From the NCBI GenBank assembly GCA_965113315.1, contig OZ220368.1: 64,000 bases of DNA; one strand, written 5' to 3'. Made by a program: the position numbers and the translations under genes. A model generated the notes under the pieces. It searched no databases, was not told the DNA's origin, and saw only the letters and a program-made list of their open reading frames with translations. The DNA is from Podarcis vaucheri (taxonomy: Eukaryota). Below, in pieces: positions 1 to 64,000 of the stretch (position 1 is the first letter of the stretch; every line of letters starts with the position of its first letter).

Positions 1-778
1 CTAGGTGGGGGAAGGTCTTTAAATTTCACTTCTACCTATAGTGAGTATTGGAAATTGTATTAATAAAACTGTCTCTTCACTACAAACTTTTGAATAATTC
101 ATATCTGCCAATGCTTTAAATCAGGTCCTCTTATTTGATACTAGACTTATGTTTTAATTTGTTGTTAAGTTTCACGTTTCAGCAGCAGTTCATATTGCAA
201 GCAATAGGGCAATCCACTCTGTGTAGAGGAATTTGTTAATGAGAAGCAAGCTTTTGGTGGAGTTAACCTCACTACAGAGCTCTTATTTCTCTTGCATAAG
301 GAGGTGAGCTCAAGCCACTAGGGAAGGAAGCAGCTGTAGGGAGGAGGGGGAAATGTTTTTGAACTTGCAGGTTGTTTGCAGCTTTTATTTTTCCCCACCC
401 AGTGCTCTGTGCCAAGGGTAGGGAGTGCTGCTCTAAATAACACTTTGGCCTTTATGGAAATATCTTGTGTTCCAGGAGTCTCAGCCTGCCCCTCTCTCTG
501 CAGAGTATAGTTAGCACTTCTCCAAACCTTATATAGCAAGGGCTGATTGTTAGTGTTAACAGGAATAAAATGAAACGGGGCGGGCTGCCAGATTGCATAA
601 ATCAGGCCAGTGTTTGGAATTTCATAAATGCTCTGACTTCGGGTACGATCTGAGCACTCAGAACAATACTGAACTGTTCTTTTTAATTTCTCCCTCTCAG
701 TGAGGGAAAGCCGAAGCTCTGTTTCTTAATTTCTGTGTTTGGCCTTTGTTTTTTTGTTTTGCTTCCATCTTACCGAAG

Positions 779-1320
779 ACCAAAGGAGGAGCAGCAACAG
801 CCAAGCAGATGCCCAAGATGTCCAAGTGCTGGATCAGTTCTCAGGTCTGCTGCATGGTTCTTCTCCGGTGTGTGAAATAAATGAGGACCCTTTCAGACTT
901 ATTTCTGCTGTGGGCAAAGGAAGTACCGAGGGGACTGCTATGCAGCTTGAAGATGTTGAGGAATCCATATCGGTACAGACTAGCAGTGCAGACCAAAATA
1001 AAGTGGTCTATTCAACTGTCCGCCATACCAGTGACAACAAGTTGGACCCTGAAACTTTAGCACATCCTCACTTGCCACAGCACCCTGGTGGTGCTGAGGA
1101 AGGAGACAAGAGCAGTGTTGTGGGCAGAATTTACCCGGGAGGCAAGCCCAGAGCAGAACTCAAACTTAGCCGTAGCTTGTCAAAATCGGACTCTGACCTC
1201 TTGACCACCTCCCCAACAGAGGACGATACTATGGGGAGCAGAAGTGAATCACTTTCCAATTGTAGTGCTGGAAAGAAAAGGCTGGAGAAATCACCTTCAT
1301 TTGCTTCAGAGTGGGATGAG
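779..1320 (+). CDS. ANKS1A: ANKS1A internal coding exon (linker region before the SAM domains; ...[12 protein letters not shown]...[11 protein letters not shown])
   Basis: Pyrimidine tract and AG at 777-778; donor GAG|GTAAGG after 1320. The translation DQRRSS...[14 protein letters not shown]...[56 protein letters not shown] matches ANKS1A/Odin as recalled. Confidence 0.95.
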
Positions 1321-3984
1321 GTAAGGCTGACCTTGACCTTATAAATCTGTTTTCGGTGGAATATTGTTGCAAGAGTTGATTTTAATACAGCATTTTGGAG
1401 GGTAAAAAGATTGGAGACGATGCTTTTTTGTCATATCTCTGTTTTACTTCCCCTTTTTGTAGATAATTACAATTTATCCTCATAAATTGAACCTGGAGCT
1501 CTGAACATAGTTGGTGCAGAATTGAGGGGGGGTGCTTAAAAGATTTTTAAACATATTGTTAGAAATTCAGGTTCAGGGTGTGAATTCCCTTGGCTTGTCT
1601 GCGACTTTGTAGAATGAATTCTGTACTGCTGGGGTGGGGGGGTGGGGGGGTGGAGGAAGCTGAAAGTGCTGGAGAATCAGTTGTCACATTGGAAAAGCTT
1701 CCACAGCTTAGTCTCTCTAGAATAGCTTGTAGAAAAGAGTGGGTCACATATCTAGGTCACCACTGTCTGCTTTGTATAAATGAGAAGTCATCAGTAAAGA
1801 TGAGGAGTTCCTAAATACCTTTGCACAGGTAGCATAAAGGAACTAGTTCAGAAGATTAATAGAAAGCCAGCTTACTGTTACATGCGCAAGACCACTAACT
1901 GGTTAAACTTGCTGATAGAAAGTTGCCTTAGTGAATAACTCAGCTAAGATTAAGTGTCCCTCTTGAAGCTTCACCACAGCATTACTGAAGCATTCTTCAG
2001 TAATGCTGATTCTACGGACTCTAAAAGTAGAGTCACATGAAAGATGCAAGTATAAACTGCTTCTAAATAATTAAAAGGGGCTCAAACTCCAACTGAGGGT
2101 CAGTTTTGAGGAACTACATGTCCAGTCTAAAACGAATGTAAAGGGAATTCGCTTGTCTGGCAAATTACATCCGTTGTGAAATAATCGAGTCACTATTTAT
2201 GTAAAAGAATCACTATTTATATAGCTCAGTGGCATGTCTTTGTAATCATAAGAAATAGATTAACCTTTATATTAAATGATTCTGCACATTTGGGAAGATG
2301 ATAAATAAATTTATTTAAAATAACAGGAGGACCTGTCCTGTGCCCACCTAGCCAGGGTGACAGTGGGATATAGTTTCCAAAAATACTGTGAACATGGGAT
2401 TATTTTGGAAGCATTGTTCTCTGAATCTAACACTATATGCATTCTGTGTCTTATTTTTGAAGTACCGGCAATACTGTCTATTTTTTAAAAAGTACATTTT
2501 CTTTTACCAAAACTACATAGGTAGCAAATAATGAACCTGAGGAGGGGGTGGGCTACTGATAGAAAGGAGTGGGGGTGCAGGGGAGGAGAGGTGGGATTAA
2601 GAGTTCATGACTCCCTGTGTGTATCTGTCTTCACTTAGGACTTTCATTAGCCCAAGCAGTGTTATGCAAACAAGTCCATATACGTATGGAGTCATATGCC
2701 ACAGCATTTTTCTTCTTGCTTTGCCTGCAAAAGGCTAGTCCATCACATGACAAAAGTATAGGAAGTTGTAGGAAGAAAAATTGGGAGTGGAACACATTTA
2801 ATCTATAGTCGAGGTCTAGAAGATTATGCTTGCAGATTTTGTGCTAGCTCTGAGTTCATTGGTTTTGTGGATTCAGTACACTGCCCTTTTGTGCTCTAAT
2901 GTTTTCAGGTATCTGCAATACACATGCCTAAATTTTCACCTGTCAAATAATCACCTCTATGTCTGGCAGCTGAAGGAAGTATCAGGCAAAATTAATATAA
3001 TCAGCTGACTGCAGAAAAATCTGTTTTACAAAACAGCAGAATTGTTTTTCCATAAGGAATTGGATTCCTTTAATATTAAAACAATAAAAATACCTGTACT
3101 AAGCATCAGAAACAAATATTTGTTTTATCAAGGTGGGTGGTTATGCACAATGGTGTGTTCTGTTTGCATAGCTGTGGATTAATGCCATGACTGATAATTT
3201 TGTACTGTTTGCTGGAAGTGCTACATATGATTCAATTTATGTTAGGGGTAAATATATTACATTGCATATAATAACAGTTCTTGGTCTGGAAACTGTCTCA
3301 TGCATTGCAAAAATGAATACTGCCATTAACACTTGCAGTTTTGATCTTAGTTACTAACTCCTATCTAAATATTTTGTGTTGGAAAATTATAAATGAGTGC
3401 AACTGCTGTCTAAACTTGTATATAGTGGCCTTAAATAGTTCAAGATGTTCTGTTTCCCAAACAGGGCATTGAAGAGCTTTCACAATACCTTTCCAATGAT
3501 GTTTTAATGTTCAGTCTGTTTCTTTCAGAATTATTGGTTACATCATCTTTAAAGACTCTGATTGGGGTCAGTGATACTTGGACTATAGAGAACTGCTGGA
3601 ACAGTTACTCATCCTGCTGTTCTGTACTAATGGTTATTTGCTGTTCCATCTGTGTTCTGATGGTAGTCTAGGCTGCATTTTGAAAAAATAAAGCAAGTCC
3701 AGCTCTTGACTCATGTATTTGGTAGCTATTTAGCAGAACGCTAATTGCTGTTAAAAGAACTGCTTTAACTCACATGCAGTTTACTGAGCTGGTTAGAAAA
3801 TAGACTTTTCCTTTCATAGGAGATCATACTCCTTCCTCTTCCCCCATGTGAAATTCCTCTTTCCTTGTCAGCATTAACCATTATCTAGCTGAGTCTAGAT
3901 GAAGACTGGTATCCAACAAAGTCATCCTGTTAGCGCAAGGATTTTTGCCTTCAACACAGAATTTCCTCTCCCCTGTCTGCTCCA

Positions 3985-4157
3985 AATAAATAAAAAATTG
4001 TCCTGTAGCACCTTAGAGACCAGCTAAGTTTGTTCTGGGTATAAGCTTTCGTGTGCATGCTTATACCCAGAACAAACTTAGTTGGTCTCTAAGGTGCTAC
4101 TGGACAATTTTTTATTTATTTCGACTGTGTCTGACCAACATGGCTACCTACCTGAAT
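3985..4157. mobile_element. Penelope-like element remnant arranged as an inverted repeat, with 12-bp TSD
   Basis: Arms 3984-4046 and 4059-4121 are reverse complements (2 mismatches in 63 bp); flanked by the direct repeat ctgtctgctcca (3973-3984, 4158-4169); the motif gtagcaccttagagac...ataagctttcgtg is typical of sauropsid Penelope-like termini (recalled). Confidence 0.7.
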
Positions 4158-5845
4158 CTGTCTGCTCCAGATAGTTCATGGAACCCCCAGAACAGATTTA
4201 GGTATAACCTGAAACCTGCGCTGACTAGAGGCTAATCCAGTATGGTCTGCAGTCTCCATCTGTAGGCTGAGTTATATCCAGACCAGCCAAACTTTTGCTC
4301 TTCCTCTCTTCACTAACCCCCTGCCTCTGCACAGCATCCAAACAGCTAAAGGAAAGCTTGCTCATTATTTTGTGACATGTTGCTTCCTCCTAATAAAGCT
4401 GTTGCCAGGTTGTGGATTTTTGCATATTTTTCTTGTGGACTAAGGCACCTTCTTTTTGCTTTCATTGATTTTATATGGAAATAAGTATAGTTAACTTAAT
4501 CTGAATCTAACCCAGGGCACATTAAAGTTGTTAGGTTAGCGTTTTAACCAGGAGTTTAGCACTGGTTTGCAACCATGTTTAATGTAACTCTTAACAGATG
4601 CAAAGCTATCTCATGATTAACACTGACAAGGAGAGGGAAATAACTCAAGTGTGGGGAGATTGAAATTTACTCATAATTTCTTAAATAGTTAGCTAAGTTG
4701 AAGTTATGTCTACACTAGGCATCATTAGAAATTTATGTTCTTTTAAAATACCTTGATACTTTCATGAAAATCCTGTGTTAATATATTGATCCTATCATTA
4801 TAAGAGAACAAGGATGGTGTTCATGGTGAGTTCCGGCATCTTTTTCTAGAAAACCAGCACTGTGTATAAGTTAGGTTAAAATGGGAAGGAATGACTTGTT
4901 TATAGGTGCTCACTTTCGTTCCCAATCTGAAGCTGCATAAGGCAGAGTTCTGCCCTACCTTGAGCCCTTAAGTAAGACAGATACTACTGGCTTGTCAGTA
5001 AGAGCCTTTTCCAAGCCAATGGGGCACACTATATACCTCAGTTCCTGCTCCAATTTGTAGACTTGTTGAATGGCAAAGGCTGAAGTCGGCACCCTGACAA
5101 TGGCTTAAAAGCAGGGTGTAGAAATATCAAAGGAAGAAGCAAAACATAATATAGCAGAACCTTGCTTATTGCTTCACTTCACTGTGGAATAAATTAAGGA
5201 TTGAACTTATGTCTGAAGTGGGCTGTAGTTAGTATAAATATTTGAATGCCTTTAAACTTAGCTGAAGGCTAAAGTGGTAAATTTGTTTCTGTAATCTGCT
5301 CATAAATATTCAGCTGACGTGAATTCAGTGTGCAGCAGTCAAAGCGCACTAAATTTTACATAATGTGAATAGATTGCTTTTGTACTTGAAGGTTGGAGTA
5401 GGATGTGTGACGCCTCTGCCAGGATGTGAAATGCTGGCATGACAGTTTCAGAATCATGTTTAACTTGTATATATGCATTTTTTCAGGTGTAGAACAACTT
5501 TAGACTCCACTTTGTATGGCTTTGATTATTTTAAAGGACCGTCTGTCCCATTCAAGCAAATGAGCAGAACAGTACTTAATACTTATTTTTACTTATTTAT
5601 GAATGGGTGTTCTCACCATGTCTCACCTGGTAATGGGCTGGATGAGAGCCAATAATCTGAAGATCAATCCAAACAAGACAAAGGCACTTAGTGGGTGGTT
5701 CCCTTGACCAGATGGATGGGATCAGAGTAGATATGCAGCTTGGAGGTACTTCTGAATCAGTTCCGGTTGTTGGAGGCTCAAGTGGCTTTGGTGGCACCGA
5801 GTGTCTTCCACCAACTTTAATTGTTAACTATTCTGTGGTTTGCTT

Positions 5846-6118
5846 GCGACACGGGTGGCGCTGTGGGCTAAACTACAGAGCCTAGGACTTGCCGATCAGA
5901 AGGTTGGCGGTTTGAATCCCCACGACGGGGTGAGCTCCCGTTGCTCGGTCCCAGCTCCTGCCAACCTAGCAGTTCGAAAGCACATCAAAGTGCAAGTAGA
6001 TAAATAGGTACCGCTCTGGCGGGAAAGTAAACGGCATTTCCATGTGCTGCTCTAGTTCGCCAGAAGCGGCATAGTCATGCTGGCCACATGACCCGGAAGC
6101 TGTACGCCAGCTGTACGC
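5846..6118 (+). mobile_element. Sauria (Squam1-type) SINE, 3'-truncated
   Basis: tRNA-like head gggtggcgctgtgggctaaa...ggtttgaatccc; conserved body gcagttcgaaagca...gtagataaataggtacc; reverse-complement similarity to 11380-11744. Confidence 0.85.
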
Positions 6119-6860
6119 TTAGCTTCTGGGTTTTTTGGGTTTTTTACAAATGTTATTTTAAACATCTTTTTTTCAGTTCATTACATACCATTTCCCAGTA
6201 AGCTTTAACCTTTCTACAAGACCCCCACCTTAATAATCCTACCTAGTTAGTATTTCTATTTACCGTTAGTTGATAGGACCTTGTTAACAATGTACTGTAA
6301 TCAATTTCCAATCATAATTTGTGAAACAAGTTTAAACTGCTTGCATCAGTTTTATGAGACATCCTGTAAATGTACTAGTAATTTTAACAGAAAATGTTTT
6401 GTGCTGTTACAGTTTGCACATTGGGGACCTGTATGGTTTCCAAACATGTGTAATGATGACATATTGAGAGACACATGTTGCATATGCAGTTCCCCACACA
6501 GAGGTCATCTAGGAAAAATGTGATGCGTAACGCAGGCTGTAGAGCAGCCAGAACTGCAACTCATTTGTGCATCTTTGTGCAGCTTATGTAAAGCCAGCCC
6601 ATGGACTCTCCCTATTATGTAGATCAGCTGCATCCAGGACTGGAAACACTGCCAGCTTGAATGGGCGTGTAGAATACTTGTGCCAAGGATTCTCAGATAT
6701 TTGTCACTTCTGATTTTAGATCAGATATATATCACTGCTATGTAGCAAAGCCTCATAATTTGCAATGCCTGGAAGCATAACTATAGTGCTCTGGTTTAAT
6801 GTTGAGACACCTTTACCAAATTATCCCATGCTACTTTCCCCCCACCCCTTTTTTAGTGTA

Positions 6861-7076
6861 CAGTCATACCTTAGAAGTCAAAAGGAATCTGTTCCAGAAG
6901 TCCGTTTGACTTCCAAAACGTTTGAAAACCAAATCTTGGGTTCTGATTCGGAAGCCACGTTGGACGTTTAGGTTCCATAAGAACATTTGCAAACCGGAAC
7001 AATCATTTCCAGGTTTGTGGCGTTCGGGAGCCAAAACATCTGAGTTCCAGGGTGCTTGGGATCCAAGATATAACTG
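6861..7076. mobile_element. Tc1/mariner-pogo type MITE
   Basis: TA|cagtcatacctt ... aagatataactg|TA terminal inverted repeats with TA duplication. Confidence 0.75.
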
Positions 7077-10016
7077 TACTTTGCAACTTTCCCTTTTGCC
7101 TTCTGCATGGACCTTTCTATAATTCCTAATTTGTTCCTAGTCTGTCTTTAGAATACGTGCTCATTTGCCTTGCAACAAGTCATGTGAAGCAATGCTTTTT
7201 GCAACTGAACCTTGTAATATACTATATATGGTTTGTATTGCAAGTACTGTACACAAATCTATAGGATATCACCACTGTAAATACTTTAAAATGCAGACAT
7301 CCTGTTAGAGCACCTGCTTTGATTTTCAGTTTCTCAGCTTTGTGGAGCTTGAGCCAACATGAGATAGCTTTAATTCTGATCTGACAGATTTTGGGGCATT
7401 AAATATAGAATTCTTGTTCTTGCACTAACTAAAGATCACACGTTACTAGAGCGATAGTTTTTTTGTTAGTATGAATTTGCAGTGATAATATATAATAAGA
7501 AAAGTTATATGCAGCGGCAAAAATTTGTCAGGTGAATTGGAAAAGTTTCTGGTAAACGCTGCCACTACTGTATATGGTGAAAAATGAAACTACACATTCT
7601 TTTTTAAAAGCAGCATTAATTTACCTGTGGAAGAAGAAGACTCTTCCTCAAAACATGTTTTGCTTTCTTGAAAATACATGGATGATTCTTTAGTCATCCA
7701 TGTTTTGTTTCAGAGCTTCAGATCCCAAGCTTGTTCCAGATTCCCAGCTGATCTTTACCTGACTGCTTAGGATCTAGTTTTCAGTCTGTGTTGCTAACCT
7801 TTCCATCGTAATCCATTCAAGATGAAAGTGAGCTGTCTGATTTTTTTGAAAGGAAAGGCAGCCAGGGTACATATTTCTGCAAAGATTGCTATGTCTTTAG
7901 TCCATGTCCAGATAATATTCCTTGTTAAGGAAAGGCCATGCATTTGGTTAGGTAATTTGTAAGGCATGCGACTTTATTTTATTACTTTGAATTCAGATTA
8001 ATAAGAATAGCATTAAATTTTCAAGTCTTCGATATTGGTGCTGCCAAGCTCTTAACAGGCAAGCCTACTATATTATGTATATGTGGAATGAAATAACAGT
8101 GAACTTACAAACCTATAATTCTGTGGCATGAAGCTGCTGACCAAATTAGCCAAGCATCATAAACTGCCCTGGCTTTGCTCTCTGTGTAGTAATTGCTATC
8201 TTGTGGAGCCCTGGTTTTGGTTTATAGGAAGGATAGTGACAAGTAATATATTACCTTAATTATGCATTGGTTTTAGATTCCCTTAAGACTTGTGGTCCAA
8301 TGTGGTCATGTAATTCATAAACTGAATCTTACGGTTTTTACTGCTCTTGGCTACTGAGAAGAATATGACTTCATATTTTCCTTTTACCCTTCTCAAATGC
8401 TAAAGCTGACCTTCATTGGTAGCTTTTCACATGTTCTGGGACATATTACTTGGCTTTGCCTTTCTAAGGCAATATCAGCATTAACTTATTTGCAGCTGAT
8501 TTACCTGAAATGTGTATAATGTCTGTATGTGTATAAATGAACATAATTTTATTTGTGCAGAAGACCATAGATTCTATACATGCTCTTGATGGTATCTACA
8601 CCATTATTGCTATGGCTAGTGGCTAATGCAAATAAAGTTCCTATGTATGTATCTACAGCGCTATAAACCTGAAGGTATGAGAATTGTTTTGGTTTTAGTC
8701 TTATGTTGTTGTGCTTACTTTTCTATGGACCAACATGGATTGTATCTGTGATCACACAAAAAGCAACCTTTGTGGGGTTTCTAGTTTCATTGCATGTCAG
8801 GAAGCAATGAGAAGAAATAACAATGTATTGGAAGCCATATTTGCAGAGGTCTGCCAGACCTACGGATTGCTAGGAAATAAGCTGATTACCAATTTTTTTA
8901 TCTTCAGGAAGTGCTACTTCTCTATAGACTGGGGTAGGCAGGCTTCATGCTTGCAGGAACTTTGTTGGGGTTTTTTTGCTAGAACTTGTCACTCACCAAC
9001 TAGAGACAGATGCAAGAAGCAGATGCTTAGAATTAAAGAATTCTGAGACTAGAAGTTTTATTTTATGCCAAAACTGAACTGAAATTACAACCCTTTCACA
9101 AACAGAAACACACAAACTTTTTTTCTTTTTTTTTTGGCTTCTGCAGATTCAGCAGGATGGCAGAGTAATTTTGTTGTCATTGCTAAACTGGGAGTCAGAA
9201 ATTCTTGCTGATCTGCTTCAAATCACATCTTTCAGTAGGTTCTGATCTACTTTCTGGCCACTCCTGTTTTAGGCTGTCTTGAAATGGGCTCTATTTTCAC
9301 AATGAAAATAGTACTTCAGGTTTAGTTGAGGCTGTTACAGCTCAGCAGCTTCTTAGCCTGCACTGCACTGCATTGTAAATTATATTTTACAATGTGCCCA
9401 TATGCCAAGAGCTTAGGCTCCATAAAGCCTATTTATTAGCTTTGCCTTTTCTAAACTATATTTGTGTCAAGAGGTTTTTTAAATTGAGCATATGAAGTTT
9501 CAGCTTCCTCAGAAAATAGAAGAGACTAATTACATTAAAATACAGGCAACTCCCCGTTTGTGCAGGGGTTGAGTTCAGGGTCATTGTGCATGTCAGCATT
9601 TCTGCGTAAGCCCGTTCCACCCCTGTCCTGGGCCTGAGACCAATGCACGTGTCAGCAGTTGCATGCCAATTGGACATGCACAAAATGGTCACCGCCTCTA
9701 TTTAAATTTTCTTAATTAGATTAAGAAAAAAATGTTGGCTATGTTCTTGCCTTTTTTAAAAAACTAATTTACTTGGCACTCAACCTCAGGGAAAAAAGCA
9801 AGGCTCTTCTCAAACAGAGATTTTTTTGTATGGCTCATAATTAAGCTAAAGCAAGAATGAAAATGCAGTTTACATTTACTAATTTCTATGAGACTTTTTG
9901 TGTGCACTTCGTACAACAGCACAAGTACACCTGTAAGCTACAGTTGATTTTGGTCATTAGTAGCTAAGTAAACAAATCCTAAGAAGCTTGGCTGTTGTTT
10001 TGTCCCAACAGTAATG

Positions 10017-10237
10017 TAGGGTCACCATATTTCAAAAAGTGAAAATCCAGACACAAAAGTTGTTGAGCTCTTAGTTTTTGAGCTATTTTTAGTGAAATTC
10101 ACCAAAATCTACACTTCCGACATGGGTTGCCACACATCCAGATTTTCCTGGACATTTATCCAATTCCCACCCAGACACTGTATCTGACGACCAAATCCCG
10201 GTTATGTCTGGGAAATTCCAGACATACAGCTACCCTA
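10017..10237. mobile_element. hAT (Blackjack-like) MITE
   Basis: TIRs tagggtcacca...gctacccta; 8-bp TSD cagtaatg/ctgtaatg (7/8); related copy at 40459-40702. Confidence 0.75.
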
Positions 10238-10257
10238 CTGTAATGAGAAGCATAGTA

Positions 10258-10973
10258 CAGTCATACCTCGGGTTGCAAACATGATCTGTGTGGGTATTGG
10301 AAGACACAGGATCTACCCACCTTGGAAGAATGGCAGATGAAGGTGATAGACTATATGGGACTGGCTGAAATGACTGGCAGAATCCGAGACCAGGGGAAAG
10401 AGACAGCGGAAGAAGATTGGAAGAAATTTAAAATTTACCTTAAGAAGAATTGTAAAATTAATGAGTGTTAAAATGTTGTAGTTATAGAAAGTAAGGGATT
10501 ACAGCTGTAAAAGATCAAGTAAAAGAAAAGAAAAGGAAAAATTGGATAAGATTAAGGGGAAGATTTGCTGAAACAAATTTGGGAATTGGAATGCAGAAAG
10601 GGGAGGTATGGGGAAGTCGGCGAAATAAGTTTTAAGAAGAAAAAGGATATGAAACTATATATGTTTGTTTTTGTGTTTGTATGTTTGTATTGTGTATTGT
10701 CTGTGTTTATATAAATTGTGAAAAACCAATAAAAATTTTATTAAAAAAACCATGATCTGTGTGGGAGGCACGTTCGCAACCCACAGCGTTGCGTCTGCGC
10801 ACACACGTGATGAGATCTGGCGCTTCTGTGCATGCGCGTGACATTATTTTGCGTTTCTGTGCATGCGCAAGCGCCGAAACCTGGAAGTAACCCGTTCTGG
10901 TACTTCTGGGTTCAGTGCGGTCCACAACCCGAAAACGTACAACCCGCAGCATTCGTAACCCGAGGTATGACTG
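10258..10973. mobile_element. Tc1/mariner-pogo type MITE interrupted by an L1 insertion
   Basis: TA|cagtcatacctcgggtt ... aacccgaggtatgactg|TA perfect TIRs; split by the insert at 10295-10750. Confidence 0.85.
10295..10750 (+). mobile_element. 5'-truncated L1-type LINE (ORF2 C-terminus, 3' UTR, A-tail) with 15-bp TSD
   Basis: 10295-10471 reads YWKTQDLPTLEEWQMKVIDYMGLAEMTGRIRDQGKETAEEDWKKFKIYLKKNCKINEC*, resembling a non-mammalian L1 ORF2 C-terminus; AATAAA plus A-tail; TSD catgatctgtgtggg at 10280-10294 and 10751-10765. Confidence 0.85.
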
Positions 10974-11379
10974 TATAGCATTCCACATCCATATGGCCTG
11001 TGTTTTAGGTTTTACTGTACAATTAACTATTATCTAAATTCTCATGTTTTGTGCGGTGTGAGGGAAATCCATTCATACCCTAAACCCATAGTGTTCTTTT
11101 TGATGCTTGCTAGCTAGTCAGTTTCACTACAAATTTAATCAGATTTCTTCTTCATTGTGCTGTTGTGTACATTTAGAAACAAAGAATTGAAAATTAACAC
11201 CAACATAACCTTATCCAGAGTTCTGTTTTGCTGTTATTTTGTAAGATATAGTTTGGACTGTCAAATCAAAATACTGTGCACTTCTAGTTTGTGGCTTTTA
11301 GAAGTATAGAACATAACACAGAACAAAAATAGATTATATTTTATACAACTTTTCAGTTGTAGCCCAAAATATACATGTA

Positions 11380-11744
11380 AAAGGTAAAGGTAAAGGTACC
11401 CCTGCCCGAACGGGCCAGTCTTGACAGACTCTGGGGTTTGTGCGCCCATCTCACATCTATTGGCCGGGGGCCAGCGCTGTCCGAAGACACTTCCGGGTCA
11501 CGTGGCCAGCGTGACAACGCTGCTCTGGCGAGCCAGAGCAGCACACGGAACGCCGTTTACCTTTCCGCTGGTAAGCGGTACCTATTTATCTACTTGCCCC
11601 GGGGGTGCTTTCGAACTGCTAGGTGGGCAGGCGCTGGGACCGAGCAGCGGGAGCGCACCCCGCCGCGGGGATTCGAACCGCCGACCTTTCGATCAGCAAG
11701 CCCTAGGCGCTGAGGCTTTAGCCCACAGCGCCACCCGCGTCCCT
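11380..11744 (-). mobile_element. Full-length Sauria (Squam1-type) SINE with 31-bp TSD
   Basis: (ACCTTT)n tail seen as aaaggtaaaggtaaaggt; B-box-like GGTTCGAATCC on the minus strand; identical flanks 11349-11379 and 11745-11775. Confidence 0.92.
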
Positions 11745-14159
11745 CTTTTCAGTTGTAGCCCAAAATATACATGTAGTCAGGGCTTTTTTCATGACACCAC
11801 TCACTTTTTGCTGCCTGTGGCACCCAATTTGTGCTGGCACCTATGACACTTATATCAATATATAAGTACTGACACCTCACTTTTTTACCCCCCAAAAGCA
11901 CTGCATATAGTTCTTCCGCAGTGTCTTCCACCCACTGTTTTGCTGATTACTTTTTTACTATTTTGTTATCACAAATCCCTGCTACAAATAAACACAACCT
12001 CTTTCCCATAATCATTAAACCGGTCACTACTGGGTAATATTACCTCATATGCATTGATTTTATAGGAAAGAATAATTGAAGTTACAGTAATAAAACATTG
12101 TTCCTTAGAGTTCCATGATAGTTGACAGATGCACTGAACTGTAGTGGGAACACACAATGCAGGCAAGAGAAGCAACTTGTTACTTTCAGAGCTGCTTGAC
12201 ATTTTAAGTAATAGCCCCAGTTTGACTGGGGGAAAAAACCATAGGAAAGAGAAACACTTGGGGATGCACCCTATAGATATGTTGTTGCTACTCCCTGGAA
12301 CCTCATGCAAAGGTACATACACCAAGCTTTATGTGGCAGCAGCAAGTCCAGGTAAGCTTGTCAGCCTCTTTCTGTAATGTTCTGAAAGGGATGAAGGAGG
12401 TCTGAAGTTGTATACAATATTTTTTAAAACACTAGATTTGCTGCAGTGACATTTGGTAGTTCCTGGACCTGATAGGGTTACCTGTGGCCAAGGGGGTCAT
12501 GTAGGTGGGGCCAGTAAAGTCACATGGGTGGGACCAAGGAGGTCTCATTGACAGGACAAAGTTCTGATTTTCTATTCACCCTCCTCGCTTGCAGAGGTGT
12601 TGAAACAAATGCATTGCAGTTATAGGAGTACTTGGTGCCTAAGTAAACTGAAAAGTGTCTAACCATATTTAAGATGGGTCCTGCTGTCAAAATTCATAGT
12701 GTAAGTTAATGTCACAACAACCATACATTACTCGGAAGCAAGTCTTACTAAATTCAGTTGGGATGGTTTCCACCTGGGATTGGAACGTGAATTGGTTACT
12801 CTGAAAGGTGCCAAATGTCCCCCTAACCTTCCAGGCTTATGGAAAAAGATTGTCCTCCCCTCTCCAACTTACCTACTACTTTGCCTTCTTTCCAGAATGC
12901 AGAGGAATATTAAATGGACTAGGGTGTAGGAAACCAGGGTTGAAACCACTGCTCAATTATGAAATGCCCTGGTGACCTTGGGCTATTCATTGGGTTGTGA
13001 GGATAAAATGTGGAAGAGAAGAATCATGAATGGCATGAAAAGAAAACAGGCTCACTTGCTTTAATTGATTCAATAAGATAAGCTGGTTATAGAAGAGCAG
13101 CAACATGAACAATCTAATTCTGTTAGCTACCTGTCTACTCTGAAATAAGTCCTAATGAATTCAATAGTGCTTATTCCTGGGTAACTGGTGTTAATTTATT
13201 AACTGTAGTTATATCACCTCCCTTTAATTTAGTTAAAACCCTAAATGAAAATCAGAACACATTATGCAATTTAAATATTATTAAAAATATACTTCAGGTT
13301 AATATTTTCCCCCTTCCATGCTTACACAAAAGATAAGTAAACAAGGGTCCTATTCTGAGTATCTATCTTTCTGGCACATGCTGCAGATGGCAGACCAGGA
13401 AAAAAGCATGGTTCTGATTGGCTTGTGAACACCTACAGGAAGAATGCATGGTGCTAATTGGTTTAGGATGGGCTGATTAACAGAGAGCGCTACCAGTGGA
13501 CACCCCCCCCCCCACTACTCATTCTAAATCTTAGCTCCCCCCATCACTCCTGAGGAAAATGGGGAGGAAAATGAGCAGAAGAATCCATTGCCGCACCAAA
13601 GCAATTTCTGTGGGAGAAAGATACTCAAGACATTCTGGTAGTGATTATTTTGATTGGCTAAGCAGAGATGAGCAGAAAAATCTAGTAAGCATCTCATTCA
13701 GTGGTAAATGCATTAATGATGACTGTGGGTGACAGTAGAAAGGCTGAACTATGGCTTTGCAGATTTGGGACGTGGGGGAGAGACTCAGAATGTTAGGAGG
13801 GTATGCCCCACTTTGTCCAGCAACTGATCCTTCACTGGTTTGCTGAAGAAAAGTTAAATACTGGATAAAGTTGAGAAGAAAAAAGCCTGTAGCTTGTGTT
13901 TCCCAAAGGATTAGTGGATAACATAGTAATAGGCCTTTTTTGGATGCGTATTAGCTTCTAGCTTTAAACAAGAAGCTTTAACTCCCCTTCAAACTTTCAT
14001 GGTGATGGGCTGAAACCCACAAAACTGAGCTGCTCTTTGGTGCTGCTGACCAAAAATTATTTCAGAGTGTCTTTAAAAAATATGTCCAATCATGGCTGAT
14101 AATAATCTGACTAGGCCTTTGGAGAAATTCTCCACTCCAGGCTATCACTTGTTTACAAT

Positions 14160-14300
14160 GAAACCAACTTCCATAAGAGGTGGTGGACTATCCTTCCTTG
14201 GAGATTTTTAAGCCGAGGTTCTAGCTGAGATTCCTATATTGCAGGGCGTTGAACTAGATGACCCTCACAGTCCCTTCTAACTCTACACCCTACGATTGTA
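14160..14300 (+). mobile_element. CR1 LINE 3' fragment
   Basis: ggtggactatccttccttggag...gaactagatgaccctcacagtcccttctaactct, a typical CR1 3' end. Confidence 0.65.
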
Positions 14301-16672
14301 TGAAATCCTAATACCAAATTGCTCGAAAAGTGAGCAAAGCATATGAATGCTCCACTATGGCAGCAATCCTGTGCATGCATGCATGCTTTGTACAAAAGTT
14401 TCATAGAACTAAGTGGCACTTGCCAGGATAAACATGCTGAGGGGTTGGTTTGGTGGTGGCATTCGCCTTGATGCATGATCGAGTGCACTGACAAAAGCAG
14501 TAATAGGAGTTGGTTAGAATTAACCTTCAACAACATTTTTGTGCTTGCACTCTGAGAAATAGCACTCCCCTGGAAAAGATGGGAGAAGCATGTGAAAGCT
14601 TTGATCTGTGCCAAGTTGACTCTATTGCATAAAGACTGGCAACTTGACAAATGCTTCCAAATATATTCCTGCAATCATTACTATGAGAAATCTTGCTTTT
14701 TTCAAAGATAGAGTGCTTACTAGATTCTGTTCAAATTTTTGCACCATGGATTGCCCACACATTAAATTCCCTGGTAGCAGTTCACCTCCCACGGTTTTGG
14801 AAGCTGTTAAACCAGGTTGACTTGCAACAGCATCACCATTTCCTTTTTATACTATCTTGGATTTATAATGTTGGCACAGTTAGATGCTTGTTACGTTGCA
14901 ATGGGAATGATTTGTCCTTTTTGCAAGAAATTGTCGAGGCAGCAAACTGTATGTTGCTCCTTTTCTGTAGCACTTAAAAACATTGATCACAGAGAGACCT
15001 TTTATTTTGAATTTATTTTCAGCCTATCTACAGATAGTTACTACACGTACCATATGTAAACCACAACATGCACTGAGCTGTGTCTCTCTGCTGTACTGTT
15101 TTTATATGAATGGCTGTGCACAAGCATGGAATTTTATGCTTGGCACAGAAATCTGTAACCCAAGCACTTTAAAAAAAGAAAAAAAAAGAAAGAAATATCA
15201 GTGTTCTTGGCCTTATGGGGATGGCAGTAGGTTCAAAGGGATAGCTAGATTAACCTCAGAAGCAATTCATAGGATTGTTAGTGATCAGAAGCCAGGGCTT
15301 CAGAGACATCACCCAAAAATTAAACAGCAATTTCTGAAGTTGACTTGAGAACTGCTTAAAGCAAAATGCAGACAAAAATAGCATGGGCATACCAGGAAGC
15401 AGCTTTGCCTAAAGCAGCTCTCATGCCAAAATGCCCTTTGACTTTTTAAATTCAGAGGTTATGGGGGGTTCTACATGGGGAAACTGTTTCAATGGGATTT
15501 CGTGAGAAGTATCTAAATGGGAGGGGTGCACACGCCTTTCGTTCCCTGTTTGTCAGTTTGATACTGACGGCCCTGCAGCACTAAGGCAGAACTAGTGCCG
15601 TTTGTGATGCATTTTTAATTATTTCATCAAAACTGAAGTAACTTGGCACAGAAGGGAGTTCTATGCGTTCCCTTCATTGAAGTTCATTGAGCTATTTTTT
15701 ATCCTTAAAAACACTCTTGAAACAAATTAGCAGAGACTGGGAAAAGCAAGGTGGGCAGCCTTGAAGCATCCCTCAGGGCATTTACCTTTTTACAGAAGAA
15801 TTTTATGTTTAAGTGTTTTATGCATCAGCTGGGATTGAAGAGGCAAAAGATATTAACAGACATGGAAGTTCTGTTTGTTTTCCAGCACAGAGTATGTCAA
15901 GCTGCTTTTGTTAGTGCATGCTAAATGAAGCCTTTTGGCAAATGTCCACATTTCCACTAAGGGAGGGGCACAGCTGTTCTAAATGGAGGGACTTTGTTAG
16001 GCTTAAATGCTGAGGCACTTGCATGTTGGGTGTGCATAATAGGATTTGTCGGTGGAGCGATAAAAGAGCAGAGCTAGTTACTGTTACCAAAATGGACTGT
16101 TTACTTGGACTCCTCTATTTCTCCCCACCCCACCCAAAAAATCTACCGCCAACATTTTTGGATAACAAAGCATTGAGCTAGTGAAGGCTTCAAAGCATCT
16201 GTAAATCTCTGACCTTCTAGATTGCAGCTGTTCTTCAAGGGTAAACTTGAGGTGCCCTTTGAAAATTATGAATGTAATAAATACAGTAATAAGTATAGGG
16301 AATTGTTGCCAGGTGGGCCACAAAGAATAGGTACTTGAATTTGCCTAGTGGTTACTATTTAACTTGATTATAAGCTTGTGGGTTTCACAAGGCCCTTCAG
16401 ATATTAAGCCACCCCATGCTACTCTCATATAACTTTGGTGCATAAGAAATCTGAGGGTGTTTTTCTTTTAAAAAAAAGCAACCCCAAAGTTCTCACGTGA
16501 GGTTTTTTTTGTGATGTAAGCAAGTGTGTGTATGTGGGGAAGGAGAAAATGAATGGTGTATCATCTGAATGCAGTTGAACATGTGATTTGGATCCAAGGG
16601 TCTCTAGCATGACTGAAATGTCACTTCAACTCATGTAAGGGGGTAGAAAGATTCTCCTCTGAGCCTCTACAC

Positions 16673-16808
16673 CAGGCATGGCCAAACTTGGCCCTCCAGA
16701 TGTTTTGGGACTACAATTCCCATCATCCCTGACCACTGGTCCTGTTAGCTAAGGATGATGGGAGTTGTGGTTCCAAAACATCTGGAGGGCCAAGTTTGGC
16801 CATGCCTG
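16673..16808. mobile_element. hAT (Charlie-like) palindromic MITE
   Basis: Near-perfect hairpin caggcatggccaaacttggccctccagatgttttgg...ccaaaacatctggagggccaagtttggccatgcctg; perfect 8-bp TSD ctctacac. Confidence 0.9.
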
Positions 16809-19304
16809 CTCTACACAATATCTCACAAGGTAGGCTTTTCATAAAGCACTGAGCGGCAATCAGGGAGAGAGAGCAAGATAGTCCCATTTCATGAGTAGGG
16901 CACTGCTCCTGTGTCTTGCTATCTAAGCTGCAGTATATGCTTTTGGGAGAAGCATACTTTTAGACTTCAAAGAAGTTCTCTACACTCTTATACATGTTGG
17001 CATTTGTTAGGAATAAAAAGACGTCATTCAGCTGAAAGAACTGATCAAAATCCATGTTTCTATTGGGTCATCTTATGTATTCAGGAAATTTTTTTATTGG
17101 GTTGGACTATTTTGTGCATATTGGACTTCAAAATGCTTGTCTTTGTGTTTTTTTTATTCTTGCATCCCTATGGTCCCCATGACTGCAATCTAAGAAAGCT
17201 CCTTTCAGGATGTTGCCCCACAAGAAATACATAAAGTAACATAAAGTAACTATCTGTAAAGTACCTGCTTCTTAGCAGTATGAGAAACAGGAAATCTGAA
17301 AATAGTTTAGTGCACTAAAAACATTGGGAACCCTATTTCCACATCTGCTTTTGAGTATCTACCTCATTTTAATGTTAAATTGCACAGCCAACCATAGAAG
17401 TTGTAGAATAGTTTAAAACTTTACCTGCAGTGCTTAAGACCAGGAGGCAACTCATGGTACAAAAAAAAAAAGGGGGGGGGGACATGGCCCTTTATTAAAT
17501 TCTGGCCTGAACTTGTGCTGTTCTGAATCAAACAGTCTTAAGAAGAGACCTTGCATAATCCATTCTCCTAGACAAAATTGTGCTTAACTTAATGGATTGA
17601 AATGCATGTTTTGCTCTTTCCCAGCAGTTTCAGCAGCAGGTGCCTGATGTCGTCGAAGTTCAATCTTTCTCCAATGTAAGAAACCTGCAAAACTTTGCCT
17701 AATCTGGGAAGCAGGCTGACTGCTGGGGTTGCTTAGTGTGCAGTTATTTTCTGCTTTCTTGGTGTTCGTGTTTTTCCTTTGCTGGGTTTTGAAAACATTT
17801 GAGTCTGTTCTGGTGCTATTTGTAGAGTTATATAAAAGTCAATGTGCTATATCAAACATGTTGTAACTCAAATGATTATTGGATAAAAATGCTTTTTCCT
17901 GCTGGAGGTCTTTGACATTTAGACATTATGCTACAAGCTTGCTTCTATAAAACCATACTGAGGGGATGTGAATTTAATGTCAATTTTTTAGAGGTAGCCC
18001 ATAGAGGACCCTAAAAAAATGAGAGGAGTGGCCTTTCATTGCTTTTGAAAAAATTGCTAAAACAAAGCAGTGGTGTCTCAGCAGGAGTAAATTTAACCTA
18101 TTGCTACTTTTGATGCTGTTTACTTGTTGTAGTGCAATTAATGTGCATGGTACTTTCCTCCCCCCAAAGTTTACAATCTAAAAGTTGATGCAGGAGAAGT
18201 GAGATGAACAGGGAAAATAAATGATTGTGTCTGTTAAATGTCCTTAGGCATTTGCTCATAAGAAGCAGTTCTACATTAATTTGGTAATTTGTCAGGGATG
18301 TCATCTTGAGAGTCAGTCTTCTCTTTCATAATAAGTTGATTTTATTATGGTAGCATAAGATAGCAGATCTTATGAAGAAATACCTCAGAAGTCTATTTCC
18401 ACTGCTGTTAAAGTGCATCTTAAACTTGATAACTTAAATGAGATGTGCAGTAACTTGATATGTCAAGGTTTGTGGATTGAACAGTGCAGAACTAAATAGA
18501 GTATTAGATATCATTGTCTTGCAGGAATTGGGCATAAACCCATCAACACCATTTGCCATCCATGTCTATTCCTAGACAGTACTCCTAGGTCTTTGAGCAT
18601 ACAAACAAACCCAAAGAAGCTCCTCCTCCTCCTTCTTTCTCCAGGATTGCACAAGAAGCGCCTGGGCATCAAGCTCTGTAGGCTGAAGATCTGCTTAGAT
18701 GTTGGTACTTAAGACCACTTGTCAAAGTACTTTTTAAAAGATGTAGAGGTGGTTTTTTTTTAAAAAAAAAAAAATCAAATCCAGAATGTGGCATTGACTG
18801 CAACAATGGATTCCTTTTTTTGAGATGTAAATGCTTGGGAGCATCTACATGAACCTGTAGTTCAGTTAGATTGACTGGCTTCTCTCTTCCTGGTTGAAAC
18901 GTACTTTAGAATACTGCTGCTTTCTGTTCATGTTTTCCAGCTCATCCTAATGTCTTTGCAGCTTTTCAGTAGAAGCAACTTGGTATTGGGTTATTTGCCT
19001 TGAAGGTTCCCTTCTTATCTGAAGTGGCATATTCTTTATTGGTAGTGGGGAGTTTCTGTATTTTAAGGTGAGACCAGAGGAATAGATTATTCTATAGTAT
19101 GAACAAATGTTATCACTTTCTTGCTAGTCATCAGCTTGGTAAGATGCTTGTATAGATTTCTCTCTCTTATATTTACCATGAATTTATTATTTCCAGACAG
19201 CAATACATATCTCTTGGACATGTACCTTTATACAATTATAGGATTAAGAAGCTCTCTAGTCAGGTGTTGCTCAATTATCACTAATAATTTCTTATGTTTT
19301 TCAG

Positions 19305-19371
19305 ATTGAAAAAATAATGAGCTCCATTGGTGAAGGCATTGACTTTTCTCAGGAACAGCAGAGGATTTCAG
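19305..19371 (+). CDS. ANKS1A: ANKS1A coding exon ([23 protein letters not shown])
   Basis: tttttcag| acceptor and CAG|gtacca donor; 67 nt, phase 0 to phase 1; continues directly from SEWDE. Confidence 0.95.
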
Positions 19372-22300
19372 GTACCATACTGAACTGCTAAAGGGTGTGA
19401 GTCAATTCAAACAAGTGAGAGAGCAGTACAAAAAGTTGGGCCCATTTGGGACTTACCATTGAGGAACCTTGTATTTCTCAACCCATAGTTGAGATATTCA
19501 GGTATCTTAAGGCTTCCCTTTAAGACCAGAAATCCAGATAAGAGGCAGCAATTTGCTATTCTGCAGTCCCTAATTAGATGGGGATATACATCAGTATTTA
19601 TCTGCCAGCGGAATGGCCAAGGTTGGGGATCCCCCTCGAGTAAATTTGAGGGTGCAAGGTTTAGAGCTGTACAAGGGAGAAGAGAAAGCCAGCTTTCATG
19701 ATATTGGATTATCACCCCTCATGCTTAATTTAATGGACTGGCTACCCCTACCCCTTTACTACAACTCCACTTTCACTGCTGCTGATACCATACATTTTAT
19801 CTGACCCCAGTTTTGCCTTCCTTCACTTATTTATATATTTGCTTGTTTGAATCTATTCATGAATTACTAACCATAAAGTATCTCAAAATGATTTCACATG
19901 CTAAAAAAAAATAAAAAATCATATATGAAAATAGCTTTAAATCCAGTACAGATTCAGACTAGGATAAAGATCTCCACTTAAAAGGCTTGTTGAGGAAGGA
20001 AGCGCCTCTATATTTTGTTATGTGCTGCACACAACAGAAATGAGCTCTGTGTTCAGAGAGTTTACAATCTTTGGTGGGGTTAGGCAAAAAGAGACCACAG
20101 GGCGAGATGCAGCAAGAGCAGGGCTTTAAAAAGACACAGTACAATGGATTCCTTGTAGTTTGATCTGCTGCCTTTTTTCTACTTAGGTCTATTTGGCTCT
20201 TTTTTCCCTTTCCTTTTGTATAGTTTTTATATTGCATTTTTAGACATTTTAAATACTCAGGGGGGAAAATACCGTCTGTAAAAAAAAGAGGAGAAAGGGG
20301 AGAGGAGAGGGTGGGACACAAAGCACTTTTCAAGCAACCTTAAACCATCAGTATAAAGGGCCCATATGTCTGATAATTTCCTGGCTTGATTTCATTAATG
20401 AAAAATCACTTTCTAGATCTTGATTCTTGCATGTACATGAGCTAGAGCCCCACTTGCCCTGGGAAAAGATGCCTTTTATACCTCTTTCCTCAATCCCTTG
20501 CCGTCTTTCGTGGCAACCTTGACTGAGACTTTCTGACAAAGGTGGAAGACTGCATCCTAGTTCTACTCCCACCCCCATCTTCTCAAGCCTTCAACACTAA
20601 TTTGTAGCAACATGAAGTCCTGAAGGTGGCATCTTCAAGTCATTGAAAAAGCCTTGCTGTAATAATTAAAGCACAATTTTCATCAGATTGCTTTAAGGAG
20701 TCTTGTAGTCTGGGGCAAGAGGAAGGGGGATAGCAAGATTTTTTCAGCAAAACTTCCTCATATAAGGAGTAGAGAATAAGTGATTTTTAAATTATCAGGA
20801 GTTCATCTTTGGTTAAACCTTGTGGCAGCTTGTGGAATATTTTAGTACGGTGTTCAAAAATGTGATGCAGAACAAAGCAGCAGTGACAGCCCATGGCAAA
20901 AACATGAAAACATTCAGACGTGCTGCAGCAGACTGACTTGCTTTTCAGAAAACTACCAGAAATGTTCCAAGTTTTTACAGCTCATTAAAGGGTGCTAAAA
21001 TAAAATAAAAAAGACCACACATTTACTTCCACACCTGGAATGGAAGCATGAAGTAAGAATGTGGATTGAAATACAGCTACAAGCTGTAAGCTACTGCTTA
21101 GTTCTGATAACCCCACAGGTCCTCAGAGAGAAGACTGTTATACCCCCTTGCCCCACCCAGTTTTGCAGAAGCATTTTTAAAAATCTGAAATGAGCCTAAA
21201 GTGGTGAAGAAACCACAGAAACAGTCCAGTGAGGACTGATCATATTCAGTAGCCAAGGAATTTTTCAAAGAAAAAAAGCAGGAGGAGAGAGAAAGTGGCA
21301 TGCCCTGTTTGGATGAAATGGCTGGCTGGACCTCTGAACAGAGAACTTGTATTAGGAGGGAGGGTACACCGCAACATATTGTTGCAGTTCCCACTTTTTT
21401 TTTTTACGTTATAAAGCAAGTTTAAGTTGAGAACTTAAAAAAACAAAATCCATGCCAGGCCAAACAATATAAGTATTTTGCTGGGTATATCTTTCATATT
21501 TGTAGCAGACAACATAGAAACAAATATGTAGTGCTATACATGAACCTAGAAGCCTCATCTGATACCACAGACTTTTCAAAAGTGTTGCATTGACCTATAT
21601 GTTAATGGAACAGCTTATATACAAATTTTTTTATAGGATCTTCTACATACAGGCCAAGCACCTAGTAATCTATGCAGAAAAGACTGCAAGGTGGGAGTCA
21701 CTTATTTCAATGTGGGTATTAAAGAAGACCAGTGTGTTTATGTTCATTGATCTTCCTTGTTTGGCAGAATTGCTTTTTCTGTAATTTGGTTGATGCAGAA
21801 AAATGTACTTTCTGGCAAATCAGTTAAACTAAAACATAATTTGCTTCTGTCAGTCGTCGTCGGTCCCCCCCCCCCCCCCGGCACTCCATAATGCTGCTCT
21901 GATTATTTGTTTATTTAAAAATATAAATTTATCAGCAACCTTTCGTTCTTGCTGGCCCAGTTCATATGTTACAGCAAACTACAGCCAATGGTTCACTGTG
22001 AATGCGGACATTGCTCCTGCTTCAATTCTCCCTTCCAGCAAGTGGGAGCAACTAACTACAATCATTGTCTTCGCATTATGTCCTACCTGGGGATCAAGAT
22101 TTGTTTTGGTTCCAATGAACCATGATTGGTAAGCCAAGAACAAATATTGGCGTAACATCTTGGTTCATTTGGAGTGAAACGAACAATGATTCCTGGTTTG
22201 AATGTAATGCTAAGTCACGGATTAAGGTTTGTTGCTTGCGCTGGCTAAAGGAGGAGTGAAATAGGAGTCTCGTGTGTATCCACAGAAAATGTATGCCATT

Positions 22301-23049
22301 ATTGGAGCACATTACTGGAAGTCATTCAATTTTCCTATAAAATCTGACTATGTGACTGTAGAACAAAAGTTATATGAAGGAAATTTGCTGGAGCTGCAGT
22401 CCAAGCAGATCCTTTCTCTTCTTATTCTGTAACAAGTTCAACATAAGGAATCATCTTCAAATTAGTTTAAGTTTCAAAAGAAACGTATCAGGCTGTTCTT
22501 TGGATTGGATTTCCCACCTCAGCATATTATGCCCCTTTCTGAAGAGGCTCAGTAATTGGTCCTGTTCGCATAAAGAAACCCTCCCTCCCTGCTTGCTTGC
22601 TTGCCTGCCTGCAGCGATCTTTTCAACTTACCTAAATTTACTCGCTTAAATTGGATAAATGTTGCAAATGTGTAGCTGTGCGCTTAAATTTGTCATCTGC
22701 TTTTAAAGGCATTTTGTAATACATATTTTTATTAATGGACATTGTAAGTGGAGGAAGGGTCCGTTGTGTTCATAGTCATAATCCTCTGATACAGGAGCAA
22801 TGAACATTCCAGGAAATACTGCATAGCATTCAGCCTTGCTGAACGTGGTTCTTTTTACATAGTAGAAATAACAATTGCCTAGTGGAAGGAACTGATCCGA
22901 GGCCTTTGGAACTGTGCCACTCCCAGAAGCATAGCCTTTAGGCTACATGTTTATGTGTGGCCCATCAAATGAGACGTGCTTCTTCTACTGAGTACTACCA
23001 TTAGAAATGGGTTGTCCCCTCTCCTGCTTGTGTGGAACATAACACTCTA

Positions 23050-23404
23050 CAGTGGTGCCTCGCAAGACGAAATTAATTCGTTCTGCGAGTTTTGTTGTCT
23101 TGCGATTTTTTTCGTCTTGTGAAGCACGGTGTCGGAAAAGTTTTGGAAAAGCTTCAAAAATCACCAAAGTCTTTAAAAACCTCAAAAAAGGCTACCACAC
23201 CGCGTTCTATGAGTTGCTCCTTGAATCAAGTCGCAACTGTATTAACGGTGTTAAGAAAAAGGAAACAAACTTGCAAGACATTTTCGTCTTGCGAAGCAAG
23301 CCCATAGGGAAAATCGTCTTGCGAAGCAGCTCAAAAAACAAAAAACCCTTTCGTCTAGCGAGTTTTTTTGTCTTGCGAGGCATTCGTCTTGCGAGGTACC
23401 ACTG
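23050..23404. mobile_element. Tc1/mariner-pogo (Tigger-like) MITE
   Basis: TA|cagtggtgcctcgcaagacgaa ... ttcgtcttgcgaggtaccactg|TA; internal repeats of cgtcttgcga; CpG-rich. Confidence 0.88.
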
Positions 23405-26400
23405 TATATTCTGTTGTTCAGTGTCACTCAGACTGCTGGCAGTTAGAGCTTCCCGGTGTCGCTCGTCAAGTTTTTGTTTCGTCATTTCCGATCTCACTTC
23501 AAAGACGTGAATTCCTAGGGTTTGCTTTTCCTTTAATTCTAAAATTAGAAGTGAGCAAAGGGCTATTCACAAGTCCACAGGTATACTCAAAGCATGGAGG
23601 GCGGAGGTGGTCATGCTAAACAGAATTATGGCAAGGGATGCCTATACATGTGCAGCTGAATTCCTGCTGATATAGAAAGTCTGCATGCACACAGCCCCCT
23701 TCCCTATGTTCTGAGCAGCATGTGAGTTGGTGCCAGGATCCACTCAAATAATGGGGGCAGCAGGCACAGTCTTCCTTTTCCTTCCACACATTGGGGTTAT
23801 GTGCGAAAGGGTCTCTTATGGATGTCCCTTGTCTCTGTTCACGTACCAGTGACTGAAGTAACCAACCTTTAAATTTAAAAGGCTTGGGGTCTTCTTGCAG
23901 AGACTTTGGCAGAGGCTCTAGACCTTTCTTTCCTTTGGGATGTGCGGATGCCCTGTTCAATATAAACTGCATTTGCAAAAGCATTTGTTTTTCTGCAACA
24001 ACTTGGCCTCGGGCCTCTATTTGCAATGTAAGGTTTGTATACTTTCCATCTGGTGTTAATCCACTTAATATTCTTACTTGAAAAAAATTACTGTGTTGGA
24101 GCAAAATGGCTTCATGGCATAAAATAACCCTCTCTTTGCTGCAGTTTTCTTGCAGGAGAGGATTCCCTTGGCATGGAGAGGTTGTATATAGTGTGCTGGT
24201 TTTACAGTGATTTCATCCGTCATTTCATTACCCAAAGCCAGAGAAGAATGAGTGGCCACTGCAACGTCAGTTTGCTTACATAAGTCTTGTTGCATTAGAG
24301 AGAATTTGGTAGCTAGTTAAACAGTATAGCTAAAATGTGTATTCTGCTGCACAAAAGCTCATTGCAATTTGCATCCAGTTCATTATTTTAAACACTGTAG
24401 TAAAGCTGACAGTATTATTCAGTGCAGTGAGTTAATACCTATTGTTCTTTTTAAGGATTGGCAATTTGCACCAATGTTCTCCTTTTGGTACAGATTGGTA
24501 CAGACTAATGGTTTCCCAAGCCACTGACTAGGATCCACTAGTGGCCTCAGTGCCACAGCCTGTCCAAGGCCTCCTCACATGCCTGCCCTACTCCCTAGCC
24601 ATGCCACTGCATTTTGGTTGGACCAGTGACAGCACCCATGCTGAGTACAAGTGATTGAGAAGCAGAAGTACAGTGAGGGAGGAGGGAATGAATGTCTCCC
24701 CCCTCTGAGGAGAAAGAGCCAGAGGGAGGTGTTGAAGGAAATGAGAAACTAAGATAAAATGCTGCTGTTAATGAATATTAATAATAAATAAAATGGGAAT
24801 AGAAAGGAAAGGGATAAGAGAGGAGAGCTGTTATAGGAGGGATGAATGAAAGAGGACCAGGAAGAAGCTGGCATGCTGAGGTTAGGGGTGGGGTTAAGGT
24901 CCAGTTGAGTGTGAAAGCAGAATGGGAGAAGAAATTACAGGACATGACTAAAAATAGAGGCATGTGGAGGTGAGATGGGGAAAAATATAAAAGAGTAAGT
25001 CTTCTTCATGTAGAGCCTCTGGATCAGCAAATTCTACCTAAAACGAGGAGGCTGTCACAATACCTCCAGAGCAAATGTCTGTGCTTAGCTTGAGGAAACC
25101 TGAGCTATGAAACTCCTCAGCGCAATGGAAATGCTGTGACAAATAATTTAGCAATTTCCAAAGATGGATTATATATTTGTAGAAAATGATGTCAGTAATT
25201 GCCACCTGATTATGTCAAACCGCCTCTATCTGCCACCATTTTGAGATGGGCTCTGCCCCTGCCCCACCATTTTGTAACTGGTGGACCTCAGTAATTTTCA
25301 GCTATCTGAAGCAGGCCCTGGGGGTGGAAAGTTTGAGAGCCCCTGGTGTAGCTTTTTTCTTGGTGGCTGTAGTTGATATGTTTTCAATTTAGCACTCAAG
25401 TCTGCATTAAATGCATTAAATGCATTCTCTAATGCAGACCATGTATCAAGATACTGTCTGTTTATGTCTAGGCACATGCCCAAAATGAATGAGTGGTTTC
25501 TCCATAGTCTTATAGTGGTGTACAAACATGAAGGTACAGAGTCTTGATTATCAAGGTCATTTTGCTTTGCAGCCGGAGGGTTGCAATCCCATTATAATAA
25601 ACTGCTACCAAATCCAAGGTACTCAGGGTTAAACTAATGTAGTAGCCTTCCTGGTGGCCAAAATGTTTTGGTGCTGCCTGAGTGACCTGTCCCTAGTTAA
25701 ACACAGAGGGTAGGATTCTTTTAGCAGAAGCCCTATGGAAGGGCTTTTTCTTGGGCAACAGGGCTTTCCACACAGCATCTCCAAAATTGGCTTGGGGTGG
25801 GTGGGAGAACCCCCAGAACAGTGCATGAGGAGAGAGGAGAATTTCATTTGGCAAACTAATTCCAACTGGCAAATTCTAGCTTAATTCTCTTTTGCCATGC
25901 TATGCAAATGCAAAACACGTTAGACTTAAGTGGAAAACTATGAAACTACGTTGGCTGTCTTCATCAGTATCACAACATAAACAATTTCTTCAGACTCTCA
26001 AACTTGAAATGGAGTTGTGTTTTGATTTTGATTTTATATTCCAATAGTTAGGTGTTGGAAATTATACTTACTACGAAAACGCTGTTTAGGGCCTTTGCGT
26101 ATATTCTGGCTCTGGTTTTCGAACATCCAAGCTAAAAACTTTCAGGGCCCTTGTACACTGCTGCTCCCAAATAATTATGAGAGAGTTTAGTAACTTGACT
26201 TCTTCATCCCCCCACAATGGCAATTCTGTTCCCCAGTAGCTTCACAAAAGTTGCCTTTGGTGTAATAACTACAGTATCAGATCAGATCTGTGGAGGCAAA
26301 GCATCTTTAATAATCCAAGACGAAGCAAATGCTACATGCAGGCATATAGAAAGCTGGTGTAATATGTTTGTTTCCAATTGGTCTGACTCCCTTCAGTCAT

Positions 26401-28561
26401 GCTTACCTTTCAGTATCTGAAAATCTCAGCTCACGTCTGATAAATTAATCCCCACATACTGTATCCGTTTTATGCTGAAAAACCACACCACATGGCTCAG
26501 GGTAATCAAACAAATTTTTGAAGTTGCAATTTGAATATTGCAAAGCTGCCGTCTTATTTCTCTCTCCCTTGCCAGCTTCTGTTCTGAAACCTGATCACTG
26601 CTTCTGCTGGGAGGGGTGTGAGCATGAGGGGAGGGGAGGGAACAGCCAGTGAGAGAGCGAGAGACGTTGCAAGTGTGGAGCTTGCTGCCTTTAGACAAAG
26701 CAGTCTGCTGCAGCTCTCTGAAAGGGACACATGCTTGCCTGGGAAAATACCAGAGTCCTTTTGCCTGCTTATGGAGTAGAAAGGAATCAGCCCTGGATAA
26801 GGAAAGAATCTCTGGCCAGCAAGAGCCTGCTGCTTGGAATTTGGGGATATAGATGCTGTCCCTTTGCCCAGGCTTTGTCAGAGAAGGGAGGAGGAAATCT
26901 TTTGTGAGTGCTGCATCCCTTGTGCTGCAGTATGCATTAAGAAGGCTGGCCAGCTCCCGAGCACTCATTAACACTGACTTGCTTAACAGAGGATCTTTTC
27001 TGAAGGCCAGCGTAACAGGATCTCTAACCCCTCGATTGTTCAGATAATAGCCAGCACTGCATTGTGTAGGCAGTCTGGAAAGAAAGGGGTGGAGGCTAGT
27101 TTAGGATGTTCAGAACTTCTGATAACCACAGGGTTCAAAGACTGCAACCCCGGTGTCTTCATCAATATTTTGCAAATGCCCTTCAGTGACGGACATGCTA
27201 GGAAGACTGAGAAAATTCTGCGTGACTTGCATAGCAATTCCTCTGAGGACTGCAAAGACGTGGGCTCTGAACTTTCCTTGCTTCATCAAATATCACCAGT
27301 TCTGCACAGGGAAAGTAACAAGTTCCTAGACTCTCCTCTGATGTGTGGAGGGAAGAAGAGGCGTTCCATATAGCTTCTACGGGGCTCTTGGAAGAATTTA
27401 TTTCTGACTAACCGGCTGAAAGGAGGTGCCAGGACATATCTAACCCTATCTGCTGCAGAGAAAAGGGGAGGGGGCGTGTTCATCTTGCTTGGCTTTCCTC
27501 ACCCCCTTAAACCAACGAGCTAAGATGCTTTGTTCTGAAAGCTGTTCGTTATCTCAGTAAGGAATTTGAAGGTAGTGCTTGCCTTTAGTGGAAGAAAATG
27601 AAGGACGGGCAAATACAAGTCAACAAAGAACTGGCAGGAGCAGGCATGTTGGGTGGAAAATGAGCTGACCATTTATCTTTTTGCTCAGACTGGATGCTCC
27701 GGTATACTTATTTGTTCCAGTCTAGATGTTGACGCTGGTTCCCAGCCCAGATCAGTCAATACCGGCTGTCAGGATGTCATGCATCTGGATAGGTGATAAA
27801 ATGACAGTGGCAGGACTTCCAAGCTCAGGCTTGTTGTCCCTCAGGCTTCCACTCCTTATAATAAAATAACAAAGAAAAGCCCCTACCATGGTTTGCCTGT
27901 TCCGGGACTGTTGGGGGGAAAAAAGTATAAATCTTTATTCTTCTACTGCAGTTTGTGTTTTTTGTTTTTGTTTTTATTTGTCTTGCATGTCTTCCTTTGG
28001 ACAGCTGTTCACTAATCTGGCTGCTGCTGCTTTTCTGAACACCCATCGTGTCTGTTTGTCTCTCTCAGCTGCATGAAGATGTATTTTCTCTCTAACTGCT
28101 TTGCACCTCCAGTGCTAACAGTCTTCCTTACTGGCCTGTTGTACAAGGTAATGCATCTGAAGTTGCATGGATGCAAGCATCTGCTGGGCTGTGTTTATTT
28201 GTGAGCTGGCCCTCTCTTGTCTCTCGTGCCTGTAGCCTTGGCTTGGAATGATGCCTTGGAAAGTTTTCAGCCCCCTCAGATGAAACAAGGAGCTGACCCA
28301 GGAGGCTTGTGAGGTTTGGGATGCTTTTGCCTGGCAAGGAGCACACTTGAGCCAGAAAATCAGTGCATGTGATGCCTTGGCCCCAGGAATGGTTCTAAAC
28401 AGCTTGGATTCAGAGTTTGTTTGAGTATAACCAGGAGACCGATTAACACTCTAGTTTGAACAGGACAGAAGCTTATTGTTCATGGTTTGTGTACAGAAGA
28501 GGAACTGTCTGTCAGCTAATTGTTGTACTCTCCTTGGTTTGGCTTCTTTATGGTAATGACT

Positions 28562-28658
28562 ATGATGTGGCAATGCCACCTGTCTTCCTCAGAGTGCCGC
28601 TGCTACCGCCTTAATGGGTTTTCCTTTTTCAAGCGTCTGCCGATTCCTCTCTCGTCAG
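28562..28658 (+). CDS. ANKS1A: Putative alternative N-terminal coding extension of a short ANKS1A isoform ([32 protein letters not shown])
   Basis: Open and in frame with the SAM1 exon, with an upstream in-frame stop at 28517-28519 and ATGs at 28550, 28556, 28562 and 28565. The peptide resembles the ANKS1B/AIDA-1 short-isoform N-terminus ([33 protein letters not shown], recalled). Confidence 0.75.
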
Positions 28659-28765
28659 GTTCACGGATGCTGGAGCAGAGTGTTGGGGAGTGGCTGGAGT
28701 CCATCGGCTTACAGCAGTATGAGAGCAAACTGCTTCTCAATGGCTTTGATGATGTTCGCTTCCTG
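28659..28765 (+). CDS. ANKS1A: ANKS1A coding exon, first half of SAM1 ([35 protein letters not shown])
   Basis: ctcgtcag| acceptor and CTG|gtaagt donor; 107 nt, phase 1 to phase 0; SAM signature W-L-x-S-I-G-L-x-x-Y. Confidence 0.96.
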
Positions 28766-30756
28766 GTAAGTAGCTTTGTTGGAAAAAGTTACAAGGTTTT
28801 ATTGGGACTTGCAGAGCTTACCTTTTGGAAAGCAAATTGAAACTTGTTTTGTACAATACAGATATATATTTGCATTATTTGGTTCTCAGATAAAACAGTT
28901 TATGCAGCACTGTCAGATCAAATTAAACACATCAAAGGCAAGGCTGAATTCTTTTGATTCTCTGGATGAGTACGGACATAGCACACAAAAAATCATTTTG
29001 GGGGGGGTTCTCCTATGTATTCATGAAAATCCCAAACTCATAGAAAGAACATCAAGAAAGCTTTTCTAGATGAATGGTTAAACTCAAGCTGTGTTGACAC
29101 CTGGGTAGTAGATTAGTCTTACTTTGAGAGTTGAGCTACCAGCTTCAGATAGAAATGAACGACAGAAAAATGTTTGAATTCTTTCTGCAGTTGTTAACTC
29201 CTTGAACATTTTCAGCAACCTGCAGGCTAGAGATTATGTTGCTGGAATGATTGCATAGGCATGTATATTTGGGGGCTTGTTTAAATGCTGCTGCTTCAGC
29301 TGGTAAAGATGCATTCTCTACTAAGTATTGCAGAAGCAAACTCCTGTGCTTTCCTCTCTAAACCATTTCACATATGTAGGATGGATCTCAACTATTTTGA
29401 TTTTCTTTAAGAACCCGTTCCCAATACTTCCTCATATCTATGGACAGGACAGTTCAATACAGAATAAGCTTTGGCCATTCTGGTTAAATTACATAATAGG
29501 TGTAGTATCCTTGCCTTGGTATTCATATCACTTAGCTGCTTAAAGCACAACATTGTTTATGCAATCATTGTTGCTGAACATTAGTTGGCCCTGTCAGCAC
29601 TTAGCTAAATTAGGCTCAATCATTCATCAGCACTAGGAAGGAATAGATCCTTACCGAGGGGATCCTTGCTAAGTTTGAATTATTAACATGCCAACTTCCT
29701 TTAAGAAGTCGTTTTATGAAAGAAGCAAAGGTTTAGTATCCTAAAATGATGGGTTATCACCCTTTGGTCCATTTTCACAGAAAATGTAAACCACACATTT
29801 GCAAATCCTTAATCACAGTAGACTTTTTTTTGTCAGTCTCCACCTTCCTAAAGGCAGATGCAAAGGATTTTGAATTGCTTAAAAAAGCTTGAGCATAGCA
29901 ATGTCTCTCTGTTCACTTTGCTGATTTTTCAGGAAAGGTTAGTATCTAATTTCAGAATTACCTGCAAGTCCAGAGTTTGAAAACTGGTCAGATATCCCTT
30001 CTTGAACATGTTAAAACACTAGCCATGCAAAACAAGTAAATTTTCTTTTGAAATGGAGACAACTCAAATCTTTTAGCTATCAAAGTGGACTAGGCTTTCA
30101 CAAAATCTTGTTAGGGTTAACCACTTCAGGTAGTGCTTTTCTTAAATAATCAGAGTAATGTTTATTTGTTCACTTAAAGGTGTAGCCTTCACTAAGAGAT
30201 TTAGGAAGATTAACAAAATATTAACTGTTTACAGTTAATGACTATTCTGTAAGTGGTGGATGACTGGAATTAATAACACCTATACAAACTGTTAGTATCA
30301 TTCATACTGTCAGGGGGAAAGTATGTAGGGGACAACTTATTTATAATTGCTCCTTCTAAGCCTCTTACATGCATTTAAAATTTAAAGTTCCTCTATTTCA
30401 GACTTAAGACCACACCTGTCTTTATTGGGACTCCATTATTGCTGCCACCTTGAATTTTTAGGAAAGTATACTTTATATTTTACAAAGCAGGAAAATGAAA
30501 TAAAAGGAACATGGATACATTTGCCAGGCATTTTTCTTATAAACAGTGACTGTCACAATGCCCATATCCAGTAGTTTCAAAAGAAAGAGAACCAATTTAA
30601 CAAAAGAAAGAGAACCAATTTACTATCTTAGTCCCATCCAGTGCAAATGATTAGATAACTTTCTCCAGCATATTTTAGATACCTCTTCTGAAATAATAAT
30701 GTGGTGATATATTCGTGTCTTAATGAATGTTGGCAGACATAAATACATGTTAAATA

Positions 30757-31010
30757 CACGCCAGTGTGGTGTAGTGGTTAAGAGCGGTAGTCACGTAATC
30801 TGGGAAACCGGGTTCGTGTCTCCGCTCCTCCACATGCAGCTGCTGGGTGACCTTGGGCCAGTCACACTTCTGTGAAGTCTCTCAGCCCCACTCACCTCAC
30901 AGAGTGTTTGTTGTGGGGGAGGAAGGGAAAGGAGAATGTTAGCCGCTTTGAGACTCCTGAAGGGGAGTGAAAGGCGGGATATCAAATCCAAACTCTTCTT
31001 CTTCTTCTTC
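30757..31010 (+). mobile_element. tRNA-derived SINE (Squam3/MIR-like) with (CTT)n tail
   Basis: A-box tggtgtagtgg, B-box-like ggttcgtgtctc, CORE-like gtgaccttgggccagtcac, L2-like end agccgctttgag...gcgggatat, (ctt)n tail. Confidence 0.82.
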
Positions 31011-33729
31011 TAATAAACAAAGCACTGCTAAGTGTATGGTTTATTAATTTTTGGCAGTTAACATGCTACTTTTAAACTCCTGGCTACAGAAGAAAGTAAT
31101 ATATTGTATTACCATATTAGTTCTGTTAAGAAGTGCTCCAAGCTTTGGGATATTCTGCATTTCCTTTTTAAGGATCTTTCTGAAGTGGGAAGTTTTGAAC
31201 CCAAATACTTGATGCAGCTTATCTGACCTAAAGGCAGATTCTTGCATAGTTGTTCATGAGGTTACATAGCTGAATAAGAATGGGGTGTCAGATGTAACTT
31301 TTGCGCACATTAGGAACCATGCACTTGTGTGACCATTTTTCTTGCTGCAGTGCTCTTTATTACAGAATAATCAATTTCAGAAAATAGAACAGTGACATGA
31401 GAATCTTCCCTAAGCCCTTTCCATACCCATAATTACTTTCAATACCCTGGACAGCTCCCATATAGTACATGGTATATAACCCCAAATAAAGGGCTGTGTG
31501 ACAGAAAATTGGATGTTGGTTACATTCTTTCGCTGGGATATTTTGAGTTACAAATATTCTCCTTTTGGTTTTGGTAGAAGAAGTGTAAGGATTACAACTG
31601 CTTCTTTGTGTAGCAAGAGTAGCATGTTTGCATGCTGCACTTCGTTTAAAGTGATCTCTTCCTCAAGGACTGTAAGATTAAAATGTTATGGTATGATCCC
31701 TGTGCAAGTTTCTACATTTCTTGGAAGCAATAGAAAATGTTTCTCTATAGAGTTTTAGTTGAGTTCCATGGATGGCTAGTTCAACCTATATATGTATATA
31801 AAGGGCATCATTCCAATTCTGATTTTCATTTATAATATTTTTTTACTTTAAAGAACACATCTTAGGGATTGAATCACTGCAGCTCTGTTCTCTACACCCC
31901 AGAGCAGTTTGATGTTCACAAGAAAGCCTAACATTGCTTCTGCACCTATTTTAAAGTGGTTGGTGGAATCCATTTTTTCTTTCATAGTGATGCCTTTAAG
32001 GGTACCTTTTTCAGTAACAGCTTAGTTCATAATTCTTCCATTATCTGTTACAATATATACATGCTTAACAGATTTAAGTTTTAGCCAAATAAGAAAGTAA
32101 AGGATCATAAATGCTACTCCCCTTATTTTCCTCATCAGTGTTAGTAGTTTTCACATCTGGCTTTTGGTTTTCATAACTGAATAAAGCTGCAACAAAAGGA
32201 GTTCACTTTTGAAAGTCAGTTTCTTCTTCCTAGTCCAGAATCTAAGCATATGCATGTTAACTACATAGTTCATAGTCCAAAACTACTTATTAGATTTCAC
32301 AAAGGGTTCAGACAGCATAAGCCAGTTGGGACAGAATTCTCTAGAAAAATCTGTTGCTTCATTTCATATTTTGCCAACACAGATTTTTCAGATTTTTGTT
32401 AAACTGAATAATGCGTTTGTGAGCTTATATGGTTCTTAAGGATTGGCACAGATCAAAAGGGTTGCATTAAATCTCACTGTCACAGAGGCTAGCAACGCAT
32501 GTTAGGTAATGGGTTGCACTTTGCCAGATAGACTATTAGGCTAATTGCTTTAGCAATAATAAAAATTAAGTTGGGATTTTTAAAAATAGAACGTAGGCTA
32601 AATTATGTGAGATTCTGGGTTGAACTATCCAAGATACTGCACAATTTTTCTTACTGCTTAGAACTATATCAATAGCTCAACAATGGGGCAAGATGTCTGA
32701 AGAGGATGTATAATCTTCTGGTTTTCAAAGAAAAGTTGGACAAGTGCTTGAAATATATGTCCTGCTTTATGGAAGGAGGTAAATTAGGTGAAGCACACAC
32801 ACACACACCTTCCTGATGCTGTCCAGTTGTGTTTTTCTTTTTTTATATATATATAAAAAGCATCAGAAATATCTTTCCTCAGACAGGATCAAATATCTCA
32901 GGCATTGAAAGTAATATTAGTGTGAAATGCATTTTGCCAGAGCTGGACAAATGCTGTTTTTGTTCTGTTTAAAGTTCCTACTTTATTGGCTTCCTTGTGA
33001 ATATACTCAAATTAAGAGTTATGCATCTGCTGTGGGGAAAACAGTTTCCAAAATAAGTGCTGATATGGTGGTTGAGAAAAGATGTCATGTTGTGAAAGCT
33101 ATAGCGACCACATGTAAATAATATTTCATTTTTAGTTAGGATGTTGGGCGGATGATAGACAAGTGGGGACTCACAATCATGCCTGGTGTGTGTAGGAAGT
33201 GGTGTGATTAGACTCTGGGGATGAGATGGAAAGGTGAAACAGTAGGCTTCCTCTGTCCTCCTGTTTGGAAGAAGTACCTTTGCAAACTTTTTCAAAAAGA
33301 GGACCTGGAAGTTGCCATTTCTGCCTCAGCCATCACAATATCCTTCCTTAGAAACCAAATAGCATGTAGGCACTAGCCCTGGCTGCTGACACCTGCGATC
33401 TACACTAGACTGAAGGAAACATGACAGTGCAACCTTCTGGTTTCTGTAGAAACATACTTTGAACACTTCTGTTTTAGATAAAGATATGGATAAGTACTGT
33501 CTGCTGCCCTTCCAATCTGCCACTTTTCATGTCCAGACAAGGACCAAGTTGGTGGTAAATAGAAGTTGGTGGTAAATAGAAAGATTACCAAATAAGTATC
33601 ATGACTGCATGCAACAAAATAATCACTATATATGGGAATTGCTATGACACCCAAAAATAATTAACAGCTTGCATTTCTCTCTCTGTGATCCACTTCAAAA
33701 GAGCAATTCACTTAAAATTCACCACAATC

Positions 33730-33927
33730 AGGTGTGTTCTGGTCACCTTCAGCCTTGACTACTGTAACATGCTCATGGGGCTGCCCTTGAAATGTGTCCA
33801 GAACCTTCAGCTGGTACAAAACACCACCTCCAGGTTATTTATTGGAACAGGTGGGTCAGAGCATATTACTCTAATACTGCTTGATCTGCCCTGGTTGTAT
33901 GTTCCCTTCCAGGCTTGATTCAAGGTG
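33730..33927 (+). mobile_element. L2 LINE ORF2 C-terminal fragment
   Basis: Translation LVTFSLDYCNMLMGLPLKCVQNLQLVQN...EHITLILLDLPWL resembles the L2 motif LDYCN..L.GLP....LQLVQN...HITP.L..LHWL. Confidence 0.75.
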
Positions 33928-34543
33928 TGCCTATTTCTGTTATGTGTCAGTTTAGCATGCATTCAGTCTTAAGTTTGTTTCATCCCTTTTCTGCTGTTTT
34001 TTTTTTAAATAAAAAAAAGACTTCATCAGAATTTTGCATTTAAATTCAATGAATTTCTGTATGCATTTTCCCTATGTAAGCTTTACCTTCATAATATATA
34101 CATTTTGTATACTTTTCTATGCATTTCACCCTAGATAATTCATTTTTGAACAAGTGGCATGCAGCTTGGAAGAGAATAGCTGCAGAGCATTAGAACTGGA
34201 GTCTGCCTACATTTTTCTGTGAAAAGTCACTACTCCCGAAATGGCATATTTTGTTTGGGTAGAGACAGTAATGGAATTCAGATTCTTTCATTCTCTAGCT
34301 TAGTGCTGTTAGCTGCTAAGCAATGCTACATGCAGTTGTTTGATAACAGGAGGTTACAAGATGGGGCTGCATTAATTCAGTAACATGTCACTATCTCTGA
34401 TCACTGATTTAATGGACAACCTGAGGCAGCCTCTTTACAAATTGTATACTGGTATACAGTTTAGTGATTATACTGATAATAGTTTTTAAAAAATAAAAAT
34501 AAAATATTATGAAATGTACAAAGAAGACAACTCAGGTTTTTTA

Positions 34544-34561
34544 ACACACACACACACACAC
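34544..34561. repeat. (CA)n microsatellite
   Basis: Directly visible. Confidence 0.85.
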
Positions 34562-37500
34562 TGCACCACATTGGACAATGTCACACCAGCCTTTAGGCAG
34601 TCAAAATTCTAATCCCACAGTAACACCTGTTGGGATTGGTACTGCTATTGGAACTTGACAAGGCAAGTTTATGGGTGGCCCATGTATAAAAGCTCTGGAT
34701 GAAGCAGCCATGGTGTAGTTAAAATATAAATCCCCTTGCTTTGTTTATATTCAGTCATCTGCATATGTTCTATATATAGTAGGTTTGTTCTTGGTTTGTT
34801 TCTGGCTTACTGCTCATGGCTTGTTTGAAACAAACAATTTATGGTCTGAGTTCACATGACATAATAAGCCATACTGTGACTTATTTGTGCCTCGGTGGCT
34901 AGGCGCCCATTAGTCAAAACTGTAGTAAACATGAAGATTGTATTTTCCTTGCTTTTCACTCAGAGGTTATCCCTCCTGCCCCACCCCCAAAAAACTGTAG
35001 CATTGTCCTTATTATGCAATCTAGCTGTAGTATGGTGATTAGAGAATTGGACTTTAAACTGGGTGTTTTGAGAAGAAAATTAGAAGGTAACAATGTGTGC
35101 TACCTTTAGCTTCTTGGGGGAAAGACAGGGTGTAAAGGTAAATAGTGGTAATAGCTGAAATTATAAACTTAAATTCATGGGTAGAGAATGAATGTCTGCC
35201 ACTGTTTTTGGTTATTAGGAACAGGTAACAGCTGCTATTTGAGTTTACCAAAATCAGCATACTAGAAACAGTTCTGAGTTAGTTATGGGAGGGGTAATAT
35301 GTACCACATCCCAACACAGGTCCATCCCTTTACATCTTTCTTTAGGTACATTAAGCCATTACATTTTTGTTTCTTTACTTTTTGCCTCTTCCCCTTTCTG
35401 CTACTGAACTTCCCATAAAAGTGTGGCGTGCAACAATGATTCAATGAGACTTTGTCAGAAGCAAATCTGTTCTCCTCATGTAGTGCCCTAGGCTCCTCTG
35501 GCTTCATTTTTTAATTGGAGGAATGAGGTAAAAATTGAGGGCATTAAAGTACGGGATGTTTGCAAATAATTTGAAGTTCTGACATTAATTTGACTAAATG
35601 CAATTTACTGTCAAGTCTGATTAGCCTGCAGTGATCGTTACCAGGCTCACTTGTTCATGGTATTTCTCCCTTTCTTACATTCAGCAGTCGAATTTAGAGC
35701 CATAGAAACACTGGATACAATAGCATAAATGCCTGCCCCATCTTGTCTAAATTAAATGTGCAGAGTCTGTGTAGAGAGTAATAACCTAAGACTATTTGCC
35801 TTCTACCAGAGATAGAGCACATGGTTTCTATAGGGAGATCTCGATTAATTTGTGTACAATCCATTCCTTTATATCCAAAATCAGGGCAAAACTACACAAT
35901 TTTCACTGAATAAAATTGTTTTCTCCCTTAAGCCATTTGCCCTGATAAGATAAGCATGGGTGTGTTTCACAAAGGGGAAACCAGCAGCTTTGGTGGTGGA
36001 GAAATACTGCTGCTTACAGAAATTTAATAAAAAGTTTACTAAGTGGCTTGTGCATTTTCATTGTCCCATATATTTTGACCTCAAGATTAGAAATTTCCCT
36101 GTCTTCTTTTGTAAGACCCCAGCATATTAACAAAAAACCTGTCAGATAGAAGCGAAATCATATAATGTATGTTACCAAGTTAGCCTGAAGCCCTAGACTT
36201 TTCCTATATTAGCAATGATATGTTTCACAGAAGTAATCTGCTTTTCAACCCGCACTGATCCTGTTTTGAATTAAATTTACACTACTGACTCTTAACCTTC
36301 CTGCATTTCTTAGGCCTCATGGCTGTGTCTGCCTTCTCATAATATATATATGCGAATCAAAATCTGCTGAGAAACAATGTGTTGGAATAGACTATTTGTG
36401 GGATTTTTCTCACTGAACAGCTGCCACTGGTCCAATCCCATACTACACCATTAGCTGCTTTTTAAACTCAAGTATGTTTCAAAAAACAGTTTGAAACGAG
36501 GGTACAATAATTCTAACTAACTAACTATTGGTCATGCCCAAGTCCTAAGGCATGCATACAGATCATGGCCAATGCATTTTTTAAATACTTGAATTCTTTG
36601 AATTAATCAATAATTGGCTGTCTCTTAGTGCAGACCCAGGTCATTGAGCCTGAGCTTGCACAGCCACCGCCTGTCATGCACTGCCGTTGGCAGGATTGGC
36701 AGCAAAAGCAGCTTGTTCTAGGCTTGTGATATCTTACTCTCTTGCTACTTAGCTGCTTTAAATGTGCATTTTGTTTGACTTCCTTTAGTAATGTTTTCTT
36801 TTGAAATGTTTAAGATAATATTTTTTGTTTGCTGCATGAGATGTGCATTCTGTAGTTTACCTCCTTTGAAATGTTTTCTTTTGAAATGTTTAAGATAATA
36901 TTTTTGTTTCCTGTTACTCTGTGTTGTTTTATTTGACATTTTAATGTAGGTTGTAAACTGCTTTGAGGGTTTTTTCTTTAAAATGCAAAGCAGTATAGAA
37001 ATGAAATGAATAATAACAATAACAATAATAATTGCAGAGGTAACTTGCATACAAGAGAATGTTATGTTTTAGCTGCATTCTGAAAAAGTGGAATGCTATT
37101 GTGGACATGTCTCTGCATGCTGGTTTTATACATTCCTTACACTTCCTTTCCATCTGCTATAGAAATAAGAAATACTCCTCTTCTGAAACATAACACGCTA
37201 TATTTAAGGCACAACCATATGTAATCTCAGGGGAAATAGTTTTGCCCTCATAGTAGATTATTTCCCATATGAGAAGCATATGTATGTTCATAGTTCCCTG
37301 TTCCAAGATACCCCAAGGCCAATAACAAATGCTTTCTTTCTCATGTCCTTCCTACTAAAATGTAGCTTGAAAGTTCTGGAGACTCACACTTGGAAGGAAT
37401 AATTTGTGTTGAAGGGTTATCAATTGACCACTCGTTATTTAAAAAAACAACAGCACTTGGAGGCATGACTAAAATTCACAAACCCACAATAAATCTGAAT

Positions 37501-40458
37501 CAGTATGGTTGTTTCATTTTTGCTCAATATATTTTGTAACATTGGCAGTGCTACAATGGTGATCAACTAAGGATTGTCATATGTCACTGCTGTAAATGAA
37601 GGGTAAAAAAATTAGCTGTCACTTTACAAGCATTTGTTTGCCCCAAAGCTTCTGATGAATCAAATATAAACTTTCAACTGTCAGCTTTGGTTCACTTCAC
37701 ACTTTTCAAGCATACAATATCTCAGGATGCTAGCAACTAGGGTTCATATTAGTTAAACTGCAGTTAGGAGGGGATGCAAGAAGGACATCCTGGGCATGAA
37801 AGTTTTACTTCTCATGCTTATGGGAAATGACTTGTACTCCAATTCTGTTCTTAGTTTTGTTTTACTTGACTCACTACGATGCTGTCCGCTGATGCCTTGT
37901 GACTATAGGGAATATACTTGACCCTACCCTATCCACTTCCTCTTCTGTCCTCTCCAACCCCCTATGCACCCTCAAAATCAGCTCTGTAGGTTTGAGGGAC
38001 CCTCCAGAGCAGATTTTTTGGGCACATGGGGGAGGAGAGGAAATGGAAGTCTCAGTACAAACCAGAAGGAATGATGGGAGATTTCCACCATTGTAGTGGC
38101 ATAGGGAGATGATAAAATCAGTTTTGTATGAATGGAATTAGAAAGGTTTCAATATCCACTTAGGAGAAAAGGAGTGACAGATGACGTGCCTAATACTTTG
38201 AACATACAGATAGGGATATACACTGCAAACTGTAGTTCCAGTAGTCTCCTATTGCTATCGTTTCTTAAGACACTTTTGAAATTTACAAGAACTGAATTAT
38301 TTAATACTAAGAAGTCATGCTTCTTGAAAGATAAATACTATTTTATTGGAGGAGGAGTCTCTCTGTGGGACACAGGTGTACAGCCTGGATTGCATGGGAA
38401 AAGCTTGGCATTATTGTTATTAAAATTTATATACCGCCCTTTACCACAAGATCTCAGGGCAGGTCACATTTCCAAGTTTCTGCTTTGATTTGGTTGTAGA
38501 AAAATAGAGATGTTATGGTCTGAGCTGTACATCCAGCAACATTAGACACTGGATCAGTTCAAGGGGTATTAAGGCAGTCATAAAGCCGTACTTTTCACAA
38601 AAGGCAATTATGGCCAACTCTACTGATCTCCCTATTTGTATTGTGCAATGCAGGGGACTGTTGAGTATATTCTAGGGAATGTTTTGAGGACCATTAATCA
38701 TTTTCAGTAGATGTGGCCACTAATGCTCTAAGATACCGAGGTTCCATGGTAGACTTACAGGAATACAGAATAACCAATATGGGAGAGATTCCTCAAGAGT
38801 GGGATGCTAGAAAACCACAGATTATAAAGCACTGAGGCAAAATAAGTTAAGTATCATAATTTGAGGAGTCAAATGTATACTGAACAGCTGACATCTATGT
38901 TGGTTGATTGAACACTAATCCCATAATTCACACTGTAACGCACACTGCAGAAATATTTTCAGCATCAAATTTGCGCAAATCCCCAAACATTCCATGTACT
39001 GCATCACAATAAGAAAGATGAGTGGCTGTTGTTTTTAATTAGTATGTAACTTCCTTTCAAATGCACACACAAGTTTTTAGTAATTTATGCTGGTCTCTAT
39101 GTGGTGCTATTTTATAGCCATCATCTCTTAAGGTAGGCTGCAATTTGCTAATATGCAAAAGTCTGAATTTAAATTTAACTGAGCCAGCTAAGAAACAAAA
39201 ATGTTCTGGTTGAAGCTACATTGCCATTACAGCATAAGATGTTTGATTTTGTTTTAAGGTACATAGCTAGATTTCTTGAGCAGCAGATGTTTTGACAGAT
39301 TTCCACAGTTGTAATCTTGCTGTTTCAGTTTAGTATTGCTTAGCAGCATGGAGTTATTGGTTCAGCAGTGCCCTTGGCTTGAGGGTATGTTAGGCAGGAA
39401 AACTACTGAATAACAATGAAACATCTTCCTTTCGAAGGTTTTATTTTTAAAGTCGGGTGACTCCAGTAGTTCTCACCCCATACCTGATACAGCATTGTGG
39501 AAATATTCAGTGACCTTGTAAACACAGTTAGTCAGTGGTTTGGACTACGTACTCCCAAGAGGCAAGCATGGGCTTGGTTTCATTTTATAGAACACTCTGT
39601 ATTCCTGTTCACATCTATTTAATTCACTAATGAATGGGAAAACAAAAGTTTAAAAACACCACATTGATAAAGGGTGATATTCATCATAGTGCTAAGGAGA
39701 TCATTCCATCAGCACAAGTATTTTCACGTGTTTGATTGAATGATTCCTCTCCTCACCCTACGTTCAAATTCAAAGTAAATTTGGTGAGGACATAGGGGGA
39801 CATGGGAAGAGCAGAGGGGGCCACAGGTTTGTTGAATGTGGCACAAAGCATTTTTCTCATCTTCAGAAGTTTGTGATCATTCTTTTTTCTAATTCCATAA
39901 TGAAGGTTCCATTAGTAAAGCGTATGGCGAGAGATGTTCGGGACAGTTCATGTTAATGTTGTGGGTTTTAGACCCACTCACTGATCACCATGCACGCAGT
40001 AGTGTGTGATGTGGCTATACACGTGTACCGAGAATACCAGTCCCAACCTCACCTAAAAAAAGAGGTGAAAGCATTATGGAAACCAAGTATATCATGGACA
40101 CAATTGTACGCATATATGTCTACCCTCACTTGTTACTGTTTTTGTGTACTTGGTGACAGGTACACAGGCTACTTCCGGATTCCCCAATGTGTTAGTAGTC
40201 CTTGCTGCTGTTGTGATGCGATTAAGTTACTGCACAGTATTGCTCATTGTGTTGGAGTACCACTTTATTGCTTATACAACACATTAGCAGCATATTGATG
40301 TCATTTGGTTCTATTTCATTGAATTTGGTAACTTCCCCCCAAGCATAAGCTTCTCGATTGTTCTCTGTTCCATTTTGCTTTATTCTGATACAAATTTAGC
40401 TTCAGGGATAGCATGTTCAAGATCAATTTGACACAATGACCTCATTCAGAGATAATAC

Positions 40459-40702
40459 TAGGGTTGCCATATTTCAAACAGTGAAAATCCAGACAGAAAA
40501 GTTGTTGAGGTTTTCTGACAAATTCACAACAACCAAAAGTTTTGGAGCCATTTTTAAGGAAAATGGCCCAAAATGACACTGCTGACATGGGTTGCCATAT
40601 GTCGGGATTTTCCTGGACATTTTTGCAATTTCCACCCAGTCACTGCTTCCAACCACAGTATTCCGAATATGTAGGGAAAATTCCAGACATATGGCAACCC
40701 TA
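40459..40702. mobile_element. hAT (Blackjack-like) MITE
   Basis: TIRs tagggttgccatat...atatggcaacccta; similar along its length to 10017-10237. Confidence 0.8.
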
Positions 40703-42089
40703 ATAATGATAAACATGAACAATCTTGAGTCAGCCTCAGGATCATGCCCATCTATTTCCTGCTACCGTCTAGGTGCTAGGAGCTGATTAGAAGCTTTTGC
40801 TTCCAAATCTAACTAAGTGCATAACTGGTGGTTATGTCCCATCAACGATTGTGTTCTGCAACAATCCAACTTCAAACCTGTGTTTTTTTAAGATGGCTTG
40901 TTTTAACAACACATAGGTAATATTAACCACAGTTTAGAGTTTGGATTAGTGAAAATGGAAGTGAAAGTTTCTGATCTTCAGTTTGAGAAGGGGAAGGGGG
41001 AGTGTGGGGGAGGGGGGATGCTGGGAAAGGGGAGTGTGTTAACCCATGGCCCACCCAGAGTTGTTCACATAATGCTAAATCACAGTTTGGCATTGCATCC
41101 CAAAGAGGACAAAGTCTGTAAATTCTATGTCCATGAATGTGGTTTGAAATATTCTTGTATTGCTGAAATGAAACTAGGGCAGAACTTTAAAGCAGCCTTG
41201 CAAATAAGTTCACAAACATTATCCTATCATAAACTTTACTAGTTTGCTATAGGATGCAGAGAGTTGCACCCCTGCTTTAGCCTGTGGAAGAGTGAATTTT
41301 GGTTTCTACTGGATGCAGAAGAGGAATGAAGCACTCTGCCTGTCATACAGCAGCCCACTCACTCACCTGCATTCATTCCTTCTCACCTATTGCTACCAGA
41401 TGAATGCATAAATATAAGGCTGCTTTGAAGCAAGAAAACTGCATATTTAGTATAAAGGTTTTTTTAAAAAGTTCCTTAAGAGCACTAACATTTTGGCTAA
41501 ATCTCTAATTTTATGCACTGTGTGATAACTGTTGTAAGCAAATGACCTTGCATAGTAGGCATAGTAGTAGCAAATGACCTTGCATAGTATGTAGGCATAA
41601 TAACGGCCACTCATTTCTTTAGAAGGGGAGGGGCATACTATTTGTCCTGTCTTAGGACAGGGGGGAGTTGCCTGATGCCATCATAATATATCTTTAGGCA
41701 CCAAACAAAAGTATTCCTCTATAACCAAGCCTTTGGCCTGCCTTGGGCAAGATAAAGCAACTAGATTAGATTAGATCAGACAGACAGCATTCCTATAGCA
41801 GTTGTGAGTCTTTTAAGAAAAATCACAAAATAATTGTCCCTCGTTTTAACTAAGACTATATCTGAGACTGGGCCTTTAGAGCTTACCAGATACTGTTGTC
41901 ATCCCTTCAACATGCACACTGAGTTCTGAAGTAGTCTCCTGTCTTTGCCTTGGTGGAAAAGGACTTTCTGGTGCTGTTGTCATTTTTGGCGAGACTTTCT
42001 TTAGGAGTCATTCTACATCAAGTACCATCTCAAAAATTACCCTGTTCTCTACATTGATTGAGAGGACATTTCATTCAACAAGCTGTTGG

Positions 42090-42289
42090 CACTGGCGGAG
42101 AAAGAGGTGGGGCAGGGGGAGTGCACCGCCCCCAGACCACGATCCCGGTGGGGTGCCATCGTGGCTCCCCCCCCGCGCTGGGAGCCACACCCCAGCAGGC
42201 AGCACGCCATGCCCCACGGGCAGTGCACCACACCCCCGGGACGTGCACCAGCCATGCCCCCGGTGCCAGAGCATGAAGCTCTGCCACTG
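42090..42289. mobile_element. GC-rich non-autonomous DNA transposon (hAT-like)
   Basis: Termini cactggcggag...ctctgccactg; degenerate 8-bp TSD gctgttgg/actgtagg; a GC island within an AT-rich intron. Confidence 0.6.
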
Positions 42290-43350
42290 ACTGTAGGTGA
42301 ATCCTTCTGAAGATTGTGGAGAATGAGACTTGGAGGGGAAAACAGTTTGGAGATCAAAAATGGACAGTGTAATTTGTGACTGAGGTTCTAGTTAGTGACC
42401 ATTATCCCTTCTCAGCATTCCAAAGACAGGCAAACATTTTTATCTGTACATAGCAATACAAATAAAAGCAGAAGGTAGTCAAAAGAAAAAGAGCAAACAT
42501 ATCATAGGGAAATGATAATAAAAACAATAACCAAAATTGTACAGAATGACGCCTGGTATGCAAAATAACAGAAGTAGCAGCAGGAATGAGTAGATTGAGT
42601 AATAGTAATGTCTCTTCAAAGGTTTTTTTAAAACAACAGACACCCAGATAGAACAGCCCATAACACTTTGTACTACTTTGGTTCACATGATTGCATTAAG
42701 AGATTTCCCGCTAGGTTTTGTCTGTCTCCAATCCATCTTGTTATCAAAAGCTTGTAAAGAAGGACCACCTAGTGAACACTTCCCTCTGCTTTTAAATGTG
42801 CATCTCCTCTCAGAACCAATTAAGTAAAAATGCCTCTTGCCTCCCCTATGGATTTTCTACCTGTGTGTTCAGTTCTGCCTGCTTATCAGAGAAGCTAAAA
42901 TAGTCTTTGCCATTTAGTCCCGCAGAGCCATGTTGGGCTCTAAAAAGCAGAGTGGAATTCTCATAGGCAGCCTTAGGGAAGTGCCAGCTCTGTGCTTAGG
43001 TTGGAAGCGGGGGGCCTTTTTCAGCAAAGGAAGACGGACATTTCTCGGGGGGAGGGGGGCGGGATACAATTCAGCAGGGCCAAAGGTATAAGCCTGTAAT
43101 GATTTCCTGAATATTATGCTGTGCATGTTAAGTACTTTTAGAATGGGGATTCACAGGATACATGAATATGGGGATGGTTCAGGGAACGAGGAATCTCCAT
43201 ATGTTGTGCATATTTAAATACTGCTCGATGGTTCTTGGATCTATGATGAGAAAAATCCCCCCATCAAATTTTTGATTGTGAAAATTATTATTCTCTCCTA
43301 CTGTGCCCTGAACCTGAGTCCTTTCTGCACTGCAGCCTCTGCTCCTAAAA

Positions 43351-43576
43351 TAGTGGTACCTCGGGTTAAGAACTTAATTCGTTCTGGAGGTCTGTTCTTA
43401 ACCTGAAACTGTTCTTAACCTGAAGCACCACTTTAGCTAATGGGGCCTCCCACTGCAGCTGTGCCACCGCTGCACAATTTCTGTTCTCATTCTGAAGCAA
43501 AGTTCTTAACCCGAGGTACTATTTCTGGGTTAGCGGAGTCTGTAACCTGAAGCGTCTGTAACCCAAGGTACCACTG
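43351..43576. mobile_element. Tc1/mariner-pogo type MITE
   Basis: agtggtacctcgggtta ... taacccaaggtaccactg|TA. Confidence 0.8.
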
Positions 43577-43804
43577 TACTAGTGAAGTGCTAACATATGG
43601 AACTGAGACACTGCTGATCCCAGAGCAAGTGCCTATTCAAGTGGAGCTCTCAAAGCTGCTACTGCTAAAAGAGAGGTCACTTTCTGAGGTCTTAAGTAAA
43701 ACTAGTCTGGGCAGATCATAATGCTTAGACCTTGATTCTTGGCATTGATAATCTCAATGGGTGTCACACATTTTATGTTAAGGTTTGAGAGGTTTGCTGT
43801 ACAC

Positions 43805-43931
43805 CAGGATTGGGGAACATGGTACCCTCCAGATGTTGTTGTCCTTAGTCCCAACCGGCTTGGCTAATGGTAAGAGATGATGGGTACTGGAGTCATAGTA
43901 CACCAGGAGGGTCACATGTTCCCCACCCCTG
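43805..43931. mobile_element. Degenerate hAT MITE related to 16673-16808
   Basis: caggattggggaacatg...catgttccccacccctg; TSD ctgtacac/ctgtagag. Confidence 0.6.
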
Positions 43932-44271
43932 CTGTAGAGTAAAGCCTCTGAAGTATCTGCCTTATCCATGCAGACAGCAATGCACTTCTTTCAAAATATC
44001 CACCTGTTTTTCCCTGGTGCCAAAGGGTAATTCCCATTGCTGCTGCAAGCTGGTGGTGCAGAGGTGTGCTTCATTTTGCTTTAATGTGGAGAAGTCTTGC
44101 ACAGAGATCCAAGATGAGAAGCAGCAATGTCTGCAGTACTGATTACAAGAGCACAAGTTAACATTGTACAGTGTAAGGGAAACCGTAGGCCAAAACAGTA
44201 GTTTTAATGTAACAAGACCTGCATTACAAAGTCTCATTTAAAGCAGTATTATGAAAAATGATAACCTAAAT

Positions 44272-44457
44272 CAGGGGTTGTCAACCTGGTCCCTATCGCT
44301 CACTAGTGGGCGTTTCAGGATTCTAGGTGGGCGGTAGGGGGTTCTATGGCACAAGCTGAATCCTCCTTCCATTGAGCACTGGTGGGCAGTAAGAAAATTT
44401 TGCCATCAAGAAAGATGGATTAGTGGGCAGTAGGTATAAAAAGGTTGACTACCCCTG
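44272..44457. mobile_element. hAT MITE
   Basis: TIRs caggggttgtcaacct / aggttgactacccctg; perfect 8-bp TSD acctaaat. Confidence 0.88.
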
Positions 44458-45269
44458 ACCTAAATGTCTTAGCCTTCTGCTCTGTAACCTACCTATATAT
44501 GAGCATTCACCAAGCCTGGTAGTGGCACATACGTGTGGAATAAGCATGAGACTATATGGATCGACTGCACTGCACTGCCTTCCACATAAGCAGTTTTTGC
44601 TTAGCGTACAACATTGTCATCCCTATATAGTTGGTATAGTTTTTTTCGGTATTTTGAAAGCACCTTTCAGTAGAACACATTCTGATGCACCCCTTGTCTT
44701 GTGTGGAAACTGGAAGCACTTTCTTTGTGGACCTCCATTTGGGGTCTTATGACACCTATGTGGAGATTGACCTGAGAGGTATCTGAGTCATCTGGTGTTT
44801 CATACCACCTCAAAGACAATCAAATTGGGCTTTGAAAATATTTTTTCTCATGTGTATCAGTATGTTGATATTTCAGTCTTTAGAGAGTCACAGAAGTTTC
44901 ACTGCTGCTTTACTCTTTAAAAGGATGGGTGGAAACAGCTGCCATCAACTCTTTCTCTTCTGTACTCAAGCACAGTTGGAAAGGTACTGGCTTCCACCAT
45001 AGCATTTATTATTTTTAAAGTAATCCTTCCAGTTTATCAAAATCTCAAAGGTTGGATCAACATAATGTTGCAATCCCTATAAACTTTTTTCACCAAGATA
45101 TATATTTTCTGACTGCTTATGTTGGCAGTTCAACAAATTCAAGATGTGTCCATTTTTTGTGTTGCCCTTTAACAAAATATCACTATACTTTGCCCTTTAA
45201 AAAACCACAATGACTCAAATGAAATTAATTGTTGTAACGGGGAGCATATATATTGGAGGCCTGGGTTCG

Positions 45270-45300
45270 TTCTTTCTTTCTTTCTTTCTTTCTTTCTTTC
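45270..45300. repeat. (TTTC)n microsatellite
   Basis: Directly visible. Confidence 0.9.
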
Positions 45301-45675
45301 ATTAAACTGAGCAGACCATGTCTTGAGTGCCTTGCAATAAAACATACATTATAATTAGTAATTATAAGCTGTGTGCATGGCACCAGAACAGGCAGCCTCT
45401 GAGCATGGTCAAGAGTGCTTTGCCAAAAGAAAAGAGATATGTAGAGGTTGCCTGCATGGTACAAGGGGGTAAACATCCCTGGACATAAACAGAGGGTTGT
45501 ATCCAACACTCAGAGCTGGATACAACCCAGACTGCCTCACATCCTCTCCCTGAGAGAAGTAGTCAAGAAGTCACCTGCATTGTACAAGGGAAGGAAGCCC
45601 ATGGGCATGCACTGAGTGCAATAAAACTTACTCTGCTTGCGCAACCTGTGCTACCAGACTTCTGATACAACAAAT

Positions 45676-45775
45676 TTTAGTATTTATACCCGCCCATCTG
45701 GCTGGGTTGCCCCAGCCACTCTGGGCAGCTTCCAACACACATAAAAACATAATAAAATGTCAAACAATAATGTTT
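45676..45775 (-). mobile_element. L2-like 3' end fragment
   Basis: tatttatacccgcccatctggctgggttgccccagccactctgggcagcttccaac, consistent with the reverse complement of an L2 terminal stem-loop. Confidence 0.5.
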
Positions 45776-46724
45776 AGCATTAATAATAATAAATAAAGCA
45801 TCAAACATTAATAACTGGCAAGGTTTTTGTTAAGGAGTGTGGTGGCCATTGAAAGGGGAGGGAGCATAAATATACAACACCTTGCAAAAAATGAGAGAGA
45901 GAAATTAGTCATGGTGTTGTCTGTGTGATACACTAAGCAATATGATGAACCTGTGCAGCCTATGCCAGCAGACTTCCTCCATGAACAACTGCAAAGCAAT
46001 GTCTACAAAAGTGCTTTTAGAAAACCACAAACTGCAGCACTTGGATGGCTGAAGTATGTATACAGCCTGTGTAAACATGAACAAGTCACTGAAAAGGGCA
46101 CTATGTGCACCCATTGAAATGGATATTTCATTAAGTTCAGAAGGATTTATTTGCCTGTGAGATGTACTAAGTGAGTGTTGTATGAGTATAATTGGTGATA
46201 CTTCAGATCAAAACATGCAGGCAGCTTTTGTGTTTTAGAAAATGGCTGTAGCTGCTGTTCATCATGTTAATGTTTACCAACTCAAAATGGAGCAAACATT
46301 GAGCTTTTCATTGCAAATTAAGTTATTGTATTAAGATTACAAAATGCCCTTTATTTCATAGGATTGTTTTACGGCAAAAGAGCTAACCATGGAAATTAGT
46401 ACAGTACAATTTAGACAAAATACCAGTTGCCCTTTTACCAGAATATGTGACATCATTGCAGATTCAATGGCTAATGCAGCTCAATGAAAATACAGAAAAG
46501 GCATTGCAGAAATATTCTGGATACAGCCATGTAAAAATTCTCCATTAAACAATATCCACAGCAAACAAGGCAAGCAAAAGAAGACTCTTGTGCTGTGTTT
46601 ACTCTATGCTGTCATACAAAGTGCATGATGGCCTACATCAATGTGCAATTACTGCTGTCATTTCATGTGTGAAGAAAATGGCCTGGCCTTGCAGATTCAG
46701 CAGATGGCAAATTCACTCTCAAAT

Positions 46725-46727
<3 letters not shown>

Positions 46728-46766
<39 letters not shown>
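46728..46766. repeat. (CT)n microsatellite
   Basis: Directly visible. Confidence 0.95.
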
Positions 46767-46769
<3 letters not shown>

Positions 46770-48269
46770 GTTTATAGTAAGCAGCCTTTACAAGGGTTGG
46801 TTTTTCTAATAGTCTCCCCTTTATTGATAAAACTGAAGAGGGATATAATTAGGAATTAATGATCACCAGTTAATTCCTATTTTTTCCCCTCAGTGGTTGT
46901 TGTTTACATGTGTTGATAGCTGACACAAGATGGGTATTTCAAATTGCTATGCCATCATATGATAGTGGGGGTCTTTGTGTAAAAGGAATGGTTGTATGCC
47001 TGTGCTTAATATAGCAATAAGGCATCCTAGTGCTTTTATCTAGATCTTCTTTCACTGTATGTGTAAAAATTACTGTAGTACCCTAGGAATTGTCTTTTAC
47101 AAAAAGGGAGTTCATGTTGAATGTTACCTTTTAAAAAAAATGTATGTGGAAGAATTATACTGGATGCTCACCTTTTTGTGAAGATAAAAGGAAACTTGTT
47201 CCTTTCTCTATGCTTTTAGCTATTTATATGTACTTTAGCTCACCTTTTCAGCTCTCTGTTCATTCTCACGTTTTAGTTACGACAAGCACAATAGAGAAAA
47301 GAATCACATATAATAGTGTGGGAAACTGTGTCTAGTTTTGAATGTATATATAAGCACTATCTAGCACAATTGGACAGTAGTCTGGGTTAGCTAATCTTAT
47401 TTGCAAAAAATGAGCTACAAGGTAGCTTTGGTTTTATAATCGCTTCAGTAATAAAAGGGGTGTTCTGGGCTGGATCTGAGCAGTAAGAAAAACAAGATGT
47501 ATAGTAAAATGGCTGTTGAATATTGCCTTTGCTAAGCACTATGTACTCATTCATTCATTCTTCCACACTTCACATGTGGAGATAATGAGCTTTGTAAAGA
47601 GTGTAATGATGAAAGTCACTCCTCTAGAGAGGGCTGGGTTGCTTCCATCTCCATGGAGACGCATGATAGATTACAGTGAAACTGACCTTCCCTGGATTGT
47701 TGGCATGCTCTAAAATAAATTCAATTTTCTCTCTCTGGCCCTCAAGGGAATTCAGGCAAAGACGAGCTTTCCATGCATGCCAGTGCAGTGCACTAGCAAA
47801 GCTGACTACGAGGAAAGGGCAGGCAGCTGAAGCTGCGTCCAGGTATACTGGATTGTTAAACTATGATCAAAGGGATGACTGATGAAAGCGAGCATGTATG
47901 CAATGGGAAGGTCATGTAAATCAATCTACTGAAATTTATTGGACGGAATGAGATGCAGTGGAGCCAGCAGTGAAAGTAGGCTTTGGATAGCCTGCACCAA
48001 GCAGCTGGGAAGTATGCAGTGCACTTAACAAAAAGGCTCCTTTGGTGCAGAGGCAAGGAGGTGAAAGGGGGGAAGCCTACAGAGAGAAAAGAAGCAGGGA
48101 TGCAGTGAGATTGCAGAGCAGCAGAAGGTAGCAAGGGAGCCATTGCTGGAGGATCCATTGGTCTTTGCCTTAGACCTTGGGGGCCAGGGTCATTGAGAGT
48201 GGGAACAAATAAGAACTCGATGCTTATAAGTGTCCATGACTTCAGATTTCCCCCTTCTCCTATAAAGCT

Positions 48270-48705
48270 TGAAAAGTTTCAGAAAAGGGCAGTCAAAATG
48301 ATCAAGGGTTTGGAGCAGCTCTCCTGAGGCAAGGTTGCTTTTTAACTTGGAGAAAAGGCAAGCAGGGGAAATTATGGAGTTATATAAAATTATGCATGAT
48401 GTGGAGAAAAGTGGATAGGAAAAAGTTTTTCCTTCCTCTCTCATATTACTAGAACTTATGGTCCATTTAGTGAAGCTGAATGTTGGAAGAAAATACTACT
48501 TTACACACCACATGGATAAACTCGATAGTTGCTCCCACAAGATGTAGTGAAGGTCGCAAACTTGGATAGTTTTGAAGGATTAGAGAATTTCATGGAGAAT
48601 AGTCAAGACAGCTGTGTTCCGTCTCAACTGCTGTAGGCAGTATCCCTTAGAATACTAGTTTTAGGAAATCACAGATGAGAGTACTGATTGCACTCAGGTC
48701 CTGCT
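48270..48705 (+). mobile_element. Degenerate CR1 LINE fragment
   Basis: gttcagaaaagggcagtcaaaatgatcaagggtttggagc...tataaaattatgcatg, CR1 ORF2 C-terminal motifs. Confidence 0.65.
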
Positions 48706-49159
48706 GTGATGATAACCAGATTACTCCTGTTATTTTCATGGTTGCTTAGATTTCTAACTGTGTAATGTTTGCCCTGGTGATGCTATCTTTTGTTACACTG
48801 TGTTATGATAACCAAGCAGCAGCTAGTAAGGACCCATGATTTTTTATTCTAAGGGCTCTTGTGATGCTCTCAATTTTCATACCTGGGCCAAGACTGAAGC
48901 TGTGATCAAATATTGATTCTGTACAAAGGTAATGCCAAGAAAAGCTGTATTATGATCTGTTGTGCGAATTTATTTGCTTCCTTAATTCTGCTGTTACATA
49001 AGGAAAGCATGCATACCTTAAATCCTGTTCCTCGTGCTAGAAAGTAGGCTCCTTCCACCTTGGCTGCTGAGGTCCCATTGGGGTTTCTCCGCTACATCTG
49101 CAAAGCTATCCTCACTGCTTTAAGAACTAGAAACATTGTTTTTAAAATCAAAGCTCTGA

Positions 49160-49226
49160 TGGTGTTTCCTGCTTGGCAGGGGGTTGGACTCGATGACCCT
49201 TGTGGTCTATTCCAATTCTATGATTC
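49160..49226 (+). mobile_element. CR1 3' terminus
   Basis: cctgcttggcagggggttggactcgatgaccct...ttccaattctatgattc. Confidence 0.65.
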
Positions 49227-49445
49227 CCAGAGTGTTGAAGTCTGTGCCCAAATTCTGTATTTACATGGGAGTTTTTGCATGATGCAGAGTTGTGAAACAA
49301 CAAAGACAATTTTTATTATACAATCAAAGACCTGGTAAAAACAAAAATTATGAAACACAGTTTTTATTGAAATGCAAAGCTGCTGAGCTTCATTTTTGTG
49401 CTGTTGCTGAGCCTTATTTCACGTCTGCCTCTTGTCTTCCTACAG

Positions 49446-49544
49446 GGCAGTAATGTCATGGAAGATCAGGACCTTCGAGAGATTGGTATTAGTGACCCAC
49501 AGCACCGCAGAAAACTTCTTCAGGCAGCACGGTCTCTTCCTAAG
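49446..49544 (+). CDS. ANKS1A: ANKS1A coding exon, second half of SAM1 ([33 protein letters not shown])
   Basis: cttcctacag| acceptor and AAG|gttaga donor; 99 nt, phase 0-0. Confidence 0.96.
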
Positions 49545-50535
49545 GTTAGAATGAATTTGTGTTTTCACATGAAAACATCATTTTTAGTACTGGAATACCT
49601 TGAATTCCATAATTATGAGTGAACAAATAATTTTACAGGAGGAGAAGCAAATTATTGCATTCTGTCATATTAGTAGACATTGTAAGGAGAGGGCTTAGTA
49701 TTGCTTTCCTATTAAGCATGAGTCCAAATAGTGGAGTCAGAATTGTGTCGAAAGATACCTGTTTTTGGCAGCTTCTAAGTAAACTGAGTTAATGAGAAGA
49801 TATCACCAAAGCAGGTGCAAACATTGTGAACAAATCTCAGTTTAATCGTGATAAAACTAAGATTAAAGTAGTGATTTGACTTGTGAGAGGTTAAAGACTT
49901 ACTGATTTCACAACAGGTTTTTCCTCTGTTTGTGTAGACAATGGAGGGTCTCCATTTTCCCAGAATGCCAATTGAAATATTTCTATATTTAAATGTCCTT
50001 GTCTGGTTCTATTATTGGAAATATAGGGTGTTTCTATATATTACAATTTCACATAGTCTTTTTTAAAACAATGGAACAGGAAGGTTTTAAAGTGAGTGAA
50101 GTGGCTCCTCCTAGAATAGACATTTTAATTTTACATTCCAAAACAGCCTGCTTCTTACAGAGCCAAGTAAAGTGGTTTGTTTGTTCAATAGTGTCTGCTT
50201 TTTAAGAAGCAAATTCCATAGCAGGAAGCTTACTATGAGGTTCTATATTATGCTTTGCCATGCAGAAAGCTTTTGGTTGCACTATCAATTAAAAGTTCCA
50301 GAAGAAGCTGAATTTCTGATAACAATAGGTTTTAACCATAGATCCATGTTGTTACACTGCATGTTTCCCCGTGGTTGAATTCAGTTAATTGCCTGGTGTT
50401 GTGCATTGAGCTTGCTCTTTTCCACAATGGGTCAATGAAAGCCTCTGGTCATTGTGGAAGAGTGCATTTCGAAGAGCGAGTTTTGACAAATTTTATCTCT
50501 TCAGGTTCCTGATCATTGTCCCTCCTTATGCAAGA

Positions 50536-50596
50536 CTGTTCTGGTTCCACCAACAGTCTTCTGGTTCCACCAACTGTTCTGGTTCCACCAACAGTC
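50536..50596. repeat. Short tandem repeat, 3 copies of about 19-21 bp (ttctggttccaccaac core)
   Basis: Directly visible. Confidence 0.85.
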
Positions 50597-51314
50597 ACTT
50601 GCTAGATTAGACCAGTGCCTCTTGGATTTGTTCTACTTCTCTCTGCAATGGTTACTGTGCCACTGGCATTCAAAATTTTGATCTATTGCTGACAACTGTA
50701 CCTTTACTTCCAAGCCAACTCACTTCAACTCAGGCACTTAAGTAACTGTGGGGCATAATTAAACATTACACGCAAATACATGTATTTTCCCCTACAGAGT
50801 ACAGCTGTAGAGTGAGTGCTTTGGATTAAAAGCAGTTTTAGGGAGCACATTAGAACAGAGAAGCAGCAGGTGAGGGGGGGGGGGAATGAAGAAGCTCCTC
50901 CCATTACTCCCATGCTTAATTTCCCCACTCATATTCACAAAACAGCTTGGGGGGGGGGGAGGCACCGCCCTGGGATTTCATGCATTCTGTAGTTAGCCCT
51001 AGTGGCTCACCTCCACTTCAGGTTGATAATACTTCTACCTCACAGTGAACTGCATAGTTATTCATCACTGTATAGTTGCTACAGCCAAATACAGACTGGA
51101 GTTACACAGTCAAATGAAAATGGGACGTATCCAATATTCTCTGTCTAATAATGCAAGGGCTCTTGTGTTAGCAGATGGACAAGTTTTAATGTCATGCAAC
51201 AGAAGAATCCAATTTAACAGCTGCACTAGTGTAAATTTGTTGTGCAACAAAGTTACCAGCAACCCACTTGCAACAATGTTCCACTGGCACAAAATTTTTC
51301 CAGCTGAACAAGTA

Positions 51315-52023
51315 CAGTGGTATCTTGGTTCTCAGACTTAATCCGTTCCAGAAGTCTTTTTTTAAAACCAAGGTGCGCTTTCCCATAGAAAGTAATGCAA
51401 AATGGATTAATCCGCTCCAGACTTTTAAAAACAACCTCTAAAACAGCAATTTAACATGAATTTTACTATCTAATGAGACCATTGATCCATAAAATGAAAG
51501 CAATAATCAATGTACTGTACTATAAAATAAAATAAATAAATAAATAAATACAACAGTATTGTAGATGATAAAAATTAAAATTAAAATTTTTTTCTTACCT
51601 GCACTGATGATAGTCATTGTTTGGATGGGAGGCTTTTATCCATTTTCACAGTCACACAATCAGTCAATCAATCAGTAGCTGAACTGGGATCCACATAGTC
51701 ACAAAAACAAATTAACTGAAAAAGCCTCAAAACAAAAAACGCAAAATAAATAGCAAAAACAAAAGAACCAAATATCACCTTAGAACACTGCAATTGGACA
51801 CAGAAGGCTTGAATTACAGTTGGGGGGGGCAAATTAGCAGCGCAACAGGGAACAGGGGGATACAAATTAGCAGCGCAACAGGAAACACGGGGGGGGGCTC
51901 AAAACAGAGCACGTTTGGCTTCTGAAAAAAAGTTTGAAAACCGGAACACCTACTTCTGGTTTTGCAGCATTCAGGTTCCAAGTTGTTCATGAACTAAGCT
52001 GTTCAAAAACTGAGGTACCACTG
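51315..52023. mobile_element. Tc1/mariner-pogo non-autonomous element (about 0.7 kb) with internal (AAAT)n
   Basis: TA|cagtggtatcttggtt ... aactgaggtaccactg|TA; no transposase ORF seen. Confidence 0.78.
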
Positions 52024-52128
52024 TATACTGCTAAGTGACTTTTACTGTGGTTTGTATCCAACGTAGCGCTATGTTCACACCTGATTCTTACGCATCTATA
52101 ACACTTTTTTGTCTTGCTCCTTCTGCAG

Positions 52129-52278
52129 GTGAAATCTCTGGGCTGTGATGGGACTCAGCCTTCTGTTCCTGTATGGCTTGACTCCCTGGGGCTGCAGGAT
52201 TATATTCAATCATTTTTGTCGAGTGGCTATAGCTCTATAGACTCTGTGAAAAACCTCTGGGAACTAGAACTAGTAAAT
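52129..52278 (+). CDS. ANKS1A: ANKS1A coding exon, SAM2 ([50 protein letters not shown])
   Basis: ttctgcag| acceptor and AAT|gtaagt donor; 150 nt, open frame. Confidence 0.96.
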
Positions 52279-52427
52279 GTAAGTTGCTAACCCTATTCAG
52301 TTCCAGTTAAGATGAAAATTCTGGTGATTCACAAGGTGAAAGATTGCAGCGCTGTGTTAATACTGAGAAGCCACAATGTAGAAAGTTTTTTTGTAGCATG
52401 CTTTTCTGACATTCTCTTTCCCTGCAG

Positions 52428-52535
52428 GTACTTAAGGTAAATCTTATTGGTCATCGTAAGCGTATAATAGCCTCTCTGGCAGACAGACCATATGAGGAGC
52501 CCCCACAGAAACCACCACGGTTCTCTCAGCTAAGA
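52428..52535 (+). CDS. ANKS1A: ANKS1A coding exon, end of SAM2 ([36 protein letters not shown])
   Basis: ccctgcag| acceptor and AGA|gtgagt donor; 108 nt; SAM helix-5 motif GHRKRI. Confidence 0.96.
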
Positions 52536-53100
52536 GTGAGTCATCGTTTTTAAGGAAGAATGGAGGGCGGGCTACAGCATTTCTGTCCCCAGTGGGTCTT
52601 GCTTTTCTTTCTTCACACCATTTTAATTAAACTTTGTTTGAGATTGAGCACATGCCTCTGGATTTTGGAAACCATTTGAAAGTTTAGAACTCAGATGCTT
52701 CAGAACAGTTCCAGGTGGACCTCAAGTCATAGAATAGAAATGCAACATTTATACTTCTGTCTCTACAATGTAAACAGCACCAAATTAAATCGATTTTCTT
52801 CATAATGGATGTTAACTAAGTCTCATTTGAATTTATTGATATGTTTTGTAACATTTAGAATATTATGTATTTTTATAATAAGTTAATGTGAGCCCTTTTG
52901 TGCATCGTGGAAAAGCAGGATATAAATGAACTAGACTTCCTTTTTACTGGTTATGTTGACCTTAATGATCATACTAAAACAAAAGGGGGGGAAGACTGAG
53001 CCTTGCCTTATAGTGGCATTTTTATTTATTGGGGGCAAGGTGCTCTGAATATACCCTGTGAAAATCTTAATTCTTGTAATGTGTACTACTCTGATTTCAG

Positions 53101-53265
53101 TGCCAGGATTTGATATCCCAGACGTCTTCACCCCTAAGCCAGAGTGACTCTTGTACAGGGAGATCTGCAGATCTCCTGCTGCCTTTGGGGGATGCTGGAA
53201 AGAAGAGGCATGAGAGCAGCCATGACATTGCATCATACCCCAGAACAGAGAGACTCAAGGCACAG
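53101..53265 (+). CDS. ANKS1A: ANKS1A coding exon, SAM-PTB linker ([28 protein letters not shown]...RLKAQ)
   Basis: gatttcag| acceptor and CAG|gtattc donor; 165 nt, open frame; matches ANKS1[29 protein letters not shown] as recalled. Confidence 0.94.
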
Positions 53266-54578
53266 GTATTCCATTATTTTTTCTTCTAGAAATTATTCTA
53301 TTACCTTGTAAAACAGGAGTCTCTAACCTTACAGCTGTTGTTGAGCGGGGCATGGAGGGGAATGACTGGTTGGCTCTGGTAAATTAGAAATAGATTGTTA
53401 TGCTCTAAGATGGCTTACCTGCTCTGGTGTGGATATCTGAGGGGCATGACTGACATTGGTGGGTGGAGGCATGAAAGCCTTGCAGCTGGTTTGGTTTCCA
53501 CACAGTAGCACAGTTTCGCCGACTGGAGACCCATAGTAGTGAAGTATGGCTGCTGCCTCTGCCACCCCCAATATGGAAGCAGATTTAGTGCATTGCTGCT
53601 GATCACCAGTATTTTATCCTGGAACTGCCACTGATCACTGCTCAGACAGCTGTGCAAAAAGTACTGGTTTTTAAGGCTCTCACTATGCAATTGCCATGGG
53701 GAGAGGTGTCTAGTTATGGGTGTTCTCAGTCTTGACATTATTATAATTGCTGAGATACAGCAGCCAGCTTGTCGTTTATCAAGCTTTGTCTGCCTTTATA
53801 TCTTGTATGGTACAGTGGAAACATGCCTGCCTAGTTCAAGACATTTTTAGAGGTAGCCAGACACTGCCCTAGTCACAAGGATGGTATTGTGTGATGCTGT
53901 TTTGACATTTGTAATAGCCCATGTGAGCCCACTCGCCAGATGAAGTTCAGTTGGCCTTGCTGCCTGCTGCTTTCATAAAACTGATTAAGATAGCAGAGAG
54001 ACTGTTTCGGCACTAGTCCCCAAACTCTGGAAGACACCAGCATTGCTAGCTTATTAAAAAGCCAGTAAAACCTTCCTTTTTCACACTTTTAAATGAGAAC
54101 ATAAATGTTCCATGGATGCTATGTCTTATATGTGCTTTTCCTGTGATAGTTGTTTGTTTTAATTATAGTTTTGTAAGTATATATGGCTTTGAACTATGTG
54201 GAAAAGTGGTTATAAAAACATTTATCCTATTATGCATTTCCCTAAGGCTGTCATCACACTTGGGTCTCCCAGCTGCCTTTGTTTCCCTTCTCTGCTTCCA
54301 TCCTATTTGTAAGAGATTTATGATTGACAAGTGCATTGTCCATGAGATTCCCCCTCTTTTCTACTACCATCAAAGGTAGTGGGAGCCAAAAAGATTTTCC
54401 ACCTTGGTCTGTTGGGTTAGGGGCGTCTGGGTGGGTGGGGGGAATTGGTGAAGGGTAGGCAGGGTTGTAGATGAGCTTGGCAAGCAACTTGAGCAGGGGC
54501 AGAGTCCTTGGTAAATATGCTCAGTGGAGCAGGCACCCCAGACCAAATTCCGACTATAACTGCAACTTGTGTTTTCAG

Positions 54579-54704
54579 GAGGAACGCCGTGAATCTAAAC
54601 TTACGCTCAGACCCCCTAGTCTGGCTGCTGCTTATGCCCCTGTCCAACACTGGCAGCATCAACCAGAGAAGCTTATATTTGAATCCTGTGGGTATGAAGC
54701 CAAT
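54579..54704 (+). CDS. ANKS1A: ANKS1A coding exon ([42 protein letters not shown]), start of PTB
   Basis: gttttcag| acceptor and AAT|gtaagt donor; 126 nt. Confidence 0.96.
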
Positions 54705-54741
54705 GTAAGTATATTCTAGATTCTTAGACAAATTAAATTAA

Positions 54742-55075
54742 GGTTGATATAATAGCCATCTTCAAATATCTAAAGAGCTGTCACATGGAAGACAGAGCAA
54801 ACTTGTTTTCTGGTGCTCCAGATGGGAGGACTCAAGCCAATGGATTCAGATTACAAGAAAGAAGATTCCCACTAAACACTAGGAAGAAGTTTTCGATGGT
54901 AATAGCTGTTCAACAGTAGGACAGACTACTTCGGGAGGTGATGGACTCTCCTTCACTGGAGGTTTAAACAAAGGTTGGATGGCCATCTGTTGGGGGATTT
55001 TTAAGCTGTAATTTCTGCATTGCTGGTCTAAATAACCCTTAAGGTTCCTTCCAACTCTATAGTTCTATGATTCTA
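54742..55075 (+). mobile_element. CR1 LINE 3' fragment
   Basis: gccatcttcaaatatctaaagagctgtcac...gactctccttcactggagg...ttccaactctatagttctatgattcta terminal repeat. Confidence 0.8.
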
Positions 55076-55114
55076 ATTCATCTGGTGTGTAATCTTGGTT
55101 CTTCCTGTAAAACA

Positions 55115-55247
55115 TGGATGAGGAACTTGTGATCTTCCAGATGTTGGACTTCAGTCTCCATCATCCCTGACCGTTGGCTATGCTGACTGTGGCTACTGGG
55201 AATTGCAATTCAACAAGATTTGAAGGCAACAGATTTCCCATCTTTGC
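55115..55247. mobile_element. Degenerate hAT MITE related to 16673-16808
   Basis: ccagatgttggacttcagtctccatcatccctgacc core shared with the 16.7-kb copy. Confidence 0.5.
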
Positions 55248-55416
55248 TGGAAAGCATGGGCCTGCCACTTACACAATAGCTTTTACTTAGTACAGTTTGG
55301 CCTTATCCAGGCAGAAGTTTATAAGATTGCCTGGTTCCTTTTGGAAGCAAGAATATCTTTTGGGGTACAAATATTTGTGTTAATAGTTGCTGCTACTGTT
55401 CCCCTGTTTCAAACAG

Positions 55417-55488
55417 TATCTAGGTTCCATGTTAATCAAAGATCTTCGAGGGACAGAATCTACACAGGATGCCTGTGCAAAGATGAGG
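55417..55488 (+). CDS. ANKS1A: ANKS1A coding exon, PTB ([24 protein letters not shown])
   Basis: caaacag| acceptor and AGG|gtaggt donor; 72 nt; PTB YLGS motif. Confidence 0.96.
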
Positions 55489-55888
55489 GTAGGTGTGCAC
55501 TGTGTAAAATCAAAACTTCTGATACCAGTCTTGAAAAATAAACTGTGTTGTGTAGCTCAAGATTTGGAGATTGCCGCAAGCACAAGATATAACAGCCAAA
55601 CCACAAAACTTCGAAATTTCTAATTGCCCTACAATTATCTGCTACTTTGTTTTGGTCAACTTGTTTGGCAGATATGTTTTCAGCTGGTATGCAGTATTTA
55701 CTGCAAGGATGTATGAAGTCTGATTGTACCTTGTTGTAAATATATTATATATATACTTCACTGAATTTTCATTGCCTTGAAAATGCATCTTTAAAAACCT
55801 AGCATAGTTCTTTCAAAACCTGATTAAAAAAAATCTTGCCTGTATACTCCATCCTGAGAAATGTTTTAATCATGCTTCTTTTACAAAG

Positions 55889-55975
55889 AAATCAACAGAG
55901 CATATGAAGAAGACCCCAACTATAATATTATCTATCACTTACAAAGGAGTGAAATTCATTGATGCATCTAACAAG
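55889..55975 (+). CDS. ANKS1A: ANKS1A coding exon, PTB ([29 protein letters not shown])
   Basis: tttacaaag| acceptor and AAG|gtgagg donor; 87 nt. Confidence 0.95.
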
Positions 55976-56455
55976 GTGAGGACGATCTTAAACTCGTAGT
56001 TAATACTTAAAATCTTGAATGTCAAATGACAGTGACATCATGGAAATTAATCTGTTATGCAACTACCCATTCCTTATCAGTAAATACATCAAAATGTCAT
56101 GGTAAATCCTGTAAGAATTGCCACTAGAGAAGTTAGGTAGAGATTGATTTTTCCCTTGTATCAGTTTTTCAGATAGTGCTTGTCTGTATTTGGACGCTGC
56201 TTTTGTTGCTGAAAGAATATGTCTCGGAGTAGACATACTGAAAACAATGGACTGAAGTTAGTCATAGACACTAATTTTAATGGATCTGCTCTGAGTAAAA
56301 GTCAGTTGAATACCACCCAGGGTATTCTAACCCAAAATCTTAGTTGTTATTTAGCTATAAATCAATTTAATAAAAAGTTATTTTATTGTGAATAGTGTTT
56401 TTGTAAGATAATCTCAGTTACTGAGCAAAAAAAGCTTTTTATTTCCGTTTGGCAG

Positions 56456-56593
56456 AATGTTATTGCTGAGCACGAAATCCGGAACATCTCTTGTGCTGCA
56501 CAGGACCCGGAGGATCTCTGTACATTTGCCTATATCACAAAGGACTTGCAAACTAGCCACCACTACTGCCATGTCTTCAGTACCGTTGATGTA
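56456..56593 (+). CDS. ANKS1A: ANKS1A coding exon, PTB ([46 protein letters not shown])
   Basis: tttggcag| acceptor and GTA|gtaagt donor; 138 nt; PTB CHVF motif. Confidence 0.96.
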
Positions 56594-58142
56594 GTAAGTA
56601 ATGTAGAATATAAATGGCTTGATTCTTTGTATTTTGCCTTGCTAGAAATAATCTGTAGGTAGTTGGTTTGCAGCAAAAAGCTTTTGGAATGCTGGTAATT
56701 CATATACGCAAACATGGGGTGCAAGGATTTAAGCAACATATACTGGACTTTCCCCCAGAGTTTCTTTGCCCTGAATGTGAAATGGCTAGCAGTCCTGGTA
56801 CTCTAACACATTTAAAAATCCACAGTGCTTTCTCTACAAAATATAGGGTATAATGTGTAGGAAATGAGAAGTAAATACTGGATGTGTATCAAATGTTTTA
56901 TATTTGGATTTTAGAACTTGCATGATAAAAAAGATTTTCATGGCAGAGCTATGTATGTTGCACAGAATTCTGATGTATGTTTCTGCTTTTTGTTACAATC
57001 CTGGACATTAACTGCAGCCATAGGCAACATAGCGGGGTTGGGGGAATAGAGTGTCTTCTCATACAAATTGCTCACCTCCCATCTATTCCTTGATTACTTT
57101 TGGTTACACAGTAGAAATACTTTTCAAATTCACTACCCCCAAACGCACTTTGCCCTTTCTGTGCCCTCATCAGTATTTTTGTTCTGGAACTGCCACTAAT
57201 CACTGCTCAGAGAGTTGTGCAAAAAGTGCTGGGTTTTAAGCCTCCCAGAAACTGTTCAATTGCCAGGTCAATCCAGAGTTAATAATCCAGAGGGGCTCCT
57301 AAATCCTGAGAGCAAGGCAGTTGTGCAATACCAGTACTAGCCTCACAAAGCTTAGGGAAGTAACCTGTCTTGACTGGGCAGAATTCCTTCTTATGGCAGA
57401 ATCCTTTCTTTCCTGTGACTGGTGTCAGCCAGCCCAAAGTCACACAGAATAAAGGGATAACTTTAAAAGGTACCCCTCAGAAGCTGTTTGCTCAGACAAA
57501 CCTGGTATTTCCACAGTGGTTTTGCTTTCCAAAGAAGGGTTGGGTGGGCTCTAGATGACTGTAGATCTCTGATCCTCCATCCACCTTACAGGTACTTAGT
57601 GGCCAGGCTATTGAGTCATGTCTGCTGACTCTTGAGATATTTTCAAAGTGTGCTGTTACATTTTGCTTTAGGGAGATTTTATTGTTTTTATTGCTAGTGG
57701 TGGTGGTGGTGGTGTTTGGTTATATCTTGTATAATATTTTTGTAAACCATTTAGATATATTTTTCATATTAAGCTGTATATAAGTATATGAAATAAATGA
57801 AGTTAGGAGCTTCAGCTCACAGCTTCCCCCTCTTTAGTCCATGTGGTGGAGAGGAGGATGAGGGCAAAGCTAGAATTAGCCGACTCTAGACTGTCATTTG
57901 CTCTAGCTCCACCTACTGTTTGCCTCCCAGTCTTCTGCCCTACCAGTCCCAATGACCATCACTACCTCATTATACAAAATGGGGCTTATTCCCTAATTTT
58001 TACACACAGGATTGTGATATAAAATGGTCTTCAACATACCAGACAGCACTCAGCACTCATTTTGTTTGTAGAAACAGACTAGCATCATAACTCTTGGCAT
58101 TACTTTATGAAGTAAGTTATACTTTGTGTTTCTTTTCTTAAG

Positions 58143-58313
58143 AATCTAACATATGAAATCATTCTGACATTGGGACAAGCATTTGAAGTAGCCTACCAGC
58201 TGGCCCTCCAAGCCCAAAAATCAAAACCTCCAGGTGCTTTGACAGCTGAAATGATAGAAACAAAATCTTCAAAACCGGTGCCTAAACCTCGAGCCAGCAT
58301 GAGGAAATCAGCA
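58143..58313 (+). CDS. ANKS1A: ANKS1A coding exon, end of PTB ([26 protein letters not shown]...[14 protein letters not shown])
   Basis: ttttcttaag| acceptor and GCA|gtacgt donor; 171 nt. Confidence 0.96.
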
Positions 58314-59364
58314 GTACGTATGTTAAAAGAACTTTGGTTCTTTCCTGTAGTTATGCTAGTTTTTAACACGATGCCTCACCACAGCTGATTTAAAAAATAC
58401 TGTAAAAATACTGCATTGAGCCTTTTCAGGTAAGTAAGATAGTTAAGAGCTAATTAGCTGAGCAAGTAACAATGAGACAATAGAAAGAACTGCAAGTTAC
58501 TGGAAAGGCTTAAAAGTATACTAATACAAAGATTTACCTTTTTATTATATATTCACTATTTTGACAAGGGCCTAATACCAGAACTGCTCACTGAAGTAAA
58601 TCAGAGTGTTTGCTCATATTTTTTTCCTGAGTTAACTTGCATTCCTCCTGCGTGGTAATCCTGTGTTTTGTCTTGACAATGCTGATGGTTTGAAAGTGGA
58701 AAAAAAAAGATGGGTAGTGGATGTGAAATACTTTCGCAGAAAAGGATTCTCTTTCACACTACCATCTCATGAGGTGGATTCATGTGTCTGATTGAAGTAG
58801 TAAATTCCTAGCTTACATACCACTGAATGACAAAGGTCTGCCTACCGTGAGGCATTTCTCAACAGTTCTAGACAACATAGATATTAGACCAAAATCTGTT
58901 AAGTTAAACATGTTACATGCAACCACTGCTTGGCTGAAAACTGTGCATGATGAAATGCAATAAAATGAGAACCCATGAAGACGCAGGACAGTATTTTTGC
59001 TATCAAGACTGTTTGTGCTGTAAAGTTGTTTTCCCTCCAAAATTGTTGCTTGGGCAGCCTACAGGCTATATTGACACCCTAAAATGAATTTACTGCTTTT
59101 AGAACTACTAGTTGCTGGTGCCTTGTGCACACAGGCTTTCTCTCTTTCTTTCTGAAGTTTCCTCTGTAGGACTGACAGAAACATGTAATCAATGACACAT
59201 TTACTGAGTAGTTAGTTTCTTTTTTTCAGCAGTTCCCATAAAGTGTCCTTGTCAATCTAGCAAGGAAATAAACATACCAGAGTACTGGCCCATGTGCTCT
59301 CTATACTTGTTGCTCTCCTTTAATGTTACCTTTTGTCTGTGTTTTGCTTGCTCCTGTTCCTCAG

Positions 59365-59463
59365 GTGCCGCTCCCTCCCGATAGTCGCTGTTGTTACTGT
59401 CACACCTGTACTACACACCGTCCCTCCTATCTGCCGCTGCAATCTGTTAGTCAAGGAGCTAAG
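59365..59463 (+). CDS. ANKS1A: Probable alternative cassette exon of ANKS1A (VPLPPDSRCCYCHTCTTHRPSYLPLQSVSQGAK)
   Basis: Long pyrimidine tract ending cctcag| and an AAG|gtcttt donor; 99 nt, phase 0-0, no stop; retains several CpGs, unlike the flanking intron. Confidence 0.7.
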
Positions 59464-60171
59464 GTCTTTACCATTCTTGCAGTCACATGTCTCTCGTTAC
59501 AAATGTTTTCTGTTATCAAACCAACTCACATTCAGTGATTCCCTCATTCTTTCCCCTTTAGTTTTGCTGCTCTGTCTATGTTCCCTTCTGTCTTGACCTT
59601 GCTAGGTTAATTCATTCAAGCTTTCCTATACATTACACAAGAGGCGTTTCAAGGACAAGCTTGTAACACTTCTCACCAGCATAAAATGTTTCTTCAGTGC
59701 AACATTTGCCGAGTTTTGCCATATTAAAATCAATTTAACATTCAAGGAGAAGAGTTCTGTTGTCTAAGAGAATATATCAGATCATAAAAACCTAACCTTA
59801 GATAGTTGAATATAACACTTTAAACTCCCAACTAAGCATTTTGTTTCTAGTGAATTTCAACAAACTGCTACCTTGAATTGAGAATTGATTTGGGCTTAAA
59901 CAAAATTTAATTTGTTCTTTTTCCAAAATGAGCTGTATCTATTTCTTTAATCTGAAAAAGTGGTCCAAGTCTTTATGGTAACATTTTAAGTGGTAAATAC
60001 CTGTACATGTGCACATCCTCTGCTTTAAATACTTTTTAAAAAATCTGACCTAGGCAGTTGCCTCCCAAAGCTGTCTTTGTACAGAGCTTTTAAAAATGTA
60101 TCCAGGTTTGCCTTCACATTTTCAAAATGAGCAGCTTGGCTGATATGCTCTCTCCTTCTAATGTTTTCTAG

Positions 60172-60291
60172 CTCGAGCCATCTGAAGTGGACCAAGACTC
60201 CCAGTCCCATGCTAGTGTGTCCTGGGTTGTAGAGCCCAAGCAGGATTCCAAGAGGACCCTCAGCACTAAGTATGAGACTACTATCTTCTGA
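60172..60291 (+). CDS. ANKS1A: ANKS1A terminal coding exon ([39 protein letters not shown])
   Basis: ttttctag| acceptor; TGA at 60289-60291; ANKS1-family C-terminus TKYETTIF. Confidence 0.96.
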
Positions 60292-62630
60292 AAACAAATC
60301 CTGCATCCATCCAGTCTAACCGTGCCTTTGCAGTCTGATCTGTCTGCTGTTCTAAATCCCTCCTTCCTTCCATTGCTGACACTAGGTGTGGCACCATCAG
60401 AGGCAACAACACTAGGATACCATAGACTAAACAGCATTTTGTATCTGATCTCTTCTGAACGCTGTGAATACTCCTAATGGAAACAAGTGTAACTCACTGA
60501 GAGAGCTACCTGTTTTAGATGTCTGTGAGGTGGGAGAAATGAAGCCTGTAGGAGTCAAATATGTGGATTTCAGAAAACACCCAGTGTTTCTTGACTTTTT
60601 CTTCATTTTGACACTGTGAATTTGTGGGGTGAAGTAACACTCCATAGGCCTTTTCTATTTATCATTCTAAACCTTGGACTGTTCTACAACTTTGGTCTCA
60701 TATGTACATGCTGTCTCAATTTAGATTTATACCTCCATACTGAGTCATGGCCACAAAACTGTTTCCAACAAGTAGCACTCTTCTACTTATCGTCTCAGAA
60801 GACACTAACCACTGTGATACTGCTTGCAAACCTCTTGCTCACCAGATTTCCTAGCATGGATGCTGCTCACAATCTTTGCTGTCCTTGGATATCTGAATGC
60901 ATGGTATAATATAAAGTTCTACTTGGCAGTGCGTCTGCTCTAATTAAGCGCTTTTCCTTTTTCCTAGGAGTTAGGCTTGGTATATTTAAGAAAATGCCAA
61001 AAAGGGATGTTTTCAGCTGTTCATTAAACAGGATGCCTTTTTTAAAAATCGTTACCTGGAATTATCACTCTCTGTTCAGGTTAACCAATCTGCTTATAAA
61101 TAATAATTTTGAATTGATTCCCCCCCTAAACTCTTTTTAAAATTGAAACTTTCAAAGGCACAGGTCACTAAATTGTACACAAAGACTGACAATCAAGGGT
61201 GTGCTTTTGCTGTAACAGAACACAGTTCCCCTTTAGAAGAAAAGGGGTCAAAATTTCATGCAAATAGCATCTCTTTAAAAACTGCTAAATGTAGCATTCC
61301 AGGCACACTGACACCATCAAAATATTTGCCATTTATTTTTCTTCAAGCAGGTGAGCAGTCTGTTGTATTTGCCTTATTACATTCGTCAAATGGCAAACTT
61401 TACATAGCTCATTAAACAATGATTGCAAAGAAATGTTGGATTAGGACCAGCTTTTGATAATAAGGTTAAGGCCTACAGAGATTATTTCTGATATTGTTAG
61501 AGTAGAGAAGTCACTATATTAGACAAAGGTCTCAAGCAATTTTTTATCTCTCTCTGTTCAGAGAATAGGGTCAGCAGTGAGACAGTTGTTGATGATAGGT
61601 GAGGTAGGGCCAGATATCTGCCCACTGTCCCTGGAATTATGTCCAGGAAATTATACCAAATTGTAACTAGGTACAATTATAGCAGTTGAAGACTACTGCA
61701 CATTTGAGTGTTAATAAATATATTTGTGCTTTGCTTTTATTCTCAAAAAGCAAACAGTTATTTCCCTAATATGAATAGTTTTAATCTCTGTCAGTAAATT
61801 GCAGGAGTTATTGGTGATTTTTCTCTCCCCTGAAAACCAGATAACATAGTACATGTGCCTTTTAATGGTAAACTATCCAAGAAGCATCAGAGCAGTTGGT
61901 TATGAACAGAGGGCATCCACCATATGGCTATAAAACACACAAAGCTGTGGCCATTAACTTCTCCATCACTGTAACTGAAGGCTTCCCTCAGTAGTTTTAC
62001 ATGAATGAATAGCTCGTTCCCTATATTTCTTTCCATTAATATTGTCCCCATTCTGTTTGCCTTCTGCCAAGCTGAACAGCAGACATCCGCGTTCTTCCAT
62101 GGAAATGTAGTAAAGGGGCAGAGCACTAAGAAGCAGAGAAACCGTGATGTATGAAGATCAGCACCCGGCTCTGGGATATGTCCTTGGCTGCTCATTAAGG
62201 ACTTCCAGAGTTGAGTGAAAAGAGATTCCAGCTACAAGCTGACAAAAAGCAGTATGTGTTTTTAGCAAGAGAATGAAACGTCTGAGGTTAAGAGACTGAT
62301 GCTCTGATTTAAAACAGTGGTGTACATGCAGCAATATTGTGAAATCCACAATTTCAGCATAACATGTTGTGTTGATGAAAGTGGAGAATCTTAACTGTTA
62401 AAAGAAAATGTGAATGTACCTGTCTTACAGCATAGGCTGAGTGGATGCTAGAATATTAAGCATTATACACTTGAGGTTGCTAAGTAGTAGACAAAGATTC
62501 TGAAGTCACTGCAATATTAAACTTTGAAGGTACTGGCAACTGTGAAGGTACTGTACACCCTTCACAGCTGCAGTGAAACAGGTGGGAAACAGGGCGTTTT
62601 TAATAAAAATTATCAATATTTAACCCTTCA
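60292..62630 (+). other. ANKS1A: Probable ANKS1A 3' UTR (end uncertain)
   Basis: Follows the stop codon, AT-rich, no recognisable TE; AATAAA at 61713-61718 and 62602-62607, ATTAAA at 63890-63895. Confidence 0.55.
62602..62607 (+). terminator. Candidate polyadenylation signal AATAAA (alternative at 61713-61718)
   Basis: Canonical hexamer downstream of the stop codon; usage cannot be determined from sequence. Confidence 0.35.
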
Positions 62631-64000
62631 TGACCATTGCTGAACTGATGCCTGGTACAAGTGTGCTTTTACTGCAAATAACTCTTATTATTGCAGTATT
62701 TCTTTTCTGGTTAAGTACAATTTTGTCACACATTTATGTATACATTGAATAACTGGACTGTAGCTCCATGCATCTCATTCCTGTACCATATTTTTGAAAA
62801 TGTGGTTGTGCCCTGATGGTTTGGGATTTTTAAGTAGTTAATTCACTGATTAGCACTTTTTATACTAGTTCATAATTTAAGTATACTTAGTATATCAGTT
62901 TCACAATATGAAAAAGATGTGGAGAGATTTTGGGCATTATGCTGAAACAGTTGTTTCTTGTTCTACTCCACCCAAGAATGACTGTATGCTTCACATAGAG
63001 TATCACAGTCTCGAACACTGGTTTTGGCTATGGCTGTGACATATACATCTTTCTATAGCCTATCTGAGGAAGTGCAAATAAGTCTGTGTTAGCTTGTGGT
63101 ACCCTGCTATTTTGTTAATGGCTTGTTTCGACTTCTGTATCTTTAAAATGTAATTTAGTCTTATTCCAGATGAAAAGGTATCAAGAAAAAACCAAATCAT
63201 CATCCCAAAGGCCTGGCTTTGGAAATAATTGGTGGATGAATTTTGGAAATATTAACATTCCTTTATATTCATATGTGAACGGTATGCTGGTGATGGTTAT
63301 AAATACTGAGGTACTTATAACTGTTGTGAAAGAATGCACACTGAACTGTTTTGCTATAGAGAGGATAGCCTTAGAACATGGTGACAAAATGAGCGAAAGC
63401 TTCCAACTTGCATCTTCCAGTGATCAGGTGCTTCCTTTCTCAGAGTTTACATGGACATAGCAATATCTATGACAGTATCTCCTGCTTAGGCATTCTTTAT
63501 AAGAAGGTAATCAAAGCCATTCTGGTCTGGACTTTTCCTATGAATTTTAGTTATTCCTGGGCTCCGAGCAGTCTGAATACTAGTACAATATTTGAGACTC
63601 TTGCCTCTCTGTGGGATTTTGCAGCACACTGAGAAAAGTGCCCTATATTCCTGGCACTGAATGCGTTTTGAGATCTTCAATGAAAATGCTGTTGCTGTTC
63701 TAGCACCAACCTATGCTGAAGCGGCATCATCAATGCCCCCCCCCCCCCAGTGCTCCAAATGTTTCCCTTTTCAAAAAGATGTATGTCTTCTGTAGACTTC
63801 TTTTTATCTTTTGTGTCCAGGAGAAAACACTATAAATGTTAAGGTGGCTGAAGGAACTGCTCCTTAGCTCTTGAATGGGAAATCACGTTATTAAAATCAA
63901 ACTCTTGCAATCTTTTTATTTTGTACATGCCATTGTTGGCTCATAGGATCTGGCCTTTTTGACTTTCTTAGCTTGAGATGAAAATCTTATTTGATTTCTG

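What the first reader, a model, noticed from the sequence alone, without database searches (positions are those of the whole stretch)
28517..28765. AIDA-1-like N-terminus hidden in an ANKS1A intron: candidate short, ankyrin-less SAM-SAM-PTB isoform
Seen: the last ~100 nt of the intron before the SAM1 exon are open and in frame, reading (MVMT)[44 protein letters not shown]. The splice acceptor's pyrimidine tract therefore doubles as codons ([13 protein letters not shown]). Established (from memory): short AIDA-1 isoforms of the paralogue ANKS1B begin [33 protein letters not shown] at the same position, lack ankyrin repeats, bind PSD-95 through the C-terminus and carry an NLS in SAM2. Here MMWQCHLS is identical and the pattern R-x-Y-x3-G-[FY]-S-x2-KR-x-P-x4/5-G is kept, as are GHRKRI and TKYETTIF. 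Inference: ANKS1A retains an internally initiated isoform that predates the ANKS1A/ANKS1B duplication, 479 aa from ATG 28562 (512 aa with the Cys-rich exon), possibly a neuronal AIDA-1 counterpart. The MMWQC start and Cys cluster could be an S-palmitoylation signal.
Basis: partly seen in the sequence, partly recalled or inferred. Interest (0 to 1): 0.85.

Follow-up and report, generated by a model that had tools for sequence, protein, structure and literature searches.

The report
Ancient short ANKS1A isoform start
The open stretch in front of the SAM1 exon is a real alternative first coding exon of ANKS1A, conserved across jawed vertebrates, that gives an ankyrin-less SAM-SAM-PTB protein like AIDA-1; it is already modelled in RefSeq and Ensembl for many species but seems never to have been studied.

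Summary
Window 28520-28765 (+) is one open frame. It has four in-frame ATGs (28550, 28556, 28562, 28565) and reads [37 protein letters not shown] straight through the canonical acceptor (exon start 28659) into SAM1.

One sequence alone cannot exclude chance; comparison with other species settles it. The 33-residue leader is identical in bird and most mammalian ANKS1A models and 23-24/27 identical in four of five teleost models compared (20/27 in eel). Similarity stops abruptly at the donor and is out of frame upstream.

The leader is homologous to the ANKS1B (AIDA-1) short N-terminus (z = 10-12, 0 of 20000 shuffles). In fish ANKS1B it is also contiguous with the SAM1 exon, so it predates the A/B duplication.

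It is not hidden. RefSeq, Ensembl and GenBank already hold such models (Anolis carolinensis X12, Pituophis X4 at 479 aa, turtle, birds, about ten mammals, dozens of teleosts). I found no paper on it.

Neuronal expression and palmitoylation are also untested. AlphaFold2 predicts a disordered leader. An alternative acceptor at 28592|28593 may also insert 22 of these residues into long isoforms.

The parts
19305..19371 (+). Upstream constitutive exon of the long isoforms ([22 protein letters not shown], ends in phase 1). It splices to 28659, or alternatively to 28593.
   Evidence: tblastn of P0114; borders AG|ATT and G|GTACC read.
28367..28549 (+). Leader (5'UTR) of the alternative first exon. 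It is alignable without an intron to the 5' extension of Anolis carolinensis ANKS1A X12, but is interrupted by stops and a frameshift in the window, so it is non-coding here. The transcription start lies at or upstream of about 28367 (inferred).
   Evidence: tblastn of P0260 gives one HSP over 28367-28765 with '*' in the window translation. TAA at 28517-28519. No CpG island here, CpG o/e 0.08-0.13.
28550..28567 (+). Cluster of four in-frame start codons, ATG GTA ATG ACT ATG ATG (M-V-M-T-M-M). The MM of MMWQC is the start shared with teleosts and ANKS1B.
   Evidence: MVMTMM is conserved in squamate, bird and mammal sequences; teleosts have only MM.
28562..28658 (+). Coding 5' extension of the SAM1 exon: the 33-residue N-terminal peptide [33 protein letters not shown]. 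The last codon is completed by 28659-28660. In the long isoforms this stretch is intronic and holds the pyrimidine tract and acceptor.
28575..28592 (+). Candidate alternative 3' splice site (ccacctgtcttcctcag|AG; the exon would start at 28593). With the upstream exon in phase 1 it gives ...[28 protein letters not shown], a 22-residue (66-nt) insert in long isoforms.
   Evidence: Sequence read. The same junction appears in the models Heliangelus exortis X12 (P0267), Chloebia (P0295) and Ophiophagus (P0303). Teleost Ensembl models P0250 and P0261 join just before CRCY. Usage in this species was not tested.
28659..28765 (+). Canonical first SAM1 exon ([36 protein letters not shown]); donor GTAAGT at 28766.
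   Evidence: Pfam SAM_1 E=4.4e-8 on 28664-28765.
49446..49544 (+). Second SAM1 exon.
   Evidence: tblastn; Pfam SAM_2/SAM_1; borders.
52129..52278 (+). First SAM2 exon.
   Evidence: Pfam SAM_1 E=1.3e-8.
52428..52535 (+). Second SAM2 exon, carrying GHRKRI (the motif known as an NLS in AIDA-1).
53101..53265 (+). Linker exon.
54579..54704 (+). Linker / start of PTB exon.
55417..55488 (+). PTB exon.
55889..55975 (+). PTB exon.
56456..56593 (+). PTB exon.
   Evidence: Pfam PID E=8.9e-8.
58143..58313 (+). Last PTB exon.
59365..59463 (+). Optional 33-codon Cys-rich exon (VPLPPDSRCCYCHTCTTHRPSYLPLQSVSQGAK).
   Evidence: tblastn of P0175; borders. Also present in P0061 and P0177, and in the teleost P0086.
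60172..60291 (+). Last coding exon, ending [11 protein letters not shown] (C-terminal PDZ-ligand-like tail).

Best explanation
Window 28367-28765 is an alternative first exon of ANKS1A, driven by an internal promoter that is not a CpG island and lies in the intron before the SAM1 exon. The transcript runs unspliced across the canonical acceptor (28658|28659).

Translation starts in the ATG cluster 28550-28565. It puts a conserved 33-residue (37 with MVMT) leader, predicted to be disordered, directly in front of SAM1.

Splicing to the eleven downstream exons gives a protein of 479-483 aa, or 512-516 aa with the optional Cys-rich exon. This protein has no ankyrin repeats. It keeps SAM1-SAM2 (with GHRKRI), the PTB domain and the ...YETTIF tail.

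It is the ANKS1A counterpart of the short AIDA-1 (ANKS1B) isoforms and was inherited from the single pre-duplication gene.

Shown here:
- the sequence anatomy;
- conservation of the peptide across jawed vertebrates, with loss of conservation beyond the donor and loss of frame upstream;
- homology with the ANKS1B short N-terminus;
- existing gene models with this start.

Inferred:
- use of the promoter and start codons in this species;
- that the leader acts as a short linear motif (partner binding or Cys5 lipidation) rather than a fold.
For: 1. ORF and splice signals.

2. Genomic ORF fragments. Forty-one from other species cover the whole exon and start M(M)WQCH[LIVF][11 protein letters not shown]. 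They diverge completely right after VRFL/M|VS, i.e. at the donor. Further ones appear.

3. Annotated spliced models with this N-terminus and no ankyrin Pfam families:
- squamates: Anolis carolinensis X12, Pituophis catenifer X4 (479 aa), Naja;
- turtle: Emys orbicularis X2 and X3;
- birds: Athene, Pelecanus, Sylvia, Geospiza, Apaloderma, Anser;
- mammals: Macrotis, Sorex, Ochotona, Puma, Lemmus, Elephantulus, Chrysochloris, Trichechus, Capricornis;
- about 60 teleost entries.

4. Degree of conservation. The leader is 33/33 identical between birds and most mammals. It is 23-24/27 identical between mammal and four of five teleosts (20/27 in Anguilla), against 25-28/35 for the adjoining SAM1 part.

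5. Homology with ANKS1B. The A and B leaders share 15-21 of 33 residues, z = 10-12, 0 of 20000 shuffles. This remains significant without MMWQCHLS (z 6.4-8.6). W3, C5, S8, Y15, S21 and K24 are invariant in 58 short isoforms of both paralogues. Teleost ANKS1B genomic ORFs show the same contiguity with the SAM1 exon.

6. Upstream of the ATG cluster the frame is not kept. There are stops and a frameshift against Anolis X12 and against the close relative P0001. This places the start of the CDS at the ATG cluster.

7. All downstream exons are intact in the window. The codon sum is 479/512. SAM and PID hits were obtained exon by exon.

8. Short ANK-less AIDA-1 isoforms are real proteins enriched in the postsynaptic density (PMC6684583, PMC4565644).
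Against: Gnomon and Ensembl models may be partly driven by protein homology.

No orthologous DNA could be fetched (look-up of encoding contigs closed). Coding selection (dN/dS, PhyloCSF) was therefore not measured, and part of the conservation could come from overlapping splice signals: two pyrimidine tracts and acceptors lie inside the peptide's codons.

AlphaFold2 gives no structure for the leader (pLDDT about 25), so its function stays open.

No paper describing this ANKS1A isoform was found.
Confidence: 0.85

Rival explanations
1. The stretch is conserved mainly as an alternatively spliced internal coding segment plus splice signals. An upstream acceptor at 28592|28593 adds 22 residues ([22 protein letters not shown]) to ankyrin-containing long isoforms. 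On this reading the MMWQC start is used little or not at all, and the short models are annotation by-products.
For: Long models join the preceding exon in frame to ...[10 protein letters not shown]: Heliangelus X12, Chloebia and Ophiophagus. Teleost Ensembl models (Salmo trutta, Amphiprion) join just before CRCY. An ANKS1B model joins at ...AK-DYRYYPVDGY. The window has a good acceptor there, cctcag|AG, in the right phase.
Against: MMWQCH lies upstream of that acceptor, yet its ATG, W3 and C5 are invariant in both paralogues from elasmobranchs to mammals. Models that start at MMWQC outnumber the insert models by far. The homologous ANKS1B short proteins are seen on Western blots, and an antibody against their N-terminal region detects them (PMC4565644). 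The two uses do not exclude each other.
Confidence: 0.1
2. The open frame is a chance ORF in an intron and the resemblance to AIDA-1 is coincidental.
For: In one sequence alone, about 46 open codons before an exon are not rare, roughly one case in ten.
Against: The peptide is near-identical across about 430 million years, while the sequence beyond the donor diverges at once. The shuffle test gave 0 of 20000. phmmer alignments cover query residues 1-68 in both ANKS1A and ANKS1B proteins, with E-values from 1e-16 to 1e-41.
Confidence: 0.01
3. The exon is ancestral and coding in other vertebrates, but it is silent or decaying in this particular species.
For: No expression data for this species. 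The leader upstream has stops where the Anolis model reads through.
Against: The peptide, all four ATGs, both acceptors, the donor and every downstream exon are intact. The peptide equals the Anolis X12 peptide in all 33 residues. The upstream stops lie in what is 5'UTR in most species.
Confidence: 0.04

Closest known systems
Short AIDA-1 isoforms of ANKS1B (AIDA-1D/-1C in the naming of PMC6684583; rat AIDA-1d/-1e, UniProt P0C6S7-3/-2, in that of PMC4565644)
   Same: - An internal start directly in front of SAM1, with a 33-residue leader that ends in a Gly codon spanning the canonical acceptor.
- The leader shares MMWQCH.S, Y15, G19, S21-L-(L/F)-K-R-x-P and G33.
- No ankyrin repeats.
- SAM-SAM-PTB architecture, the GHRKRI motif and the KYETTIF end.
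   Different: - It is the paralogous gene, ANKS1A/Odin.
- Its leader keeps the Cys trio C5/C12/C14 (ECRCY), whereas mammalian ANKS1B has QDYRYY.
- Expression pattern, PSD-95 binding and nuclear signalling are established only for ANKS1B.
- No publication on this ANKS1A form was found.
Predicted ANKS1A short isoforms in RefSeq, Ensembl and GenBank (e.g. XP_062835756.1 Anolis carolinensis X12, XP_070797607.1 Pituophis catenifer X4, XP_074781765.1 Athene noctua X7, XP_065260579.1 Emys orbicularis X2, Puma concolor X2, teleost anks1ab models)
   Same: Orthologous exon, identical or near-identical leader, and the same downstream exons. Pituophis X4 has the same length (479 aa) as the window's codon sum.
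   Different: These are computational models. Some extend the ORF upstream (MLCAH... in birds, 66 residues in Anolis) into sequence that is closed by stops in the window.
Ape-specific short ANKS1A driven by an LTR2B (PMC12082684)
   Same: An ankyrin-less ANKS1A protein that keeps SAM-SAM-PTB and is made from an intragenic promoter; it was detected by RNA-seq and Western blot.
   Different: Its promoter is a young retroelement in intron 7 that splices into the next exon, and it is restricted to apes. The exon described here is ancestral to jawed vertebrates and brings its own conserved coding leader.

Membership tests
ANKS1 short (AIDA-1D/C-type) isoform | N-terminal leader MMWQCH... homologous to the ANKS1B short N-terminus | tested here: met
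   phmmer aligns query residues 1-68 to residues 1-68 of ANKS1B short proteins (P0091, P0108, P0089), E 1e-17 to 1e-22. The leader alone gives z = 10-12, 0 of 20000 shuffles.
ANKS1 short (AIDA-1D/C-type) isoform | Leader encoded as a 5' extension contiguous with the first SAM1 exon, ending at the canonical acceptor | tested here: met
   Window sequence. Genomic ORF fragments show the same contiguity in ANKS1A and in teleost ANKS1B (P0092, P0099, P0104).
ANKS1 short (AIDA-1D/C-type) isoform | No ankyrin repeats in the product | tested here: met
   A stop at 28517-28519 closes the frame upstream and the ATG cluster lies downstream of all ANK exons. Orthologous short models carry only PF00536, PF07647 and PF00640.
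ANKS1 short (AIDA-1D/C-type) isoform | SAM1-SAM2-PTB retained and intact | tested here: met
   Pfam run exon by exon finds SAM_1/SAM_2 on four exons and PID on 56456-56593. All exons are stop-free and 82-100% identical to Anolis X12.
ANKS1 short (AIDA-1D/C-type) isoform | GHRKRI motif in SAM2 and a C-terminal ...YETTIF PDZ-ligand-like tail | tested here: met
   Both are present in the window. NLS activity and PSD-95 binding themselves cannot be tested with these tools.
ANKS1 short (AIDA-1D/C-type) isoform | Transcript initiated inside the gene and reading through the acceptor in this species | not testable with these tools
ANKS1 short (AIDA-1D/C-type) isoform | Brain or postsynaptic enrichment | not tested
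   Known for ANKS1B only (PMC6684583, PMC4565644). No data for ANKS1A were obtained.
ANKS1A (Odin) orthologue rather than ANKS1B | ANKS1A-type residues and best matches to proteins named ANKS1A | tested here: met
   The window has [10 protein letters not shown] and [18 protein letters not shown], against DYRYYPVDGY and PQYENHL.ANGFDN in ANKS1B. The best full matches are ANKS1A models.
S-acylated (palmitoylated) N-terminal anchor | Lipid attached to Cys5, Cys12 or Cys14 | not testable with these tools
   C5 is invariant, C12 is kept in at least 90% of sequences, and C14 is lost in mammalian and elasmobranch ANKS1B. No literature support was found.

The most novel reading that the evidence does not exclude
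The 33-residue leader is a functional module shared by ANKS1A-short and AIDA-1D/C. It would be a disordered targeting or partner-binding motif, possibly acylated on the invariant Cys5. It would be used in two ways: as the N-terminus of an ankyrin-less isoform made from an ancient internal promoter, and, through the acceptor at 28592|28593, as a regulated 22-residue insert in the long isoform.

On this reading ANKS1A, so far studied only as full-length Odin, would have an unstudied AIDA-1-like isoform in all jawed vertebrates, mammals included.
Probability: 0.35. Interest if true: 0.5.

Novelty: already known. Interest (0 to 1): 0.3.

Why it matters
ANKS1A (Odin) is studied as a full-length adaptor of EGFR and Eph receptors. 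Its paralogue's short, ankyrin-less forms are the abundant postsynaptic AIDA-1 proteins linked to a neurodevelopmental syndrome.

If ANKS1A carries the same ancient short form, with a leader more conserved than the neighbouring SAM residues, three things follow:
- Knock-outs, gene traps and antibodies aimed at the N-terminal half of ANKS1A may leave an active SAM-SAM-PTB protein untouched.
- The leader is a candidate functional motif common to both genes.
- The recent ape LTR-driven short ANKS1A appears as a second route to an old design.

For genome annotation the case is ordinary: the exon is already modelled in related species.

Tried and rejected
**Orthologous DNA.** No orthologous DNA was obtained, so there is no dN/dS or PhyloCSF result.

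**RNA reads.** Later searches used database proteins of other species (teleost P0086, bat P0091) or window exons from 28664 onwards.

**Joined model.** The spliced model was never joined, searched or folded. Exons were searched one by one, and lengths come from codon arithmetic. The fold used the snake RefSeq protein P0263 with an alignment of database proteins.

**Human entries.** Two human entries (P0042, P0115) appeared in result tables. They were not fetched, compared or searched.

**Structure of the leader.** AlphaFold2 gives pLDDT of about 25 for residues 1-37, so there is no evidence that it docks on SAM or PTB. No solved chain covers residues 1-17 of the short N-terminus.

**Palmitoylation.** No paper links ANKS1B to it in a relevant way.

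**Literature on the isoform.** Nothing was found for the peptide string or for an ancestral short ANKS1A. Only the ape LTR2B isoform turned up.

**CpG-island promoter at the exon.** Rejected; CpG o/e is 0.08-0.13.

**Logan members of the short-isoform clusters.** These are C-terminal fragments and say nothing about the 5' end.

**Invertebrate homologues.** Their alignments start only at or near SAM1, so there is no evidence for the leader outside vertebrates.

**Earlier guess corrected.** My early guess that P0002-P0024 were birds was wrong for many of them; SRTLEQ is the mammalian type.
Full report
**Observation.** Searches show one open frame on the + strand from 28520 to 28840. A TAA at 28517-28519 closes it upstream.

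- It holds four in-frame ATGs (28550, 28556, 28562, 28565).
- It reads [72 protein letters not shown].
- A consensus donor, GTAAGT, follows at 28766.
- The canonical acceptor AG is at 28657-28658, so the canonical exon starts at 28659 in phase 1.
- GHRKRI and TKYETTIF-stop are present.

About 46 open codons upstream of an exon would occur by chance roughly once in ten, so the window alone proves nothing. The comparison with other species decides.

**Exon map and lengths.** I ran tblastn of bird, snake and anole ANKS1A proteins against the window and read the borders directly. This gives:

- the upstream constitutive exon 19305-19371;
- the SAM1 exon 28659-28765;
- ten further constitutive coding exons from 49446-49544 to 60172-60288, with the stop at 60289-60291;
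- an optional 33-codon exon at 59365-59463.

All exons are free of stops. Adding codons from ATG 28562 gives 68+33+50+36+55+42+24+29+46+57+39 = 479, or 512 with the optional exon.

Pfam was run exon by exon. It finds SAM_1/SAM_2 on four exons and PID on 56456-56593.

**Conservation.**

- *Word-index search.* The exon translation returned 41 short ORF fragments that cover the whole exon. Printed in register, all of them start M(M)WQCH[LIVF][11 protein letters not shown]. They stay alignable to the end of the exon and then diverge completely after VRFL/M|VS. That is the signature of an exon border at the donor with no border at the canonical acceptor.
- *Exhaustive phmmer search.* This gave 130 hits. 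About sixty align from query residue 1 or 2.
- *Names.* The spliced proteins among the hits are annotated ANKS1A isoforms:
  - squamates: Anolis carolinensis X12, Pituophis catenifer X4, Naja naja;
  - turtle: Emys orbicularis X2 and X3;
  - birds: Athene, Pelecanus, Sylvia, Geospiza, Apaloderma, Anser;
  - mammals: Macrotis, Sorex, Ochotona, Puma, Lemmus, Elephantulus, Chrysochloris, Trichechus, Capricornis;
  - about sixty teleost models (anks1ab).
- *Domain content.* Their precomputed Pfam content is SAM_1, SAM_2 and PID, without ankyrin families.
- *Degree of identity.* The 33-residue leader is identical in birds and most mammals. It is 23-24/27 identical between a mammal and four of five teleosts (20/27 in Anguilla). 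That is at least as conserved as the adjoining SAM1 residues (25-28/35).
- *Taxon of the window.* The window carries the squamate variant FSFFKR. Its leader equals that of Anolis X12.

**Where the coding region starts.** The 66-residue 5' extension of Anolis X12 aligns to window 28367-28561 as one uninterrupted HSP, but the window translation has stops and a frameshift there.

A close relative's ORF (P0001) is in a different frame from the window upstream of MVMT. Bird models read MLCAH... through sequence that the window closes with TAA.

So the roughly 200 nt upstream are conserved as nucleotides but not as a frame. They are 5'UTR, and the first exon is at least about 400 nt long.

MVMTMM is conserved in amniotes, while teleosts and ANKS1B have only MM. 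Initiation at any of the four ATGs changes the product by at most four residues.

There is no CpG island here (CpG o/e 0.08-0.13). This fits a tissue-restricted promoter but proves nothing.

**Homology with AIDA-1.** P0108 starts [33 protein letters not shown], and Pipistrellus ANKS1B (P0091) differs by one residue.

Elasmobranch ANKS1B isoforms (P0089, P0178 and others) read MWQCHLSTSECPYYRIDGMSLLKRLPIQPLTG. Teleost ANKS1B reads MMWQCQLSQPDCRCYRVDGYSLLKRLPLHPLIG. Both are intermediate between mammalian ANKS1B and ANKS1A.

An ungapped comparison of the 33-residue leaders of ANKS1A and ANKS1B gives 15-21 identities, z = 10-12, with 0 of 20000 shuffles reaching the observed score. Without the first eight residues z is still 6.4-8.6.

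In an alignment of 58 short isoforms of both genes, W3, C5, S8, Y15, S21 and K24 are invariant.

Teleost ANKS1B genomic ORFs run from the leader through SAM1 into the intron (…FMVS…), which is the same architecture. In both genes the leader ends with a Gly codon that spans the acceptor.

The extension therefore existed before the ANKS1A/ANKS1B duplication. Invertebrate homologues align only from SAM1.

**What is known.** Short ankyrin-less AIDA-1 isoforms are major proteins of the postsynaptic density and bind PSD-95 through the C-terminus (PMC6684583, PMC4565644).

For ANKS1A I found no description of this isoform. The only short ANKS1A in the searched literature is an ape-specific one driven by an LTR2B in intron 7 (PMC12082684), which is an independent route to the same domain set.

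No solved chain covers residues 1-17 of the short N-terminus. Because orthologous models are in RefSeq and Ensembl, including for the related lizard, I rate the feature as already known at the level of annotation, although it is functionally uncharacterised.

**Mechanism.** The best-supported reading has four parts:

1. An internal promoter produces the transcript.
2. Its first exon reads through the acceptor.
3. Translation starts at the ATG cluster.
4. The product is a 479-516 aa SAM-SAM-PTB adaptor without the ankyrin repeats.

AlphaFold2 on the snake orthologue with the 58-sequence alignment folds SAM1, SAM2 and PTB with confidence. It leaves residues 1-37 at a pLDDT of about 25.

A leader that is disordered yet almost invariant points to a short linear motif: partner binding, or modification of the invariant Cys5.

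Inside the leader there is a second good acceptor, ccacctgtcttcctcag|AG, which would start an exon at 28593. It is in phase with the upstream exon (G+AG = Glu).

Long-isoform models from a hummingbird, a finch and the king cobra use exactly this junction (...[14 protein letters not shown]...). Two teleost Ensembl models join just before CRCY. One ANKS1B model joins at the equivalent place.

So 22 of the 33 residues may also serve as an optional insert in the long protein. Two pyrimidine tracts then overlap the codons, and this dual use may add to the conservation.

It cannot explain the invariance of the ATG, W3 and C5, which lie upstream of that acceptor. I therefore keep this as a minor rival or complement (0.1).

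**Limits.**

- The gene models cited are computational.
- Human entries seen in result tables (P0042, P0115) were left untouched.
- The search of earlier findings returned nothing bearing on this locus.

**Verdict.** It is not novel as an annotation and is of modest interest as unstudied biology. Interest 0.3.

Noticed in passing
window 28575-28593: There is a second acceptor inside the leader (cctcag|AG; an exon would start at 28593), in phase with exon 19305-19371. It would insert 22 residues ([22 protein letters not shown]) into long ANKS1A isoforms. The same junction is present in models from Heliangelus, Chloebia and Ophiophagus, and near it in Salmo trutta and Amphiprion models. An ANKS1B model (P0120) joins at the equivalent spot.
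   Followed up: partly
window 59365-59463: An optional 33-codon exon between the PTB domain and the C-terminus carries a CCYCHTC cluster (VPLPPDSRCCYCHTCTTHRPSYLPLQSVSQGAK). It is conserved in bird models (P0175, P0177, P0061) and in a teleost model (P0086). No Pfam family reaches its cut-off.
   Followed up: partly
window 10400-11200 and 22900-23500: Two patches have CpG observed/expected of about 1.0-1.2, in a window whose mean is 0.21. They are not tandem repeats and not copies of each other. They could be internal CpG-island promoters or enhancers of ANKS1A. They remain unexplained.
   Followed up: partly
teleost proteins P0075, P0077, P0083, P0084, P0086, P0193 (no window coordinates): In teleost ANKS1A the roughly 20 codons directly upstream of MMWQC are open and conserved (…SPLPxWCxCxRLCWP[RK]-MMWQC) without an ATG of their own. 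Some RefSeq models extend the ORF far upstream through them. They may be a conserved 5' leader or a longer teleost-specific N-terminus.
   Followed up: no
P0117 and P0189 (Pygocentrus nattereri ANKS1A X9/X10); equivalent to window exon 19305-19371: There is a further class of ankyrin-less ANKS1A models. These start just before the EKIM(S/T)..G.GIDF exon and use the canonical acceptor, so they lack the MMWQC leader.
   Followed up: no
P0065 and P0114 (same unnamed species; equivalent to window 28562-28800): Two Logan ORFs share the same retained downstream intron. One starts at MMWQC. The other has the upstream exon spliced to the canonical acceptor, so it comes from RNA. This hints at slow removal of the roughly 20-kb intron after the SAM1 exon.
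   Followed up: no
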